Source of the DNA: Pavona decussata
Lineage: Eukaryota
Assembly (NCBI GenBank): GCA_977016875.1
Contig: CDRNST010000051.1
Span: 5,456,001 to 5,520,000, forward strand
Length of the DNA: 64,000 bases
Reading direction: 5' to 3'
Shown: one piece after another, positions 1-64,000 of the stretch
How positions within the stretch are numbered: the first letter of the stretch is position 1
Layout: each line of letters begins with the position of its first letter
Position numbers and translations under genes: made by a program
The notes under the pieces: model-generated
What the model was told of the DNA's origin: nothing
The model's input: the letters and a program-made list of their open reading frames with translations, nothing else
Database searches by the model: none

Positions 1-545
1 GATTCACAATAATCGGGTCGAGCTCGGTTTCCATTGTTCTTCCTCAGGTGGAAATAGAGCTCCAATCAGATTTTGTGCTTAACGTTATGGAGCTCGGTCT
101 ATTCCATGACTCCAAATTTTCCGTGGGGATGGGGTGGTGGAACGGTAAAAAAAACATGTTTTTTCCCTAATACATCATAGCCCTTCTAAACTGAGCATGC
201 ATGATTCATGCACGCAGTGCATGCATGAATCATGCATGAGTCATGGATGCAAATTGGCACTTTTGCATGCATGCTGCATGCATGAAAAAGATGAAGGTGA
301 AGTTGATGAAGATGAAGGTTCTGGTGAAGGCCGAAAGTGAATGAAGAATGTGTTTTAGTTTATTGAATGATTTATGTTGCATTATTTTTCATATTTGGGC
401 CTGTTGTCTTTTAGTGGTACACTTCTGGATGCTATCAACCAAGGCTTGTCCTCCACAAAATGATTCTAGGCAGTGTGACCCACAGTGTCATCAAAACCTA
501 ATGCCTACATATCATACCTACATGTTTAGAAGCCCTGCTTTAATA

Positions 546-547
<2 letters not shown>

Positions 548-577
<30 letters not shown>
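548..577. repeat. (GAT)n microsatellite
   Basis: About 10 consecutive GAT units; source of the poly-Met in ORF 348..704. Confidence 0.95.
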
Positions 578-1102
578 CTTAAACAGGGTGCATTTTCACA
601 AATGTATCTACCAGTATTTAATCTATGCACCCTCAATGGCGTTGAGTGATTGGATTTCTTTGTACTGTCTAACAAGCTTAAAAGCACAACGTGATTATAA
701 TTAAATCATTACTTTTTACTTATATTATCACTCGCTTGAACACTACGTTTTGTGATGATCATTAGTACTTCTTACCGTGAAGCAATCTCTTTTTGAAACA
801 AGCTTCCTCAGATATTGTACCTCATCTTGTAAGGCACTCACACCTGAAAAACAAAATACCAGTATTCCCAAAGGTCAATAAATGCAGCCAACTTGAAAAA
901 AATTATTGATGATATGCTCCATCCATGAACCATTTTGTAATGATTGATACTGACTAAAATGTAAGTCGGAAGCCTAAGAAAGAAGAATAGCTGATCCCTT
1001 TCCTTTAGTTCCAAATACATTTTGCTGTGTACAAACCATGCCGGTGTTCATTATTTTATATTATGCTCAACTTGAGATGCTTGAGGTGACGATTTTCAGT
1101 CC

Positions 1103-1412
1103 TTATAACATAGAGGGCAAAATTGCTGAATGCTGATTGGTTGGTCTCTTTTGTACGCTAAAAAAAGTTAATTGTTCGCTTGTTTTGCTTAAGGACGGGT
1201 GTTAATTTACTCTGGGCTGGGGCTGAATGTTTTGCGAAGTGCCTTGATGGTTTTAAGAAAATTTAGCCCTCTATGTTATAAAGACGTAATCACAATGAGT
1301 CCTCGTAGAATTAAAGATTAATTTTCACTTGTATTTTCAAAGTTTTTACAAATTGCCAGAGTCACACAGTGAAAATTAATCCTTAACTCTACTCGCCCTC
1401 ATGCGATTACAT
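1103..1412. repeat. Two adjacent small inverted-repeat (hairpin/MITE-like) elements in an intron
   Basis: TTATAACATAGAGGGCAAAATT (1103-1124) pairs with AATTTAGCCCTCTATGTTATAA (1260-1281). GTAATCACAATGAG...GATTAATTTTCACT (1286-1329) pairs with AGTGAAAATTAATC...CTCATGCGATTAC (1368-1410). Confidence 0.7.
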
Positions 1413-4182
1413 ATACAAAATTCTATGACACTAACTTCTTAAGGCAAATGGAAAAATTGTACACCAGTATAATTTTCTTTTTAAAAAGTATGCTTGGTCT
1501 TAGTTAGTAGCCACAAATCTCCAAGGCTTAGTTTGAGTTGAATTAATGTTCTTTGACTGTTATTGCAAAACGTACTTTGTGGGGTTTAAAAATTAATCTC
1601 AATAAAAGTAAGGTTGTCACCTAAACACTACACATATTTGCAAAAAGTTGTAATAGTTACATGTACAACTTATTAAAGCTACCTTGTAGAATTTGCAGTG
1701 CTTGCAAATTCCTTTTCACTGCAGCTTGGTTGGATTCACATTGCTAAAAAAATAAGACAAGATGAAGCAAACTTAGAGACTTACTGACATATTGTAACCA
1801 ACTCCTCAAACTAAATCAAGACTGTTCTTCTCTTGCCATTGATCCAGTCATGCAAGGACAAACATTTATTTATAAAAATTGAGAAACATGAATATTGGTG
1901 TGTGTCACTCTTACTGAATCATTTACATAATGGGTTACTCTAAATTGCATGGTCAAATTAATGTCGGGTACTGAGTGTGTTTTTGGTCATCTTAGGACCC
2001 CCCCCCCCCTCTCCACCCTCACCTACAGATCATGGCACACTGTTGGTAAAAAATGCTCTTCTCTTCCCTGACAGCATGTGTTCTCAACAGTGCACAAAAT
2101 CGCTGTCACCTTAGGAGAACTTGAGTATTTTGGACTTTCTTTTACAATTTCATCATCTGTCTGGAAATTGTTTGCCTTTGACTCCATCATGACCTCTTTT
2201 ATTTGTTCCCGCTGAACTCTTTGGAGAGTGGCTTTGGCTTTCTGGTTCTTCTGATTCTGACTCTTTGTCTTGTTTTCTTTTGCCTTCCGTTTAACTGGTT
2301 TAATTTGACTAGCATCTTTATGTGATTTCAAAACATCCTCTGATTTGGAACTACTCTGGTGTGGTTGTTTGTTCTTGTTATAAGAGTGTTCTGCCTCTTT
2401 TTTGGTTGCTGCAAGTTTAAGATTAAATTTGAGTTAAATGAAAATACAAATAAAAGAAAAAAATTACAGCCTGCACGTTTGTGTGGGATTGCTGTCTGCT
2501 GTTGTAACACAAATTCAATATAAAATAAACACATTTTTAAAACTCCAGTCCATCTCTTCTTCAATCGATCTTCAAAAAATCAATGAAAATGCTCCAGCAA
2601 AGATCACGGGTCAAGGAAACCATGGAAACAATACAAACCACGTCCCGCCCTTCCGGTCAAATGTAAGGGCGGCAAAATCAAACACATTGGCATTTGCCGG
2701 CTCCTTCGAAAAAATGCCGAAAATTTTTACACCTTGTACACAGCGTACAAGGTCTTAGATTTTCCTGTCTTCGTTGTTTTAAAGTTGATTTCTGGGTCTT
2801 AAAAACTGCAACAATTGCAATTTCTATAATTTTAATGAAAACCTGTCGAGGAAACTTAAAGTCCTGCTTAATGAAAAACATGGCGACACATACCCGCAAT
2901 GACAAAAATCGTTGCCTTGAGGGGCTTCTCTTTGAAAACAGCCAGGACTTTCTCTCCGCATTGAAAGGCAAGATCGCCTTCCAAGCTCGTAAGTTTGTCT
3001 CGGTGGAGGCAATTAACGTGTTTTCACCGTCCCATTCGATAATACACCAACCTGAGGGAAATAAACATAATGCAAACCGTGAGTTATGCAAAGTAAACAC
3101 ACGTGCTAATGAAAACGACGATCACGGTTTCAAAACTTACACCATTTGCACGGTAAAATCAAGCAGTGAAGCTGTACTTACAAGGTTCTTCTCCAACATT
3201 GCCGTTGATTGTTCATTCTGTTTCGTACTCTCGCAACTTGCTGGGTAGTTTCGTCTGTTGTTTTTGTTTCTTTGAAGCTGGAGGCAAGAAATCACGATCT
3301 TCACCTCAAGGAGAGATATCATCTGGATCCGAGTCGGAGCCACTTGAATATGGCATTTCCTCGTATTGTAGACTCCTTCTAAACTTAGCCATCGTACAGG
3401 AATATCAGTGATAGAGATGAAAGCAAAAGGTGAAGAAGAATCGATGGGGACAACAGATTTTCGTGAAATGAGCAGCGTGACTTTCTAAGCGGTTCTAGAT
3501 GTGATGCACTGATTTTCTCAGCAAAACTCTTGATTGGAGGAGAACAGCACGAGATCGAGGCATTGTTTCTTTCTCCACAATTGTCTCACACTCTTCGTAA
3601 ACATGTCGCCGATACCGAAGTATAAACAGTGGCAGAAAGATCAAAATTTTCCCGTTCCAAAGAGGACTCTCGCACGATTAAAGGGAAAGGCTGCAGCACC
3701 TTTTTCTAGAAGCCTTGAAAAGAATATTCCTCACAATGAAAGAACGCTTCAACGCGAAGTCACAGGACCAGGCTGTACGATTCCCTTTGACAACTCGATG
3801 GAAGGAAGCGATCACCGCGAGGGATTTGTTCACGATGAAAGTCCTAGCAGAACAGTTATTACCATTCATACAGGTAAAGATTCGTTGGTGATTGAAGAAA
3901 AATTCGAAGCAGCGAATTCTCTGGAATGCCAGAACCTTGGCTTAACGGATCCATTCCATTTAAAAGAAGACAGGGATTACCGGGACAGCGATTTTGACGA
4001 GGCTTGTCAATCTACAGATAGTGAGGATTCTGACTCTGATGAATCCTATGACAATCGTTACACTCGTAAGCTTCTATATCCAGGCGCTTCCATAACGGTT
4101 GAAGAAAGTATCTTAAGTGTTATGAAGTATGCCTTTGGTCACAAGACTTCCGACTGTGAACTGTCTGATCTTTTGCACCTAA

Positions 4183-5533
4183 TAGTCCGGCAGATTGGTG
4201 CAAGAATTGTGGGATTTATGGTAAAAGCACCAAATTTTGCACAAAGATACAGAATTACCCACTGAACAATATAAGCTATGGACCCACCTGGGATCTATCC
4301 CATAATTGTAGTTATAACTGGTTTAAGTTGGCCTATTACTCTTCTTACATGGAAACGAGATTGGGTGAATTATTTACTTATTTCCAGGAAAGTGAGACAG
4401 TAATTCGGAAGAAATTAACAAGTTAAACCAAAAAACTGATTTACAAAATGCATTCTGAGACATTATTGGTCTTCTTGTGTGATCACGTGACCAACAACGT
4501 GACCAAATAGGCTTTTAATACCAAGCATTGGACATTGTAACCTTGACCCTCTCAGTTTGCATCTTAGTTATTTGGTCAAGTTCAGACATAGAAACTACGG
4601 AAATGCTATGGACCCATTTGGGATCCATCCCATAATTATAACTACAACAGGTTTAAGGTGGCCTGCTGGACTTCTAACATGGAAACGAGACTGGGTGAAT
4701 TATTTATTTCCAACAAAATGAGACAATTCTTCGTAAGAAATTAACAAGTTTAACCAAAAAATGAATTACAAATTTGCATTCTGAGACATTATTGGCCTTC
4801 CAGTGTGAACACGTGGCCAGCCACGTAATTAAATACGCTTATAATGCCTAGCTTTGGACATAGTAATCTTACCCTGGCTCAATTATTTGGCCAAGTTCAT
4901 ACACATAAACTACGAAACAGTAAAATTAAACCCTGAAAACGTCAAATAAACTTAAAATAGCTTAACACAAATTCATTGGAATGTTGTTAATAATGCAAGC
5001 GATACGCCGATTTGTTCATTCGCATACAGCATTCTGTTTTTTATTCTCGGCCTCACAGCCCAGTGCAATTGCACAGTGCTGTGCAGGGTGGTCCTATCGC
5101 TTGACTGGGTCTTGATATCTGGTCCCCATCAAAATCATTCCAGTTAATGTTTTCAGATTCCTGCTGAAAACTGTTTTTAAATGTGCTGTTGAACTTTGAT
5201 TTCGTGTATAACATATCCCTACGAATTATCCTTGTTGCCTTGAGGGGGGTCATCGCTACATTGTCAAAATCGCATTCGCAAGCCTGTTGAAGCGCGGTAG
5301 CAACTTCGTCATTGAAAGCTAGAGACCTGGAACATTTTGCTAAGAGCCTTTCTTTAAGATCAGTAGAGTCAACTCGGCCAGACATCTTCACTCCAAGTTG
5401 TGCCAGACGGTTAGAATACAGTGACTGTAAGCTCTGCTAACCTAAACACTGTCGGAGCGCTACCCTTTGTCTCGGGGCGCGTTTCTTCTATATATGCAGC
5501 TAGCTGTGCTAAAGCAATACTTTGGCTTCTCTA
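4183..5533 (-). mobile_element. Academ (AcademX-type) remnant with a large internal deletion, inserted in the CACTA transposase
   Basis: Begins TAGTCCGG at the point where the CACTA frame breaks. The minus strand encodes IALAQLAAYIEE...VFRLAEL...RVDSTDLKERLL...DFDNVAM...IIRRDML (N-terminal part of Academ-type transposases), fused to PCTALCNCTGL* (end of the C-terminal Cys-rich finger). Confidence 0.65.
4275..4915. repeat. ~330-bp diverged direct duplication in the Academ terminal region
   Basis: GCTATGGACCCA...CATGGAAACGAGA.TGGGTGAATTATTTA...GCATTCTGAGACATTATTGG occurs at 4275-4600 and again at 4605-4915. Confidence 0.9.
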
Positions 5534-6494
5534 TCTTCACCTTCCCACTGAAAGTCACGATGAACATTTCCAGTCATTATACTTTTTGAAAAAGACTTTC
5601 ACTTCACAAAGTGAAGTTAATGGGCATGGGGATACTGACATTGTGAAAGTGCACGAATACTGCCCAAACTGTATAGCGCTCTGGAAAGATGACAACGAAC
5701 GTACCTGTCGATTTTGTGGCGAACAGAGAAAAGGAAGACCAATAATTACTTCTTGGCGTTGGACAAATGGAGCTCAGCTAAAGAGCATGTTTGAAGGTAC
5801 AGCTTAAAACATACCCTAGGCACAGGTTGTACAAGTTAAATATAGGTTCGAGTTAAAAAGAATCTTAATTGACATTAACGAAACTCAAATTAGTAGTGTG
5901 CATTTAGTATTATATTAGGTTTATACATTTGTCAACCGAGATTCAACTTAATGAAAAGATTACATAGGCATACTTGAGAAAGAGGAGGGCAGGGGGATTA
6001 ACCACCAGATTACATGCCTTATTACTAAACTTTAACTATGACCCAGCACTGAAGCAAAAAAAAAAAAATCTGAAGCTGTCCTCATGATTTTCATGGTTAT
6101 GTCTGAATGTTTATTGTCAAGGTAACAACAAATTAAATTTGAAGAAGCTTACATCCTTGAGGGTTCATGAGTGGATTATAATTCTTGTTAGAATTACATG
6201 TAGGCCGAGAATGAGACTAACTTATTACCCTGGGCTGAGTTGTTCTTAGCCGATTAACACTCACCCTGGTTTAACTTTGGCCTTAACCTATTGATGCCAT
6301 GGTAGTTAACCTAATCATCCTTTTCATTCCTGCATTTTTTGATACTCAAGAGGGGATTTCTGTATCTCCTTGGCAATAAGCCTCCTTAAACCCTTCCATA
6401 ATATGTTCAATAAATCAGTTGCTATATTACTTGAACGGAGAAAGGAAAGTTCCTTGGAGATGCGTGACACTTGAAAATGTTTTCGGATTGGATT

Positions 6495-7862
6495 GATATA
6501 AAAATAATTATCAAAAAGTATCAAAAATGGTTTGAAAGAAACACAGACGTTTCGGGTATATAACCCTTCTTCAGTGTGGAGAAAACCGTTGAAATGCGCT
6601 ACTGGAAACACACGCGCATATGAATAGTAGCGCGCGCATGTATTGAAAGTTATAATTCAAACGTAGTTAAAATTGATGTTAAGTCCATCCGGCTGAACAT
6701 TCCCAAGTTGGAAAATCAACCTCATTTCACACTGCTTTCGCTGGAGGTTTGTCCCATTGCATAACCTCATACCCCGCACCCGGATATCTGAAATACTGTG
6801 ATCCGTGGAGTTGAAATGTTGGGCCACCGGGAACCCTGGAGTGTTGTTGCGGATGCTGCGTAAGTGCTCGCTAAAACGGCTCCTGAGGGTCCGCCCGGTT
6901 TCACCAATGTAAAGAATGGTAGGGCATCGGTTACAGGATATGCAGTACACAAGATTACTGGACTGGCAGGTGAAATGACCACGGACAGAAAAAGAGTAGC
7001 GAGGGCCTCGTATCTCGGTGTCTTGGCTGATGTACTGGCAAGTATGGCAACGGCGGCGTTGACACGCATGTGATCCATACTGGTCAGTGGAAGAGTGGTT
7101 GTGAGAGCGTACAAGCATGTTTCTTAAGTTGAGGTCGCATTTGTATGCCACGAAAGGTGGTTGTGGAAAGATATCTCACGTTTGCTGATCAGTTGCTAGA
7201 ATTTGGAAGTTCTGAAGTAGAAACCGTTTGATTTGGGTGTTAAACGGGTGGTAGGTGAGAACCAGAGGTACTCTATCAACGGTTCCGTCGTACTGCTCAG
7301 ACAAGCGTAGTGCATCAGGACGGTTGATAGTTGCTACCCGCCGTAGATCGTTTTCAAGGGAAGAACAAGGATAATCACGTTGTGAGAAGAAGGCAAGCAT
7401 CTCTCTAGATCTCACAAGGAAGTCATCATCGTCGGAGCAGAGTCGATGCAGGCGGAGAAACTGGCTGTAAGGGATAGCACGTTTGCAGTGATCAGGGTGG
7501 AAAGAAGAAAAATGGAGGTAGTTGTGAGTATCTGTTTCCTTGTAGTAGACAGAGGTTTGAATCTTGTCATCAGAGATGTGTAGGTTAATGTCCAAAAACC
7601 GGTAGTTCTGTTTCAGTGATAGTAGATGTAAATTGGAGTGCTGGATGGAAGTTTGAAACGAAGTCAATAAAGGCTTCGAGTTCCTCCCCTCTACATGACG
7701 CTGCTCCAACAATGTCGTCGATGTATCTCTTGTGTAGCTGTGGTGTAAAGCCTGTGTATTGTTCGCGGATTTGCTGTTCCACATAACCAACGAATAAGCA
7801 GGCATAGTTTGGCCCCATTTTGCTTCCCATTGCAACCCCACCAATTTGACGATAGTATTCGT
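6495..7862 (-). mobile_element. Penelope-like retroelement (RT + GIY-YIG endonuclease), 5'-truncated, antisense in the CACTA intron
   Basis: GVAMGSKMGPNYACLF...KRYIDD (RT core); FLDI...VYYKETDTHNYLHFSSFHP...IPYSQFLRL (thumb); then CxxC...NLVYCISCNRCPTILYIGETGRTLRSRFSEH...PDGLN (GIY-YIG). One frameshift near 7600 and one stop near 7176. Confidence 0.95.
6542..6578 (-). ncRNA. Minimal type I hammerhead ribozyme in the Penelope pLTR
   Basis: Minus strand reads CACA-CUGAAGA-A-GGGU-UAUAU-ACCC-GAA-ACGU-C-UGUG: intact CUGANGA and GAAA core, 4-bp stem II, CACA/UGUG stem I, palindromic ACGU in place of stem III, GUC cleavage triplet. Confidence 0.85.
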
Positions 7863-8093
7863 TGCTATATTACTTTATTTACAGATCCCGCATTTGTATC
7901 AGACATTGATTATGGCCTTAAGGAAAGGAAACGTGCTCAATTAGCACTAGATAGGCCTGAAAGAGAGTGGTTTGACATTATGGATGGTGACTTGTATCGT
8001 GAGCTGATCAAGCCTGGAGGCTTCCTTGCAAACCCGAACAACCTCTCTTTATTGTTTAATACAGATGGTGTTCATGCTTTCAAAGCCTCTAAA

Positions 8094-8395
8094 GATGATC
8101 CATTCCATCATTTTGGGCCTTCATCATAGCGTTAAATAAGATTTCTCTCTCTTGTTGGATCGCCCGGGCGTAATCCCCCGTTATGTAGGCCTCTTTGAAT
8201 TGATGTAATTGTTTTATCTTACCTCGTTTGGACCATGCAAGCTTTCTGTGTTCACGACTTACAAAACGTGCTATAATAAGTCTGTGTCTTCCTTCCAATC
8301 TTCTTCCAACTCTATGCACAGCATGGTATCGAACTGTAGAAGAGTCAATCCCCATTTGCTGAATGTATCCTAAATAACTGATTTACAGTCCAATA
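8094..8395 (-). mobile_element. LINE ORF1p-like fragment (RRM/CTD type)
   Basis: HAVHRVGRRLEGRHRLIIARFVSRE...AYITGDYARAIQQEREIL resembles the HRxG...RPIIARF...I.ED motif of LINE ORF1 proteins. Confidence 0.7.
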
Positions 8396-8558
8396 CAGTA
8401 GCTTAGCAATTTATACTGAAGGAATTTTTTTACTATTAATTTAGAGGAAGAAAAATGAGTCCTTCTCTTGGTTTCTCAGTCAGCATTTTCAATTGTTTGT
8501 TTGATATACATACACCTAATGTAAACGTTGTTCTTAAAAATTAGTATGCCAGGCTTAC

Positions 8559-8885
8559 CTGGGAAAAGTTGATTCACAGCCGATTGGACATGGAATAATG
8601 TCGTTAGAGCAAAGGGAAGTGTTGTGTTTGTCCAACATTCCTTAACCATGCTATTTCCACAGTTTTTGCACTGGGTCTTCCCCTTGACGCAAGACAAAGC
8701 ATGAGAAGGCATGTATTCTCTTTTATCTACGTAATGGCTTAATACCTATGATTTCAGGAAGTGTATGACTGGGTTGGCGCCCAAAATGAAATGCCACTAC
8801 ATTTCACCCTGCACTCATCCAGAGACACCAAAAAAGTGATACTCCACGATCACTGCATCTTGGCAGATGAGTGTGAATTTAACTG
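8559..8885 (-). pseudogene. TRAF-type zinc-finger-like exon remnant
   Basis: With one frameshift it reads SHALSCVKGKTQCKNCGNSMVKGMLDKHNTSLCSNDIIPCPIGCESTFP and ends at a GTAAGC donor (8558). Confidence 0.45.
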
Positions 8886-9864
8886 AATGAGTAAGTGGAA
8901 AAAAGAAACCCTTTTATACTCTATAAAAATAATGTTAAATTTGACTTGGTGAAAATTATTTAAGCATAAAATGGTGCACTCAAATGCTGCATATGATAAG
9001 AGATTTCAAATTTAAGGCATCAATATGAAATTTACCACACATTTAAATAATTATTAACATAATTATTTTGCCAACATTGTTGATTACTGTTATTGGGTGA
9101 AAAACAATGATGTAAATAGATAAAGGCATGTATCCTAAAAGAGATATTTATAGCAATAACAATGCAAACATTAAAACACTGACATTACAAAATGATATTA
9201 GTCCACCGCTCCCCACCCTCCTTACCCTCAACCAACAAATACAAAAAAAAAAAAAGAAAACAATATGTTAACCAGCCTTGTGGTAATTTGATTTATCTCT
9301 TAAAATAATCCCTACAGAATGAACAGGAGGCAACCGCATTGCTGAAAGACCAGGTGAGGGACCATTTGTTTGTATACCAGTTGGGAAGGGGAAAGGGCTG
9401 TGTGCAGGCTGGTGGTATTTGGGGATATATACCGCGAAAGGGGGCTTATTGGAGGGGTTGGGGTGAAGAAACATGACATCATAGCTCCCTCCTTGACTTA
9501 GCCCTCCTCTGTAATGAAACCATTCCCATCGCAATGTAAATTTACAACAAGCTTCTCCCCTCCCCCCTCAATGAATACATACATCGTGAGGCACAATTAA
9601 AATTTGGATTGACGCGATGGACCATTAGTCTATACTCATAGCTGGCATTTTATAACTCTAAGGCTAATTGTAATTTAAGAACTTATGCTTTAATTTTAAT
9701 TCTAAAGCTAATGCTTTAAAGTGCCAGTTATAAAAATTTAATTAAATTAATGGCGGTTGATTTTTTTTTACTTAAATAACAAGTGATTGATAAACAGATT
9801 AAATGGCTTTCAAAACACAGGAAGACATTTATAATTATTTAAATGGCTAAAAATTGTAGCAGCT

Positions 9865-9943
9865 AGGGTAGTATGCTACTCACACAAGGCCCATCTGATC
9901 ACATTCTGTTCAGATGGGCCTTGTATGGATGGCATACTCCCCT
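9865..9943. repeat. Isolated ~80-bp hairpin
   Basis: Perfect 15-bp stem ACAAGGCCCATCTGA (9884-9898) / TCAGATGGGCCTTGT (9910-9924) with an 11-nt loop, extended by AGTATGC/GCATACT and AGGG/CCCT. Confidence 0.85.
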
Positions 9944-10124
9944 TCCCTCTTGTCCCTTATAGGTTTCTTTCAAGGGAAATTGTGGTCATGGCAGGTTGGA
10001 GAATTTGTCTAAGACTATAGTTGGTACGTACAAACTTTTTAATTTAAAAATGCACTGTACAAGATATTACATAATTTATTTTTTTAAAAAAATAAAAAAT
10101 AAATGTTTTGCGATGTAATATCGA

Positions 10125-10235
10125 ATAATTAATTAAATTAATTAATTAAAGTGAATAATTAATTAGATTAAATTAATTAATTAATTAAAGGACTGTAAAT
10201 AATTAATTAATTAATTAGTTAAAATTGATTAATTA
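10125..10235. repeat. (TTAA/AATT)n low-complexity tract
   Basis: Repeated AATTAATTAA runs. Confidence 0.85.
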
Positions 10236-11005
10236 AAGGACTATCACATAATAATCAAATGTATTTGCTCTGATTGGCCAATGGGCTATGGTTGATTATT
10301 AAGTTAATTTTGGCGGGGATCACTCATATTAGGATAGCATGAGGTTTTCTATTCTACTCCATGGATACTCTAAAGGTGGCAGGGTAATTTACACTTACCT
10401 TTCTTTCAACACATACCACATCGCCAACCTCTCTGATAATCAACCCCAAAATATGTCACTCAATACCTGAGTCCTGTACATGTGTTCATTTTGTTACATG
10501 TAATAATAATGACAGGGAAATAAAGATTGATATTATATTGTCCACATGATTTATTGAACAATTAGAAGATGGTGTCACTGTGTCATGTTCTGTAAGAAAA
10601 TACTACACTATTGATGTAAAAAAAAAAAAAACTACTAGTGGACACATGAGCGGAATGCGGGAGTGTCAGCAGTTTTTCTTGACCTCAAAAGTGCATTATT
10701 GTCTTAGTGAACATGGGAATACCATATTCTAATGAATTTAGAATTTAGCAGTAAAAGCCTAAATATTGCCATCTGAGGAGTGGTGAGTGCATGCATGCAC
10801 TCTATAATTTCGAGCCGTACATGTACAAAAAATAATGCACAACAATTGTGCATATACTGAAGCTTTATTGTAATGCATAATTTAATACAAGAATTATTTA
10901 TACCCCTACCTCTTAACAAATTTCTGAGATGGCCTGCAATAAACTGAATGCCTCAGCATACAATCGTGAAATGGTTAGGGGTATGGTTATTTTCAGTCTA
11001 TTTAC

Positions 11006-12634
11006 CGTGATGTTGCACCTCCGCACACTTGCTGGTGGTCTCTGACCATTGTCATTGAAAGCATCATTTCCAGACAGTTAACCTTTGGAGAGAGTCCAAC
11101 CTACACAAGACATACATAACATAACATTAACAATAGAAAACAAATGAAATACTTGCCAACAGAATCCATCAACTTTTACCTCTGTCTTAACAGGCTCCTC
11201 GTCTAAATCTGCTTGTAAGGGGCGGAGGTAGGCAACAGCCTGTCCCAAACGGTCTTTTAGGTGTGGGGCTGTGTAGCCAAAGGCCCCTGGATGGACCAGT
11301 GATGATTTTCTGTGCCCAGCTCCTCCTCCGTGAGCACGGAGGACTTCAAACCCTCCAGCAGTTTTTAGTTTCGGGACGTTTTGCTCTAATTTTGAAGCCA
11401 AGTCGTTGTGAGTTGCATTCTTCTTCATGGATAAAAGAGCTTTACCTAGCCCCGCATCTAACAGCTTATTCACTCTAGCTCTTGATGGAGTACCTTGCTC
11501 ATCCTGCCTTCCAAGTAAAAGAAAAATCATGTGTCCAGGTATCTTTTGGCGCAAACTGTTTAGCAGGAATGTATCCTGTCATCTTTTGCCTCTTGGGGAG
11601 TGGTGGGGTGCTTGTACGAGAAGAACACATTCCTGGAAATCTTCTCCTACAAGGCAGTAACAAAAATATATATTTGTTTGTTTTCTAACAAGAGAGTAGG
11701 CTCAAAATATAGGGTCAACTTAGTTAAATTTTCCTCAAGGAACTGAATTTGGAAAATATAAGTAAAAAAATCTGAAAGCACACAGAGATAGAAATAATTG
11801 GAACTGACTTACGGAAAACAAATTTTTCGCCTGTATTGATGCCAGTGTTATCAAACATGCAACAGTTAATTTCACACAAATGAAAAAAGTGTCACTGTGT
11901 TGATTCAGAAAGTATCCATACTCCTACCACAGAGGCTTTTTTGATTTGTACCTCCACCTCCCTCTGGAAATTCCAGCTCAGCTTAATACTTCCTTTAAAA
12001 ATTTGGCTCTTGAGGCCCCTCTTCCCCTCAGAATTTCCAATGACCCTCCGTGGGGTGGGTATGCATATGTTCAGGAACACATTCAGTGATAAAAATCCCA
12101 ATCCCAATGAACAAAAACACTTGTAATTGTAACTGGGTTACATTTTTTTTAATAAACTTCATACTGTACTGAGCAGTACTCTGCACTATTTCTTATGAAC
12201 AAGCAGCAAACATGAATAGAGTGAGAGTTGGTAAATGTATTAAATTATGAAAATAATAATTTTGAACAAAATATCATCTTCCTATCTTATAACATTTTTG
12301 ACTGAAAGGAAGTACATGCGAGTTGTATCTAACGTTCGACCAAATCAATAAGCCCAGTGTTCGACACTGGCAACTATAAGACCTATGGAATGCATCATAG
12401 AGACGGCAACCGCTGGACTTTACACAACATGTGCTGCCCGTCGGTCGTTATCCTAAAATCACACATTTATTCACCCATTTTAATTCGCCTCCATAAGAAA
12501 ATTCAAAACCCATCGATGAAAGGAAACTCGTATAAAAGTATAGTCTTCACTTGATTAAGATTATATTACCTAAATTCCACTGAAGCTTGTGTTGATGAAC
12601 TAGCGTTCCGCTCGCCAGTTTCGGTGCTAGTCAT
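11006..12634 (-). pseudogene. Spliced accessory gene divergent from the IS3EU-like transposase; resembles the N-terminal region of G2E3-like/HECT-associated proteins
   Basis: ATG at 12634 (MTSTETGERNASSSTQASVEF|GT). Exon ~11646-11180: KDTWTHDF/LLGRQDEQGTP...LLDAGLGK...VPKLKTAGGFEVLRA...GYTAPHLKDRLGQAVAYLRPLQADL. Exon ~11100-11006: PKVNCL...VRDHQQVC. No HECT domain is visible in the window. Confidence 0.55.
11893..12089. mobile_element. ~195-bp MITE
   Basis: Imperfect TIRs: TGTGTTGATTCAGAAAGTATCCATACTCCTACCACAGAGG and CCTCCGTGGGGTGGGTATGCATATGTTCAGGAACACA. Confidence 0.65.
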
Positions 12635-12894
12635 GGCGTATTGGCTATCTGACGGGCTATCTGATTTCTGTGAGTCCAGATGACTCACCACCTCTCAAAG
12701 TAATGATTCCATTCATTTCATTTGATTTTCTTTCAATTGTTCCTCCAACATATTGCAGAAAATCCTTAGAAAATCTTGCAAACTTCCACCTCGGATAAAC
12801 ACTTTGGCGCAAAGAAGAAGAAGAACCTGAAGCACCTTGGGAAACAATTTTTGCACGATGCGCCGCTGACCCGATTGAATAACACACGATGAAA

Positions 12895-13180
12895 AACGAT
12901 GATCCAATGGCATCTGACCCGATAAAATGAGTTACCATCCAATGGCATCTAACCCGATAAAATGAGTTATGATCCAATTGCATCTAACCTGAAAAAATGA
13001 GTAACGATCCAATGGCATGAGGATACATGGTCCAATGGAATGATACTCGATCCAATGGCGAGAAGAACATGACCAAATGGAATGCTGTCTGATCCAGTGA
13101 CATAAAGAACTTAATCTGATAGGATGTATTGTGATCCAATGGAATAGGAAATGATCCGATGACATTTTTGACCCAATTCC
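12895..13180. repeat. Degenerate tandem array built on GATCCAATGG (35-bp units decaying to ~20-bp units)
   Basis: GATCCAATGGCATCT(G/A)ACCCGATAAAATGAGTTA occurs about 3 times, followed by repeated GATCCAATGG variants. Confidence 0.85.
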
Positions 13181-13204
13181 CCCTCCATACAGACTGCTTT
13201 CTCG

Positions 13205-13690
13205 AAGTCTAAGGTGATTTGCTGGATGCCAGGCCTGAAGGGAGGATCTCAAGAAGGTGTTTCAGTACCTTGCGATAGTCACTCTTTTTTTTTGTCCCGA
13301 CATTAATACAAATAAGAGAGGCACTTGTTTGGCATGGTCGTCCTTCCCGACAAAGGCGTTCACGGTCAGCAGCTGCTTAAACGGATGCCCGCACAGCTTA
13401 AAAATACCCGCGATGTACAACGCTTTGGCCCGGGCAAGGTACTCTAGTTGCTGGTTGGTTGCAAGCATAAGATGTCTATGATAGCATACTGGTACGTCTC
13501 CCCGCAGGAACCCGTCAGGAATATTCTCCTCATCTAAATTGAACTCTAAGTCTGTGGGGTCATTTGGCCTCAGTCGCTGGTGGTGTCGGTTGGCTACTCT
13601 TGCTATGTACTCGGGCCTTGGTAAGCATGGGCAGGGGACATCTTCCAAGTCTTCTAATAGCACCTCTTCGACGATAGCGGACGCTGGTCA
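13205..13690 (-). mobile_element. Mutator/MULE transposase fragment
   Basis: RLRPNDPTDLEF...RHLMLATNQQLEYLARAKALYIAGIFKLCGHPFKQLLTVNAF...KQVPLLFVLMSG is a degenerate WYIDGTFK...P...QL...VPL.F.LM MULE motif. Confidence 0.85.
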
Positions 13691-14037
13691 GAAGATAGCA
13701 ATTTATAGACAAAACAAAGTTCACACCTCTGCGTGTGGGTCATTATTGCTACTCAGTCATATTTACGATGACATCAAAACTGATACTTACTCATCATTCT
13801 GGTCGATCATATAAATAGTGCTCAGAACTTTCACTCGAATAACACTCATGGAGTGACAACCTAGACTCGATCTATCATGTAAACAGTTCATCGCCTTGAT
13901 CAATCGTATAAGCAGTACTCGGTCATGTTTGCAGTATAATATAGGGTGCCAAACCAGTCAATATTGTATGCTCAACTCGACTTTTTATATGCTCAGCTAA
14001 TGCATTGCGGCCGCCGGCAGGTAGCACTCAAACAAAG

Positions 14038-15522
14038 ATGGCTGCTAGTACATCCAGGGAAAGAAATGAATATGGGTTGTTTTTATTTTTTGACAATTTC
14101 AAGTTACTGCTGTCAAGAATAACACCTTTTCAAGAAACAAACCGGTCCCAGAGCTTGTCGTTAGAGGATGTTGATCAGGCTATTTTTCAGCTGATGGCCG
14201 CTCCAGACACCATTCAGTTGTTGGTCTCTGATATTGAAAACAACAACGATTTCACTGATGTCACATCAATCCTAAACCTGGTCCTGATGAAGGTAAGAAA
14301 CTTGGATGATCAGCTGCAACGATACAGAAATGCTTCATCAAACATAACTGGTGAAACTGCGAATAGCAGCCCAACTATTTCCACAGGACTTGGTGCAGGG
14401 CGCCCACGCTATGTCATTGAGGAAGAGCAAATACGTTTGTTAAGAGAACTACATTTCCCATGGATAAAAATAGCAGACACTTGGAGTAAGTGAGAGTACT
14501 CTAAGGAGGTGGCAATTGATATATGGCATGGCTGGGGACGAAGACTCAAGTTGGACTAAGATCTTAGACCGATTTAGAAAAAATAGTTCAAGACATCCAG
14601 GAATTAACCCCTAAAATTGGGCAGGCACGTTTGCAAGGTGCCCTCAGAGGGAGAGGATTAAGGATTCAATGATGGCGAGTCAGGAATTGTCTCCAAAAAC
14701 TCGATCCCATTGGTACCTGTTTACGTTGGCATGCAGCAATTCACAAAAGGAAATACAGTGTCCCAACCCCAAATGCTTTGTGGCACATCGATAGTAATTA
14801 CAAACTTATTAGGTGGAGATTAATAACTCATCTATGTGTTGATGGATATTTTAGCCTGATAATTTATGTGCACTGTTGTAACAGCAACACAGCAGACACA
14901 GTCTAGGAGCAATTTGTCAGAGGAGTGAACGTCTATGGATTACCTTCCAGGGTGAGAAGCGACTACGGTAAGTCGCAGAGTTTATGGTAGAGCAGAGAGG
15001 TTTGGGCTGGGGTGGCATTATAACTGGTAGTTCTGTAGAGAGATCACATAGAGATGTCTACTCTGGACTACTTTGTTTCTCTGCGAGAACATTTGCCTAC
15101 CTAGAGGATCTTGGGGTCCTTGATCCTCTAAATGAACTGCACTTATTTGCGTTATGTTATACATTCATCCCCAGAATTAACAAGTGCTTATAAGAGTTCA
15201 AAAACCAATGGGAAAACCACCCCTTACCTTTTGAAGGAAATCGTTCTCTGCTTCAGGTATGCTTGAAAATGAACAATCCAGCTATGCTGGAGTTGCAAGT
15301 GTCTTTGATCCCGACAGCACAAACGACTATGGATTTTATCCCGCAGGACCATTCCCTGTTGAGGATGATGACTATCAGGTGGCAGTCTTAGTACCAAATG
15401 TGCAGATTTCTGACCAACAGATAGCGGCTTTGTCAAATCGCTGTAACCCTTTGCAAGAAGATGACAGAAGTGGTTAAAACACGTACCTGGATTGCTTACA
15501 CATTCTATGTTCTATGGTTTAA
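14038..15522 (+). mobile_element. IS3EU-like eukaryotic integrase-core (DDE) transposase pseudogene
   Basis: GRPRYVIEEEQIRLLRELHFPWIKIA (HTH); KRKYSVPTPNALWHIDSNYKLIRWRLITHLCVDGYF; YGLPSRVRSDYG; IITGSSVERSHRDVY; LFALCYTFIPRINKCL...QWENHPL. Several stops and frameshifts. Confidence 0.8.
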
Positions 15523-15950
15523 TAACCATGCATAAACTGGACCTTGGTAGAGTATTGGTGTAGGAATCTTCTGTCGTGGAACATCTATTGCTATTGTTTT
15601 GTTGGATCAAACATCCGGACAGTACACTGTTAATTGGCCTTTTATCATATGACTTTGATTGACAAGTTTAATTCATTTTGTGATATCTTCTTTATGTGGT
15701 GAGCTAGAACGAAGTACTAAGAAAAACATTAAAAACAGCGAAGTAAATAAAACTGCATCAACTTTATTCAAACAAGGTCAAACTTGCGTTCTCAGTTATA
15801 CAATTATGGCTGTGTTTACACTTGGGCATTTACCCAGGTAATCATTTACTGACTAAACCTTGGTACACTCAAATAACCGAGGTAAACCTGTCATCAATCA
15901 CGATCACGATCAAATCGAATTGGCGGCAAATTCTAAAATCCATCCATAAA

Positions 15951-17197
15951 ATGCCCGCCTTTATGAGAAAAGCTGTGGCTCTTGTAGTCCTCACGTTTCA
16001 TTTTCTTGTTCTTGAGCTGCAAACTCAAGTCTCAAGATTTCAGCGGATTTCACTTTTGCAGCACCTCAAGAATTCGAGGCGAAAGAAGTTTTTTCTCTTA
16101 ATGCTCTTCGAAAGACAAGGCGCGCTAGACGTGCGTGGTCATGGATGAGAAACCAATGTTGTTTTGAAACCCTTTTGCACGGAAATTTTGTTGAAGATTG
16201 GTGGAAAGAGAACTTCAAAATATCTAAACGTGCATTCGATTACATTCTCCGAGTGTTTTGTCCGGATTTGGCAATGAAGGACACCAGATTGCGTGAATGT
16301 ATTCCGGTAAACAAGCGAGTGGGTGTGGCGTTGTGGCGATTGGCGACTGGAGACATGTACAGATCAACAGGCCTGCAATTCTGCATTGGAAGATGTACAG
16401 CAATGCTGTTGAAAGCTGATTTTTGTAAGGCCATTGCCAAAAGAGCCACTTATTTTATCAAATTTCCACAGACTGAAGAGGAGCTCACCTGGAACATTCG
16501 CTTATTCGCCCAGAAGTCTCCATTTCCACAAGTGGTAGGTGCAATTGACGGAAGTCATATCCCTTTAAAAACATTGCCCCTGAAGAAACGAATAGAATAC
16601 TTCAATCGCAAGTAGGATTATTCTATTGTGGTTTAAGCTGTTGCTGATGCGTCCTTTAAATTTCTCGATGTGAGTACAGGTTTTCCTGGCAGCATACACA
16701 ATGCCCGCATTCTCCAATTGAGTAAACTGCATAGAGAGGTTGTTCAAGGTAACTGGCTTAACAGACCTTCGAAACAAATTGGTGCAATTGAAGTTGGACC
16801 TTTGCTGGTTGTGGACTCGGCTTATCCCTTATCAACCTGGTTAATGAAACCTTTCAAGCCAGCTCATATGTTAACTGAAAGCCAGTTGCGGTACAATTGT
16901 GCCCTCAGTCAGGCCCAGGTAGTTATAGAACAAGCCTATGGAATTTTGAAAGGTCGCTGGAGGTGTCTCTACAAAGCAATGGAGGAAAAGACAAGTAGCG
17001 TCCCCCTCACTATCTTGGCTTGCTGTGTCCTTCACAACATCTGTATAATTGTTGGAGATCCAAGCGCTATAGACCCAGTTGAGGACGACAACGAGTACTT
17101 TGTTAATTGTTACTTTCAAAAAACCCAGCAGCTGGCTAGGAATCTTTGCATAGAGGCTAAAACTTTGTTGCGTTTTTTAATATCCACCTCTTTGTAA
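15951..17197 (+). pseudogene. Harbinger (HARBI1-like DDE_Tnp_4) transposase
   Basis: WWKENFKISK...VALWRLATG...VVGAIDGSHI...YFNRK*DYSI...GFPGSIHNARI...VDSAYPL...VIEQAYGILKGRWRCL...CCVLHNIC. Two in-frame stops and an N-terminal frameshift. Confidence 0.92.
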
Positions 17198-17663
17198 ATA
17201 TGTTTTTGTTAATTTGATTTAACCCATTCAATGTAAAATCATATAATTTTTTTTTGCTGAAGCACATAAGCATCATTTAAATCTATAATTAAAACTAATG
17301 AATTGATGGTCACTTTTGGTTTTAATATTTTTCTTCGTTAGTATTTCTTGTATATGCAAAAGAAATCATTTGAAACCTTAAATTAATTGACAAATATTAT
17401 AATCAATTTGTTTTGCTATTTTTCAACAACACTTTGAAATACAGGGTACCCTTCGATCTTCCCGATTTTTCTAGGAAGATTGAAGGAGACTCTGCTGGCA
17501 GACAAAATATTTTGATTTATTCTTTAACTAAAATTCCTTTTATAACTAATTTTTTCTTATATATAATGTCCGTTTTCTTGTAATAATATTGATGATAATA
17601 ATAATCACAGTTTTCGAACGGAAACAAACAAAGGAAGAGTGTACAAATGTCTCTAGTAATCAG

Positions 17664-18780
17664 TTATTCTTTCCCTTTGGCAACATCCCTAAGGATATTT
17701 CCCAGCATTGCCAAAGCGTCCGTGGAGAATTTTTGCTGCTCTCGTCGGCTTTTTTTCTCTGCTTCGGCCATCCGCTGCAAAAATGCCTCATCCCTCTCCT
17801 GTGCCCTTTCAAGAAACGAAAGCACTGTGCTTTGTTCCTCTGCACCACTTTCACATTTGGCCTTCTTACCGACATTCTTCTTAGCTTGTTTTTCTCCCAT
17901 GCAACTCTTTGCATTTGGTGTACCTGTGTGCAGCTTTCTTTTTCCCTTTTGTTCTTGAAAAAGAGTGATCTCGAGGAAGCTAATGCGTCGTCCTCATCAT
18001 CTGAGCCATCAGCACAATATGTGCTTTCGCCAGATGGGCCCGGTGCATCCCTCTCCTTATGGGCGTGTGCAGCTGACAAAATCTCCGCATCCAAGGCCTC
18101 TTTGTCCAGCAAATTGCAATCATTCTCCGGGGAACTGTCCACGTATGAGCTGCTTTCCAGTACGTGCTTGGGATTTACTGCTTCTCGATTGCCGAGAATG
18201 TCATCCACATCGTTAAAATGCCTTGGTATAAGGTCACTTTCACTCTCAGTTTCCTTGTCTACTTCGTGGTCTCCCCCTTTTCCATAGCCTGTTGTCCTGA
18301 GTTTATCTTTTACGCCCTTGTATTTGTTTTGCCAGGTTGGCCATTTTATTTTTGCACTACTGTGCGGATTTGTTACTTTCCACCTTCTCTCGTGTGCACC
18401 TCTCGTGCGGTTACCTAGTGATAGACTGCCATTCCGGGCAATTGAACGCCTTGTATCGTAGCTTATCCTCGTTTTCACTGAACAATTCGATTAGAATCCT
18501 TTCTTCTGTGTCACTCCACCGATTTTTTCTCCTTTGCGCTCCACTATCTTAATTTTTTGTCGCTGGCGGATCCGAAAACTGGGAAGCCTGAGCCGCACGC
18601 ACAGGGGAATGATTAAACAGCGGTGCCATCAACTTCAATGAAGACCTCATAGATGGGCCATACATGAAGTACTGATGAGGCGTCTGTTGCAGGAATTGTT
18701 GACTGTACTGGTGTTGTAATGGGTGTTGTAGCGCGTAGCCAAATGGCGAATACGTGGAATATACATCTTCCCTGGCGAAA
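17664..18780 (-). pseudogene. Harbinger Myb/SANT-like (trihelix) DNA-binding protein
   Basis: RKNRWSDTEERILIELFSENEDKLRY...EWQSI...CKNKMANL/KYKGVKDKLRTTG...HFNDVDDILGNREAVNP, with C-terminal coiled coil FLERAQERDEAFLQRMAEAE. Stops and frameshifts. Confidence 0.85.
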
Positions 18781-18935
18781 TAATAGATAGAGAATAAATA
18801 CAGAGAATCAACTGAAATTGCCACAAGAAATAAATTATAATAATAAGAACAAATTACTGTAAACAAGAGTCAGATTGTTTTCCGACAGTCAGAATGTGTC
18901 CGGACTCAATTTTGCTTGTTTACTAGACAAATATG

Positions 18936-20010
18936 CCGTCTGTTCTACTTAATAAGCAAGTTTGACACAGCAAGTTTGCTTATTAAACAAGAAAGACACT
19001 ATTTTTGCTTATTAAACAAAAAGTAACACGATTTGGCATACTCGAATATAATTATCAGTCACCATTACGGAACAAAATATCCAGAACAAAACCAGCCCAA
19101 CCAATGAATCATTCTGCACAAAGTTATTTTGGTAGGAGTGCCATCTGCTTAATCCGTCTTTTAAGCGAAATTAAGGCGTTATTTTCCTTTTCTGACAGCT
19201 ACTTTTCTTAGAAGTTTGACTTCTCCGCACGATCAGTCGGCGGCCGTAACTTGACGATCGATGGGAGTTCACATTTGAAAACAAATAAAAATTCCTCTTT
19301 ACTCTTATTGCTCCATCAAATGGGGAAGTTGAAATATTTGTGAATACAGCAACAACAAGGCGATTTAAGGTTTTTGTTGAGCATGGCCTTAGAGCTGTTC
19401 GTTGTTCCGAACAACTAGCAGCTCTATATTGTTCGTTTCGTCATTTCAGTCACGACGAACAACAATTACGGTGCTTTGCATTCAATGGATTTATTTTGCA
19501 CGGACAATTTCCAGTGGCCAAAAAAATATAATCTTGAAAGAGATCTTCAAGAAAAAATGGAGTAGATTCTGCAAAGATATTTCCACCCACATTACCAGTA
19601 AACGTCGAATAAACATCTCAGATGAAATTTAATGTGATCCTCTACATGTACTGAATGCAAACTTGGTCCCAGATCAAATTTTCATCAACTGAATTGACCG
19701 TCGAACTGAGATCAATTGCGCCGTTACTTTGATTAAAACCTGTATTTTCATTATCGAATTGATTTCAACTGTAAAGAAAAAACTATTAAGTGCGAAGACG
19801 TGCCAATATCGACATGACAGAATGAAGGAATTACCAGAATGTAGAATATAATCCACGGTCTGATTCAGGTTATTCTTTTTTGTTTATTAGGCAAGAACGA
19901 CGACCCTTTTCGTTTATTAAACGATGTAGTTTTGATTACTAAACAAAACTGCGCGTGCTTTTTGCTTATTAAACAAAACGTACCAAAAGTAAGAAGTAGA
20001 CACATTACGG
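18936..20010. mobile_element. Putative ~1.07-kb non-autonomous element with CCGT...ACGG ends and subterminal GCTTATTAAAC repeats
   Basis: Left end CCGTCTGTTCTACTT versus reverse complement of right end CCGTAATGTGTCTACTT. TTGCTTATTAAACAA-like motifs cluster at 18947-19020 and 19910-19980. Confidence 0.4.
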
Positions 20011-20181
20011 AAAGAAGGGCAACTCTTATCCTTTTTTATATCCACAGCTAGAGCGGCAGCGCCGCTAGCCCCACTGTACATACAACAATTCGCGTCTTCA
20101 AAATGTTCATGCTGTTTTTACAACATCGTTTGAAAATGTACTTTCTACGGTGGGGAAAAGCATAAAAACCTTAGTTTTTAA

Positions 20182-20850
20182 GAGCAATTCTCCAGGAAAG
20201 TGAAGCAAAGTTGGAAATGAAAATTTTTAACCCCCCTTCATTTTTTGTGTGGAGGTAGGTTACCTGGACGGATGAACAAAAACAGCCATATTTGGATCGG
20301 CAGGTGCGTTGTTGCCATGGAAACCACACTTGATCACGTCGGCCTGAGGTCTATGTTTTTACCGAAAAATTCACTCTCAAATAGTAAAAATAAACGAGTC
20401 TGGTTCTCGAGTACATGTGAACCAATTCAAATGAAATTCATGCAGATGGTAGAACCACTCTCCCAGTTTATAAAATTTGCTGTTAGAGTATTTGGGGTTC
20501 TATAATCAAGAAGATCTTGGTCGTATTACTATGTTGCCTGTCAGCCATTTTGACCAGAAGGAAAAACAAGCACAACCATATTCGTTATTTCTCCGAAAGT
20601 ACTCTTTCCACATAAACCAAATTAGCAGCAGGGCTTACATAGATATTGAAGTTTATAAATATTATAAAATCTATTTGGGGAAAATTATATTCTGGCCATG
20701 GGTGTTGAAGACATCCGAGGCAAGTTGCAAAAAATTGCAAAATTGGAAATGTTGAGGTCTCCAGTATTTGGTTCAAACAGGGTTTAGATAGAGAATATCA
20801 ACTTCAGAGGTTTTTTCATTCATCTTATCTGTTATCTACATTTGATTGAT
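20182..20850. mobile_element. Possible solo Sola3-type terminus
   Basis: TTAA (20178-20181) followed by GAGCAATTCTCC..., the same TTAA|GAG junction as the two complete Sola3-type elements. No partner TIR found; right boundary arbitrary. Confidence 0.35.
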
Positions 20851-20859
20851 TAGGTTTTG

Positions 20860-23605
20860 GCCAATGAATAGGGGAAGAAGCCTTTAGTTTGTGGACACTC
20901 GTAAGCTTTAAGAAACTTGTCGTAACTAAATCCAGGCGCCAGGAAGTTGGTAACATCTAAGAAGCAGAGGTGTGCCGACTTTAAGCACATAATATTATTA
21001 TTGCACTTAATAGTAAACAAAACTTCCTCGTTTTTGACCAGGACTAGGAAGAGAAATTCTTTTACGGCATTTAAGTCATATTTTCCTGAGTTGAAGCCAA
21101 GTACAGGAAGCTCTTTCAGGTATTCTTCTAGTCTGTTTCTCAATTTTTTCAAAGGGTGTTCTCTTTTCCGCGTAGGTCCAGGTCTATTTACCTCTGTTTT
21201 TTCGTTTGTATACTCTGGAAATTCTTTGTGTTGTTTCTCGCGCCTATTATCCAGCGCACGGTAAAATGATGGCCCTTGCTCTTCCACCTCATCGTCTAGG
21301 AAAACATGATCTTCCTCCGTTTCAGACTTAATGTCTTCTTCTTCATTACCGTTTCCATGAGATCTTCTCCCTCGTCATCACTATCTTCTTCTTCAGAGCA
21401 ATCATTCCTTTTTGTCTGTTCCTTGCGTTCTTTTCTAACTTCTCATTTATTGCGTCAAAAAGAAAGGAAAACTCTATTTTCATCCGGCGATAACTTTCTT
21501 GACTTATTTCTACTAGATAGTCGACCATCTGTTTGACAAGTTGTTTGGAATCCCCTTCTGAGACGAAACATTTGGGTTGATCGTAGCCTGGTAAGTTTGA
21601 ACAGACGCTGAGACTCAAAGGGATGTGCTTGGTTTCCCAGGTTAATTTTTCTGTGTTATTGAGACCAGTGTTAGGGCTGAACATACACTCAAAATCGAAA
21701 GTGGCTCTGTAAGGAAAGTATTGAGATGTTGAGGAACGGTAAGGCCTTCGTCCTCTAAGAGCTGAAAGATCGTAGGTGAAGTCTTGAATGCACCCCCAGG
21801 AAACTGATAACACACTTTAGCCTCACAGGTTCGCTCGTGACAATGTAGTTTTCCTACATGTCTCCAATAGGTTCCGCATCGAGAGCAGCAGTACGATTTG
21901 GCGTATTTCTTCATATCTTTGATGTATGAAAAGTGATTCTGGTACAGGTTGAGGTATAGAGTACTCGGTTAGTGGCAAAGGGAGCGATGTGTCAATTGCG
22001 CTGCAATCTCCGGTGTAGAACCCTTGTCTTCTTTTATTATGTCTTCTTCTCCCTCTTCTCCATCAGGTTTGGTAGGTTCCAGGGAATAGACGGAAAGGTT
22101 CACTTCAAATAGATGTTCTAGGTTGGACAGTTCTGTAAGCTTCACACCACAAAATTTCCTTTTCTCGGGAAACGTTTCGCGATATCTCTCGTAGTAATGT
22201 TCAGCATCTCGCTCTAGGTTTTTCAGGTGACAACCGTTATGAACAGCCAGGGCTCGGAAGAAACAGAGGTTGTCGGTGTAGACTTTTCCATCGTTGTGAT
22301 CGCGATCCAAGGCAACCAAACCATGGTTTTCAGCCAGGTAAGCAGGTAGATCTGTGCGTCGTCCTATTGGGTGGCCTCAAAGTTTCGTTATGAAAAATGT
22401 GACATTAGTCACCTGCTCTACGACCCATTTAGAGTTGGGGCGTCGCTGACGGACCCATTCTAGTACATCAAGATTTTGCAGTGCTTGATGAACGCTTTGT
22501 AAATCAGCCACAGTTGAAATCTGGAAGGGTTCTTCGAAAACTTGGTCGTTGTTTTGGGACGCGTAATAATATTGCAGTTGGCCAGTTTCGTTGTTACGCA
22601 GTATAAATCCGAAAGACACATTCAGCTTAAACACCGTGGACTGCTCAGTAAATATCTCGTCAAGATGTTGTATAATCCCTTGAGGTTGAAGGGAGGTCAG
22701 GCGATAATTGTACCAGTCCAAAAGACAGTTTTGTCTGTTAAAGCGAGTCCTTATTTGATACCAAGGGCGACGGTACTCAGGGAAAGCGCTTTGCTCGTCC
22801 TTTGGAAGGTCAGCCAAGGTCCTGGGGTCTTCTTGCCATTTTGTACTAGAAACTGCTTTTTTGTCGATAAGATTCTGCTTTATTTTCTTGGCGCTAGGTC
22901 CTGAATAAAGTTATCATACACAAAATGTTCGATCTTAATCCCTTGCATAATAAAACGATTTTAAACTCCATTGTTTCACCATAGTTCAAATTTAATTTCA
23001 GTTAATTAGCAAAGTTAATCCTTGACACAAAGAAATATTTCCACTCCACTTCTTTTTCGTCGGAAATTTAATTTGCATACGATACCATACAAGCATTAAC
23101 ACATTGTAGCAAACAAGTGCTTTGTATCGCAGAGATACGATGGCAAAGTTTATCTTACTGAGTTCTTACCTGAGCCATCATAGCGTGAACGTTTTGTGGC
23201 TGCAGAAGGGTTGCTGTAAGCAGTTTTCTGGTGAGCTTGAAATGGGGCCATGTTCTGAAAGATCTCTCCACAGGTAAGGCACTTGTATTCACGCTGGGCT
23301 GCTCGCTTTTTGTGAACTTGTTCTTTGTGACGTTGTAGATCAGATTTGCGCTGAAACGTCTTGTCGCATTTGGAACATTGATGTTTTTTCATCTTTAAAT
23401 GAGTCTCTTCGTGACGTTTTAAAGCGTCTGATCGTGTGAAAACTTTTCCACAAGTCCCACATTCATTTCTAGACTTTTTGACAGCCGATAGGTCTGCTTT
23501 ATCCTACAAAACAATAAACATGCATATTAGTATCTCGATAAACTCAACAATAGAGAAAAATCAATCGATGGTACCTCAGCTGGTCGTTTTCTGCCGGCTC
23601 CATTT
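20860..23605 (-). mobile_element. Maverick/Polinton-like protein-primed PolB gene, 5' half, spliced to C2H2 zinc fingers; pseudogene truncated before the polymerase domain
   Basis: Exon ~23503-23170 has three C2H2-type fingers (CGTC...H...H, CSKC...H....H, CLTC...H). A phase-1 intron leads to ~22901. Then FKLNVSFGFILRN...RPNSKWVV (terminal-protein-like region); DNLCFFRALA...QNHFSYI (OTU-like); CSRC...H...C; PYRATFDFEC (ExoI); PVLGFNSGKYDL (ExoII); FLDVTNFLAPGFSYDKFLKAY...KGFFPY. Confidence 0.8.
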
Positions 23606-24844
23606 TGTAAATCGCTTCCAAGAAGCTGTTTAATATCCTGAAAATAGGAAAAAAATCTGTGAGTTTTGTAAAGTTATCGAGTAGAGGTATTGAACAATAC
23701 AAGACAAAGAAATCGACCTTGTTGTAATGAATAAGACTATCTATGAGTTTAGTCTTGAAGACAAATACACTAGATTTCAAAATTAGTACTACATACCATG
23801 GGAAATATCAACGCCATCATTTGATCCACTGCGAGACAAAGTTGATCACTTGGTATCTCGTTGTGCCAGATACAATTTTCAAATTCGTTCAAAATAGTAT
23901 CAACATCCATGATTACTACTGAAACTCACAATTTGTGAATGATGCACTTGGTCGCTATTGCTGACAAACAAGGAATAGTTATTTGTTGCAAATAACCGGG
24001 TATATCAGGCTGATGACTTTGTTACTTCTTGCTTCCTTTGTTGCCACTTTGTATCCGACGTCTTGCAAAAAGTAAGGTTGCAATGAAAAATAAATTATGT
24101 TTTCTTTTTTACCTGCTTTTGAATGTTGCATTGGAATTCAGCACCTTATAAGTTTAACATAATAAGTTATATTAAAATTGCTATCTTACCGTCGTCTGCA
24201 TCCACAATAAAATGTGTAGTAGGATGTTAATAGTCAAATTACCGTCATGAGGCCACTGGCAGCAGTCTATAAAGGCTGCTGCCTTAGTGTGGTAGTTTGC
24301 CAAAGTGCCAGTAACGTGTGTCTTAAGTTTCCATGCATGATCGTCAACCTTAAAAATAAAACATTTGGACATAAATGAGACAAACAAAACAATCCTTGCC
24401 TGTTCTTTGCAATGTTTCCCCAACTTTTCCCATTGTTTTCAGTTTCTCCAGTTAGTGGAGGATGTGTATTCAGATTTCATTTACCTTGGTCGTTGTGGTG
24501 AAATGTGGCAGATTAGGCTTTCCTTGGTCCATTCCATCCAATGTTATCGAGAGATACTCATCAGGTTGACTTTTTGCTTTGAGCCTGTGCTTATAATATT
24601 TCTTTCTTTCAGCCCTATTTGTTTAAGAATTGAAAAACATATTTTACTTTATAAATGTTATGTGTCAGTTACCGATTTTTTAGCAGTATAAGATGCTAAT
24701 TACGATATGTCAGCGCATTAGAGTGATGTTTATGTATCTATCATTAAGTTTGTTTCCCTTTGCCTAAATTAGTTTGACCCTAATGAGACTGATACTACCG
24801 CATTGAAACTTCGGGGACGTTTTTTTGGGACATGTCTTTCGGCT

Positions 24845-25175
24845 GTCAACTCAATTATCAGAGCCATGTTGAGAACAGATATAAACGATCGCTGCCAACT
24901 ATGCTTGTCATCCTCATTGGACCTTTTCTCAAAAGAATGCCAGGATATGAAAACGATGTTTCTAAAACTGATATCACTTGAGAACCTTATTGATTCTATT
25001 TTCAAGTGATTTCAGGCTTCCCAAGGCTAGAACCAAAACCGAATTGAGCCAGTCGACAGCCCTGTTCGAATCATCTTGCTATGATTCAAAGATCATAAAT
25101 CCGCCAACTCCGTGGGCAGACAACTAAGCGACCTTGGAAAGGAAATGGATCGCGTACTACAACCAATTTATTCGG
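24845..25175 (+). mobile_element. Penelope-like RT C-terminal/linker fragment inside a Sola intron
   Basis: Decayed (H)YQSHVENRYKRSL...LSSSLDLFSKECQDMKTMFLKL...LIDS...PVRIILL*FKDHKSANSVGRQLSDLGKEMDRVLQPIY. Confidence 0.65.
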
Positions 25176-27561
25176 ATTCTTCACACCCGCCATTTTACTT
25201 AATGTTTTTGAAGATATCAAAATTCGCAGAAAATGGTAAAAGCTGGTTCCAAAAACTAAAAGCCCTGAGCACTCCACACAATTGGATTAAGCGTTAGTAC
25301 GCCTCAAAAGCTAACCCACCAGTTAAATAAATATAAACGACCACAAAGTCACTTACAGTTAAACGAATGCGAAAGTATGAAACATATTTTTCTCCTCTTC
25401 CATCACTTACAGTTGTTGGGTAAGATGAATTTTCCTTATTAAAGCTAACTCTCTTCTGGCTTCCCCTCGCATATTTTCCTTTGTCAATTCTTCTTTTACG
25501 TGCACACAAATGGCAAATTTTGTAAACCGGCTTTGCTGTTAATGCATTAAACATAGCAAAATGTCAACTAAATGGTCCTCATGCATACACTTGCTAAACT
25601 CAGTGAACTAAGTGCACACCACTAATAGTAGCAGTGGAAAATAGTTAATAACGGAAAATATCAATGGGAAGGTGTACATAGACCGTCCGAGGCAGCCAAC
25701 AGTTGTTTTCTGCGTTTATCTGTTAGGAAGGTCGCCATTGCCTTTGAACCAACAACGGGAATGATCTGCTGTTTTGTTCAGCAAGGGATATTTATCACCT
25801 GATTTTTCTCTGTATTGGCTTACCAAACATAAAAATGCTGTAGTACGTGTTACATGGACCATTAATAAGGATTTTCTTATGCAGTGTAAAATTTTAAATA
25901 ACAGAAACTCATTTATTGTTTTTAATAGTTTCGAGGTGTCTAAAAAATACGGACGAAGTAATATTTCTAGTCATATAAAATAGCCATTAATGCTGTTAAA
26001 AGCTGACTAGACTAAGCAACTGTTCCAACCTTTGGAATTATGACGTCCGGAAACTCTTCCTTCCACATACTGTAAAGGAACGTCGACTTTGCGAGAAAGC
26101 GCTTGTTGTTGTTGTCCATCTCCTCCTTGTATAATTCATACACTGCAGTCTTGGTAAGGCAAGCTAGCAGGTGACGCATGCCGTTGGTTGGCATGCTGAC
26201 CGTGTTCATAACGAACTTGTTCATCCAACCAATGGCAAAGTCAAAGGCAGCACTTCTCGATCTTCCACTTTTTTCCAACTCCTCTGGGATATCTTTGGCT
26301 ACCTCGTAATGGCTGTTTGTTTAAAGAAAAATCCAATTCAACAAAGGAATATCTAATATTAATGTTTAATTAAAGAAATGGTTAATGTCGATTATAAATC
26401 TTTCATGATTATAATCTCACTCGAAGATGTAAGCCCAATAGGAAATCAATCATCAACAAAGAACGTACCAAGTTCTTGAAACACCATACACTTTGCACCA
26501 TCCATTGACGCATAAGTTTACGCCTTCTATACTGTGGCGTTTTTCGCAGGGTCCACATCCACTAATGCGAATACCGGTAACCAAGACCTTTAAATAAATA
26601 ATTAAACCACAAATTAATAACAACGGCAAAACCCCGCGAAATAGAACCTATTTTTTTAAGAACCTGTAAGCCCTTGTACCCTTTTTTTCTCGCACCACTG
26701 TAAACCATTTTTAATTTCAGTTTGTGTTATTTCCCTTTTTTCCGCAAAACGCATGAAGAAACTTATACATTGTAAAAATTGATGGTTGTTAAGAAAACGG
26801 AAAACTACTTGGTTTATTTGTGTTCCGTGTTACCTCACAAAGCGCGCTCTTGCATAAAGTTTGAATTCAATTGGACTGATTTATCGGTACCTTGCTTGCA
26901 GAAATGCTGTTCTTTAAAAAATTCTTTCTGGCACTTGGGTCTTTTCCCCAGTAATACTCCCTTTGCTTCACAATGAAGTTTATAGGCAGCTGGCGAATGC
27001 AGTTATACTTGCAGCAGGAATCCTCCCAATCACGTACTATGTCCATAGCGTCAGTTTTCTTGGATAGTTTTCATGTAACAAGTATACAGGTTTGCGTTCA
27101 ACAAGATACTATATAGCTGATGATTCAGGTACTACTTGTGTACACTCAAAAAAAAGGTATGAGCGGGAATTAACAGCGAAATTCTTTTTGATGCTTGCAA
27201 ACGTTTTGCCCATTCAAACCTTTTCAGTAAAATCAACAGTTGCGCACTTATAGGGTTAGAATGTCCAAAAAATATTCCATCACATTTCTTCCATTGAGCA
27301 TATTCCAGTAATTTAAAAAACCAGTAATTTAAGATAAAGGGTGGCTGCAGGGGAATGTATAGAGCCATAATACTCACTGCTCCTCGTTTGCATTGTCTTT
27401 TTCCCATCCTGAAGAAAACCAGAGAACAACTGAGCTAAATTATCAATTCAATCTTAACCATGCCAATTGACCACTAGATTACTGTTCAATTAGTCTTTTT
27501 TTTTTTTTTGGGGGGGGGGGGGGTATAATCTTCGCTTATAAAACAAATCACTCCACTAATA

Positions 27562-28540
27562 AACGCTTAATAAACAAAAATGACAGCAAAAGATGACTTG
27601 CTTATAAACTATTGCGCACTTTCGCTTAATACACAAACATTGCAGCGGAAGATGACTTGCGTATAAACTGTTGCACACTTTCTCTTAATAATAAACAAAA
27701 ATGACAACAAAAGATGACTTGCGTTTAAACTATGGCTCACTTTCGCTTAATAAATGAACACTGCAGCGAAAGATGACTTGCGTATAAATTGTGGCGCACT
27801 TTCGCTTAATAGACAAAAAATGATAGCAAAATATGACTTGCTTATAAACTATCGCGCACTTTCGCTTAATAAAGGAACATTGCAGCAAAAGATGACTTGC
27901 TTATAAACTGTCGCGCACTTTCACTTCCTAAACAAAAAATAACAGCGAAAGGTGACTTGCATATAAACTATTGCACACTTTCGCTTAATCAACAAACATT
28001 GCAGTGAATAAATAAATATTAATAATAAAACAAAAACTGACAGTGAAAGATGACTTGCGTATAAACTATGATGCACCTTCGCTTAATAAACAAAAACTGA
28101 CAGTGAAAGATGACTTGCGTATAAACTGTCGCGCACTTTCGCTAAATAAACAAAAATGACAGCGAAAGATGGCCTGCGTATAAACTATGACGCACCTTCA
28201 CTTAATAAACAAAAACTGACAGTGAAAGATGACTTGCGTATGAACTGTCACGCACTTTCGCTTAATAAACAAAAATGACAGCAAAAGATGGCCTACATAT
28301 AAACTATGGTGCACTTTCGCTTAATAAACGGACATTACAGGAAAAGATGACTTGCGTATAAAGTATCACGTACTTTCGCTTCACAAATAAAAAAGGCAGT
28401 GAAAGATAGCCTACGTATAAACTGTGGTGCACTTTCGCTTAATAAACGAACATTGCAGCAAAAGATGACTTGCGTATAGAGTATCACGTACTTTCGCTTC
28501 ACAAATAAAAAAGGCAGTGAAAGATGACTTGCGTAGAAAC
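27562..28540. repeat. ~59-bp minisatellite (about 16 units) with alternating A/B variants, in intron 2 of the Sola-like gene
   Basis: Unit TTCGCTTAATAAAC[AAAAATGAC or GAACATTGC]AGC(G/A)AAAGATGACTTGCGTATAAACT(A/G)TNGCGCACT, head to tail with no unique spacers. Confidence 0.95.
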
Positions 28541-29246
28541 TTATCTAACAAACAAACTATTACAGATTACCTTAACTTCTTTTGACATTCTTTCTTTACA
28601 GAAATCTGCGTGCGCAGTTGTCTCTTCCATTTCGAAAGAGTTTGTTGAATCTTCATGGTTGTTCTAAAAGAAAGCGGATTTTGATTAAGGAAAACATTAC
28701 TTCTGCCTTAGGGTTTGATAGTTGAATGACAGAAAAATTTGTTTTCTCACCTTGTTTTCCTTTTCCTCCAGTTCTACCAGCTTTCTTGTGGCGTTATCAA
28801 GTTTGCTGGTGTGTGGGTTTGCTACCCATTCATACTCCTCTGCCTATCAATGGAATTTTGCTTTCAATGTTTCGCTCGTTTTTTTTTGTAATGTGGGGGA
28901 AATAATACGAATTTTAGACACCTCTTGTACATTGCCATCTTCGCAAAGTTTGAATTCAGTGTTCATACTTCAAAATTTTACACACAGTTCTTTAGATCAG
29001 AAAATCAGACCTTCAAAGCACTGAAATGCGGGAAAAAGTGAAAACCAGCACCAATGCAGCAAGACCTCTGGGCTGGGCTAATCAATGTCAAAATCCAGTG
29101 AATCGAAATCTGATTGGCTACTTCTACTTTTAGCGTTTGTTGAGTGTGCGCAGTACTATGACCTAGTTTCAATCTGGCTCAGGAAACCTGATTGGCCACT
29201 TCTACCACTCCTTCAGGGTTTCGGGGAGTCTGTCAATGACAAAAAA

Positions 29247-29561
29247 ATGGAGTTCGCAACAGATTTCGACGATGGAATCGTGAACAACAATGAAGAAGAC
29301 CTTGTAGTGGATAGTGGAAGTGGTCGTCAAAAAGGACGAAGAGCGGGAGAATTATCGGGGCGGCAAATGGTGCTCAAGAAGCTCGAAAAGGAAGAGAAAG
29401 AATTTTGGCATTGCCGATTTCCACCCTCTTTCGGCGTGGCAGTGGTAACGCTGCGAAGAGTGCTATTGGAGTTTACAGATGGTTGCGAGGAAAACATCAA
29501 TAAAGAGACAGCTTCCGCCATGCAAATTTATCTCACAAGAAAGTTGGGATTCACTGTTTCG
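29247..29561 (+). CDS. First exon of an unknown gene divergent from the Sola-like transposase
   Basis: AAAATGG start, 105 open codons (MEFATDFDDG...EFWHCRFPPSFGVAVVTLRRVLLEF...GFTVS), ending at a phase-0 GTAAGC donor. Two CTGATTGG (CCAAT) boxes lie upstream at ~29110 and ~29188. The downstream part is interrupted by the Sola3 element. Confidence 0.5.
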
Positions 29562-29673
29562 GTAAGCTTACCTTTTACAGTAGTATATTAGTGGATGACA
29601 CTTAACCTTTACTTTGTCCTTTATAGAATCTCTTTCTTTTGCACAGGTTATCATTTAGACTGAACATAGTTAA

Positions 29674-32600
29674 GAGCCAAATTCCGAGAAAATCGAAAGA
29701 CACTCAGGAAAAATTGGATTTTTTTTTTTTATTGGCCAAAACATCCCTTAGGGTCAACCAACTTGAGAAAAAATATCGAAAAATTCCAACACTTTATCTC
29801 ACGGGAGAAATTTTAAAAAGTTTGAAAATTGGGTAAAATGGCAACATTGGGCTATTGTCGCCGAACTTCAGGGAGACAGCGAGCGCGTAAAGAAGGTCCT
29901 ATAAAAACGAAACATGGCACAAATATTAATTTATGTTTGCTCGTTAAAACCATGTAATAGTTTTCTCAAGTTTTTGTCTGTCGCCGTTACAATCGGCATA
30001 TTTATACGGTCACTATTTGTGACTCCCATTGCGCGATAAATTGAAGGCCAACTTTGGCTGCAATAAATAGTTTCTGGTATATGTCGTTTGATCATCAAAT
30101 CTACATGAAAGGAAAGCTTAGTCATTGACCTTTAATCCTGGAAAGTTACAGCTTTGGAAATAAAGATTTCTGGTGTCAGTAAAATAAACTGTCCTGGCAT
30201 ATAAGCAGCTAAAATTGTATGCAAATTTGGAATCGATTTTTTAATTGCTTTTTAATTGGGAATCTCGGGAATCCCATTTGGCACGTTTTCCACGATATTT
30301 GTACAAGAACCTGATGCCGCACAATTGTAACCAATGCAATTTTACATTGTTTGTGCCAAAAAGTCCCCCCCCCCCACCCCCGCAAAATATGTTTTTCCAA
30401 AACGTTTACTCTTTCCCCCTCGGGTGAACATATCAAAGCAACTATTTTTTTCCCATGCTTGAAAGAAATAAGTAACAATACTAAATTAAAGTTCACATGT
30501 TTCTTGATAGTGTAGTTACGGAGTGGTTTCGCAACTGCAACTGGCCACGCCCTTGTGAAGAAGTTCAAGGTACAATGCCTTGCGACGAATGGGTTTCTGA
30601 GGCACCTCCAATCTCAGTTCCTTACAGATGTTTTGCAGCATTGCAAGCTTCAATCTCTCCAGCGATCCATCCTTCATTGCACAAATATCGTACTGATCGT
30701 ACGTGATGGGGTGCTGTAGGGTGATGGAGGTGACTACTTCTCTTGCCCATGCAAAGTTCTCTTCCTCTTGACAGGCCTGTATGTTAGCGTCGTCAGGAAT
30801 TTGCTGGCTCCCCTTCGCAGCTAGGCGGGAGAAGTATGATGTAATCTGCTGCGGTGTCAGGAACTCAGATACTTTGAACAGACACACCGTCGGTTCCTAG
30901 TGCACGCCTCATTTCACGGAAACAACATCCCCGTCCAATTTTTTACTTGGGATCAAGGTAGGCTTTCTGAGTGTTATTAAATCGATAGGGCTTTTTGGCG
31001 CATTATAGAGCCCATCCTTCTTTGATATACACGTCGTCTAAAGCCCCCTCTGTAACTGGAGCAGTGATGGTGATGTGCCTTGCACCCTCTTCTAATTGGG
31101 CCTTGTAGCCTAATTTAGCAAGGTCTAACAAAGACCTCTTCTCTAAAGATTGCGTGCATTTTTTCTAAAGACAGGTGTTTCTCTAGGGAAGATAGTCTTT
31201 GAAAGACCTTCACACACCCATCTTGAGGGCAAGAGAAAACGGATGTTGCCTCTTTAGTGGTTCCTTGGACGTTTTCCGGTAACACCTCCGCCTTCTTTTT
31301 CTTCTCTGCGCGCTTTGTACCCACGGATTTAAAGCCACCTGGTGAGATCGTTGACGTAAGCCAGCTGTAGCTAGGTTCTAGATCTGAAATGGGAGCAATG
31401 AAGATTAAACTAAGAGCACCATTGGACATGGTTTTCACATGCTTCTGTGTCGCTAGGTTTGGAGTCATAATATCTAGGCCTCATTTGGCTTTACTATAGA
31501 TATGCGGGCGCACCAGTCGACAATGTTGTGGAAAGAGAAAAAGGAAAAAAGACACAGTTTGGGCTTGCACGCCCCTCTACAGAAGCATCCAATTTCCTCG
31601 CGCCTAAGAGAGTATACTCCTTCCCCTCAATCAACAGGGTTTCCTATCCCCATCAACTTCACTGCATGTAATAAGGTAACTTGATACTATGAATAAAAGG
31701 AATGAATTGGTAGAAGTCTGTTGTGCAATGCAGCTTTACTCTACTTTTCCACTGAAGGTTCCCAGACGATCATGAAAGACATCTAAAGACAAACTGCATG
31801 AACCAGTTGCACGTATTTACCGGGTAAAGAGGTCTCCAATGTGATCTCTTTACCACTCCCAATGCCGTACGCACGCCAGGCTGTGGTGCTGGTCCTGTCA
31901 GCGCCAAATACGAAGTTGTTTAGCTTGCTGATGGCTGGTATCTTTCGGCTATTATCCACTACAGGTACCTTCCGAATGGTGTCCATGGAAACTACCTGCA
32001 CCCCATCTATTCCTCCATGCGAGAGCAGAGCACCTTCCAGCTCGTGCGCTGTCGTCACATCATTTTCCTCGTTAATGTGGTTCCGGACGTGGGCTTTACA
32101 GGTTGCCGCCAACCTGTCAGCAGCACCTTTTCCCCCTTGTGGGTCAGAGAAGTCAATACGCTGGATGTGGACTCCAGTGGTGGCTGCTACCACTGGGAAA
32201 GATAGAATAGTGGCAGATGAGTGGTAGCAACCGGCGTTGTCCCGTCTCCAAACAGTACTGGGTGTATTGTTGAACCACTCTCTGGGGGATCATCAGGCGT
32301 ATCACATTGGGTACCTCGATCTTATCACCTGACGATAGCTTCAGATTTTTCAGCCCGAATGGTAGATCTTGTACTAGATGGGGACTGGTTATAAAGCCCA
32401 GAAAGTGGTCCAATTGGCCGAATTCCACTCGAATTCGCATAATGGGTTGTTTTTGTACTTGGGCTGCCCTTCCAAACTGCCGCTGATGTAGGTTGGCCAT
32501 AGTGAAGCGTTACCTCGTCAAACCCGGAATGTACCAAGATATGTCAGTGAAGCTTCCAACACCAGCCATAATAGAAAGAATTTGCCTGGTTGTGTCCCAG

Positions 32601-35600
32601 CTGGCTGCGTTGTCGTAGGCTTCCGCTGACGCTTCTAAGTACACTTGGTCGGAATGTGGGAGCTCCTCAACGCCCAGTGCTTTATTCATGGCGGTAGAAG
32701 ACGCTAAGCGTTGCCACAAACTTCCGGCACTGTCGAGGGGAACAGTCTTCAGCACGGCTAATACTACTTCACTGGCTTTCTTGGTTTGGCGTAACCTAGT
32801 TTTTTCAGATGCCTCGATCCAGTTGACCCATGGTTTGCCAAGTGGTTCCAGTTTACGGGAAATCAAAAACTCATTCAATTTCCCACGAAGTTCAGTTACA
32901 GGAGCAGACTCATCGCTAGTGGATGCAGTGCTTGCAGTGTCTGGCGATAAGAACGTTTCATCGGCTTCACAGATTACAACCTGGCCAAATGTTTCCGAAA
33001 AGTCATCCAAAGAGTGACCATTATCACTTTCCTCAGGAGATGGCAGCTTTTCACTCTATAAAATAATAAAGTTCTCCATTTAATATTCGAAATAATAAAC
33101 GGCAAATTCAACATGGCCAACGTTGTTTATTCAATTCATCGTCGTCGTTATCGTCATTGTCGTGTCTTAAGTCAATTTGGTGTGACGTCATGTTAATAAA
33201 CTTTAACAGCCTAGGTCTTCAACGAAGTGTCGGCTGGGTTAAAAAACTATTGAGTCGTCACATCTGAACCAAAATATATAGATTCAACTGTTTCATCAAG
33301 ACTTAACTGCGTGGAAAGGTACTAAGCTGTAGCAACTTTATCTCTTTACGAGCATTTTACTGCAACTTTATAAAAAATAATCCCTCTTGACTATTAGTTT
33401 TACTTACTTGTGGAGCAGTTTCCTTGCATGGTTCGACAACTTGTATATTTGGAACATCAACGACTGCTGCTCTTGGCTGCCAATGGCGTCGTCTATGTAT
33501 TGCTTACATATACGGCATATCGCTATTAACCAAAATAATTTCCCACTCAAACTTCAATCCCGCCGCCCAATTAATTAGGTCCTTCTATAAACGCTTATTC
33601 TTAGGCCATCATGCATGCTCTGAAAAGGAAGGGAAAGGAGATTCTCGCTTCACGCACGTCCACGCGAGCAGCGCAAATGTCCCCTTTCCCTCCTTTTTTG
33701 GGACCGGCCACGAGGGACTTAGACTACAAGCTGTCTCTCATATTTCTAACAGATATTAGTATAAATCTACTGGTATTCTATCACGAATGCTGCAATCTGA
33801 TTGGCTACTCTACTCACTATCTATTTTTGTGATAGATAATGATTAGAGAAAAGGTGATCGACGTGCACAGTTTAACCCTCAAAATAACAATGTAATCAAG
33901 TAAAAGTCGCTTCCCGCGGGGAGATGAGCCCGCGAGAGAAAAACGAAAAATGAGAGTTCAACCAACTTGAAACCTTGATACATCAATGCAGATACAAACG
34001 TGAATACCCGGAACTTACGAGATCCAACTTGAACTCGCTTTCCTGTAGATCTCAACGGGAAAGCAGCTTCATTGCTTCCCAATCCTAGGTCTCCTTTGGC
34101 TGACGTTTTTTTGTTTACAGCTGTTTCGGCAGGAACACTGCATCTTACTTTCGCACATCTTCAGCTTATACCATATTCAGCTCTATGGCGAGGGCATATT
34201 GTCATCGACGCCTGCGTTTCATCTGCTGTGAAAATGCCTAAATACCAAAAAACAATCAAAAAATTGTGAATTATAAACAGTAGCCAAAAAAAAAAACCAC
34301 TCCAATGAGTACACGAACTTGGGGCGCGGCCATCGATTTGCTGTCGAAGTGTGAAAGAGTGTTTTCCTATGTAAAATTGTTACAAAGATGTGAATGATCA
34401 AATTCATCAACACAAATTATCGTACCGCCCTATCAGCGAAGCTTCAATTTAACCCTGCTCTTTTCTCTAATCGATAACACCCATTCCATCTCTCCTACTG
34501 CGATGCGGGCCTCTCTCCCTCTGATCCATCCTCACTCTGCTGCATAGTAGTTTACATCAACCAACCCCACAGAGTAGGGTACAAGAGCAACGCGCAGAGT
34601 GCAAACTTTGGAAGGAAAATGCAACCGTGTGCGCGGCTCTCGCTCTTACGTGCCAATCAATTTACTTCGACTTCAGCATCCCCCGAGCCCGAGCCGAGAA
34701 TCCCCCCCTACCCTCGAATGTGTTCCCCGAATCTATCTCGTAAGGCGCGTTTTGTCTGTCTGATGTATTCTGCTGTGAAAGGAAGAAAAAAAGAACGAAG
34801 TTGCATTTATCATGCATGGTGAGAAACCAAGTGTATTTCCACCCTAATGGCAATTTGTCGCGCGGGAATTGTCCACCCCTGAGACATGGCGCGGCTTTCC
34901 CCATCATATTTTCCCACCTCTAAGCACCCCTCACAGTCAATTCTTCATCGTCAATCTCGCGCTTCATGCGACCAAAGAAATTCTCGCTAGGTGCTAGCCG
35001 GGTTCTTATTTTTCCACTCTACGCCCATTGTGAGGCCAGTCGAGCCAGCAAAGCAATTAAATTAAGGAACAGAATCGTAAAACACGGCAACGTCAGAAAT
35101 AGAAGGTTTTTGAGATCTTTGTGACTACGCTATCATATGTCCTCTATGGCCCTCAATAGGGTCCCATAGCTGAACTCCCAGAAGTAGGCAGTTATAGGCT
35201 ACAAAGTCATCGGTTACCTGCTCGGGCTAACAGCAACTTGCATTCGCTGTCAAGGGCTTTATCGCCACTCAGCTTGTTTTGTTCCAAATGTCTTGAAACG
35301 TCTCTTTCACATTGTTTCAGGGAAATCACTTCTGTCTGCCCTGGATAATTACTGCTCAATCCGCAGGCTGTTCAATGCGCCCTCCAGTAGGGAGGAAAAA
35401 CTGCACGATGGCGAAGCCATAGAGAATAGCAGACAGAAAAAATCCTTCTAGCCCTGAGCGTGGCTGGAGGTTTTATTAGTATCTTTCGTAACTCATAATT
35501 CGATTAGCAGTAAAATTACCACAGCACGTGCAAATAAAAGAATTGTGAAATTCCGTCTGACACAAGATCTCGGTTACGCTGATGATGTTTTCATTTACCG

Positions 35601-36747
35601 AACGTAGACCTCTTTTTATTTTACTTCTTTTAAATTTCCTCTTATAGGCAAAAACATAATAAGGATGGTGAGATACATTTATTTCGCTGCAACATTTCCA
35701 CAACATACAGCCGCTCGCGCTGACCCAAAATTCGCAACCTCATGTGATTACGTGACTTCTATAATTATTCAACATTCTTGAATGACGTCTTGTGGGTCAC
35801 TTGAAGGGGTCATTCCTGTTGCTTATTACAACTGGTTGATGATTGATATCTTTTCTCATATGTGCCATAAGAAGTTGAAATTGAATTGAAACCAGTGTTT
35901 TCCAGCGCATTGGTGTTTGTATCATTCTCAAACAAGGTGATATTATATTTATCATAAACTGCTGTACGTCGTCCGCCATGGGAATGTCCCCAGGTTCAGT
36001 TGAATTCACAGATTTCTATGTTGTCAAAATACCGTTTAATCTCTGATTTAGCCGTCCTTATTCACGATCAACACACCACTTATGAAAGGAGAAAGTCACT
36101 CAAGGACAGACGATAACGGTAAGTCGTTCATTTCGGGTTAAATGAAATCCTTTGTCTTTGAGGAATCAACTCCCAATTTGCATACAATTAATAGCCGCTT
36201 GTATGCCATGACAGTTTATTTTACTGACACGGGAAATTTTTATTTCCAAAGCTGTAACTTTCTAGGATTATAGTACAATGACTAAGCTTTCTGTTCATGT
36301 AGATTTGATGGTCAAACGACATATACCAGAAACCATTTATTGCAGCCAAAGTTGGCCTTCAATTTATCACGCAATGAGAGCCACAAATAGTGACCGTATA
36401 AATATGCTGATTGTAACGGCCACAGACCAAAACATGAGAAAACTATTACATGGTTTTAACGAGCAAACATAAATTAATATTTGTGCCATGTTTCGTTTTT
36501 ATAGGATCTTCTTTACGCGCTCACCGTCTCCCTGAAGTTCGGCGAGAATACGGGCCTTTTATAGAGCCCAATGTCGCCATTTTACCCGATTTTCAAACTT
36601 TTTAAAATTTCTCCTTTTATATAAAGCGTTGGAATTTTTCGATATTTTTTCTCAAGTTGGTTGTTAAGGGATATTATGGCCATTTAAAAAAAAAATCCAA
36701 TTTTTCGTGAGTGTCTTTCAATTTTCGATTTTCTCAGAATTTGGCTC
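29674..36747 (-). mobile_element. Sola3 DNA transposon with both ends, ~560-bp TIRs and TTAA target-site duplication; internally deleted
   Basis: TTAA(29670-73)|GAGCCAAATTC ... GAATTTGGCTC|TTAA(36748-51). TIRs ~29674-30236 and ~36165-36747. Encloses a Sola3-type transposase. Confidence 0.9.
30516..35420 (-). pseudogene. Sola3 transposase, multi-exon, with internal deletion
   Basis: Exon 1 (35420-35218): MASPSCSFSSLL...KLLLARA. Later exons: ICRIC; WDTTRQILSIMA...LDHFLGFITSPHLVQDLPFG...PNVIR...YCLET fused at ~32242 to DNAGCYH...RIDFSDPQGGKGAADRLAATCK; C-terminal FSCPQDGCVKVF...H and FLTPQQITSYFSRLA. Confidence 0.88.
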
Positions 36748-37809
36748 TTAATACTTTCCTTTATTGCAAAGTTAGATATTAAAAAGAATGTTTAGTCAGA
36801 TGCAGTTAAAATTTCTTGTAGCTGCCGTCGTATCTGGGTTTCAAAACCCCTTTTTTAACGAATCTGGCGTGCGTTCATTTGTTCAAGCTCCCGATTTTGT
36901 TCCAGAGAAACTATTTCACATTTTCTAACCACGAATAAAAATTGTTAATGGTACCTGTAAAAGTACGAACAGTTAAAGATTTCCACGATGGAGAAACACA
37001 TTAGGTCAGTCTATGCGAAAAACTTCCAGGAATCTGTAGAAGAGGGTATTAATGCGTTGAATCCGGTAGCTCTTCGGTTGCTGCAATAAACGCCTACCAC
37101 TGAGAACCACAAGTAATGGCTTGAAAGAATCCGGATAAAAACGTCGTTTAACTCTTGATCATGCTCTCCACATACTTGCCATACACCCACCCTTCATGCC
37201 CTTGGGTAGTTTTTTTCAATGCCCGTGCTTGGTAAGGGGTATTCTCGTCCAGTAAGATATTTAGATTTTTTGAAGGGAAAAATTTTTTTTAAGTTATTCT
37301 CATTCATTTATAACCTTTATTATCATTATTTTTTTTCTGCTGCTACTAACTTTGCGTTCCCAAGGCTTTTGCATTACTCATTGAACGCGTCTCTATTGCT
37401 CAGTAAATGTTTTTGATATTTTGGAAGTCCCGTTAACACTAATTCACGATTAAAAGTTAATCGAGGTTTTATCTCACCTGTTAAATATGTTAAAATTATT
37501 GTCAGCAGACATTTATTAGACTTTGACACAGTAAATTATAATGAATCATATACACTGTAGCTAAGTGGCCATTGCAGTCACTCCCGGTCTTGTTGTATTC
37601 TTCCTTTTGCTGTCTGTTTCCTTTCTTGCCGTCTCGGGGATTTGCTGGTCTCTTTCCTTTTGAGTTTTTGTTTAAATCCCTAAAATAAAATAATTAAAAC
37701 GAAAAATTAAAAACACTAAATCCCTAAAAATTTCATGTAGGTAAGGAAAATTGTAAACTATGGTAATGTAACTTATAAACCCTATTAATATAATGCAAAC
37801 ATATTTGCT

Positions 37810-38335
37810 TGGAATTGGAATGTTAGATAAACTTAGATACCATGTCTCTATGAATACGCTTAAACAACTATACCATACGCTCATATATCTGTATCAAAAT
37901 TACGGGTCAACGAGCTGGGGTACTGCATGCCAAACAAAATTTAAAAAGATAAAAATAAGCCATATTACTGCCTTCACTGCATCTTCTTTGCACACAAAAG
38001 AGATAATGTAACATTTTACTCTATTCGAAATCCTTAAGCTAGAGAACATTTTTAAATTGAAAATTGGTTCCCTTGTGCATAAATTACAATACAATAAAAA
38101 AACACCCCCTGCACTCCATGATCTTGTTTCCCTAGCTTCTGATATCCATAAATATAATACACGATTTCCCACCAGTCAAAACCTGTACAGACCATTTTCT
38201 TCAAACTAATTATGGTTTAGCACGGTTTAAAGTAGTGGCATCACAAACCTGGAAAACAATTCCAATGGAAGTTAGGTGTCTGCGCCACAATGTTTTTAAG
38301 AAGAAATACAAACTTTTTCTACTTGATAGCCAAAC
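37810..38335 (+). mobile_element. LINE (CR1/L2-group) RT 3'-end fragment
   Basis: GMLDKLRYHVSMNTLKQLYHTLIY...YG...WG...ILKLENIFKLKI...HKYNTRF...NYG...WKTIP...FKKKYKLFLL. Confidence 0.8.
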
Positions 38336-38509
38336 ATTAATAATATTAAAAAAATTTAACGTATACTATATACTTATAATTTGCTGTAAACACTGTTTTC
38401 CTTACTGTTGTATTTTCATCTCCTAAGCCTAATTTAATTAGCAGAGCTCTTCAACCAGTCTTATAAATTCTACTTTCCCCTATTTTATTTAATTGCACGG
38501 AGGTATTTT

Positions 38510-38856
38510 ACAATAACAGTCCAAATTCCGGCGCGCTGATTGGCCCATAGCTATTGTCTATAAAAGTACAGACAATAAAAATGACGTCAGATGTAATGCG
38601 CGTGCTTTTTCAACGAAAAAAAATTGCCAATTCCGCTCATACTTTTTCCATGTTATTGTACAAAAACAAATTGGCAGCAGTTTTCTATGGTCTATACTCT
38701 TATAGACCATAAAATGACGCCATAAAATGTTCAAAACTTGGCAGTGAAACCACTCGCCTGTGGCTCGTGGTTCCACTTGGGTTTTGAACATTGTTTGACG
38801 TCACTTCATTGTCTATAAGAGTATAGACCATAGAAAACTGCTGTCGATTTGTTAAT
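38510..38856. repeat. Interspersed repeat ending in a ~190-bp palindrome
   Basis: ACAAATTGGCAGCAGTTTTCTATGGTCTATACTCTTATAGAC...AATGTTCAAAAC pairs with GTTTTGAACATT...GTCTATAAGAGTATAGACCATAGAAAACTGCTGTCGATTTGT around the centre CCACTCGCCTGTGGCTCGTGG. Confidence 0.85.
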
Positions 38857-39124
38857 TGGCCAACACGAAAGCCTTGCTCCTTTAACCACTACGCACTTCT
38901 TCCGTAGGGGGTAAAATCATTAAATTAAGTGCTCTGCACGTTTCATTATTTCTTACTATAAAATGTATTGTATTTTGTTGTAATAAGTGTGAGTAAAATT
39001 GAATTGAATTCAATTGAATTGTCCACTTCCTTCCCTTTCCCTACATGCAGGACCCATTGAAGCAAAAACACCCACACCAGTAACTTTTCTTTATTTTGAG
39101 GTCTGCTATCACCCAGGTGGTTAA

Positions 39125-41215
39125 CCCAATGCAGTCCTGGGGCCAATATCGCGCATGACACCCCTAAAGCCGGCGATTTTCGATTCTTGCTTGCGTTACG
39201 CGAGCGTTAAATATTAACCATATGCGCAGTAAACACACACAAGATCGGGTTACAAGGCAAAGTTTATTCAAAGCACATAACTCAAAAGGCCGAAATATGC
39301 CAAAATATCGTAAGAGAAAGGCCGAAAGGGTGTTCAAAAGTGAATGTGAAAATCAAAAACCGAAAATTTAATTCGCCACGCGACATTTTCCGAAATGAAA
39401 TAAACAACGCGGACAAAAGACAGTGAAAAGAAAGCCGAATTATGCATAATTAGAAGCCAAACAAGACGGCTAATAATAACCAAATTATATTTCTTTGAGT
39501 ATTTTTCAGGATCACATAGTGGATTTTACGACAGTCGAGGACTCAGGAAATGAAGAAGTTCAACCCAAATTTGCCGCATGAAAGATCGCAAAACAATTCA
39601 CCTTGCACAAAGCCACCCCGCATTGAACGCATTCAGTGGAAGTTTCGACAGGTCGCCCAGAAGGAGTCTTAATTCCCACCCTCTTACACCTGACACATTG
39701 TCTCTTCCTACCCTTAATTTTGTCAATGAAATGCTTACCTGCATTTTCCTCCCCGAGTGAAAGGGTCTGAATTTTTTTGCGCTTTAGTGACTGCGCGGCC
39801 GAAACGCTAGATGAAAACCCCCCGATAAGTTGCTTCGCAAGCCTAGTGCTAAAATCAACCTGCTTTAATTTAGCCCTCCCTGCCCCGGTAAGAAAATGGT
39901 TCTGTAAAATAAAAGCATTACAAATTGAAACATCGATAGAGAACCAAAACAAATACTTATACCATTTCCTAGAAGAACGACCCACAGAATAATACTTACG
40001 GAATTGATTGGCGAGGTCAACTCCCCCCATATTTTCATTGTAAAGGCCGATCACAGCTGGCTTGCTGACCTGCTGATTGTGTCTTCGAATGACAACATCA
40101 AGGGTATCTGGACTTACATTTGAAGAAATAACACTGACATTCCGTTTGTCATGCCATTTCGTGAAAACTAGCTTACCTTTTTGCCTAACAACCTTTTGTG
40201 CGGGACGCAATTTTTGCCGAGCACATGGCGGCAAGTCCTTGCGATTTACCCGAACGGTCGCGCAAGCGAAAGTCTTTTGAACCCGCAAATGTTCCATCAA
40301 CCTAACTGGTCTGAAAAAATTATCGAAATATACATGGTGGTTCCTGTTCATAAAAGGGGTGATCATCTTGGTGACCACATCATAACCCAACCCATGGATG
40401 CGCTGAAGCCTGGGGTCCTTACCCAAATAAACATCAAAATTCAACACGTACCCGTTGCTTGAGTCTGCGGCGATCCAAATCTTGATCCCGTATTTCGTTG
40501 GCTTTGCCGGCATGTATTGTCGGAAAGAAAGCCTACCCCTAAATGGAATCATACCCTCATCGACTGAAAGATTTTTAGTGGGGCTAAAAGTAGTTTCACA
40601 ATTTTGCCTAACATAATTTAGCACGGGTCTTACCTTGTAGCGTTGATCATAGCCAGGATTTCCATGGGCCACTTCTTGGGTCGCATCGTTGAAATGGAGG
40701 AAACTACTTAATTCCTTAAACCTATTCTTAGGCATTACTTTCTTAATCCCTACATTACTAAAAAAATCATCAGTTGACCAGTACAGATCTAAACTGGGCA
40801 GCCTAACCATACCCATAATAATATTTACAGCAAGGAAAGCTTTTAGTTCAGCGAGCTTAACCGGTCGAAATTTAGCGAGGCGCGCAGGGAAATCGGCAAG
40901 CTTTTGGTGAGTGTAAAGGTTGGTTTCTTGCACTATTTTATTCAACAAATCTTCCCCCACAAAAGCTGAAAAGAAATCTACGGGTGTGGGGTTATCTGGA
41001 AGCTGGAACTTGATGCCGGAAGCCTCAACAAAATCGGGAATACGAAAGGGAGAAAGTTGATCGGACCACCGAAGTTCATCGGGATCTGCGTCTTCATCAC
41101 TTACCTCTTCTTCTGCGTCTTCCTCACCTTCGTTTTGATCCTCTTCGCTTTCTGACTCACTGAAATCGAGATCGAGTCACTGTTAGCATTTTGTTCGTGA
41201 TTTTCAAACCCCTCA
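39125..41215 (-). mobile_element. piggyBac element, 3' end intact, 5' end lost
   Basis: TTAA(39121-24)|CCC terminus lies downstream of the transposase stop; no matching terminus on the other side. Confidence 0.85.
39560..41215 (-). CDS. piggyBac (PGBD4-like) transposase; long open frame, N-terminus frameshifted and truncated
   Basis: SVDEGM, KPTKYGIKIW, YFDNFF, WHDKR, YNENMGGVDLANQ and a C-terminal Cys-rich domain (CVRC...CVQCGVALC...CFAIFH). The frame stays open upstream of 40960 through an acidic tract to a frameshift near 41175. Confidence 0.92.
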
Positions 41216-41329
41216 ATAGCTTTTACCAGGAAGAGGGCTGGCTTGTGCCTGTAATAGCAGGAGAGTTGACTGTATGATTGATAAAAACCCTTTAGTTCTG
41301 AGTGGCAGTGTTCAAAGATTCTCAAGTTC

Positions 41330-42139
41330 TTCAGCATTGACCCAGTCTTCACTATCAAAACACTGTGAGTCAGGCTTATCAAAGTAGTTGTCGAGTTCAT
41401 GTTCATGGAACACTGTCCTTGAGCGTAGACCTTTGTCATTCTCAATGATTTGCATTATTTCTTCCATAGCTGGAATGTCTTCAAATATTTAATTAAATAT
41501 TTCAAGAACAGCGATAGCATGCTTCTCTATAAATAATGGGAAAGTATCCATCAGGTAGTGTATGGTGGCAATGTTTTCAGCATTATTCACAAGAGCTTTC
41601 ACTAGTGGTGACGAAAATCCATGGGTGCTGACAGGATCGAACACTGACAATCCTTCAGAATCATACCGTTCTTTAAGACCCAGAAGTGCACACCTCAGGG
41701 CTTCCCTGTCCGCAGTGGTCACATCTCGATTCAATGGCGGCGTGACACATTCAGCAGAATCATCTTCATGTATTGCATTGAATGGTAGTTTGCTTCCCGC
41801 ACATGTATCCCCATCACACTTGCATTCAATTTCGCAAGTACTGCAGCAGTCGTGCATAAGAATGACAGATTCAACTCTTGGGTCAAATTGGCAATACATA
41901 ACTTTTCTAAGGCAGGTAGTGGCTCGCGCAAAATCCTTCACTCCTTATTCACAGACTGCTAGTTGTTGGCCATGATAGATGGTCACATCATACGCCTTGT
42001 CTCCATTTCGCCCAGCCCATCCTGCCTCTTGAATGTGGTCAACCAGGGTTCTTGCTGGTCCATAATGTGCAATATACTTTACATCAGGAAAATTGACCCC
42101 CATGCTAAGAGCTGACGTAGCAATCACAACCCTTATTGG
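41330..42139 (-). mobile_element. RecQ-like helicase C-terminal fragment (AcademH-type)
   Basis: IRVVIATSALSMGVNFPDVKYIAHYGPARTLVDHIQEAGWAGRNG (motifs V-VI), CLRK...HDCCSTCEIECKC Zn module. Intronless with in-frame stops. Confidence 0.75.
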
Positions 42140-42300
42140 TAAGCTATCTTTCAGTACTCTGGCTGTGACTTTATCCAGGCCGGGAGCTTTGTTTGACGGT
42201 AAAGATCTTATTATCTCCCCAACTTCTTCTTCGGTAACTGATTGAAATTCAAATAATAAGCACTGGACATCCTGAAGGCTGCTATTTATCAGACAACAGT
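42140..42300 (-). mobile_element. LINE RT N-terminal fragment
   Basis: FQSVTEEEVGEIIRSLPSNKAPGLDKVTARVLKDSLP. Confidence 0.8.
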
Positions 42301-42969
42301 TTGATTCTTGATTGAAAGGGTGAACACTTCATTTATCTTTATTTCCCTTAGTTCAACATCCGGGACTTAAGCTGATATGGAAAACACTAGGAAGAATGGG
42401 CAAGGATTTTCTCTTCAAAAAGCGTGAGTTTGAAAAGCTATTCCATTATTTTTCGCCATTATAACTGTAGCGTTGTTAGGCTAGTGACCAATTAGTCAAG
42501 AAATGAGATCTGGGGTCGGATTTCCGGACTCAATGTCATAAATACTTTCCAGATGTCATTTGGCGTGATTCGTTTCGATTTGTAAATTTACAATGAAGAC
42601 GGAAAATCAATTTAAAACGCTGTCTTGCTCCGATTAAGCCGATTCTGTTGTAGAAAGCTAGACTAGACTGCTAAAAGACCAGGTTTTAGGTGAGATTTAA
42701 GACGCGTTGGCACCATTAATAATTGCCAAATGTTGCACTTGAGTTGTCTACACATAGGCCATGTTTCATGTCAGGTCAAATGTCAGTGCTAGTGTCATGT
42801 CCAATTTCAAAGACAAGCCTTCTATACCAGGTCTACAGTATTCTTTGACCTTGCTTTCTTGTGATGAGCCCTAATTAAAGTCTTGTTCTGGACTAGCATA
42901 TACCATCAGCCTAGAAAGTCTCAAAATGAGGTTAATTTCTGAGGGTATGTTCTTACAAATCCAGACAGA

Positions 42970-43214
42970 GATGTGTTGCATTTAATATCATTTAAGTGAG
43001 TCCAGTTTAAGAACTGTGAAAGGGCAAGTTTGAAATTATCACTTTGTTCATTGACAGTAATCAGCTGACTAGAATCGTCGGCAAACTTGATCAAGAATAC
43101 ATTGTCAAGACCGGTTGGGTGCAAATCGTTTAAGAAGACATGAAAAAGGTATGGCCCACCAACGCTTCCCTGTGTTGTCCCTTTATTGACTTCTCTCCAC
43201 TCACAGTGGTTCAT
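42970..43214 (-). mobile_element. LINE RT core fragment
   Basis: KGTTQGSVGGPYLFHVFLNDL...KFADDS. Confidence 0.88.
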
Positions 43215-43654
43215 TTTCAGTGAAAGTCATCGCCATAATTTAAAACAAAGTGATTATCTTTGTAAACGCACATACATAAATTCCTGCTCCCTGCATGCAG
43301 ATGGCCGTATCCATTTCACCTGCCAATCCTGAAGTGGATGCTTGCATGCAACTTGAAAAAAACAGAGAATTTAAAGTTACTTAGCATTATATATCCGCTT
43401 GCGCAGGTTACTGCCAATTCCTTTGGTCTATGGTTTGAACCTTCTGGATTGCTTTGAACAGTATTTGGCGCCATGTGATTCCTCTGAGTCCTTTTCAACT
43501 TTCTCCAACAATTTCATGTGGTGCCCTACGAGTTTCAATCCACAGGCTTCTAGCTTCCTTAGTGCCTTTAGTTGCCAGCAAAGCTACACCTGTCCCGTTT
43601 ATTATTTGTTCCGTTTAACAAAGGAAATATTTAAATGTAACGATAACAGAAGTT

Positions 43655-44752
43655 GTTGTGCGATGAAGCGGCTTCTTAACGATTGACTCTAAAGGCTTGT
43701 GATCAGTGTAGATGATAGTCCATCTACCAAACCTGTAATCATTGAACTTCTTCACTGAGAAAACAATCGCTAGCTTTTGTTTCTCAATCTGTGCATAGCG
43801 TGATTTAACTTCTGTCAAGGCTCTACTAGCGTAGGCAATGGGATGCCCGTTTTGCATTAAGGCTGCTCCCAGACCACTTTGACTGCTATCACGCTGGATT
43901 TCAAGCACTTCACCGGACCTGTAGTATGCCAAAACGGGTGCAGATACAATGAGACTCTTGACATCATTCCATGGTTTTTCTTGCAGGTCATCCCAACACC
44001 TCGATTTGACTTGATCAACGCTGTCAACCGGCTCAGAGAGCGACTTCATTCGCATCGTGGTAACCTCTTTGTTCCGACGTACATCAACGCATTTATTCAA
44101 GGTAAGGTCTCTTATCCTAGGAAGCTTTTTAGTGGTTTCCTTGCTTTTGATTCCCAGTACGATACGATTACGTATGAGACTGTCACGCAATCGCAAAAAT
44201 TGCAAGTCTTTGCCAAGGTCTTCAGTTCAACAACGAAATTGTCAACCATTTCTGTTGGAGGCTTGTCCTTCTTGTTGAAACATTATCTCATAAATTTCGT
44301 TTACTTCACCAATGCAATGCCTTTCCATCTTGCCCATCACTACACGCCAGTCGTTTGCATTCTCCTCTTCGGAATAACTGAAAGTTTTGATCACCTTGAG
44401 ACTATCGTTGCCGATTGCGTGCTTGAACATTGCGAGCTGATACTCTGGACTTTCCCTATCTAATCGAGAAATGACAAAATAATTGTTGTACTTCTCTTTC
44501 CACAACTTCCAATTCTCAGTGATTTCTCCTGTAGTGCTCAAATCTAAATGCTGGGGCGGCAAGATCTGGTGAAACATTGTCGATTGCGACGTTTGAGGCT
44601 GAGCCGTTGCACCGAGGCTTGAACCGGAATTTCCTTCATCTCCTGGCATCGTGGACGGTTTACGTTGTCGACAAAGAACACAGAGTTAAACACAATCTGC
44701 CACCACGTTATAACAGCACAGGGAAAAGTTGTAAACTCGGAAGAAAAGCCTT
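43655..44752 (-). mobile_element. Gypsy LTR retrotransposon remnant: LTR end, PBS-like site, gag fused by deletion to RT connection/RNase H
   Basis: ...GTTATAACG|TGGTGGCAG (tRNA-Leu-like PBS, ~44705-44692). Gag: ENWKLWKEKYNNY...HCIGEVNEIYE...LIRNRIVLGI. Then APVLAYY...DSSQSGLGAALMQNGHPIAYASRALT...YAQIEK...TDHKPL. Confidence 0.88.
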
Positions 44753-44756
44753 TTAA

Positions 44757-47700
44757 GAGCGACTGCCTGTAAGGATCGAGAATTCGCCGTCAACGACCAA
44801 TTTGGCGAATCGCTCATATTCGGTCCAAAAATACCCTTTGGTGAACTATTTTCAAAAATCATATTCAAAAGTTCCAACGACTTTTTAATTTTGAGAGATT
44901 CGCAAAAATTTGAAAATGCGGTCAAAGTGCGGTTTTTCGGCCAACTGAAGGTTCAAAATAAGGTGCGCGGACGAAGCACTGCCAAATGCTTAAACTTACT
45001 TCAGTTGAAGTCAAACTTTACACAAACTATGAACAACTATTCTTGTTTATTGTCCACTACTAAACATTTTCAAATCTATTCATTTTGTGATTCTAGCAAG
45101 CACGTTAAAACCACCTTTGTAGAGCGCTAAAAATAGCGGCAAAATATAGGTAATATTTAACGGCACAAAAGTGTTCCTGGTACCTCAGTTTTCGATAATT
45201 TTACTTTACAGCCTTAACATATAGTTATTAAACATTCACCATGCCAAGTTTCAAGCTCGGACTCGCAACGCTTCCCTCTGAGAAAATCGGAGAACGTTTG
45301 CAATGTGTTCGGCTCAAATAACACAAGATTTAACGACAAAATGGAAGCTAATTAACTCGAATTAGGCCAAAATCCAAAAAATAGACTTCAGTCTTCTTAA
45401 TTTGTCACTTGACGTTAAAAAACTTTTGTCATCGTGTAAAATAAGCATATCCTGAGGTTTTTTTTATCCTAGAAAAGCAAATTGGAGCTGGATATCCCGC
45501 CATGTTTACCACGATTAGTTATTCACCTTGCCGACTTCCCTGTTGTCGACAAGTATTGCTTACATTTGGGCTTACATTTCAAAGGAAACAAATGCTGTGA
45601 ATTGTTACGGGCTTTAATTAAAGTCTTAGAGAAACGTCTTAATTTGTTAGGACACGAAATAAGCTTACATTTTAAGCCATACAGTGTATTTTACTTGACC
45701 TACATGAAATGCCTGTGAGCAAGCGCTTGAAGTCGTACGCGTGTAATTTGAAAAGGAAGATAAATTACAAATAAACAAACAATTTGCCGACTCCTCAAAA
45801 CGTCAGGATGTCAAGAGATTTATTCATGGATAAATATCCCAGTTCAGGAAAAAAGAAACGCCTGTTTTATAAGCTTAATATTTGTAGCAATTTCAAAACT
45901 GATAACTCCTGTCTACGAGTAGAAAGTAAAACAAATACATTTAGCATTGATTATTGAAAGAGTTAAATGAAACATACCCATTCTTTCTATTCCTTCCTCT
46001 TTAATGCTGCACCACCAAGTTTCTACAAATGCCATACATTTGCTTAATCAGCAGAGGTTATTAACTGAATCCATTTTCTCACAGCACACGCATCCAAGAC
46101 CATTGAGCATCCGTTCAAAACATCTTTCAAAACTCCGGTGACGTGTCACGCAACCCCAAGTTCAACCTAACTATACCAGAAACTGTTTCAGAATTCGCAC
46201 CCTGAGTAGCTGCAGATATCACCTATACTACGTTTTCACACTAATTCTCCCACAGTTGACAAAAACTGAACATCAGAAATTACCTAATCAATTCATCTAG
46301 AACATTCCAGAACACTTACGTCATTGTCCAAACACTCCAGATTATTTTTAGAATCTAAATGTCTGTCATTTCCCGGAGTTAGCAATCTGTAGTGTTACTA
46401 AAAACAGGTTTCCAATACATCAAGGGGTGCTAATATATTGGGTTTAATTGCTTAGCACTTTTTCAATCAGTTTTTCGAAGGAGATCAACCAAGGCAGACA
46501 AAAATTCCAGGGTGATTATTCTCCGGCATTTTCAAAGTAATGTGAGTAATGGCTCTTTGCAGCTATATTGCGCTACTCAGTCAGACTACTCTGTGCGGAC
46601 AATTTAGTGATTACCCTGGTCATTTTGAATGTGTCGCTCTCACGGATTGTACGAAAGATATCACAGGACACTTAGCGAGTCTTAAACTTAGTACCGATGA
46701 GGGCATAGGACTGAACTAAAATGAAGTTGCTGTTAGCTAGAGCTGGTGAGTACTTTTGTAATAGCACAAACATAAAGGCTTCCTGTGTTTGTTTTCCATC
46801 TCACTTGGTAGAGATAATTTTTTCTAAGTTCCCAAAAAATGTTTTAAGGTGATTTTCACAGTGGAACAAAGGTATCATACCTTAAACATTTGCCCACGCC
46901 AAAGGGCCGACTTTGGCATTCGTTGCAGCGTGTGTGTGAAGACCTGGGCCTCAGTATTGCTCCCTCACCCGTCCACAAAAAGGCCCCATACCTGGCTCTT
47001 CTAGAGGACATTACTAGCAAGTGCAAGTGCGGAAGTAATCCAATAAGAACTGCAGGCCCGTAGCAAGGTTAAAACAACTAGGAGGGGGGGGGGGGGCAAG
47101 CAAATTGGTTAAACAAAGCTACACCCCCCACACCTCCGTCAGTCAAAAAACAGACCATGTAGGGAGTTTAAGATGCAACGAGAATAACAAAAGAAGGAGT
47201 AGATTTACTAAGCAAAACAATAACTTTGCACCTGCATCACACTTTTTGCTATTTCTTTGCCGTCACTGTACGCAGACTACCACGTGAAATTGCCTAATTT
47301 CACGTTTGAGTCTTTGAAGGAGGACGTAAAAAGACGACGACAAATTTTCCTTCCTTTTTTACTGATTAAAGTGAACTTAGTAATCGGGCAGTAGGAATCC
47401 GTCCTCAGGAGATTAGCCTTGAATGAAAAATATATATACATATATAAAATAGCGAGCTGGAATTATCGCGATGAAGTTTAAAAGAACGCGAATATTCTCT
47501 TTATAGATAATGTTTTCGCTACCACCACCGTCGTCTTATCTTTAACTCCTTACTAACAAATACATATCGGTCATAAGGATTTTGGTTCTTATTTCCGATT
47601 CACAAGGAAGGAATGCGTTTGTTGCTATGTAAAAACCAAACGCTAGCAGAGGAAACTGTCAGGTAATAAACAAATTATTAAAGGTTGTGAAAAGGCACTT

Positions 47701-50091
47701 GCAGCGCAAGAATAGTCCTGTTTCGAATTCACGAGGACGGCTGGATAAAAAGACAAAAGACACATTTGTACAGGGTTAGCCTCAACCTAAAGCAAAATAT
47801 TCACAAATTTTAGAAAGAAAGTGCTGAATCCTAAAATAAAACAAGACACAGAATTGTTAAGAGTTCTTCTTCTCACTGGTATTTGTGAATATTTTACTTC
47901 AGATTGTGGATAACCCTAGCGGTCTCGGTGAATTCGAAACTGGATTAGTCAAGATTAATTGTTGCACATTATCTTTTTTTTTAATTAGTTATTTTTTGAC
48001 ATATTGTTTTTGTTGTTGTTGTTGGTTTTTTTTTTTTTACACTTTCAAAAATTCTGGGGGGTGGGGGAAAGGGGCTCAAGCCCCCCCCCCCCCCCCCCGG
48101 TCACTCCCCCTGCTATATGGAACTAGGGATGGCAGGAGCCCATTGTAATGGGCTCCTGGGGATGGGTATTATATTTTTTCAGAGTTTCGGGAGGATGGCT
48201 AATTTCTATTGGTCTCAATTTATGACAAGAAAAAAATCCTACATAGATTTAAAAGATTTCTACGTAGTTGTCAGTTTTGGAGAAAAATTCTTACACAAAA
48301 AATTATCTTCCTTCCTTCCCCACTCAGAAATATAAATTCCAGTCTCGTCAACACTAGTCGTTTCGGATATTATTTTGCTTGATTTAGTTTAGATGTTACT
48401 AAGGTTGAAGTAATTAAATAAGTATGGTTTAGATAATGTCAGTACCTAACCCGATGGTTTGGTGTTGCGTGACTTAGAAAGATCACAATCTCGATTGCGG
48501 CTAACATGACCGCGTGACTATATTTATCCTACGTTTACCGCTCAATGTCTTCAATTTCGCAGAACAATTGAGTTGCTTGCATTAGCATCAAAGGCCACAA
48601 TTATTTTGCACTATTCTCATCTATGTACTCATTTTTTTTTTCGAGAAAACATAAACGCGGAATCTCACGCTTTGTCATTTGCCGCAAACGCGATTCTAAG
48701 CTCAAGCAACTATTTTCAACCCGAAGATTTAATAGGAAAGCAGGTGATACAGACTATGAAGAAAAATGATGTGGATTCAATTGGCATCTGATGCTTATAA
48801 TAGTTGTATGGTTTCAGTGGTGTGGAATCAAAAGTGGATTCATGGTTTGGGTATGTGCTTATTTTTTGTGAGGACTTCAAACGATAAGCTTAATTTAAGC
48901 GATAAATCTGCTACCATTAATTGTTGCGGATCGGACAAGTTCACCTCTTGTTTCTTACTTATTTAATGGCATTTGTGTTCGCAATTGCTATTACAATGTA
49001 ACTCTGTCATTTTGATTATTTGAAAAAGCATTAGCAAACCTTTTTACATCTCTCAACTGAGAAGCAAGGAATTGCAAGTTTACATTAGCACTCAACGTAA
49101 GAATACCTCGAATATTAAAATGGTTCATGGTTCCAAGCGATTTCATGTCGATCTTACAGTTTTCAAAATGTTTATTCTTATACAGTATCCCACTATTCCT
49201 CTTACCTAAAGAATTCAGCAAGTTTTTTTAGAAAACCAAGCAGCTAAGGATTCATGACATCTCTTAGATTTGATCTGTCAAAAGTGCTTGCGGACAACTC
49301 TCACAGTACAAGTAAACAAAAGGCAAAAGCCGCCGAAGTAAAAGAGCACAGATTTTCATTTCAAATTTAGATTCTCGATAGGCCATAACACCTCTGTGGC
49401 CGTTGCCTTGCATGATAGTAGACATATCTTCAGGGTCAAAGCACAAATTAACAAGACTTAAGTTTTATTTTTTAGATTTTGGCCTTATTCGAGTTAATTA
49501 GCTTCGATTTTGTCGATAATCTTGTGTTGTTTGAGCCGAACACATTGCAAACGTTCTCCGATTTTCTCAGAGGGAAGCGTTGCGAGTCCGAGCTTGAAAC
49601 TTGGCATGGTGAATGTTTAATAACTATATGTTAAGGCTGTAAAGTAAAATTATCGAAAACTGAGGTACCAGGAACACTTTTGTGCCGTTAAATATTACCA
49701 AAATTTCGCCGCCATTTTTAGCGCTCTACAAAGGTGGTTTTAAAGTGCTCGCTAGAATCACAAAATGAATAGATTTGAAAATGTTTAGTAGTGGACAATA
49801 AACAAGAATAGTTGTTCATAGTTTGTGTAAAGTTTGACTTCAACTGAAGTAAGTTTAAGCATTTGGCAGTGCTTCGTCTGCGCACCTTATTTTGAACCTT
49901 CAGTTGGCCGAAAAACCGCACTTTGACCGCATTTTCAAATTTTTGCGAATCTCTCAAAATTAAAAAGTCGTTGGAACTTTTAAATATGATTTTTGAAAAT
50001 AGTTCACCAAAGGGTATTTTTGGACCGAATATGAGCGATTCGCCAAATTGGTCGTTGATGGCGAATTCTCGATCCTTACAGGCAGCCGCTC
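44757..50091. mobile_element. Non-autonomous Sola3-type element, 5335 bp, ~650-bp TIRs, TTAA target-site duplication
   Basis: TTAA(44753-56)|GAGCGACTGCCTGTAAGGATCGAGAATTCGCC ... GGCGAATTCTCGATCCTTACAGGCAGCCGCTC|TTAA(50092-95). TIRs ~44757-45406 and ~49443-50091. No transposase motifs recognised inside. Confidence 0.88.
47160..47552. mobile_element. ~390-bp MITE nested in the Sola3-type element
   Basis: Ends TAGGGAGTTTAAGAT and ATCTTTAACTCCTTA are imperfect inverted repeats. Confidence 0.6.
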
Positions 50092-50819
50092 TTAATACTT
50101 GAGATGTTGACTACGATACTACATCTAACAACTGTAATAAATTACATTAAAGCATGCAAGCAAGCATGCGAATGAATTTAACACATTATGACAGAAGTAT
50201 TTTCTCGACGTACGTTTGTCGAATTCAAAGTTCGACTTACCTTCAAATTTGGCTGCTACTGCCTCTTCAAAATTAGTCTATATCAAGTCATAAACTTCCT
50301 CAAGATAGATAGATAGATAATTTATGAAAAACTGACAAGTCTTCCTTTTTTTTTGTTCCGCTGTTAGCCATGGTCTTTTCTCAACCGAAATACGCAGAAT
50401 GATTGCAAATGGCGATCGATCTCCTTCAGTTCTTTCAAAACTGGTGCGGATCACTGCAAACTGGCCTCAAAACATACATACATACATACATATACTTTAT
50501 TTATCCTCGAATTTACAGAGTAGCTTTGAATAGCTAATATCTTCGAGAAAGAGACCATGTTTGACGATGTTTTCGAGGAGAATGGCAAGAAGAAAACGAG
50601 GCTGGGATAGAAACGAAGTAGTTCATTGTCATTGCAACAAACTTCCATGTACCCATGTTCATTCCGTGCATGTTTGGGCTATTCAGAAATAAGTAAAATC
50701 GATACTTTATTTTGTTTTCCTTTCTTAAATATCTCAAACGATCAAACTGTTCTGGATTCCAACATATCCTTTTCTACATTTTCACATTTTTAACTGTAAA
50801 CAACTGTTTGTGTCCATGA

Positions 50820-53800
50820 AAAACTCCCAAATGTCCTAAATTTACTTGAGCTCCCAGTTAAGGAAAATTTCGTCAATGATCCATCCACTTCAGGGTAGGT
50901 GTTGTCTCCAAGCATTCGCCTGGGGTACAAAAAGTTATCATCTCGACGCAGTAAATCTGGAAAAATTCCAATGTTGTTTGGTGCGTTTTTAGCAAGTACT
51001 TCAGCCGGTATAATCAGAGAAAGATGATTTCCAACGTCTGTGGCTGTCGTCAACTTCTCGTCATCACTGCAATCTGTGTGTGCATTCACTACGTCTGTCC
51101 TTCTCAATCAATTGTGGGATGTGACAATTATCTTTCTGTTTGTTTGAGCTACTTCTAACTCCCGTTGTTTTCTTCGATAACAGTGATGTTAAGTGGCTAT
51201 CGCTGCCACTGGTTGTCAGGCTGCTCTGACTTTCCTCGTTCCGAGGGGTATTAAGGTTTGTTCGAAAGTCTTGCCCTCTTTTGGAAGGTTTTTTTCTTCG
51301 GTTGTGTTTTCCGGGCAACTTTCTTCTTTTTCGCAACCGAGCCACATCTTGCTCCCTCTGAAATATCTCCCACGTTTTTGCTTACTTTTGCGCTCCTTTT
51401 GTTATCCTTTTGTTAATCCTGCCTCTCTTCCTTGCTTCGTTTAGCTTTCAAAGGCTCGTCAAGGGTTTCCTCTGGTTCTAATGTGTGCTTCCGTTTTCTT
51501 CCGAACTTTGACTTAGTTAAAAGTTTATTGATCTATTAAAGTAAGATTAAAGAAGCCACATGTCACCTTCTGGACCATACCCTTTGAATCTCACTTTATA
51601 CTCGTAGGATAAGGTGGTTTTGCAAAGACGGTGCTCAATCACGTCTTCTACCTAATAAAACCCTTCCTCCAGTACTGGTGAGTCTGCATTCTCCTCGTTT
51701 CGGTTAACACTGGACTCACTGCTTTCACCTCGTGGAGCATAACCCATCTTAGTCAACTTTTCTTTAGTCTTAGGATGTAGCTGGTACTTTGCTGGAGTGG
51801 CTTGATCAACGAGTAGCTCCACAGGGCCAAGTAAACTTGATGGCTCTTTCTATGGTGTGAGAATAACATCTTTGGAAACACTATACGTGCTATCGGCTCG
51901 TGAGTACCTATAAAGTGAGCATCGAAACCTCACTGACTCAGAGCCATCTTTGGTAGACTGAAGAATTTCAATCGACCGATGTCATAATTTTTGGAGCCAA
52001 GGTGAGAATATTTGAGGGCAACATCACAGAATTTGATTATGTCGTGGTTTGGGTCAATTGGAGCTTTGCCAGGAAGGTGCTTTGACGCCTAGTGCCGCTT
52101 TTGTCTGGATCGTGAGAAGTACTCTCTCGGTAGCAGTAATTTAATAGCTTGTTTAATATGAATTGAAGAAATTGTGCCATCGTTCAGTTGCCTAGAAATC
52201 ATCCACTTCTTTGCTTTCCCTTCTGGTAGAGGCTCATCGACTTCTTCTAACACATCACTTTCGATAGTTTCCCCAGCATCTTGTAAGGAAAGATCCGTAG
52301 TCTTTAGGCACTCATTGTCGTCGACACCTTCTGATATTTGTTCTTCAATCTCAGTTAGCTCATCCAGTGCATTGTCGGCAAATGAAACATCCAATTTATT
52401 GTAGCCATCTGGAAGGAGACAGTTTACCAATTTAATTCCACTCGGGTGTTCAAATTTGTACGGAGTATCCCAGTATCCTGACTCCTTCAATAACTGAATG
52501 CATGATGCTGGCATGTACCTTGAAAACAACATCTGTCCTTCTTTTTTTCCAGCTGAATGGGCTTGCCTTTGTAGCTGAAGGAATTCAGAAAAGCTCTCAG
52601 GATATGAATACGACACAGACAAGGACTCACTGTGTTCTTTGAAGGCAAATGCCCGTCTTCTCCTTTTTGCAGACATCTTTATTTGCACACCAGCTTGAGC
52701 CAATCGTACTTTCGCATTTAAATTAAATTGAACAGTAGAGCTTTTCTGAAGCATGTCCGCAAAAGTAGGCTGTGAATCCAGGGACTGGATCTCGTTTGTC
52801 TTTCCCTGCATTTCGCTAATGATCCTTTCCGTTGCCTTAGTTCCAGAGCGATATGGACATGCCCAGTTGGGTCCAAGTTCTTTGAAGTGAAGATACATGG
52901 CTAGTTGATGGAGGGAGGCTGCAGCAAATTGGATTTCAGGGGTTAGATAACACCCATGTGTCAAAAAATGCCCTCGCTTTGAAGGATTACTCTTGGCACC
53001 AAACTGCGAATGCAAGCGAACATTCTTGAGTTCTAGAACCTTCTTCCATAGTCGAAACACAGTGATTGCACAGGAGACAGACTTCTGGACATCTGCGGGG
53101 GAGCCGAAACCTGGATTTTGAAAAGGGTCTACCAGATTTGTTACAGCCCTTATATAAAGACTAGTGCCCTGTGAACCTGGTACATGTTCGTCTAGCAAAT
53201 CTGCAATCCTTTTGGTGAAAATGCGCTCACAGGCATCGGAATTTTGGTTGAAGAAGTAAATCAGAACAAGGTCTGTTGCAGTGATGCCTGTATCAAGCCC
53301 AGCTTCCTGGCATCTTTGACGGAGATCTTTCAAATGCTGAATGGTTGCAATGCGGGTCTTGCCACCTCTTTCTTCCCAAAAGGTCAGATCTCGTGTCTCG
53401 TACTTCAAGTTCTTTAAGAACAATCTCTGTTCGTGATCATAGTCCAGATAGGCGATCGAGGGAAGAAACCAATTATAAGGTGCACGAAATCTTTCATCTT
53501 CCGTGCCAAAGCCTAGAAAGTAAACACCACCGTCAACTTCGGCTATACTAGGGGTCATCATCTGGGCTGCTGCCGCCAATGACAATTCAGCAGAGTCTGT
53601 TGAATATCCCACTAGTTGAAGAAGAGAGTTCCTCGGCTTTCCACATTGTTCATAGAAGCAATTGTGTCACAATTTCTCCCAGTACTTTAAAAGATGAACG
53701 GCTTTGTAACCTTTGCCTGGTTCAGGCCACATACAGTATATCACTGTAGGTTCATCCCTTGAAGCTAAAGAAACCAAGTTGTGAACTGATACCGATTTGG

Positions 53801-56440
53801 AGAGTTGATCCCGTGCTATTATACCATCCACCATCCATTTGAGTGCCCCGAAATCGTCCATGTCACCGTGCGATCGATTTTTTTCTCGGGATGGGTAACA
53901 CTTCCTCGTCCCAACTGTTCACATCTGGATTCCAAGAATTTCCCAGCAGAGAGACATCACCAGATCTTGTCATGTATGGCTCTAAATATCTCAGTGATCT
54001 AGCCCCATCGCTTGCTTCGTTGAGAGGAAGGTTCTTGAACGATGATGCATGTGTTAGCGCGCTTTGATTAATTCCCGGATCCAATCACATCACTGCTGCA
54101 TGTTTAGTCGCGTTTGTCTCTCTTGCAAGACCGAAAAGTTCCGAAAGAATGGCGTAATTCGCAGGCCCTAGCTGATTTTTGAAAAGGCTACTTATGTCCT
54201 TGATGATATTTAAATAATGGTGGTTATTAGCCTTAAGCATTTTAGCGACCAGGTTCTTAATAACAAGGACTTGAATTGGCTGTGTCTTTGATACGCCCGA
54301 CTTAAAAAGCCTAACCAGGTCTATGATCAGGTTTTGGTCATCTCCATTACTGTAGTTCTCCTGAAGCTGTTTTCCCACTCCAGTGGTGAGAGCTTCACTT
54401 GTATTAATGCCGAAACCTGTTTTGCAGCATCTTTTCGCCTACTTACTTCTTTATTCAACGCGTCTGATAACTCTTCCCTTCTAGCATTTCATTTGTTAAA
54501 GCCAACATGTCCAATGCGATTTTCAAGGCTGTCGCAGCTTCCACTTTTACAATGTCTGAGAATGTCTTTTAGCTCCCGCATTTGCTTTGCACAGTTCGCG
54601 CAAGTGTATGGGTTTTCTGCATATGACAGGGCATCCTCCAAACAAGGTGGGTCGAGGCTCTTTATTCCCCCAGTGATCCGAATTTCTTTACCATGGACAG
54701 TGACGAGTCAAGCCAGAGGAACGTACGCTGACCGGGATGATGTGTGCGATTTTTTTATTATCTCACCCGCATCCACTGGGTGTTGTTTTTTCCAGGACTT
54801 GTAGTCGCAGCAGCTTCCATGACCGAGTAGGGAAGTGACGCAGTTTATGTTACCAGAAGCCAGTTCTTTTTCAAAGAGCGTCTTCGAGGTTACTCTTCTG
54901 ATACCTTCGTCACGGACAAAATGTTTAACGACCTCTGGTTCCCACAAATAACAACAACGAACTTTTTCAAGAGGTTGAGTTTCATTGCCAGATCCAGAGG
55001 TCTTACCTACTTTAAAGGCACCTTGAAGTACCTCGTGATGTCATTGAAGCTTCTCCTGGCCGTCTTTTCTTCTGATGGGGCTGCTATCTTTTTTGAGATC
55101 TGTTTGTCTTCCGTGAAAAAGTTAAGTGCATCTTGATGGCATTTGGACCTACTGTGTTCTTCCGTCGCTGCCACTCCAGAAAACTTCAAGATGCCACTGC
55201 CATCCAAAATATTTTGTATGGAGATCTTTTTGCTTTTTATCTTGTGGTGTTTCTGATGGTTTCTTAAGGCCCATTTCTGGTGTGGAAGACAGATCTCACA
55301 CTTGACCGTAGAACCACTGGCATGTGAAAACTGAGGAAAGCTTTTTCCTCTTTCAGCAAACTGCACTTGTTCCCCAGCTAGGCTTCCAACTATCACTGGA
55401 GGAAAGGCGAGTGCCAGAAACGCTCTCATCCGGGAAACTAAATATGTGGCATTTTTCCCTGCACCCCCTATTGGGCTGTTTGAAGAGGATTCGAAATCTG
55501 GAAATATCTCCTGAAGAAAGCCATTGAAAGACTTAAAACTTCCTGGAAGGTGCGAGGGAATCATCTTCTTTACTGCCTTATGATGCTTCATGAAAAATCT
55601 TTTCGCATCATCTTCTACCACCTCTATTTCCGGTTGTGGCCACTCTTCGGTTTGCTGTTGAGGTTGTTGTCCAATTCGAAATCACTGTCTGGCTGTTCAC
55701 TTTCCTCGCCAAAAATACTTGTATTGTTGTCGAAATCATTTAGGAAGTCATCGTCGTGTCTGCCAAGTGGTCTATCAGTGGTAGTTTCCCAGTCTTCAGG
55801 TGCTTCCTGATCAACATCTTTAACAGAATCACCTGTTTTGCTCTCTGGTTTTTGGATTTTTTTCGGCCGGATCTGCATTCTGTTCTCCATCGGATTCTTG
55901 CACGCCGAAGTCACTGCTTTGTATCGCACCAGCACTGTCGACGCCATTATCAGAAAAGGGTTTTCGTCGTAAGAAAGAAAAACGCTTGCTGTCCGTAATA
56001 GGAAAAGAAATCGCTTCGGGATTCGTTTGGTATGCCATATTCTTGCTTGAAGTGGTCCCAGATTTCCGCCTTCCTGACAAAGTCTCCCTCGCCTCCTTCT
56101 GAATACCTCATTAACATCCATTTCTCAACATCATCTGCTTTAAAGCACTGGCTTGAAGTCGCTGACGGTGACTGTGTGAAGAATGCTAAACCCCTGTAGC
56201 CATGTGCTTTCCTCTTTCTCTTGACAGAAGTGACCATTCCCTTGTAACCAACCAACAAAAACGCCTTTCCCAGAAGGCCAAAGAAATTTTCTCTTTCCTT
56301 TTCTCCGCTGCCGTGTGCTACCTTAAAACTTTGCCAAAACCTGTCTCGTTCAATGACATGGTCGGCATCTTTTTTAAAATTCATGATGGTGCGCGCCAAT
56401 GGCTAAAGGGAATCGAGATGTAAGATGCGTCAGGATAATC
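50820..56440 (-). mobile_element. Very large P-superfamily-like transposase pseudogene with extra DNA/chromatin-binding domains
   Basis: Colinear minus-strand ORF pieces over ~5.6 kb. Core motifs occur in P/THAP9 order: NEASDGARSLRYLEP (D1), GYSTDSA (D2), LDYDHEQRLFLKNL (DxxH), FNQNSDACERIFT, GTSLYIRAV, PYRSGTKATERIISEMQG (E). Many stops and frameshifts. Confidence 0.7.
51545..51660 (-). other. Chromodomain-coding segment in the tail of the P-like transposase
   Basis: FY*VEDVIEHRLCKTTLSYEYKVRFKGYGPEGDMWL matches chromo consensus YEVEKILDHR...EYLVKWKGY...DNTWEP. The stop TAG is one change from GAG (Glu). Confidence 0.8.
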
Positions 56441-57479
56441 TGTCTTAAAAATATTAAATTGGCCAAGTCACACGTGTATCCATCTTTTTTTTGGTCAATT
56501 TCAGAGAATGTGTTTGCTAACAAGACGAATTTTTAAATTTTTTGCCTTCAACAATGTTAAATTGGCAGTGTCTGTGGTGAGTTCACAATGTTCGAAAGCT
56601 GTCATGATTGCGCGTGTGTAGTCATTTTCTAAACGTCAGGTACCAGACAAAAGCTAAATAGATATCTAAACAATCAATTTTAGAAATCACTTCTTTTAAA
56701 TTACATTTTGGTAAATTTCTCAGTAGTAAAGCAGACTTCGACTTTCTTACTTTATGTAATAAAATAAAAATATTTCATTTTTCCGAAACATTAAACACAA
56801 AATGTTCGTACTTCAGATGCTGGAAATTTGGAAACATATGTCTGAGCCAAATTTCTTTTTACTTTCGGGTAAGAATGATTCAGAAACTACTTAATCAATA
56901 ATACCAAATGTACCTTTTCCTCTATTGCACGCTTTTCCTGCCCTTCCTCCTTTACTAAATGCGATTTTTCAACTTCCCTGCGAAAAGACGGTATTCACCA
57001 GTTCAGCTGAAACACTAAAGAAATCTGAAATATATTAACCTTTTTATTTTTTAAGATTAACGAGTTGACAGAAATTCACGATTTGAATTTTAAAATACCA
57101 CTAGGAATTTAAACACGTCGACTCCACGTTGACTTAATTAGAAATAGGGAAGAATCCTTTAAGTTGTTGATATATTATTTTAGTAATTATGCAAACGTTA
57201 AACAATAGTTTCTTACATTGGCAACGGATTCGTCGACATGCCTGTTTCTTGTCCAAGTCGAAGATTCACTTGAAAAATATCTACAAAAAGGACACGCGAC
57301 ATATCAAAACTGTTCTTACTGACAAGGGTATTTCTTCTGAAATGTCCGGACAATCAGAAATCCAATTCTCATTGTAGCGTGTCACAAGGAAAATTAAAAT
57401 ACCCAAGGCAAACTTTCCAACTAAGACGAAATCGTGCAATCCTCGCAAACAGATCTGGTATCTCTTCCACGTAATGTAC

Positions 57480-58050
57480 AAAAGGCCAATGATTCCCAAT
57501 CATTTAAACCAACTTATGTGCAATCACCCAAGAACAAAAACACCCATACCAAATGTACAAGAGGCCAAAATTCCCACCCATGTAAAACAAGCAATGTACA
57601 ATCAGCCAAAAACACCCATACCAAATTTGTATCTCGCAACAATTCACTGCAAAGCTCGCAAACACACCTGATATCACTACCAAGTAGTTCGAAACCCTCG
57701 CTGCAAATGTCCAAGAGGCCAAAATTCCCATCCATGTAAAACAAGCAATGTGCAATCAGCCAAAAAACACCCATACCAAATTTGTATCTCGCAACAATTC
57801 ACTGTAAAGCTCGCAAACACACCTGATATCACTACCAAGTAGTTCGAAACCCTCGCTGCAAATGTGCAAGAGGCCAAAATTCCCAGCCATGTAAAACAAG
57901 CAATGTGCAATCAGCCAAAAAACACCCATACCAAATTTGTATCCCGCAACAATTCACTGCAAAGCTCTCAAACACACCTGACATCACTACCAAGTAGTTC
58001 GAAACCCTCGCTGCAAATGTGCAAGGGACCAAAATCTCCACCCTTTTAAA
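57480..58050. repeat. 154-155-bp tandem repeat (3 full units plus degenerate flanks)
   Basis: Units start CAAATGT at 57550, 57704, 57859 and 58014; near-identical AAGAGGCCAAAATTCCCA.CCATGTAAAACAAGCAATGT...GTAGTTCGAAACCCTCGCTG. Confidence 0.95.
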
Positions 58051-58486
58051 AGAACTGATGTGCAATGACATATGGAATTTGTAATTTACAACAATTATCT
58101 GCAAAGCTGTCTAACACACCTGGTATACCAACGATCTCGAAAGACCATGCTTCAACTGTGCAATAAAGACTATAACCATGAGCCATCCATGTCAAATTTG
58201 CGGGATGTATTTTACCGTAGTAAAAAAGAGCAATAACAATAACCCAAAACTCCCATCCACGTCGAAATTGCAACTTGTGGCAGGTCGACAATATAAAAAG
58301 CCTAACACGGACACTACTGAGTAATACCTCTATGCAAGTTGCTGGAGACGTTTGACATCGTTCTGCATCAGATATGTTAGTGAGGATTCCTCCAGATGTG
58401 CACATTTTACGTAAAACTCAGTACGACTGTATTTGCTTAGACTGCTTAAAATTGTTTCCTATTTATGGTGGCTGAACACAGTTAAC

Positions 58487-58620
58487 GATTATTCACCAAA
58501 GTGGAGGTGAACAGTGGTGGATATTAACCGAGCTGCGCGAGTGGCGAGGTAACTATCCACCACTATTCACAGAAACTGAGGTCAATATTTGTTTTAGTAT
58601 ATACCAAACCAGTGAAATTG
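58487..58620. repeat. Hairpin-ended interspersed repeat
   Basis: GTGAACAGTGGTGGATA / TATCCACCACTATTCAC arms flank CCGAGCTGCGCGAGTGGCGAGG. Confidence 0.7.
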
Positions 58621-59049
58621 TAAGCCTCAAAATAACAGTTTTAACACACCTTGCGAGCGACCGGAAAAGCGCGCAAAAAGTCCGAGTGGGGGGGGGGGGG
58701 GGGTTGCGTGACGACCCTAAAAACGGCTGCGAAGGAGACTAGGTAATTAGGCGTTATTATAACAAAACAGAAAAACGGAGATTCAGGATCCCTGCTTACT
58801 ACATTTTTTTACGACTCAGTAAACGCGTAAAACGTTTTTTTTTTTGTTTTTGTTTTTTTTCCGAAAGACACCCTTGTAGGACTACAGTAACCCTTCGGCA
58901 TGATTTTGAAATCTAATCATTATCCAAAAAGTTTGATTTTCCCAGTGCGCAGGTAAGTTGAGTTCGATAACCAAGGTTTGGATGACAAATACATCCGCTT
59001 GCGGTCACATGAAATTTCACATCCCGTGGTGTCGAGAGTGCTTCAATGT

Positions 59050-59572
59050 CATTCAATCACGTTTTAGCAGCGTATACCTTCGCGGAATCTAAATTTCCTT
59101 CTTTGCTAAATCTGGACCAAAAATTAGACGATGTTATTGATAGTTCAGAAGTTCTTTTCCACCATTCTTCAACAAAATGTCCGTTTAAACTGTTTAAAAG
59201 ATTTCAAAACAGAATTGGTTTCTCGGTCACGACCGCGCAGTGACCACGCACTGACGCACCGTGCCTGGTATTCTGAAGGGCAATATTGTAGCAAAATTAA
59301 TCACTTTCTTGTCGACTTTTGAATGTTTTGCAAAAGTAAGATACGCAACAATCTCAGTTCTTGAGTTTGCTGATTAAGAGCAAGAAAATAACACGCGTCA
59401 ACTAAAACGCGGACATTTTATGTGTGGATTTTGGAATGTGCCGATCACAGGTTGATGACAGATTTACCCAAGTTTTTTCAGCCAGTATAAACACTGTACA
59501 AATGTTCCATGGTATGTCAGTAAATATCTACCTTGGTAAACGCTGTTAACGCTTGAGTGTTCACACATCATC
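59050..59572 (-). mobile_element. Second, more decayed Harbinger 5' fragment related to the 15.8-kb copy
   Basis: The reverse complement aligns by eye with 15810-16320: GGTAAA.CTGTCATCAA, CATAAAATG.CCGC, GCAAACTCAAG, GAGAAACCAAT..TGTTTTGAAA, ATTTTGTTGAAGA.TGGTGGAAA. Confidence 0.75.
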
Positions 59573-62500
59573 ACTAAGCTTTCCAATTTAGAATGTTCTT
59601 AGACAGCTGGGAAGACATATTCCGAAAATATTCAATTCATCAGTTATATTTTGGTATATTCGTACTGTGATCTGTACTTATAGCAAATGTTATCAACCCT
59701 ACAAGAGCGGGTTGGATGGCAGTCAATATTAAATCTAAAAGAAAAACGTCAATTGCCGAGAACAAAAGGCGTTTAATTTCTTGTGTGATAAGGATGTTAC
59801 GGTTAGCTAGTAATTTATTATTTTTTTTACAAAGCGAAGGTGTTTGTATCAAAATAATAATTAAGTGGAGACATGATTTTTCGTGATTTCTGATATAATA
59901 CAGTCGAACAGATTTTTTTTTCAGCCTAGTGCGGATGAGTTCAAAGTGTTCTAAGAGAAATTCGGCTGTAATGACAGACACCACATTCACTTTACTGAGA
60001 TCGGAAAACGGCACTGTTGAACTACCCTTAGCGAAATTGGTAGTGTACCAAATACAAAAGTGCGTAGCCTAAAATGTCAGGACAAGGGTTTGGTATCAAC
60101 GTTACGTATTCTGGAAAAAAGAAAGCGAAAAAAGCCAAAAAACGGCAAAAAAATGGGCCCTAGACTTCAATAAGCTTACGTTATGATAGATTGCAAACAT
60201 CTCTTCTTTGGCTGATGCAAAACAGATCCAAGGGATTCAGAAAATGACCTCAAATTGATAAATGTTTCGCAGATCCGGCATTGACATCATGAGACTGAGC
60301 TTATTCCCGCTGCAAAATTATTCTGACCGTGACATTTTAGCGGTGGAAAGCGACTTACCATGAGAATACAGACAAACTAATTGGAAAAAATACCATTTTC
60401 TCTTCATGCAGGGCTTGGAAGGAACGTCGAGTGACAGAAATTCTCAAATTTCACAGCACAAGTAGTACAATGTGGCTATGTTCTCAGACCCCGGTTCAGA
60501 CGCAATGTCACAGATATTGTTATATTCATTCGTCTTCTTGATGGTATACTCAAATACGAAGTTCTTGGAAGGACTTTGATTTTAATAAATAGTTATAACA
60601 GACCAGACTGTAGCTATGTATATATATGTATAGATGACCGGGCTCGATGGAGCCATAAAAAAATATACCTTATTTATAGTGGCAAATTTAGGCAAGGACT
60701 GCGAAGAGACATAAGAGACAGATCGGACGAGCGTTTCTTTGTTTGATTTTGTTCCAAGGCAATCCTGGCATGAAAGGCCAAAGAAGTTAAAAAGCTAGCT
60801 ATGCTGTGTTCCACAATGAACCTCTTAGGACTGTACGAATATCCTGAATTTTTATGAAAAATTAATGCGGGAATGTAAAACATGAAATTCCTTTTGTTTT
60901 AAACCAACCTTTTAGCTCTGCTGAGGCGCATAATCAAATTCTCAAACAGGTTGGTCATATTATTGAGACAAAAATTGCTCCGAAGTGCCCGGCAACTCTA
61001 TTTTGCCAAAAATCGCTCTTACGGAGGGAGATGTGGTTTGTCTGAGTTGTACCGGGGATCAAGATTCCAGATGTCATTTGCGCGCGATAGCTAATTTTAA
61101 CGCATGGTGATTTTGGCATATCCAGCTCCCCCCTCCCCCTCTAGAATGGGGAGTCAAAGAGCATAGAGATTAAAAGCGAAAGTGCTTTTCCGTCATTATT
61201 TACAACGGTATATTAACACTCAGCAATTCTAAAGTTCTTGGAAGCAGGCTGTCTCTCTTTTTGAATATTGCGCAAGCGGCGGCCTCAGGAGTTGAACATG
61301 CATCTGTCACTGTGAGAAATAACAGGAAATAACGATATCAGCAGTTGCTGGTCTTCAAGGCGCAATAATCCTGTGTTCGAATAAGCGAGTTTTTGAGCTG
61401 AAGCATTGTGCTGGCAGAATAAGGCATTTTAGAGCAGGATTCGAGCGGAATAACATAAAATCAGTAACAATATCGATATGCAAGACAGTTGAAAGAAAAC
61501 TTTAGAACTAAGTACAAAACAGTTCACTAAGTTACGGAAAAGCTTGCCGTTATACCCTACCTACGTCCCTTTTTCACGCTGTTTATTGAAGAGATATATG
61601 AACACTGATTACTTCAAGACTACCCATTTTCAAGTTTGTTTCAATGTTTCTCGTTTGCTAACCGACGTCGCTGCGTATTGAGTGGATTTTCCCAAATATT
61701 AACAACAGTTTGAGCTGTAAACAACTGCCCTAGAAGTTGTCAAGTCAATCAAAGATTCAGAACCAAAAAATCTAATGTAGGTAACAATTTCAGACACAAG
61801 CGATTCAATGTTAATTGTGCAACCAGAAAACTTGTCCTGCATTACTTAACATAACAGACAAGCGCTCAATCTAAAGCAGAGGAAGCCATGGGGCGCAGCT
61901 AGGAAAACCTAATGACCATTCAGTACACTTTTTTTAAGAAGAATATCGAGGCTGAAATTGGCGAATTTTTAAAAATATTTTTAGACTTATTCTGAGGCTG
62001 GGATTGAAATTTCATTAAGAATTATAAATTTTCCTCGTCATAAATGTGCATATAAACATTATGAAACGTCCACTATATATACCAGAACACAATACCAGAA
62101 TGTAACGCGACTTGGCATACCCAAATGAAATATCGTACACGGGGGCATATTATATCAACCGGAAATTTAAGAATGTTTTAAGAATATTTTCAACCTTAAG
62201 GAGGCAAAAAAAAAAAAAAAAACTACCCAGCCTGGGTCTGAAGAAACGTTATTCTTATAAAAAATGAGGTAAGTCAATTATTTTAAGTCTGGTGTTTGTG
62301 TCTCAGCTTTACCCGAAAAACCGAACATTTCCTCGCAAGATCCTGGCACATGGGTATGTAACTGTTTACGAACAACGCAGGACTATGATATGCAGCAGAC
62401 TATGAACAAACTAAACGGAGCGAATTTTACTGATTTTCAATCATTCCGTATATGTATCCCGATGATTCGATAATGCGAGTGAGGAAGGCCCGATAGGTGA

Positions 62501-63084
62501 GTGAATAACAACAACAACAAAAAATATGTTTTGTGCTTTAACGCTGTCAACAGACTGACTTTCGTTCAAGGTGCTAGAATGCACAGAAACGCCCTGGGGA
62601 GGGTAGTACTAATTAATTATTAACTAGTTAATAATTAACAACATAATGTTTACATTTTCAAAATGCTCGTTTCCAAAAACGAGCAAGCTGTAATATAATG
62701 CTGGATCAAATAGAACATTGACCAGACTGACAGGCTGACAGTCCAGTACCATGTGGCCTAAGGGGCAGTGGTAAAAAGGAGAGCAAAAGGAGGAGGGGTT
62801 ACCTCAGAATGCGGTTACACTCGCAGGATTTTTTCGCTTTATTTTTCCAGCGAGGATTGTTGAGGGGGACCATCCACATTTTCCAGGAAGACGAATTTTA
62901 TTCCCAGCAACACGAAAATGACATTTTTCCCAGCTAGTTTTGCCAGTGAGAATCAGCCAGCCACTAAATATGTAAAATGAAGCAAAGACCCAGCAAGCTA
63001 AATGGCTTTAGTGACATGATGCCAGCCAGGGATGAAAGGGGTGGAGAGCGGTTATTTCTGAAGAGCGGTTCATTGGGTACCCCT

Positions 63085-63270
63085 GCTCATTGGCTTCCCA
63101 GTACTTTAAATGTTCTGAAATCGATCGTAGGAGTCTCTTTATGTCGAGAGTGGTCGAAATATTGTTCAAACGCTTGTCTACCACACTAATCACAGAATAC
63201 AAGCTAAATTTGCTCTTTGAATGACTATTACTGAACCACAATTTAATCAGCAGCTTTTGTACCCCATAAT
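63085..63270 (-). mobile_element. CACTA/EnSpm transposase internal fragment
   Basis: GVQKLLIKLWFSNSHSKSKFSL...VDKRLNNI...IKRLLRSISEHLKYWEANE matches the LGV.K....LWF...D.RL...R.PRSI....WKA.E motif. Confidence 0.75.
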
Positions 63271-64000
63271 GACTCTTGCATGAGTTGCCACTCGACAGTT
63301 TTGAAATGCGTTGAGAAGCTATTGGTAAGCACCATCATCATCTCCCACGTTAACAATTAAGCTTTCCTCGCAGATATGATCCGGTCCTTTTCTTCCACAA
63401 AATCCCCACACTTTGTCTGTGTCTGACTTGTACTCTGGTCGGGGGATAATTGCAGTCTCATCCTCTGCCTTGATGTACAGAACTGGTATGGTGCTCAGAG
63501 ACATCATATCCTTTGCATTTTTGTACAGCTTAGCAATAGTTTTAATGTTTTGCTTATATCCACCCAACACATACGTTATTGCATTGTCATTTCTCCAAAC
63601 CATTGGAGAATGTACGTTCAGACCATCTAGGTTTTGAGAAACAAAATCACACAAACGTAGCCCTCCCATCTTCAACAAGACCTCGTAAAAGTCTTTTGAA
63701 GTAGCGCTGGATCTTTTTCCTTTCTACTTTTTGCAAAGGTTTTGGGAAATTGTATCCAAAATGTTCACTAGCCCTGCCTTTTCTTTTAGTTTTCCTTCTT
63801 TGTGCGCTTTGGCGATGTTAACCAATGCAGTGATGTCGCCTCCTGGAAAATTCTTTACTCAAAAATTCGCTACTCAACAAAAAGACTTGAGACCTGCAGC
63901 ATTCAAGTTGCTCTTTAGTTTCTCTGAGTTTGAGTAACAACTGATCCCTTGGCAAATAAGTAAAATTTGTTTTGCTTATGTCAGTTTCATTAGAATCACT
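63271..64000 (-). mobile_element. Second P-superfamily-like transposase fragment (continues beyond the window)
   Basis: KDFYEVLLKMGGLRLCDFVSQNLDG...KAEDETAIIPRPEYKSDTDKVWGFCG matches the P/THAP9 first-Asp motif DExAI....(Y/W)D......G(F/Y). Confidence 0.65.

Follow-up and report, generated by a model that had tools for sequence, protein, structure and literature searches.

What kind of gene lies at positions 50,820 to 56,440 of the window (the whole 64,000-nucleotide stretch of Pavona decussata DNA analysed here), and does it derive from a mobile element? The initial annotation, which proposed a dead, THAP-less transposase of a divergent P lineage, described about 5.6 kb of colinear minus-strand coding pieces. 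Translation and tblastn bear this out: a single colinear decayed gene runs on the minus strand, as do all its features given below, from 56399 down to 50850, in the proposed order of two winged-helix (WH)-like repeats, acidic linker, finger, CxxC motif, core, second acidic linker, chromodomain and Lys/Arg-rich tail. The end at 50820 has to be moved, since it overlaps an unrelated 166-bp dispersed repeat (50685..50850, no strand assigned) which adjoins the truncated 3' end, lies outside the element and is present in many genome copies of 82-92% identity. Compared with an intact second open reading frame (ORF2) of the family, the window copy carries at least seven in-frame stops and at least three frameshifts (tblastn) and has lost its 3' end, in accordance with its description as dead; its own termini were not found. 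At least 12 related loci are present in the same genome, where intact relatives measure 6.5-20 kb, and a full HMMER search returned 456 cluster representatives. In the C352 and C289 copies ORF1 encodes 631 aa, while the open frame of ORF2 has 1684 codons in C352 and 1281 codons in C289. We consider it very probable that the window copy is an old, inactivated, 3'-truncated member of a very large cnidarian cut-and-paste DNA transposon family.

The ORF begins at 56399 with an N-terminal region (55989..56399) that holds two WH-like repeats (~56187-56297 and ~55989-56129), each of which tblastn aligns with the one WH-like repeat at the N terminus of intact ORF1 (E 0.003 and 0.001). Two N-terminal repeats are also found in the homologue P0017, where the AF2 units are arranged as beta-beta-H-H-beta-beta (pLDDT 73-85); their best, though weak, Foldseek matches are a tandem WH protein (8zjr_M, prob 0.97) and the RFX DNA-binding domain (1dp7_P, TMt 0.59). 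The acidic low-complexity linker that follows (55660..55988) was recognized in translation, with its frame broken relative to the flanking pieces; its equivalents in homologues are variable and predicted to be disordered. The conserved C-terminal module of ORF1 (55013..55660), with a C-x2-C ... H-x5-H finger at 55136-55300, matches residues 413-630 of intact ORF1 (tblastn E 3.5e-35) and is conserved as far as hydrozoan homologues.

ORF1 of the window copy finishes with the slippery-type heptamer T TTA AAG in the ORF1 register (55010..55016), where most relatives have T TTA AAC, and with a TAG stop directly after it (55007-55009). The conserved Cys/His module that comes next (54684..55025; 43% identity over 114 aa by tblastn, with invariant C, H and W alignment columns) lies in the -1 frame with respect to ORF1; it is located between the finger and the CxxC motif and, in intact copies, upstream of the first ORF2 Met. 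A predicted RNA stem (54929..55003), supported by MFE folds, covariation and RNAalifold, has its 5' arm at 54991-55003 and its 3' arm at 54929-54941, the latter within the W-E-P-E-V-V codons. In intact relatives of the frameshift type, ORF1 likewise closes with the heptamer, there U UUA AAC, and a stop directly behind it, and ORF2 goes on in the -1 frame. As this layout of heptamer, stop and stem is kept in 16 diverged lineages, across at least four deep clades whose 290-aa reading frames are intact, the junction is a strong candidate for a programmed -1 ribosomal frameshift that would be needed for the full-length enzyme.

The other reading of the frame change is that it is unprogrammed, ORF1 and ORF2 being separate proteins (made through an internal Met or splicing) or the frameshifted copies being simply defective. 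In its favor, many gene callers let ORF2 proteins start with a Met close to the Cys module. In C352, a copy that moved recently, the first ORF2 Met is preceded by 128 conserved codons without a stop. Splicing at the junction is opposed by C352, which has no room there for a GT..AG intron; in contig-level read data the junction shows no splicing and lies within a colinear contig, an observation that bears on splicing and not on translation. The junctions themselves also speak against this reading. The stop (TGA, TAG or TAA) directly follows the heptamer in 15 of the 16 frameshift-type junctions and is the second codon in the sixteenth, and 15/16 have an open -1 frame starting at the heptamer. 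The distance from heptamer to Cys module was compared over 15 frameshift rows trimmed to two common end-points; it is 90, 99, 105 or 108 nt, each value divisible by three, against 103 nt in the in-frame types. The codon before the heptamer encodes P, T, H, S, A or Y and yet its third base is always T, which indicates that the nucleotides are conserved and not the amino acid. The predicted stem begins 7 nt after the heptamer; 86.8% of its alignment cells are paired versus at most 57% when the pairing is slid, and its covariation score of 0.174, versus 0.080 for shuffles, was reached by none of 500 shuffles. One pair occurs as U:A, C:G and A:U, and another as G:C or A:U, every cell being paired; MFE folds contain the stem and RNAalifold predicts the same one. 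Two further points favor an unprogrammed change. UUUAAAG, the heptamer of the window copy, is less suited to shifting in eukaryotes, and in one sister clade ORF1 and ORF2 are fused in a single frame, for example in an uninterrupted 2218-aa ORF; this clade has retained the signal but its two ORFs share a frame, so that shifting would cut its protein short. All considered, an unprogrammed frame change seems to us unlikely. If the frameshift is programmed, slippage at U UUA AAC, stimulated by the conserved stem, would yield the full-length transposase, while normal termination would yield an ORF1-only DNA-binding protein and possible regulator.

Between the Cys/His module and the core (54085..54683) the window copy has a CxxC motif (54582-54611), predicted long helices (656-810 in the homologue model) and a helical HTH-like module (54094-54228), in a piece interrupted by one stop and one frameshift near 54357; we read the modelled long helices after the CxxC motif as a putative coiled coil. 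The core itself, with insertion domain and C-terminal conserved block, occupies 52065..54084 as judged from conservation, fold matches and a 507-aa ORF at 52089-53612. Candidate catalytic codons, placed by conservation, are D (53998-54018), D (53586-53606), the DYDH or D-x-x-H motif (53424-53447) and E (52809-52832). In core numbering the catalytic set is conserved as follows: D28 in 24/24, D165 in 29/29, D216 in 28/29, H219 in 29/29, R222 in 29/29 and E421 in 28/29 sequences.

The AF2 model of the core (pLDDT 82, pTM 0.83) shows the P element transposase fold, including the large insertion domain. Its top Foldseek match is 6p5a_A (E 6.7e-8), and VIA superposes it on residues 200-566 of that P transposase with Z 22.4 and an rmsd of 3.1 A over 341 residues, versus 9.7 for Transib as next best, ~8 for RAG1 and 6.8 for Hermes, a ranking that spans solved structures. 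Structural neighbors in the ESM Atlas are THAP9/TNP-like clusters (TM 0.70 over 565 residues), and a language-model search indicated the same families. With hhalign the core was aligned to canonical P copies of the same genome (82% probability, E 1.1e-5), pairing STDS with TSDG and D-Y-D-H with D-A-P-H. The proposal of a P-type RNase H core is thereby upheld and so is that of THAP absence, there being no THAP domain hit in any long homologue. The label of a divergent P lineage stands in part: Pfam P-element and THAP9 models matched none of 29 family members even at E 1, so it rests on the fold and a borderline profile match. A sequence search of the PDB with the core profile returned no P transposase, and N-terminally of the core the protein shows no resemblance to canonical P in profile comparison. 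We suppose that the transposase would excise and integrate DNA by a P-like DDE mechanism.

The missing Pfam match is also an argument for assigning the family elsewhere among the known DDE superfamilies that combine an insertion domain with D-x-x-H (Dada, Kolobok, hAT, Transib or MuDR), with the P match an artefact of which structures are solved; Kolobok and Dada, without a solved structure, are unrankable by fold search. The family's 6-bp target site duplication (TSD) would suit Dada (6-7 bp), which is present in Nematostella (PMC3706591). Dada, however, has no terminal inverted repeats (TIRs), targets small-RNA genes and carries CCCC and CCHC fingers, whereas the present family has a TIR and its four TSDs are unrelated sequences. 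Moreover, the Dada motifs MDSTKK, YVD..CC, LDIWHF and GSTSLES (Dataset S1) are unlike those of the family, and none of five family motif strings occurs in the Dataset S1 alignment. Kolobok duplicates TTAA, and Hermes, RAG1 and Transib fall far below P in the fold comparison (Z 6.8-9.7). As hhalign also puts the P motifs in register and the Atlas neighbors are TNP-like, membership of another superfamily is very improbable.

The C-terminal part of the window copy comprises the second acidic linker (52176-52346), a chromodomain broken by in-frame stops (51538..51651, from translation), and a piece (50850..51420) with the Lys/Arg-rich tail (51064-51420, from translation) and the start of the pre-Ulp1 region, where tblastn aligns 50850-50969 with ORF2 residues 1204-1242. 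Intact ORF2 matches Pfam Chromo (E 1.5e-5) and Peptidase_C48, and its PDB matches are CDY/HP1 and SENP1/2 chains. The chromodomain is not a chance chimera of one copy: homologues with as little as 28-31% identity have it too. Intact copies have a C-terminal Ulp1/SENP protease, as does a relative from the hydrozoan Clytia hemisphaerica, which is annotated as a ubiquitin-like protease domain protein. No Ulp1 match was obtained within the window; homology ends at 50850, so the window copy lacks this domain. The family transposase is ~2,200-2,300 aa long, beyond the ~1,850 codons first estimated, and consists of one or two WH-like repeats, acidic linker, C2H2-like finger, Cys/His module, CxxC, helices, helical module, P-fold core, acidic linker, chromodomain, basic tail and Ulp1/SENP-type cysteine protease. 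The initial annotation had listed domains that are indeed present, but it missed the protease and the Cys/His module, and the two halves lie in different frames. Through its chromodomain the enzyme would be anchored at methylated histone tails, and integration may be chromatin-targeted; the protease would strip SUMO from chromatin or silencing factors.

Intact members share the 12-bp TIR CAGGAGTGCTCA. Their 300-bp ends are 100% identical at 6 to 7 places, always beginning at base 1, and four complete pairs of ends, enclosing 6.5, 9.5, 13.9 and 20.3 kb, are flanked by perfect 6-bp TSDs (TCACGA, AAGAAT, AATAAT and ACTATC), not by the expected 7-8 bp. Internally deleted derivatives have both ends in common, and many family copies, the window copy among them, are decayed. 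Long proteins with chromatin-reader and SUMO-protease domains are typical of host regulators and some databases list relatives as ordinary proteins, but it is extremely improbable that the family consists of domesticated, immobile genes for transposase-derived chromatin proteins, given that multiple copies have identical termini and lie between perfect TSDs at sites unrelated to one another, that deleted derivatives retain the shared ends, that many copies are decayed and that the catalytic residues are conserved. The proposal of a real cut-and-paste transposon holds, with TIRs and TSDs found on relatives; one subfamily has been recently mobile, and the family appears to have remained mobile at other sites of this genome.

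With Drosophila P and human THAP9 the family shares the RNase H fold with a large insertion domain, the order of the catalytic residues (D, D, D-x-x-H, E), helices and predicted coiled coils ahead of the core, and cut-and-paste transposition with TIRs. It differs from them in having WH-like repeats and other zinc modules instead of a THAP finger, a protein about three times longer with a C-terminal chromodomain and Ulp1 protease, and sequence similarity too low for any Pfam P/THAP9 model. P elements have TSDs of 7-8 bp and a 31-bp TIR, unlike the 6 and 12 bp found here. By analogy, truncated N-terminal P proteins, which repress transposition, resemble the putative ORF1-only product, although short and long P proteins arise by alternative splicing and those of the family would come from frameshifting. 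Ulp1 domains are also carried by Ginger1, plant KI-MULE and CACTA elements, which are likewise DNA transposons encoding an Ulp1-type cysteine protease, but their cores are integrase-like, Mutator or CACTA and not of the P fold. Chromoviruses and further elements with a chromodomain on the integrase are LTR retrotransposons with retroviral-type integrases; they too have a chromodomain C-terminal to a DDE enzyme, a likeness that suggests tethering to methylated histone tails, whereas its carrier here is a cut-and-paste P-fold transposase.

The Dada superfamily (Kojima and Jurka 2013) has TSDs of 6-7 bp, no TIRs, snRNA and tRNA genes as targets, and a transposase of ~1,400 aa that is intron-bearing or multi-part, contains a D-x-x-H motif and is found in cnidarians (PMC3706591). 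TSD length, long transposase, D-x-x-H and presence in cnidarians are therefore common to both, while the TIR, the unrelated targets and the P-like motifs and fold set our family apart. The proposed expression strategy resembles that of OrfA-OrfB in bacterial IS1 and IS3, where a -1 shift fuses an upstream DNA-binding ORF to the catalytic one, so that both a short and a long protein are made. Yeast Kat1, a domesticated hAT transposase cited in PMC4316626, is an example of a eukaryotic transposase-derived gene under programmed frameshifting. Unlike in these systems, the candidate shift site of the family is a U UUA AAC heptamer of eukaryotic/viral type with a long predicted stem 7 nt 3' of it, and it is located in an apparently still mobile element of a metazoan host.

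The minus-strand open reading frames at window positions 50790-56399 form one colinear coding series, as claimed in the initial annotation, and the longest piece is a 507-aa ORF (52089-53612, minus strand) inside which the DYDH motif is found. None of ten ORF pieces from the window gave a meaningful family match in Pfam. Alignment to intact relatives assigns, all on the minus strand, two successive matches of ORF1 residues 9-84, representing two winged-helix-like repeats, to 55989-56297, ORF1 residues 413-630 to 55013-55660, ORF2 residues 1-1062 to 51520-54683 and ORF2 residues 1204-1242 to 50850-50969. Compared with these relatives the ORF2 part carries 7 in-frame stops and at least 3 frame changes, and the translated chromodomain (51538-51651, minus strand) is itself broken by stops. 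Homology ends at 50850, so the copy lacks roughly the last 310 residues of an intact protein and with them the protease domain; it had already been called dead, and all of these lesions agree with that. The conserved residues of the core (D28, D165, D216, H219, R222 and E421, numbered along the ORF2 core) are all still kept. Because the best DNA relative within the genome is just 75% identical, we regard the window copy as an old, solitary, dead and truncated relic, and its interest rests with the family to which it belongs. An inverted-repeat scan around it yielded no credible TIR, and the TIR of the intact subfamily is matched nearby only at chance level (four matches with two mismatches). 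An unrelated 166-bp dispersed repeat (50685-50850), MITE- or SINE-like in appearance and present in many copies of 82-92% identity, abuts the truncated 3' end. A second abundant repeat, represented by dozens of 92-99% identical copies, has its edge at 50000-50096, and another copy of it lies at window 44753-44848 (contig C51:5500753-5500848). The region is also bracketed by a poly-C (48076-48100) and a poly-G tract (58682-58711) situated 10.6 kb apart, which are probably mere homopolymer runs; no TIR or TSD was found in their flanks.

When the 602-Mb assembly to which the window belongs was searched in six frames with the 507-aa ORF, 31 matches were obtained, spread over about a dozen loci. 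The frame is open in two of them, over 1684 codons on contig C352 and 1281 codons on contig C289. The C352 locus encodes ORF1 (631 aa) and after it ORF2 (1556 aa), with an open frame that reaches 128 codons upstream of the first Met of ORF2, and the C289 copy is almost identical. The two loci share 99% identity across 17-20 kb with sharp edges, and further copies of each 300-bp element end, 99-100% identical, are found at several other sites, every one of them beginning at base 1. A 12-bp inverted repeat, CAGGAGTGCTCA, forms the ends, and four end pairs enclose 6.5, 9.5, 13.9 and 20.3 kb. The shorter pairs are absent from the scored protein matches and are therefore read as internal-deletion derivatives. 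All four complete recent end pairs are flanked by perfect direct duplications (AATAAT, ACTATC, AAGAAT and TCACGA) of exactly 6 bp, not the 7-8 bp that had been expected. Such ends and duplications are the signature of a recently active cut-and-paste transposon and not of a host gene or a segmental duplication; single-copy syntenic host genes without TIRs do not fit with multiple copies, a 12-bp TIR and 6-bp TSDs. Judged by its ends of 100% identity, perfect TSDs and deletion derivatives, one subfamily looks still mobile.

The long copies contain several other sequences. One array of 105-bp tandem repeats is situated upstream of ORF1, and another, of repeats of about 545 bp, has its start slightly within the 3' end of ORF2 and runs toward the left terminus (the arrays were noted at L017:18-1017 and C352 about 61971-63608, loci L013/L015); the lengths of the tandem arrays are unequal between the two long copies. 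Upstream of the transposase, the C352 element also contains a 178-aa ORF (L017:3157-3693, minus strand) that matches the HIRAN domain (Pfam E 1.2e-5); the ORF is found in C289 too, and it could be either a second gene or sequence captured from the host. At C101:259923-288666 an older end pair of the same family, 90-93% identical and 28.7 kb apart, shows no matching TSD; between its ends lies a decayed transposase, in which the heptamer of the ORF1/ORF2 junction is mutated to TTTCAAC.

Homologues of the core are numerous, and the contigs that carry distant ones are metagenomic. A full HMMER search with ORF2 residues 200-900 (E up to 0.001) returned 456 cluster representatives, and a word-index search 36 long relatives, many with a precomputed Chromo match; one of the relatives, 77% identical, comes from the coral Oculina patagonica, where it is a hypothetical protein. 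In a 29-sequence core alignment six residues are nearly invariant, D28 (24 of 24), D165 (29/29), D216 (28/29), H219 (29/29), R222 (29/29) and E421 (28/29), and on sequence grounds these are read as the catalytic D, D, E together with a D-x-x-H motif. The initial annotation had proposed an RNase H-fold transposase of P type, and the predicted structure bears this out. The AF2 model of the core (pLDDT 82, pTM 0.83) has as its best structural matches two Drosophila P element transposase strand-transfer complexes, with 6p5a_A on top in Foldseek (E 6.7e-8, probability 1.00) and also in VIA. VIA aligns the model with P transposase at Z 22.4 and rmsd 3.1 A over 341 residues, the next folds being HzTransib (Z 9.7), RAG1 (about 8) and Hermes (6.8). 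The aligned part covers P residues 200-566, which we take to comprise the N-terminal segment of the RNase H fold, the insertion domain that binds GTP as a cofactor and the first stretch of the C-terminal RNase H segment, and the modelled insertion domain can be superposed on its counterpart in P. In the ESM Atlas the nearest structures belong to THAP9-like and TNP-like clusters (TM 0.70, 565 residues), the same neighbourhood that was obtained by a language-model search.

At the sequence level none of the 29 members matched Pfam TNP-like_RNaseH_N, GBD, RNaseH_C or Tnp_P_element at E up to 1, nor did the window pieces, and searches of PDB sequences by phmmer and with the core profile gave no transposase, all of their matches being chromodomain or SENP chains or noise from acidic low-complexity sequence. 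Canonical P/THAP9-like copies are also present in the same genome (27 PF21787 matches with open frames up to 693 aa, none at the loci of the family), for example L036 (C78:2680935-2684348) and L041 (C86:786520-789933). A profile of six such copies aligned by hhalign with the family's core profile at just 82% probability (E 1.1e-5, 327 columns), in a register that sets G-Y-S-T-D-S opposite T-S-D-G and L-D-Y-D-H opposite S-D-A-P-H, while the N-terminal/HTH region showed no profile similarity to canonical P.

Intact ORF2 contains two further domains, Chromo (Pfam E 1.5e-5) and Peptidase_C48/Ulp1 (E 7.8e-7), and searches of PDB sequences relate residues 1003-1077 to the chromodomains of CDY, HP1 and MPP8 and residues 1354-1554 to SENP1, SENP2 and Ulp1. 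Were the architecture a chance chimera of the decayed copy, intact homologues would lack these flanking domains. Chromo is found in many closer homologues and in the proteins P0093 and P0117, where core identity is merely 28-31%, Peptidase_C48 in P0006 and weakly in P0033, and the hydrozoan Clytia hemisphaerica has a relative of 1992 aa that bears the name 'ubiquitin-like protease family profile domain-containing protein'. Since the domains recur in such distant homologues, both are ancestral parts, not accidents, and the architecture is real. The order of domains and the chromodomain were correctly recognized at the outset, the Ulp1 domain having been left out. From these two domains we infer possible targeting to chromatin via the chromodomain and, if any, a role as a SUMO protease.

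No Pfam match was obtained for intact ORF1. In long gene models of other genomes the N-terminal half keeps a single continuous order. It opens with a repeat of about 75 residues, present once or twice, and an acidic linker that is variable; a C-x2-C ... E-H-x5-H module, a Cys/His module (C..W...C...H..C..W..H) and I-K-S-L-D-P-P-C ... C-x-N-C follow, and last come long helices with a helical module. A moderate AF2 model (pLDDT 60) was obtained for residues 1-830 of one homologue, P0017, in which the two N-terminal repeats (pLDDT 73-85) are predicted as beta-beta-helix-helix-beta-beta units. Foldseek searches with this model gave weak rows (E above 0.07), nearly all of them tandem winged helices or RFX DNA-binding domains (e.g. 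RFX5, probability 0.97; RFX-DBD, TMt 0.59), so to call the repeats winged-helix-like is reasonable but not proven. A THAP domain was found neither in ORF1 and ORF2 nor in four long homologues. The family is accordingly THAP-less in every protein tested, as had been stated, and of the proposed replacement of THAP by other DNA-binding modules the absence is borne out, the modelled winged-helix-like repeats with their weak Foldseek rows standing in its place.

The gene was initially seen as a single colinear unit, which it is, and its organisation in two frames was unforeseen. On C352, ORF1 ends with ...CCT TTA AAC TGA and ORF2 occupies the -1 frame over the same nucleotides (TTT AAA CTG ...), leaving no space for an intron. 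The window copy and a third subfamily on contig C90 have the same layout with TAG stops, and the heptamer, stop and stem at window 54929-55016 (minus strand) are a candidate site of programmed -1 ribosomal frameshifting. A matching junction lies at about 6950-7060 of locus L015 and 26 more in loci L047-L100, a protein-guided scan of metagenome contigs having added 47 loci, so that 28 distinct junctions are available in total, 16 from lineages of frameshift type and 12 from in-frame lineages, in which the signal is retained. U UUA AAC, a heptamer of the X XXY YYZ form, stands in the zero-frame register at the ORF overlap in 25 of them; it reads U UUA AAG in the window copy and is mutated in two of the in-frame type. 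In the frameshift type a stop (TGA, TAG or TAA) directly follows the heptamer in 15 of 16 junctions, TAC TAA being found in one, and reading on from the heptamer in the -1 frame reaches the conserved Cys/His module just downstream without a stop in 15 of 16, the exception being the dead C90 copy. Spacing between heptamer and this module is 90, 99, 105 or 108 nt, all multiples of three, in the 15 frameshift rows with the same two end-points, and 103 nt in the twelve in-frame junctions. The codon preceding the heptamer can stand for P, T, H, S, A or Y and yet its third position is always U, so that selection is on the heptamer and not on the amino acid.

Downstream of the heptamer, after 7 nt and so within the 5-9 nt that characterize -1 frameshift signals, a predicted stem of about 13 bp starts, in which GACCUCNGGAUC pairs with the codons for W-D-P-E-V-V. 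Over the 28 sequences 86.8% of cells are paired, against at most 57% in slid controls. One of the pairs occurs as U:A (10), C:G (9) and A:U (5), another as G:C (21) or A:U (7) with zero unpaired cells, and the covariation score of 0.174 (0.080 in shuffles) was reached in none of 500 shuffles. The same stem is predicted independently by RNAalifold, and its 5' arm is conserved at the nucleotide level despite the different reading frames in the two layouts. In a midpoint-rooted tree of the first 290 residues downstream of the junction, from which eleven rows with early stops were left out, the in-frame junctions form one clade (support 98/97), and intact reading frames in the frameshift layout are found in at least four deep clades. 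Read-derived contigs cover the element in pieces, and at this contig level the junction is colinear and unspliced, with no joint seen. On comparative evidence, heptamer, stop and stem constitute a candidate conserved signal for -1 programmed frameshifting. In the frameshift layout, ribosomes that terminate would release an ORF1-only DNA-binding protein, and those that slip by -1 would make the complete transposase. For members of the in-frame clade, slippage would cut the protein short about 8-19 codons further on. The same logic operates in bacterial IS1 and IS3. Among eukaryotic transposase-derived genes a precedent is yeast Kat1, as cited in PMC4316626, which is a domesticated gene, whereas the present family is apparently still mobile and metazoan.

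The initial interpretation is partly supported by these results and needs three corrections, namely the 6-bp TSD, the Ulp1 domain and the two-frame organisation. One possible overall reading, to which we give slightly less than even weight, is that of a deep uncatalogued cnidarian sister lineage of P with 6-bp TSDs, in which a -1 frameshift signal would set the ratio of the ORF1-only protein to transposase, and a chromodomain together with a deSUMOylase would read, and perhaps counteract, SUMO-dependent heterochromatic silencing. If true, this would be among very few eukaryotic transposase genes with programmed frameshifting, and one of the first cases from a metazoan DNA transposon that is apparently still mobile. 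Retroelements, bacterial insertion sequences and one domesticated transposase of yeast are known to use programmed frameshifting; the conserved heptamer and stem would bring it to a DNA transposon of metazoans, and the signal is directly testable as a cassette of about 110 nt. The P element transposase is, to our knowledge, the sole solved member of its superfamily, which is defined by the THAP finger and 7-8 bp duplications. The same catalytic fold combined with other DNA-binding modules and another spacing of the staggered cut would show which parts of the P machine are exchangeable. Fusion of a chromodomain and a SUMO protease to a transposase likewise offers a testable link between transposition and SUMO-dependent chromatin silencing, and the apparently mobile subfamily in a reef coral genome is a candidate large-cargo transposon from an organism with few genetic tools.

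In the published papers searched, no P-like transposase that combines a chromodomain with Ulp1 is described. Among known superfamilies other than P, Dada has a 6-7 bp TSD as well; its elements have no TIRs and insert into snRNA or tRNA genes (PMC3706591). The agreement is limited to TSD length: our family has a 12-bp TIR, its four TSDs and their flanks are unrelated sequences, five of its motif strings are absent from Dada Dataset S1, where the catalytic motifs differ (compared by eye and string search), and the CCCC and CCHC fingers of Dada are unlike its own. Kolobok, characterized by TTAA target duplication and a THAP domain, does not fit, since the TSDs are 6 bp, none of them TTAA, and no THAP was found in the proteins tested. 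With the P superfamily (P element, THAP9, Galileo and 1360) the family shares the RNase H-fold DDE core with its insertion domain, the layout of motifs, TIRs and cut-and-paste behaviour, and it differs in having no N-terminal THAP, a TSD of 6 instead of 7-8 bp and no sequence-level membership in Pfam. We therefore file it as a family which works like a P-type transposase and is a deep relative, not a demonstrated member, of the P superfamily.
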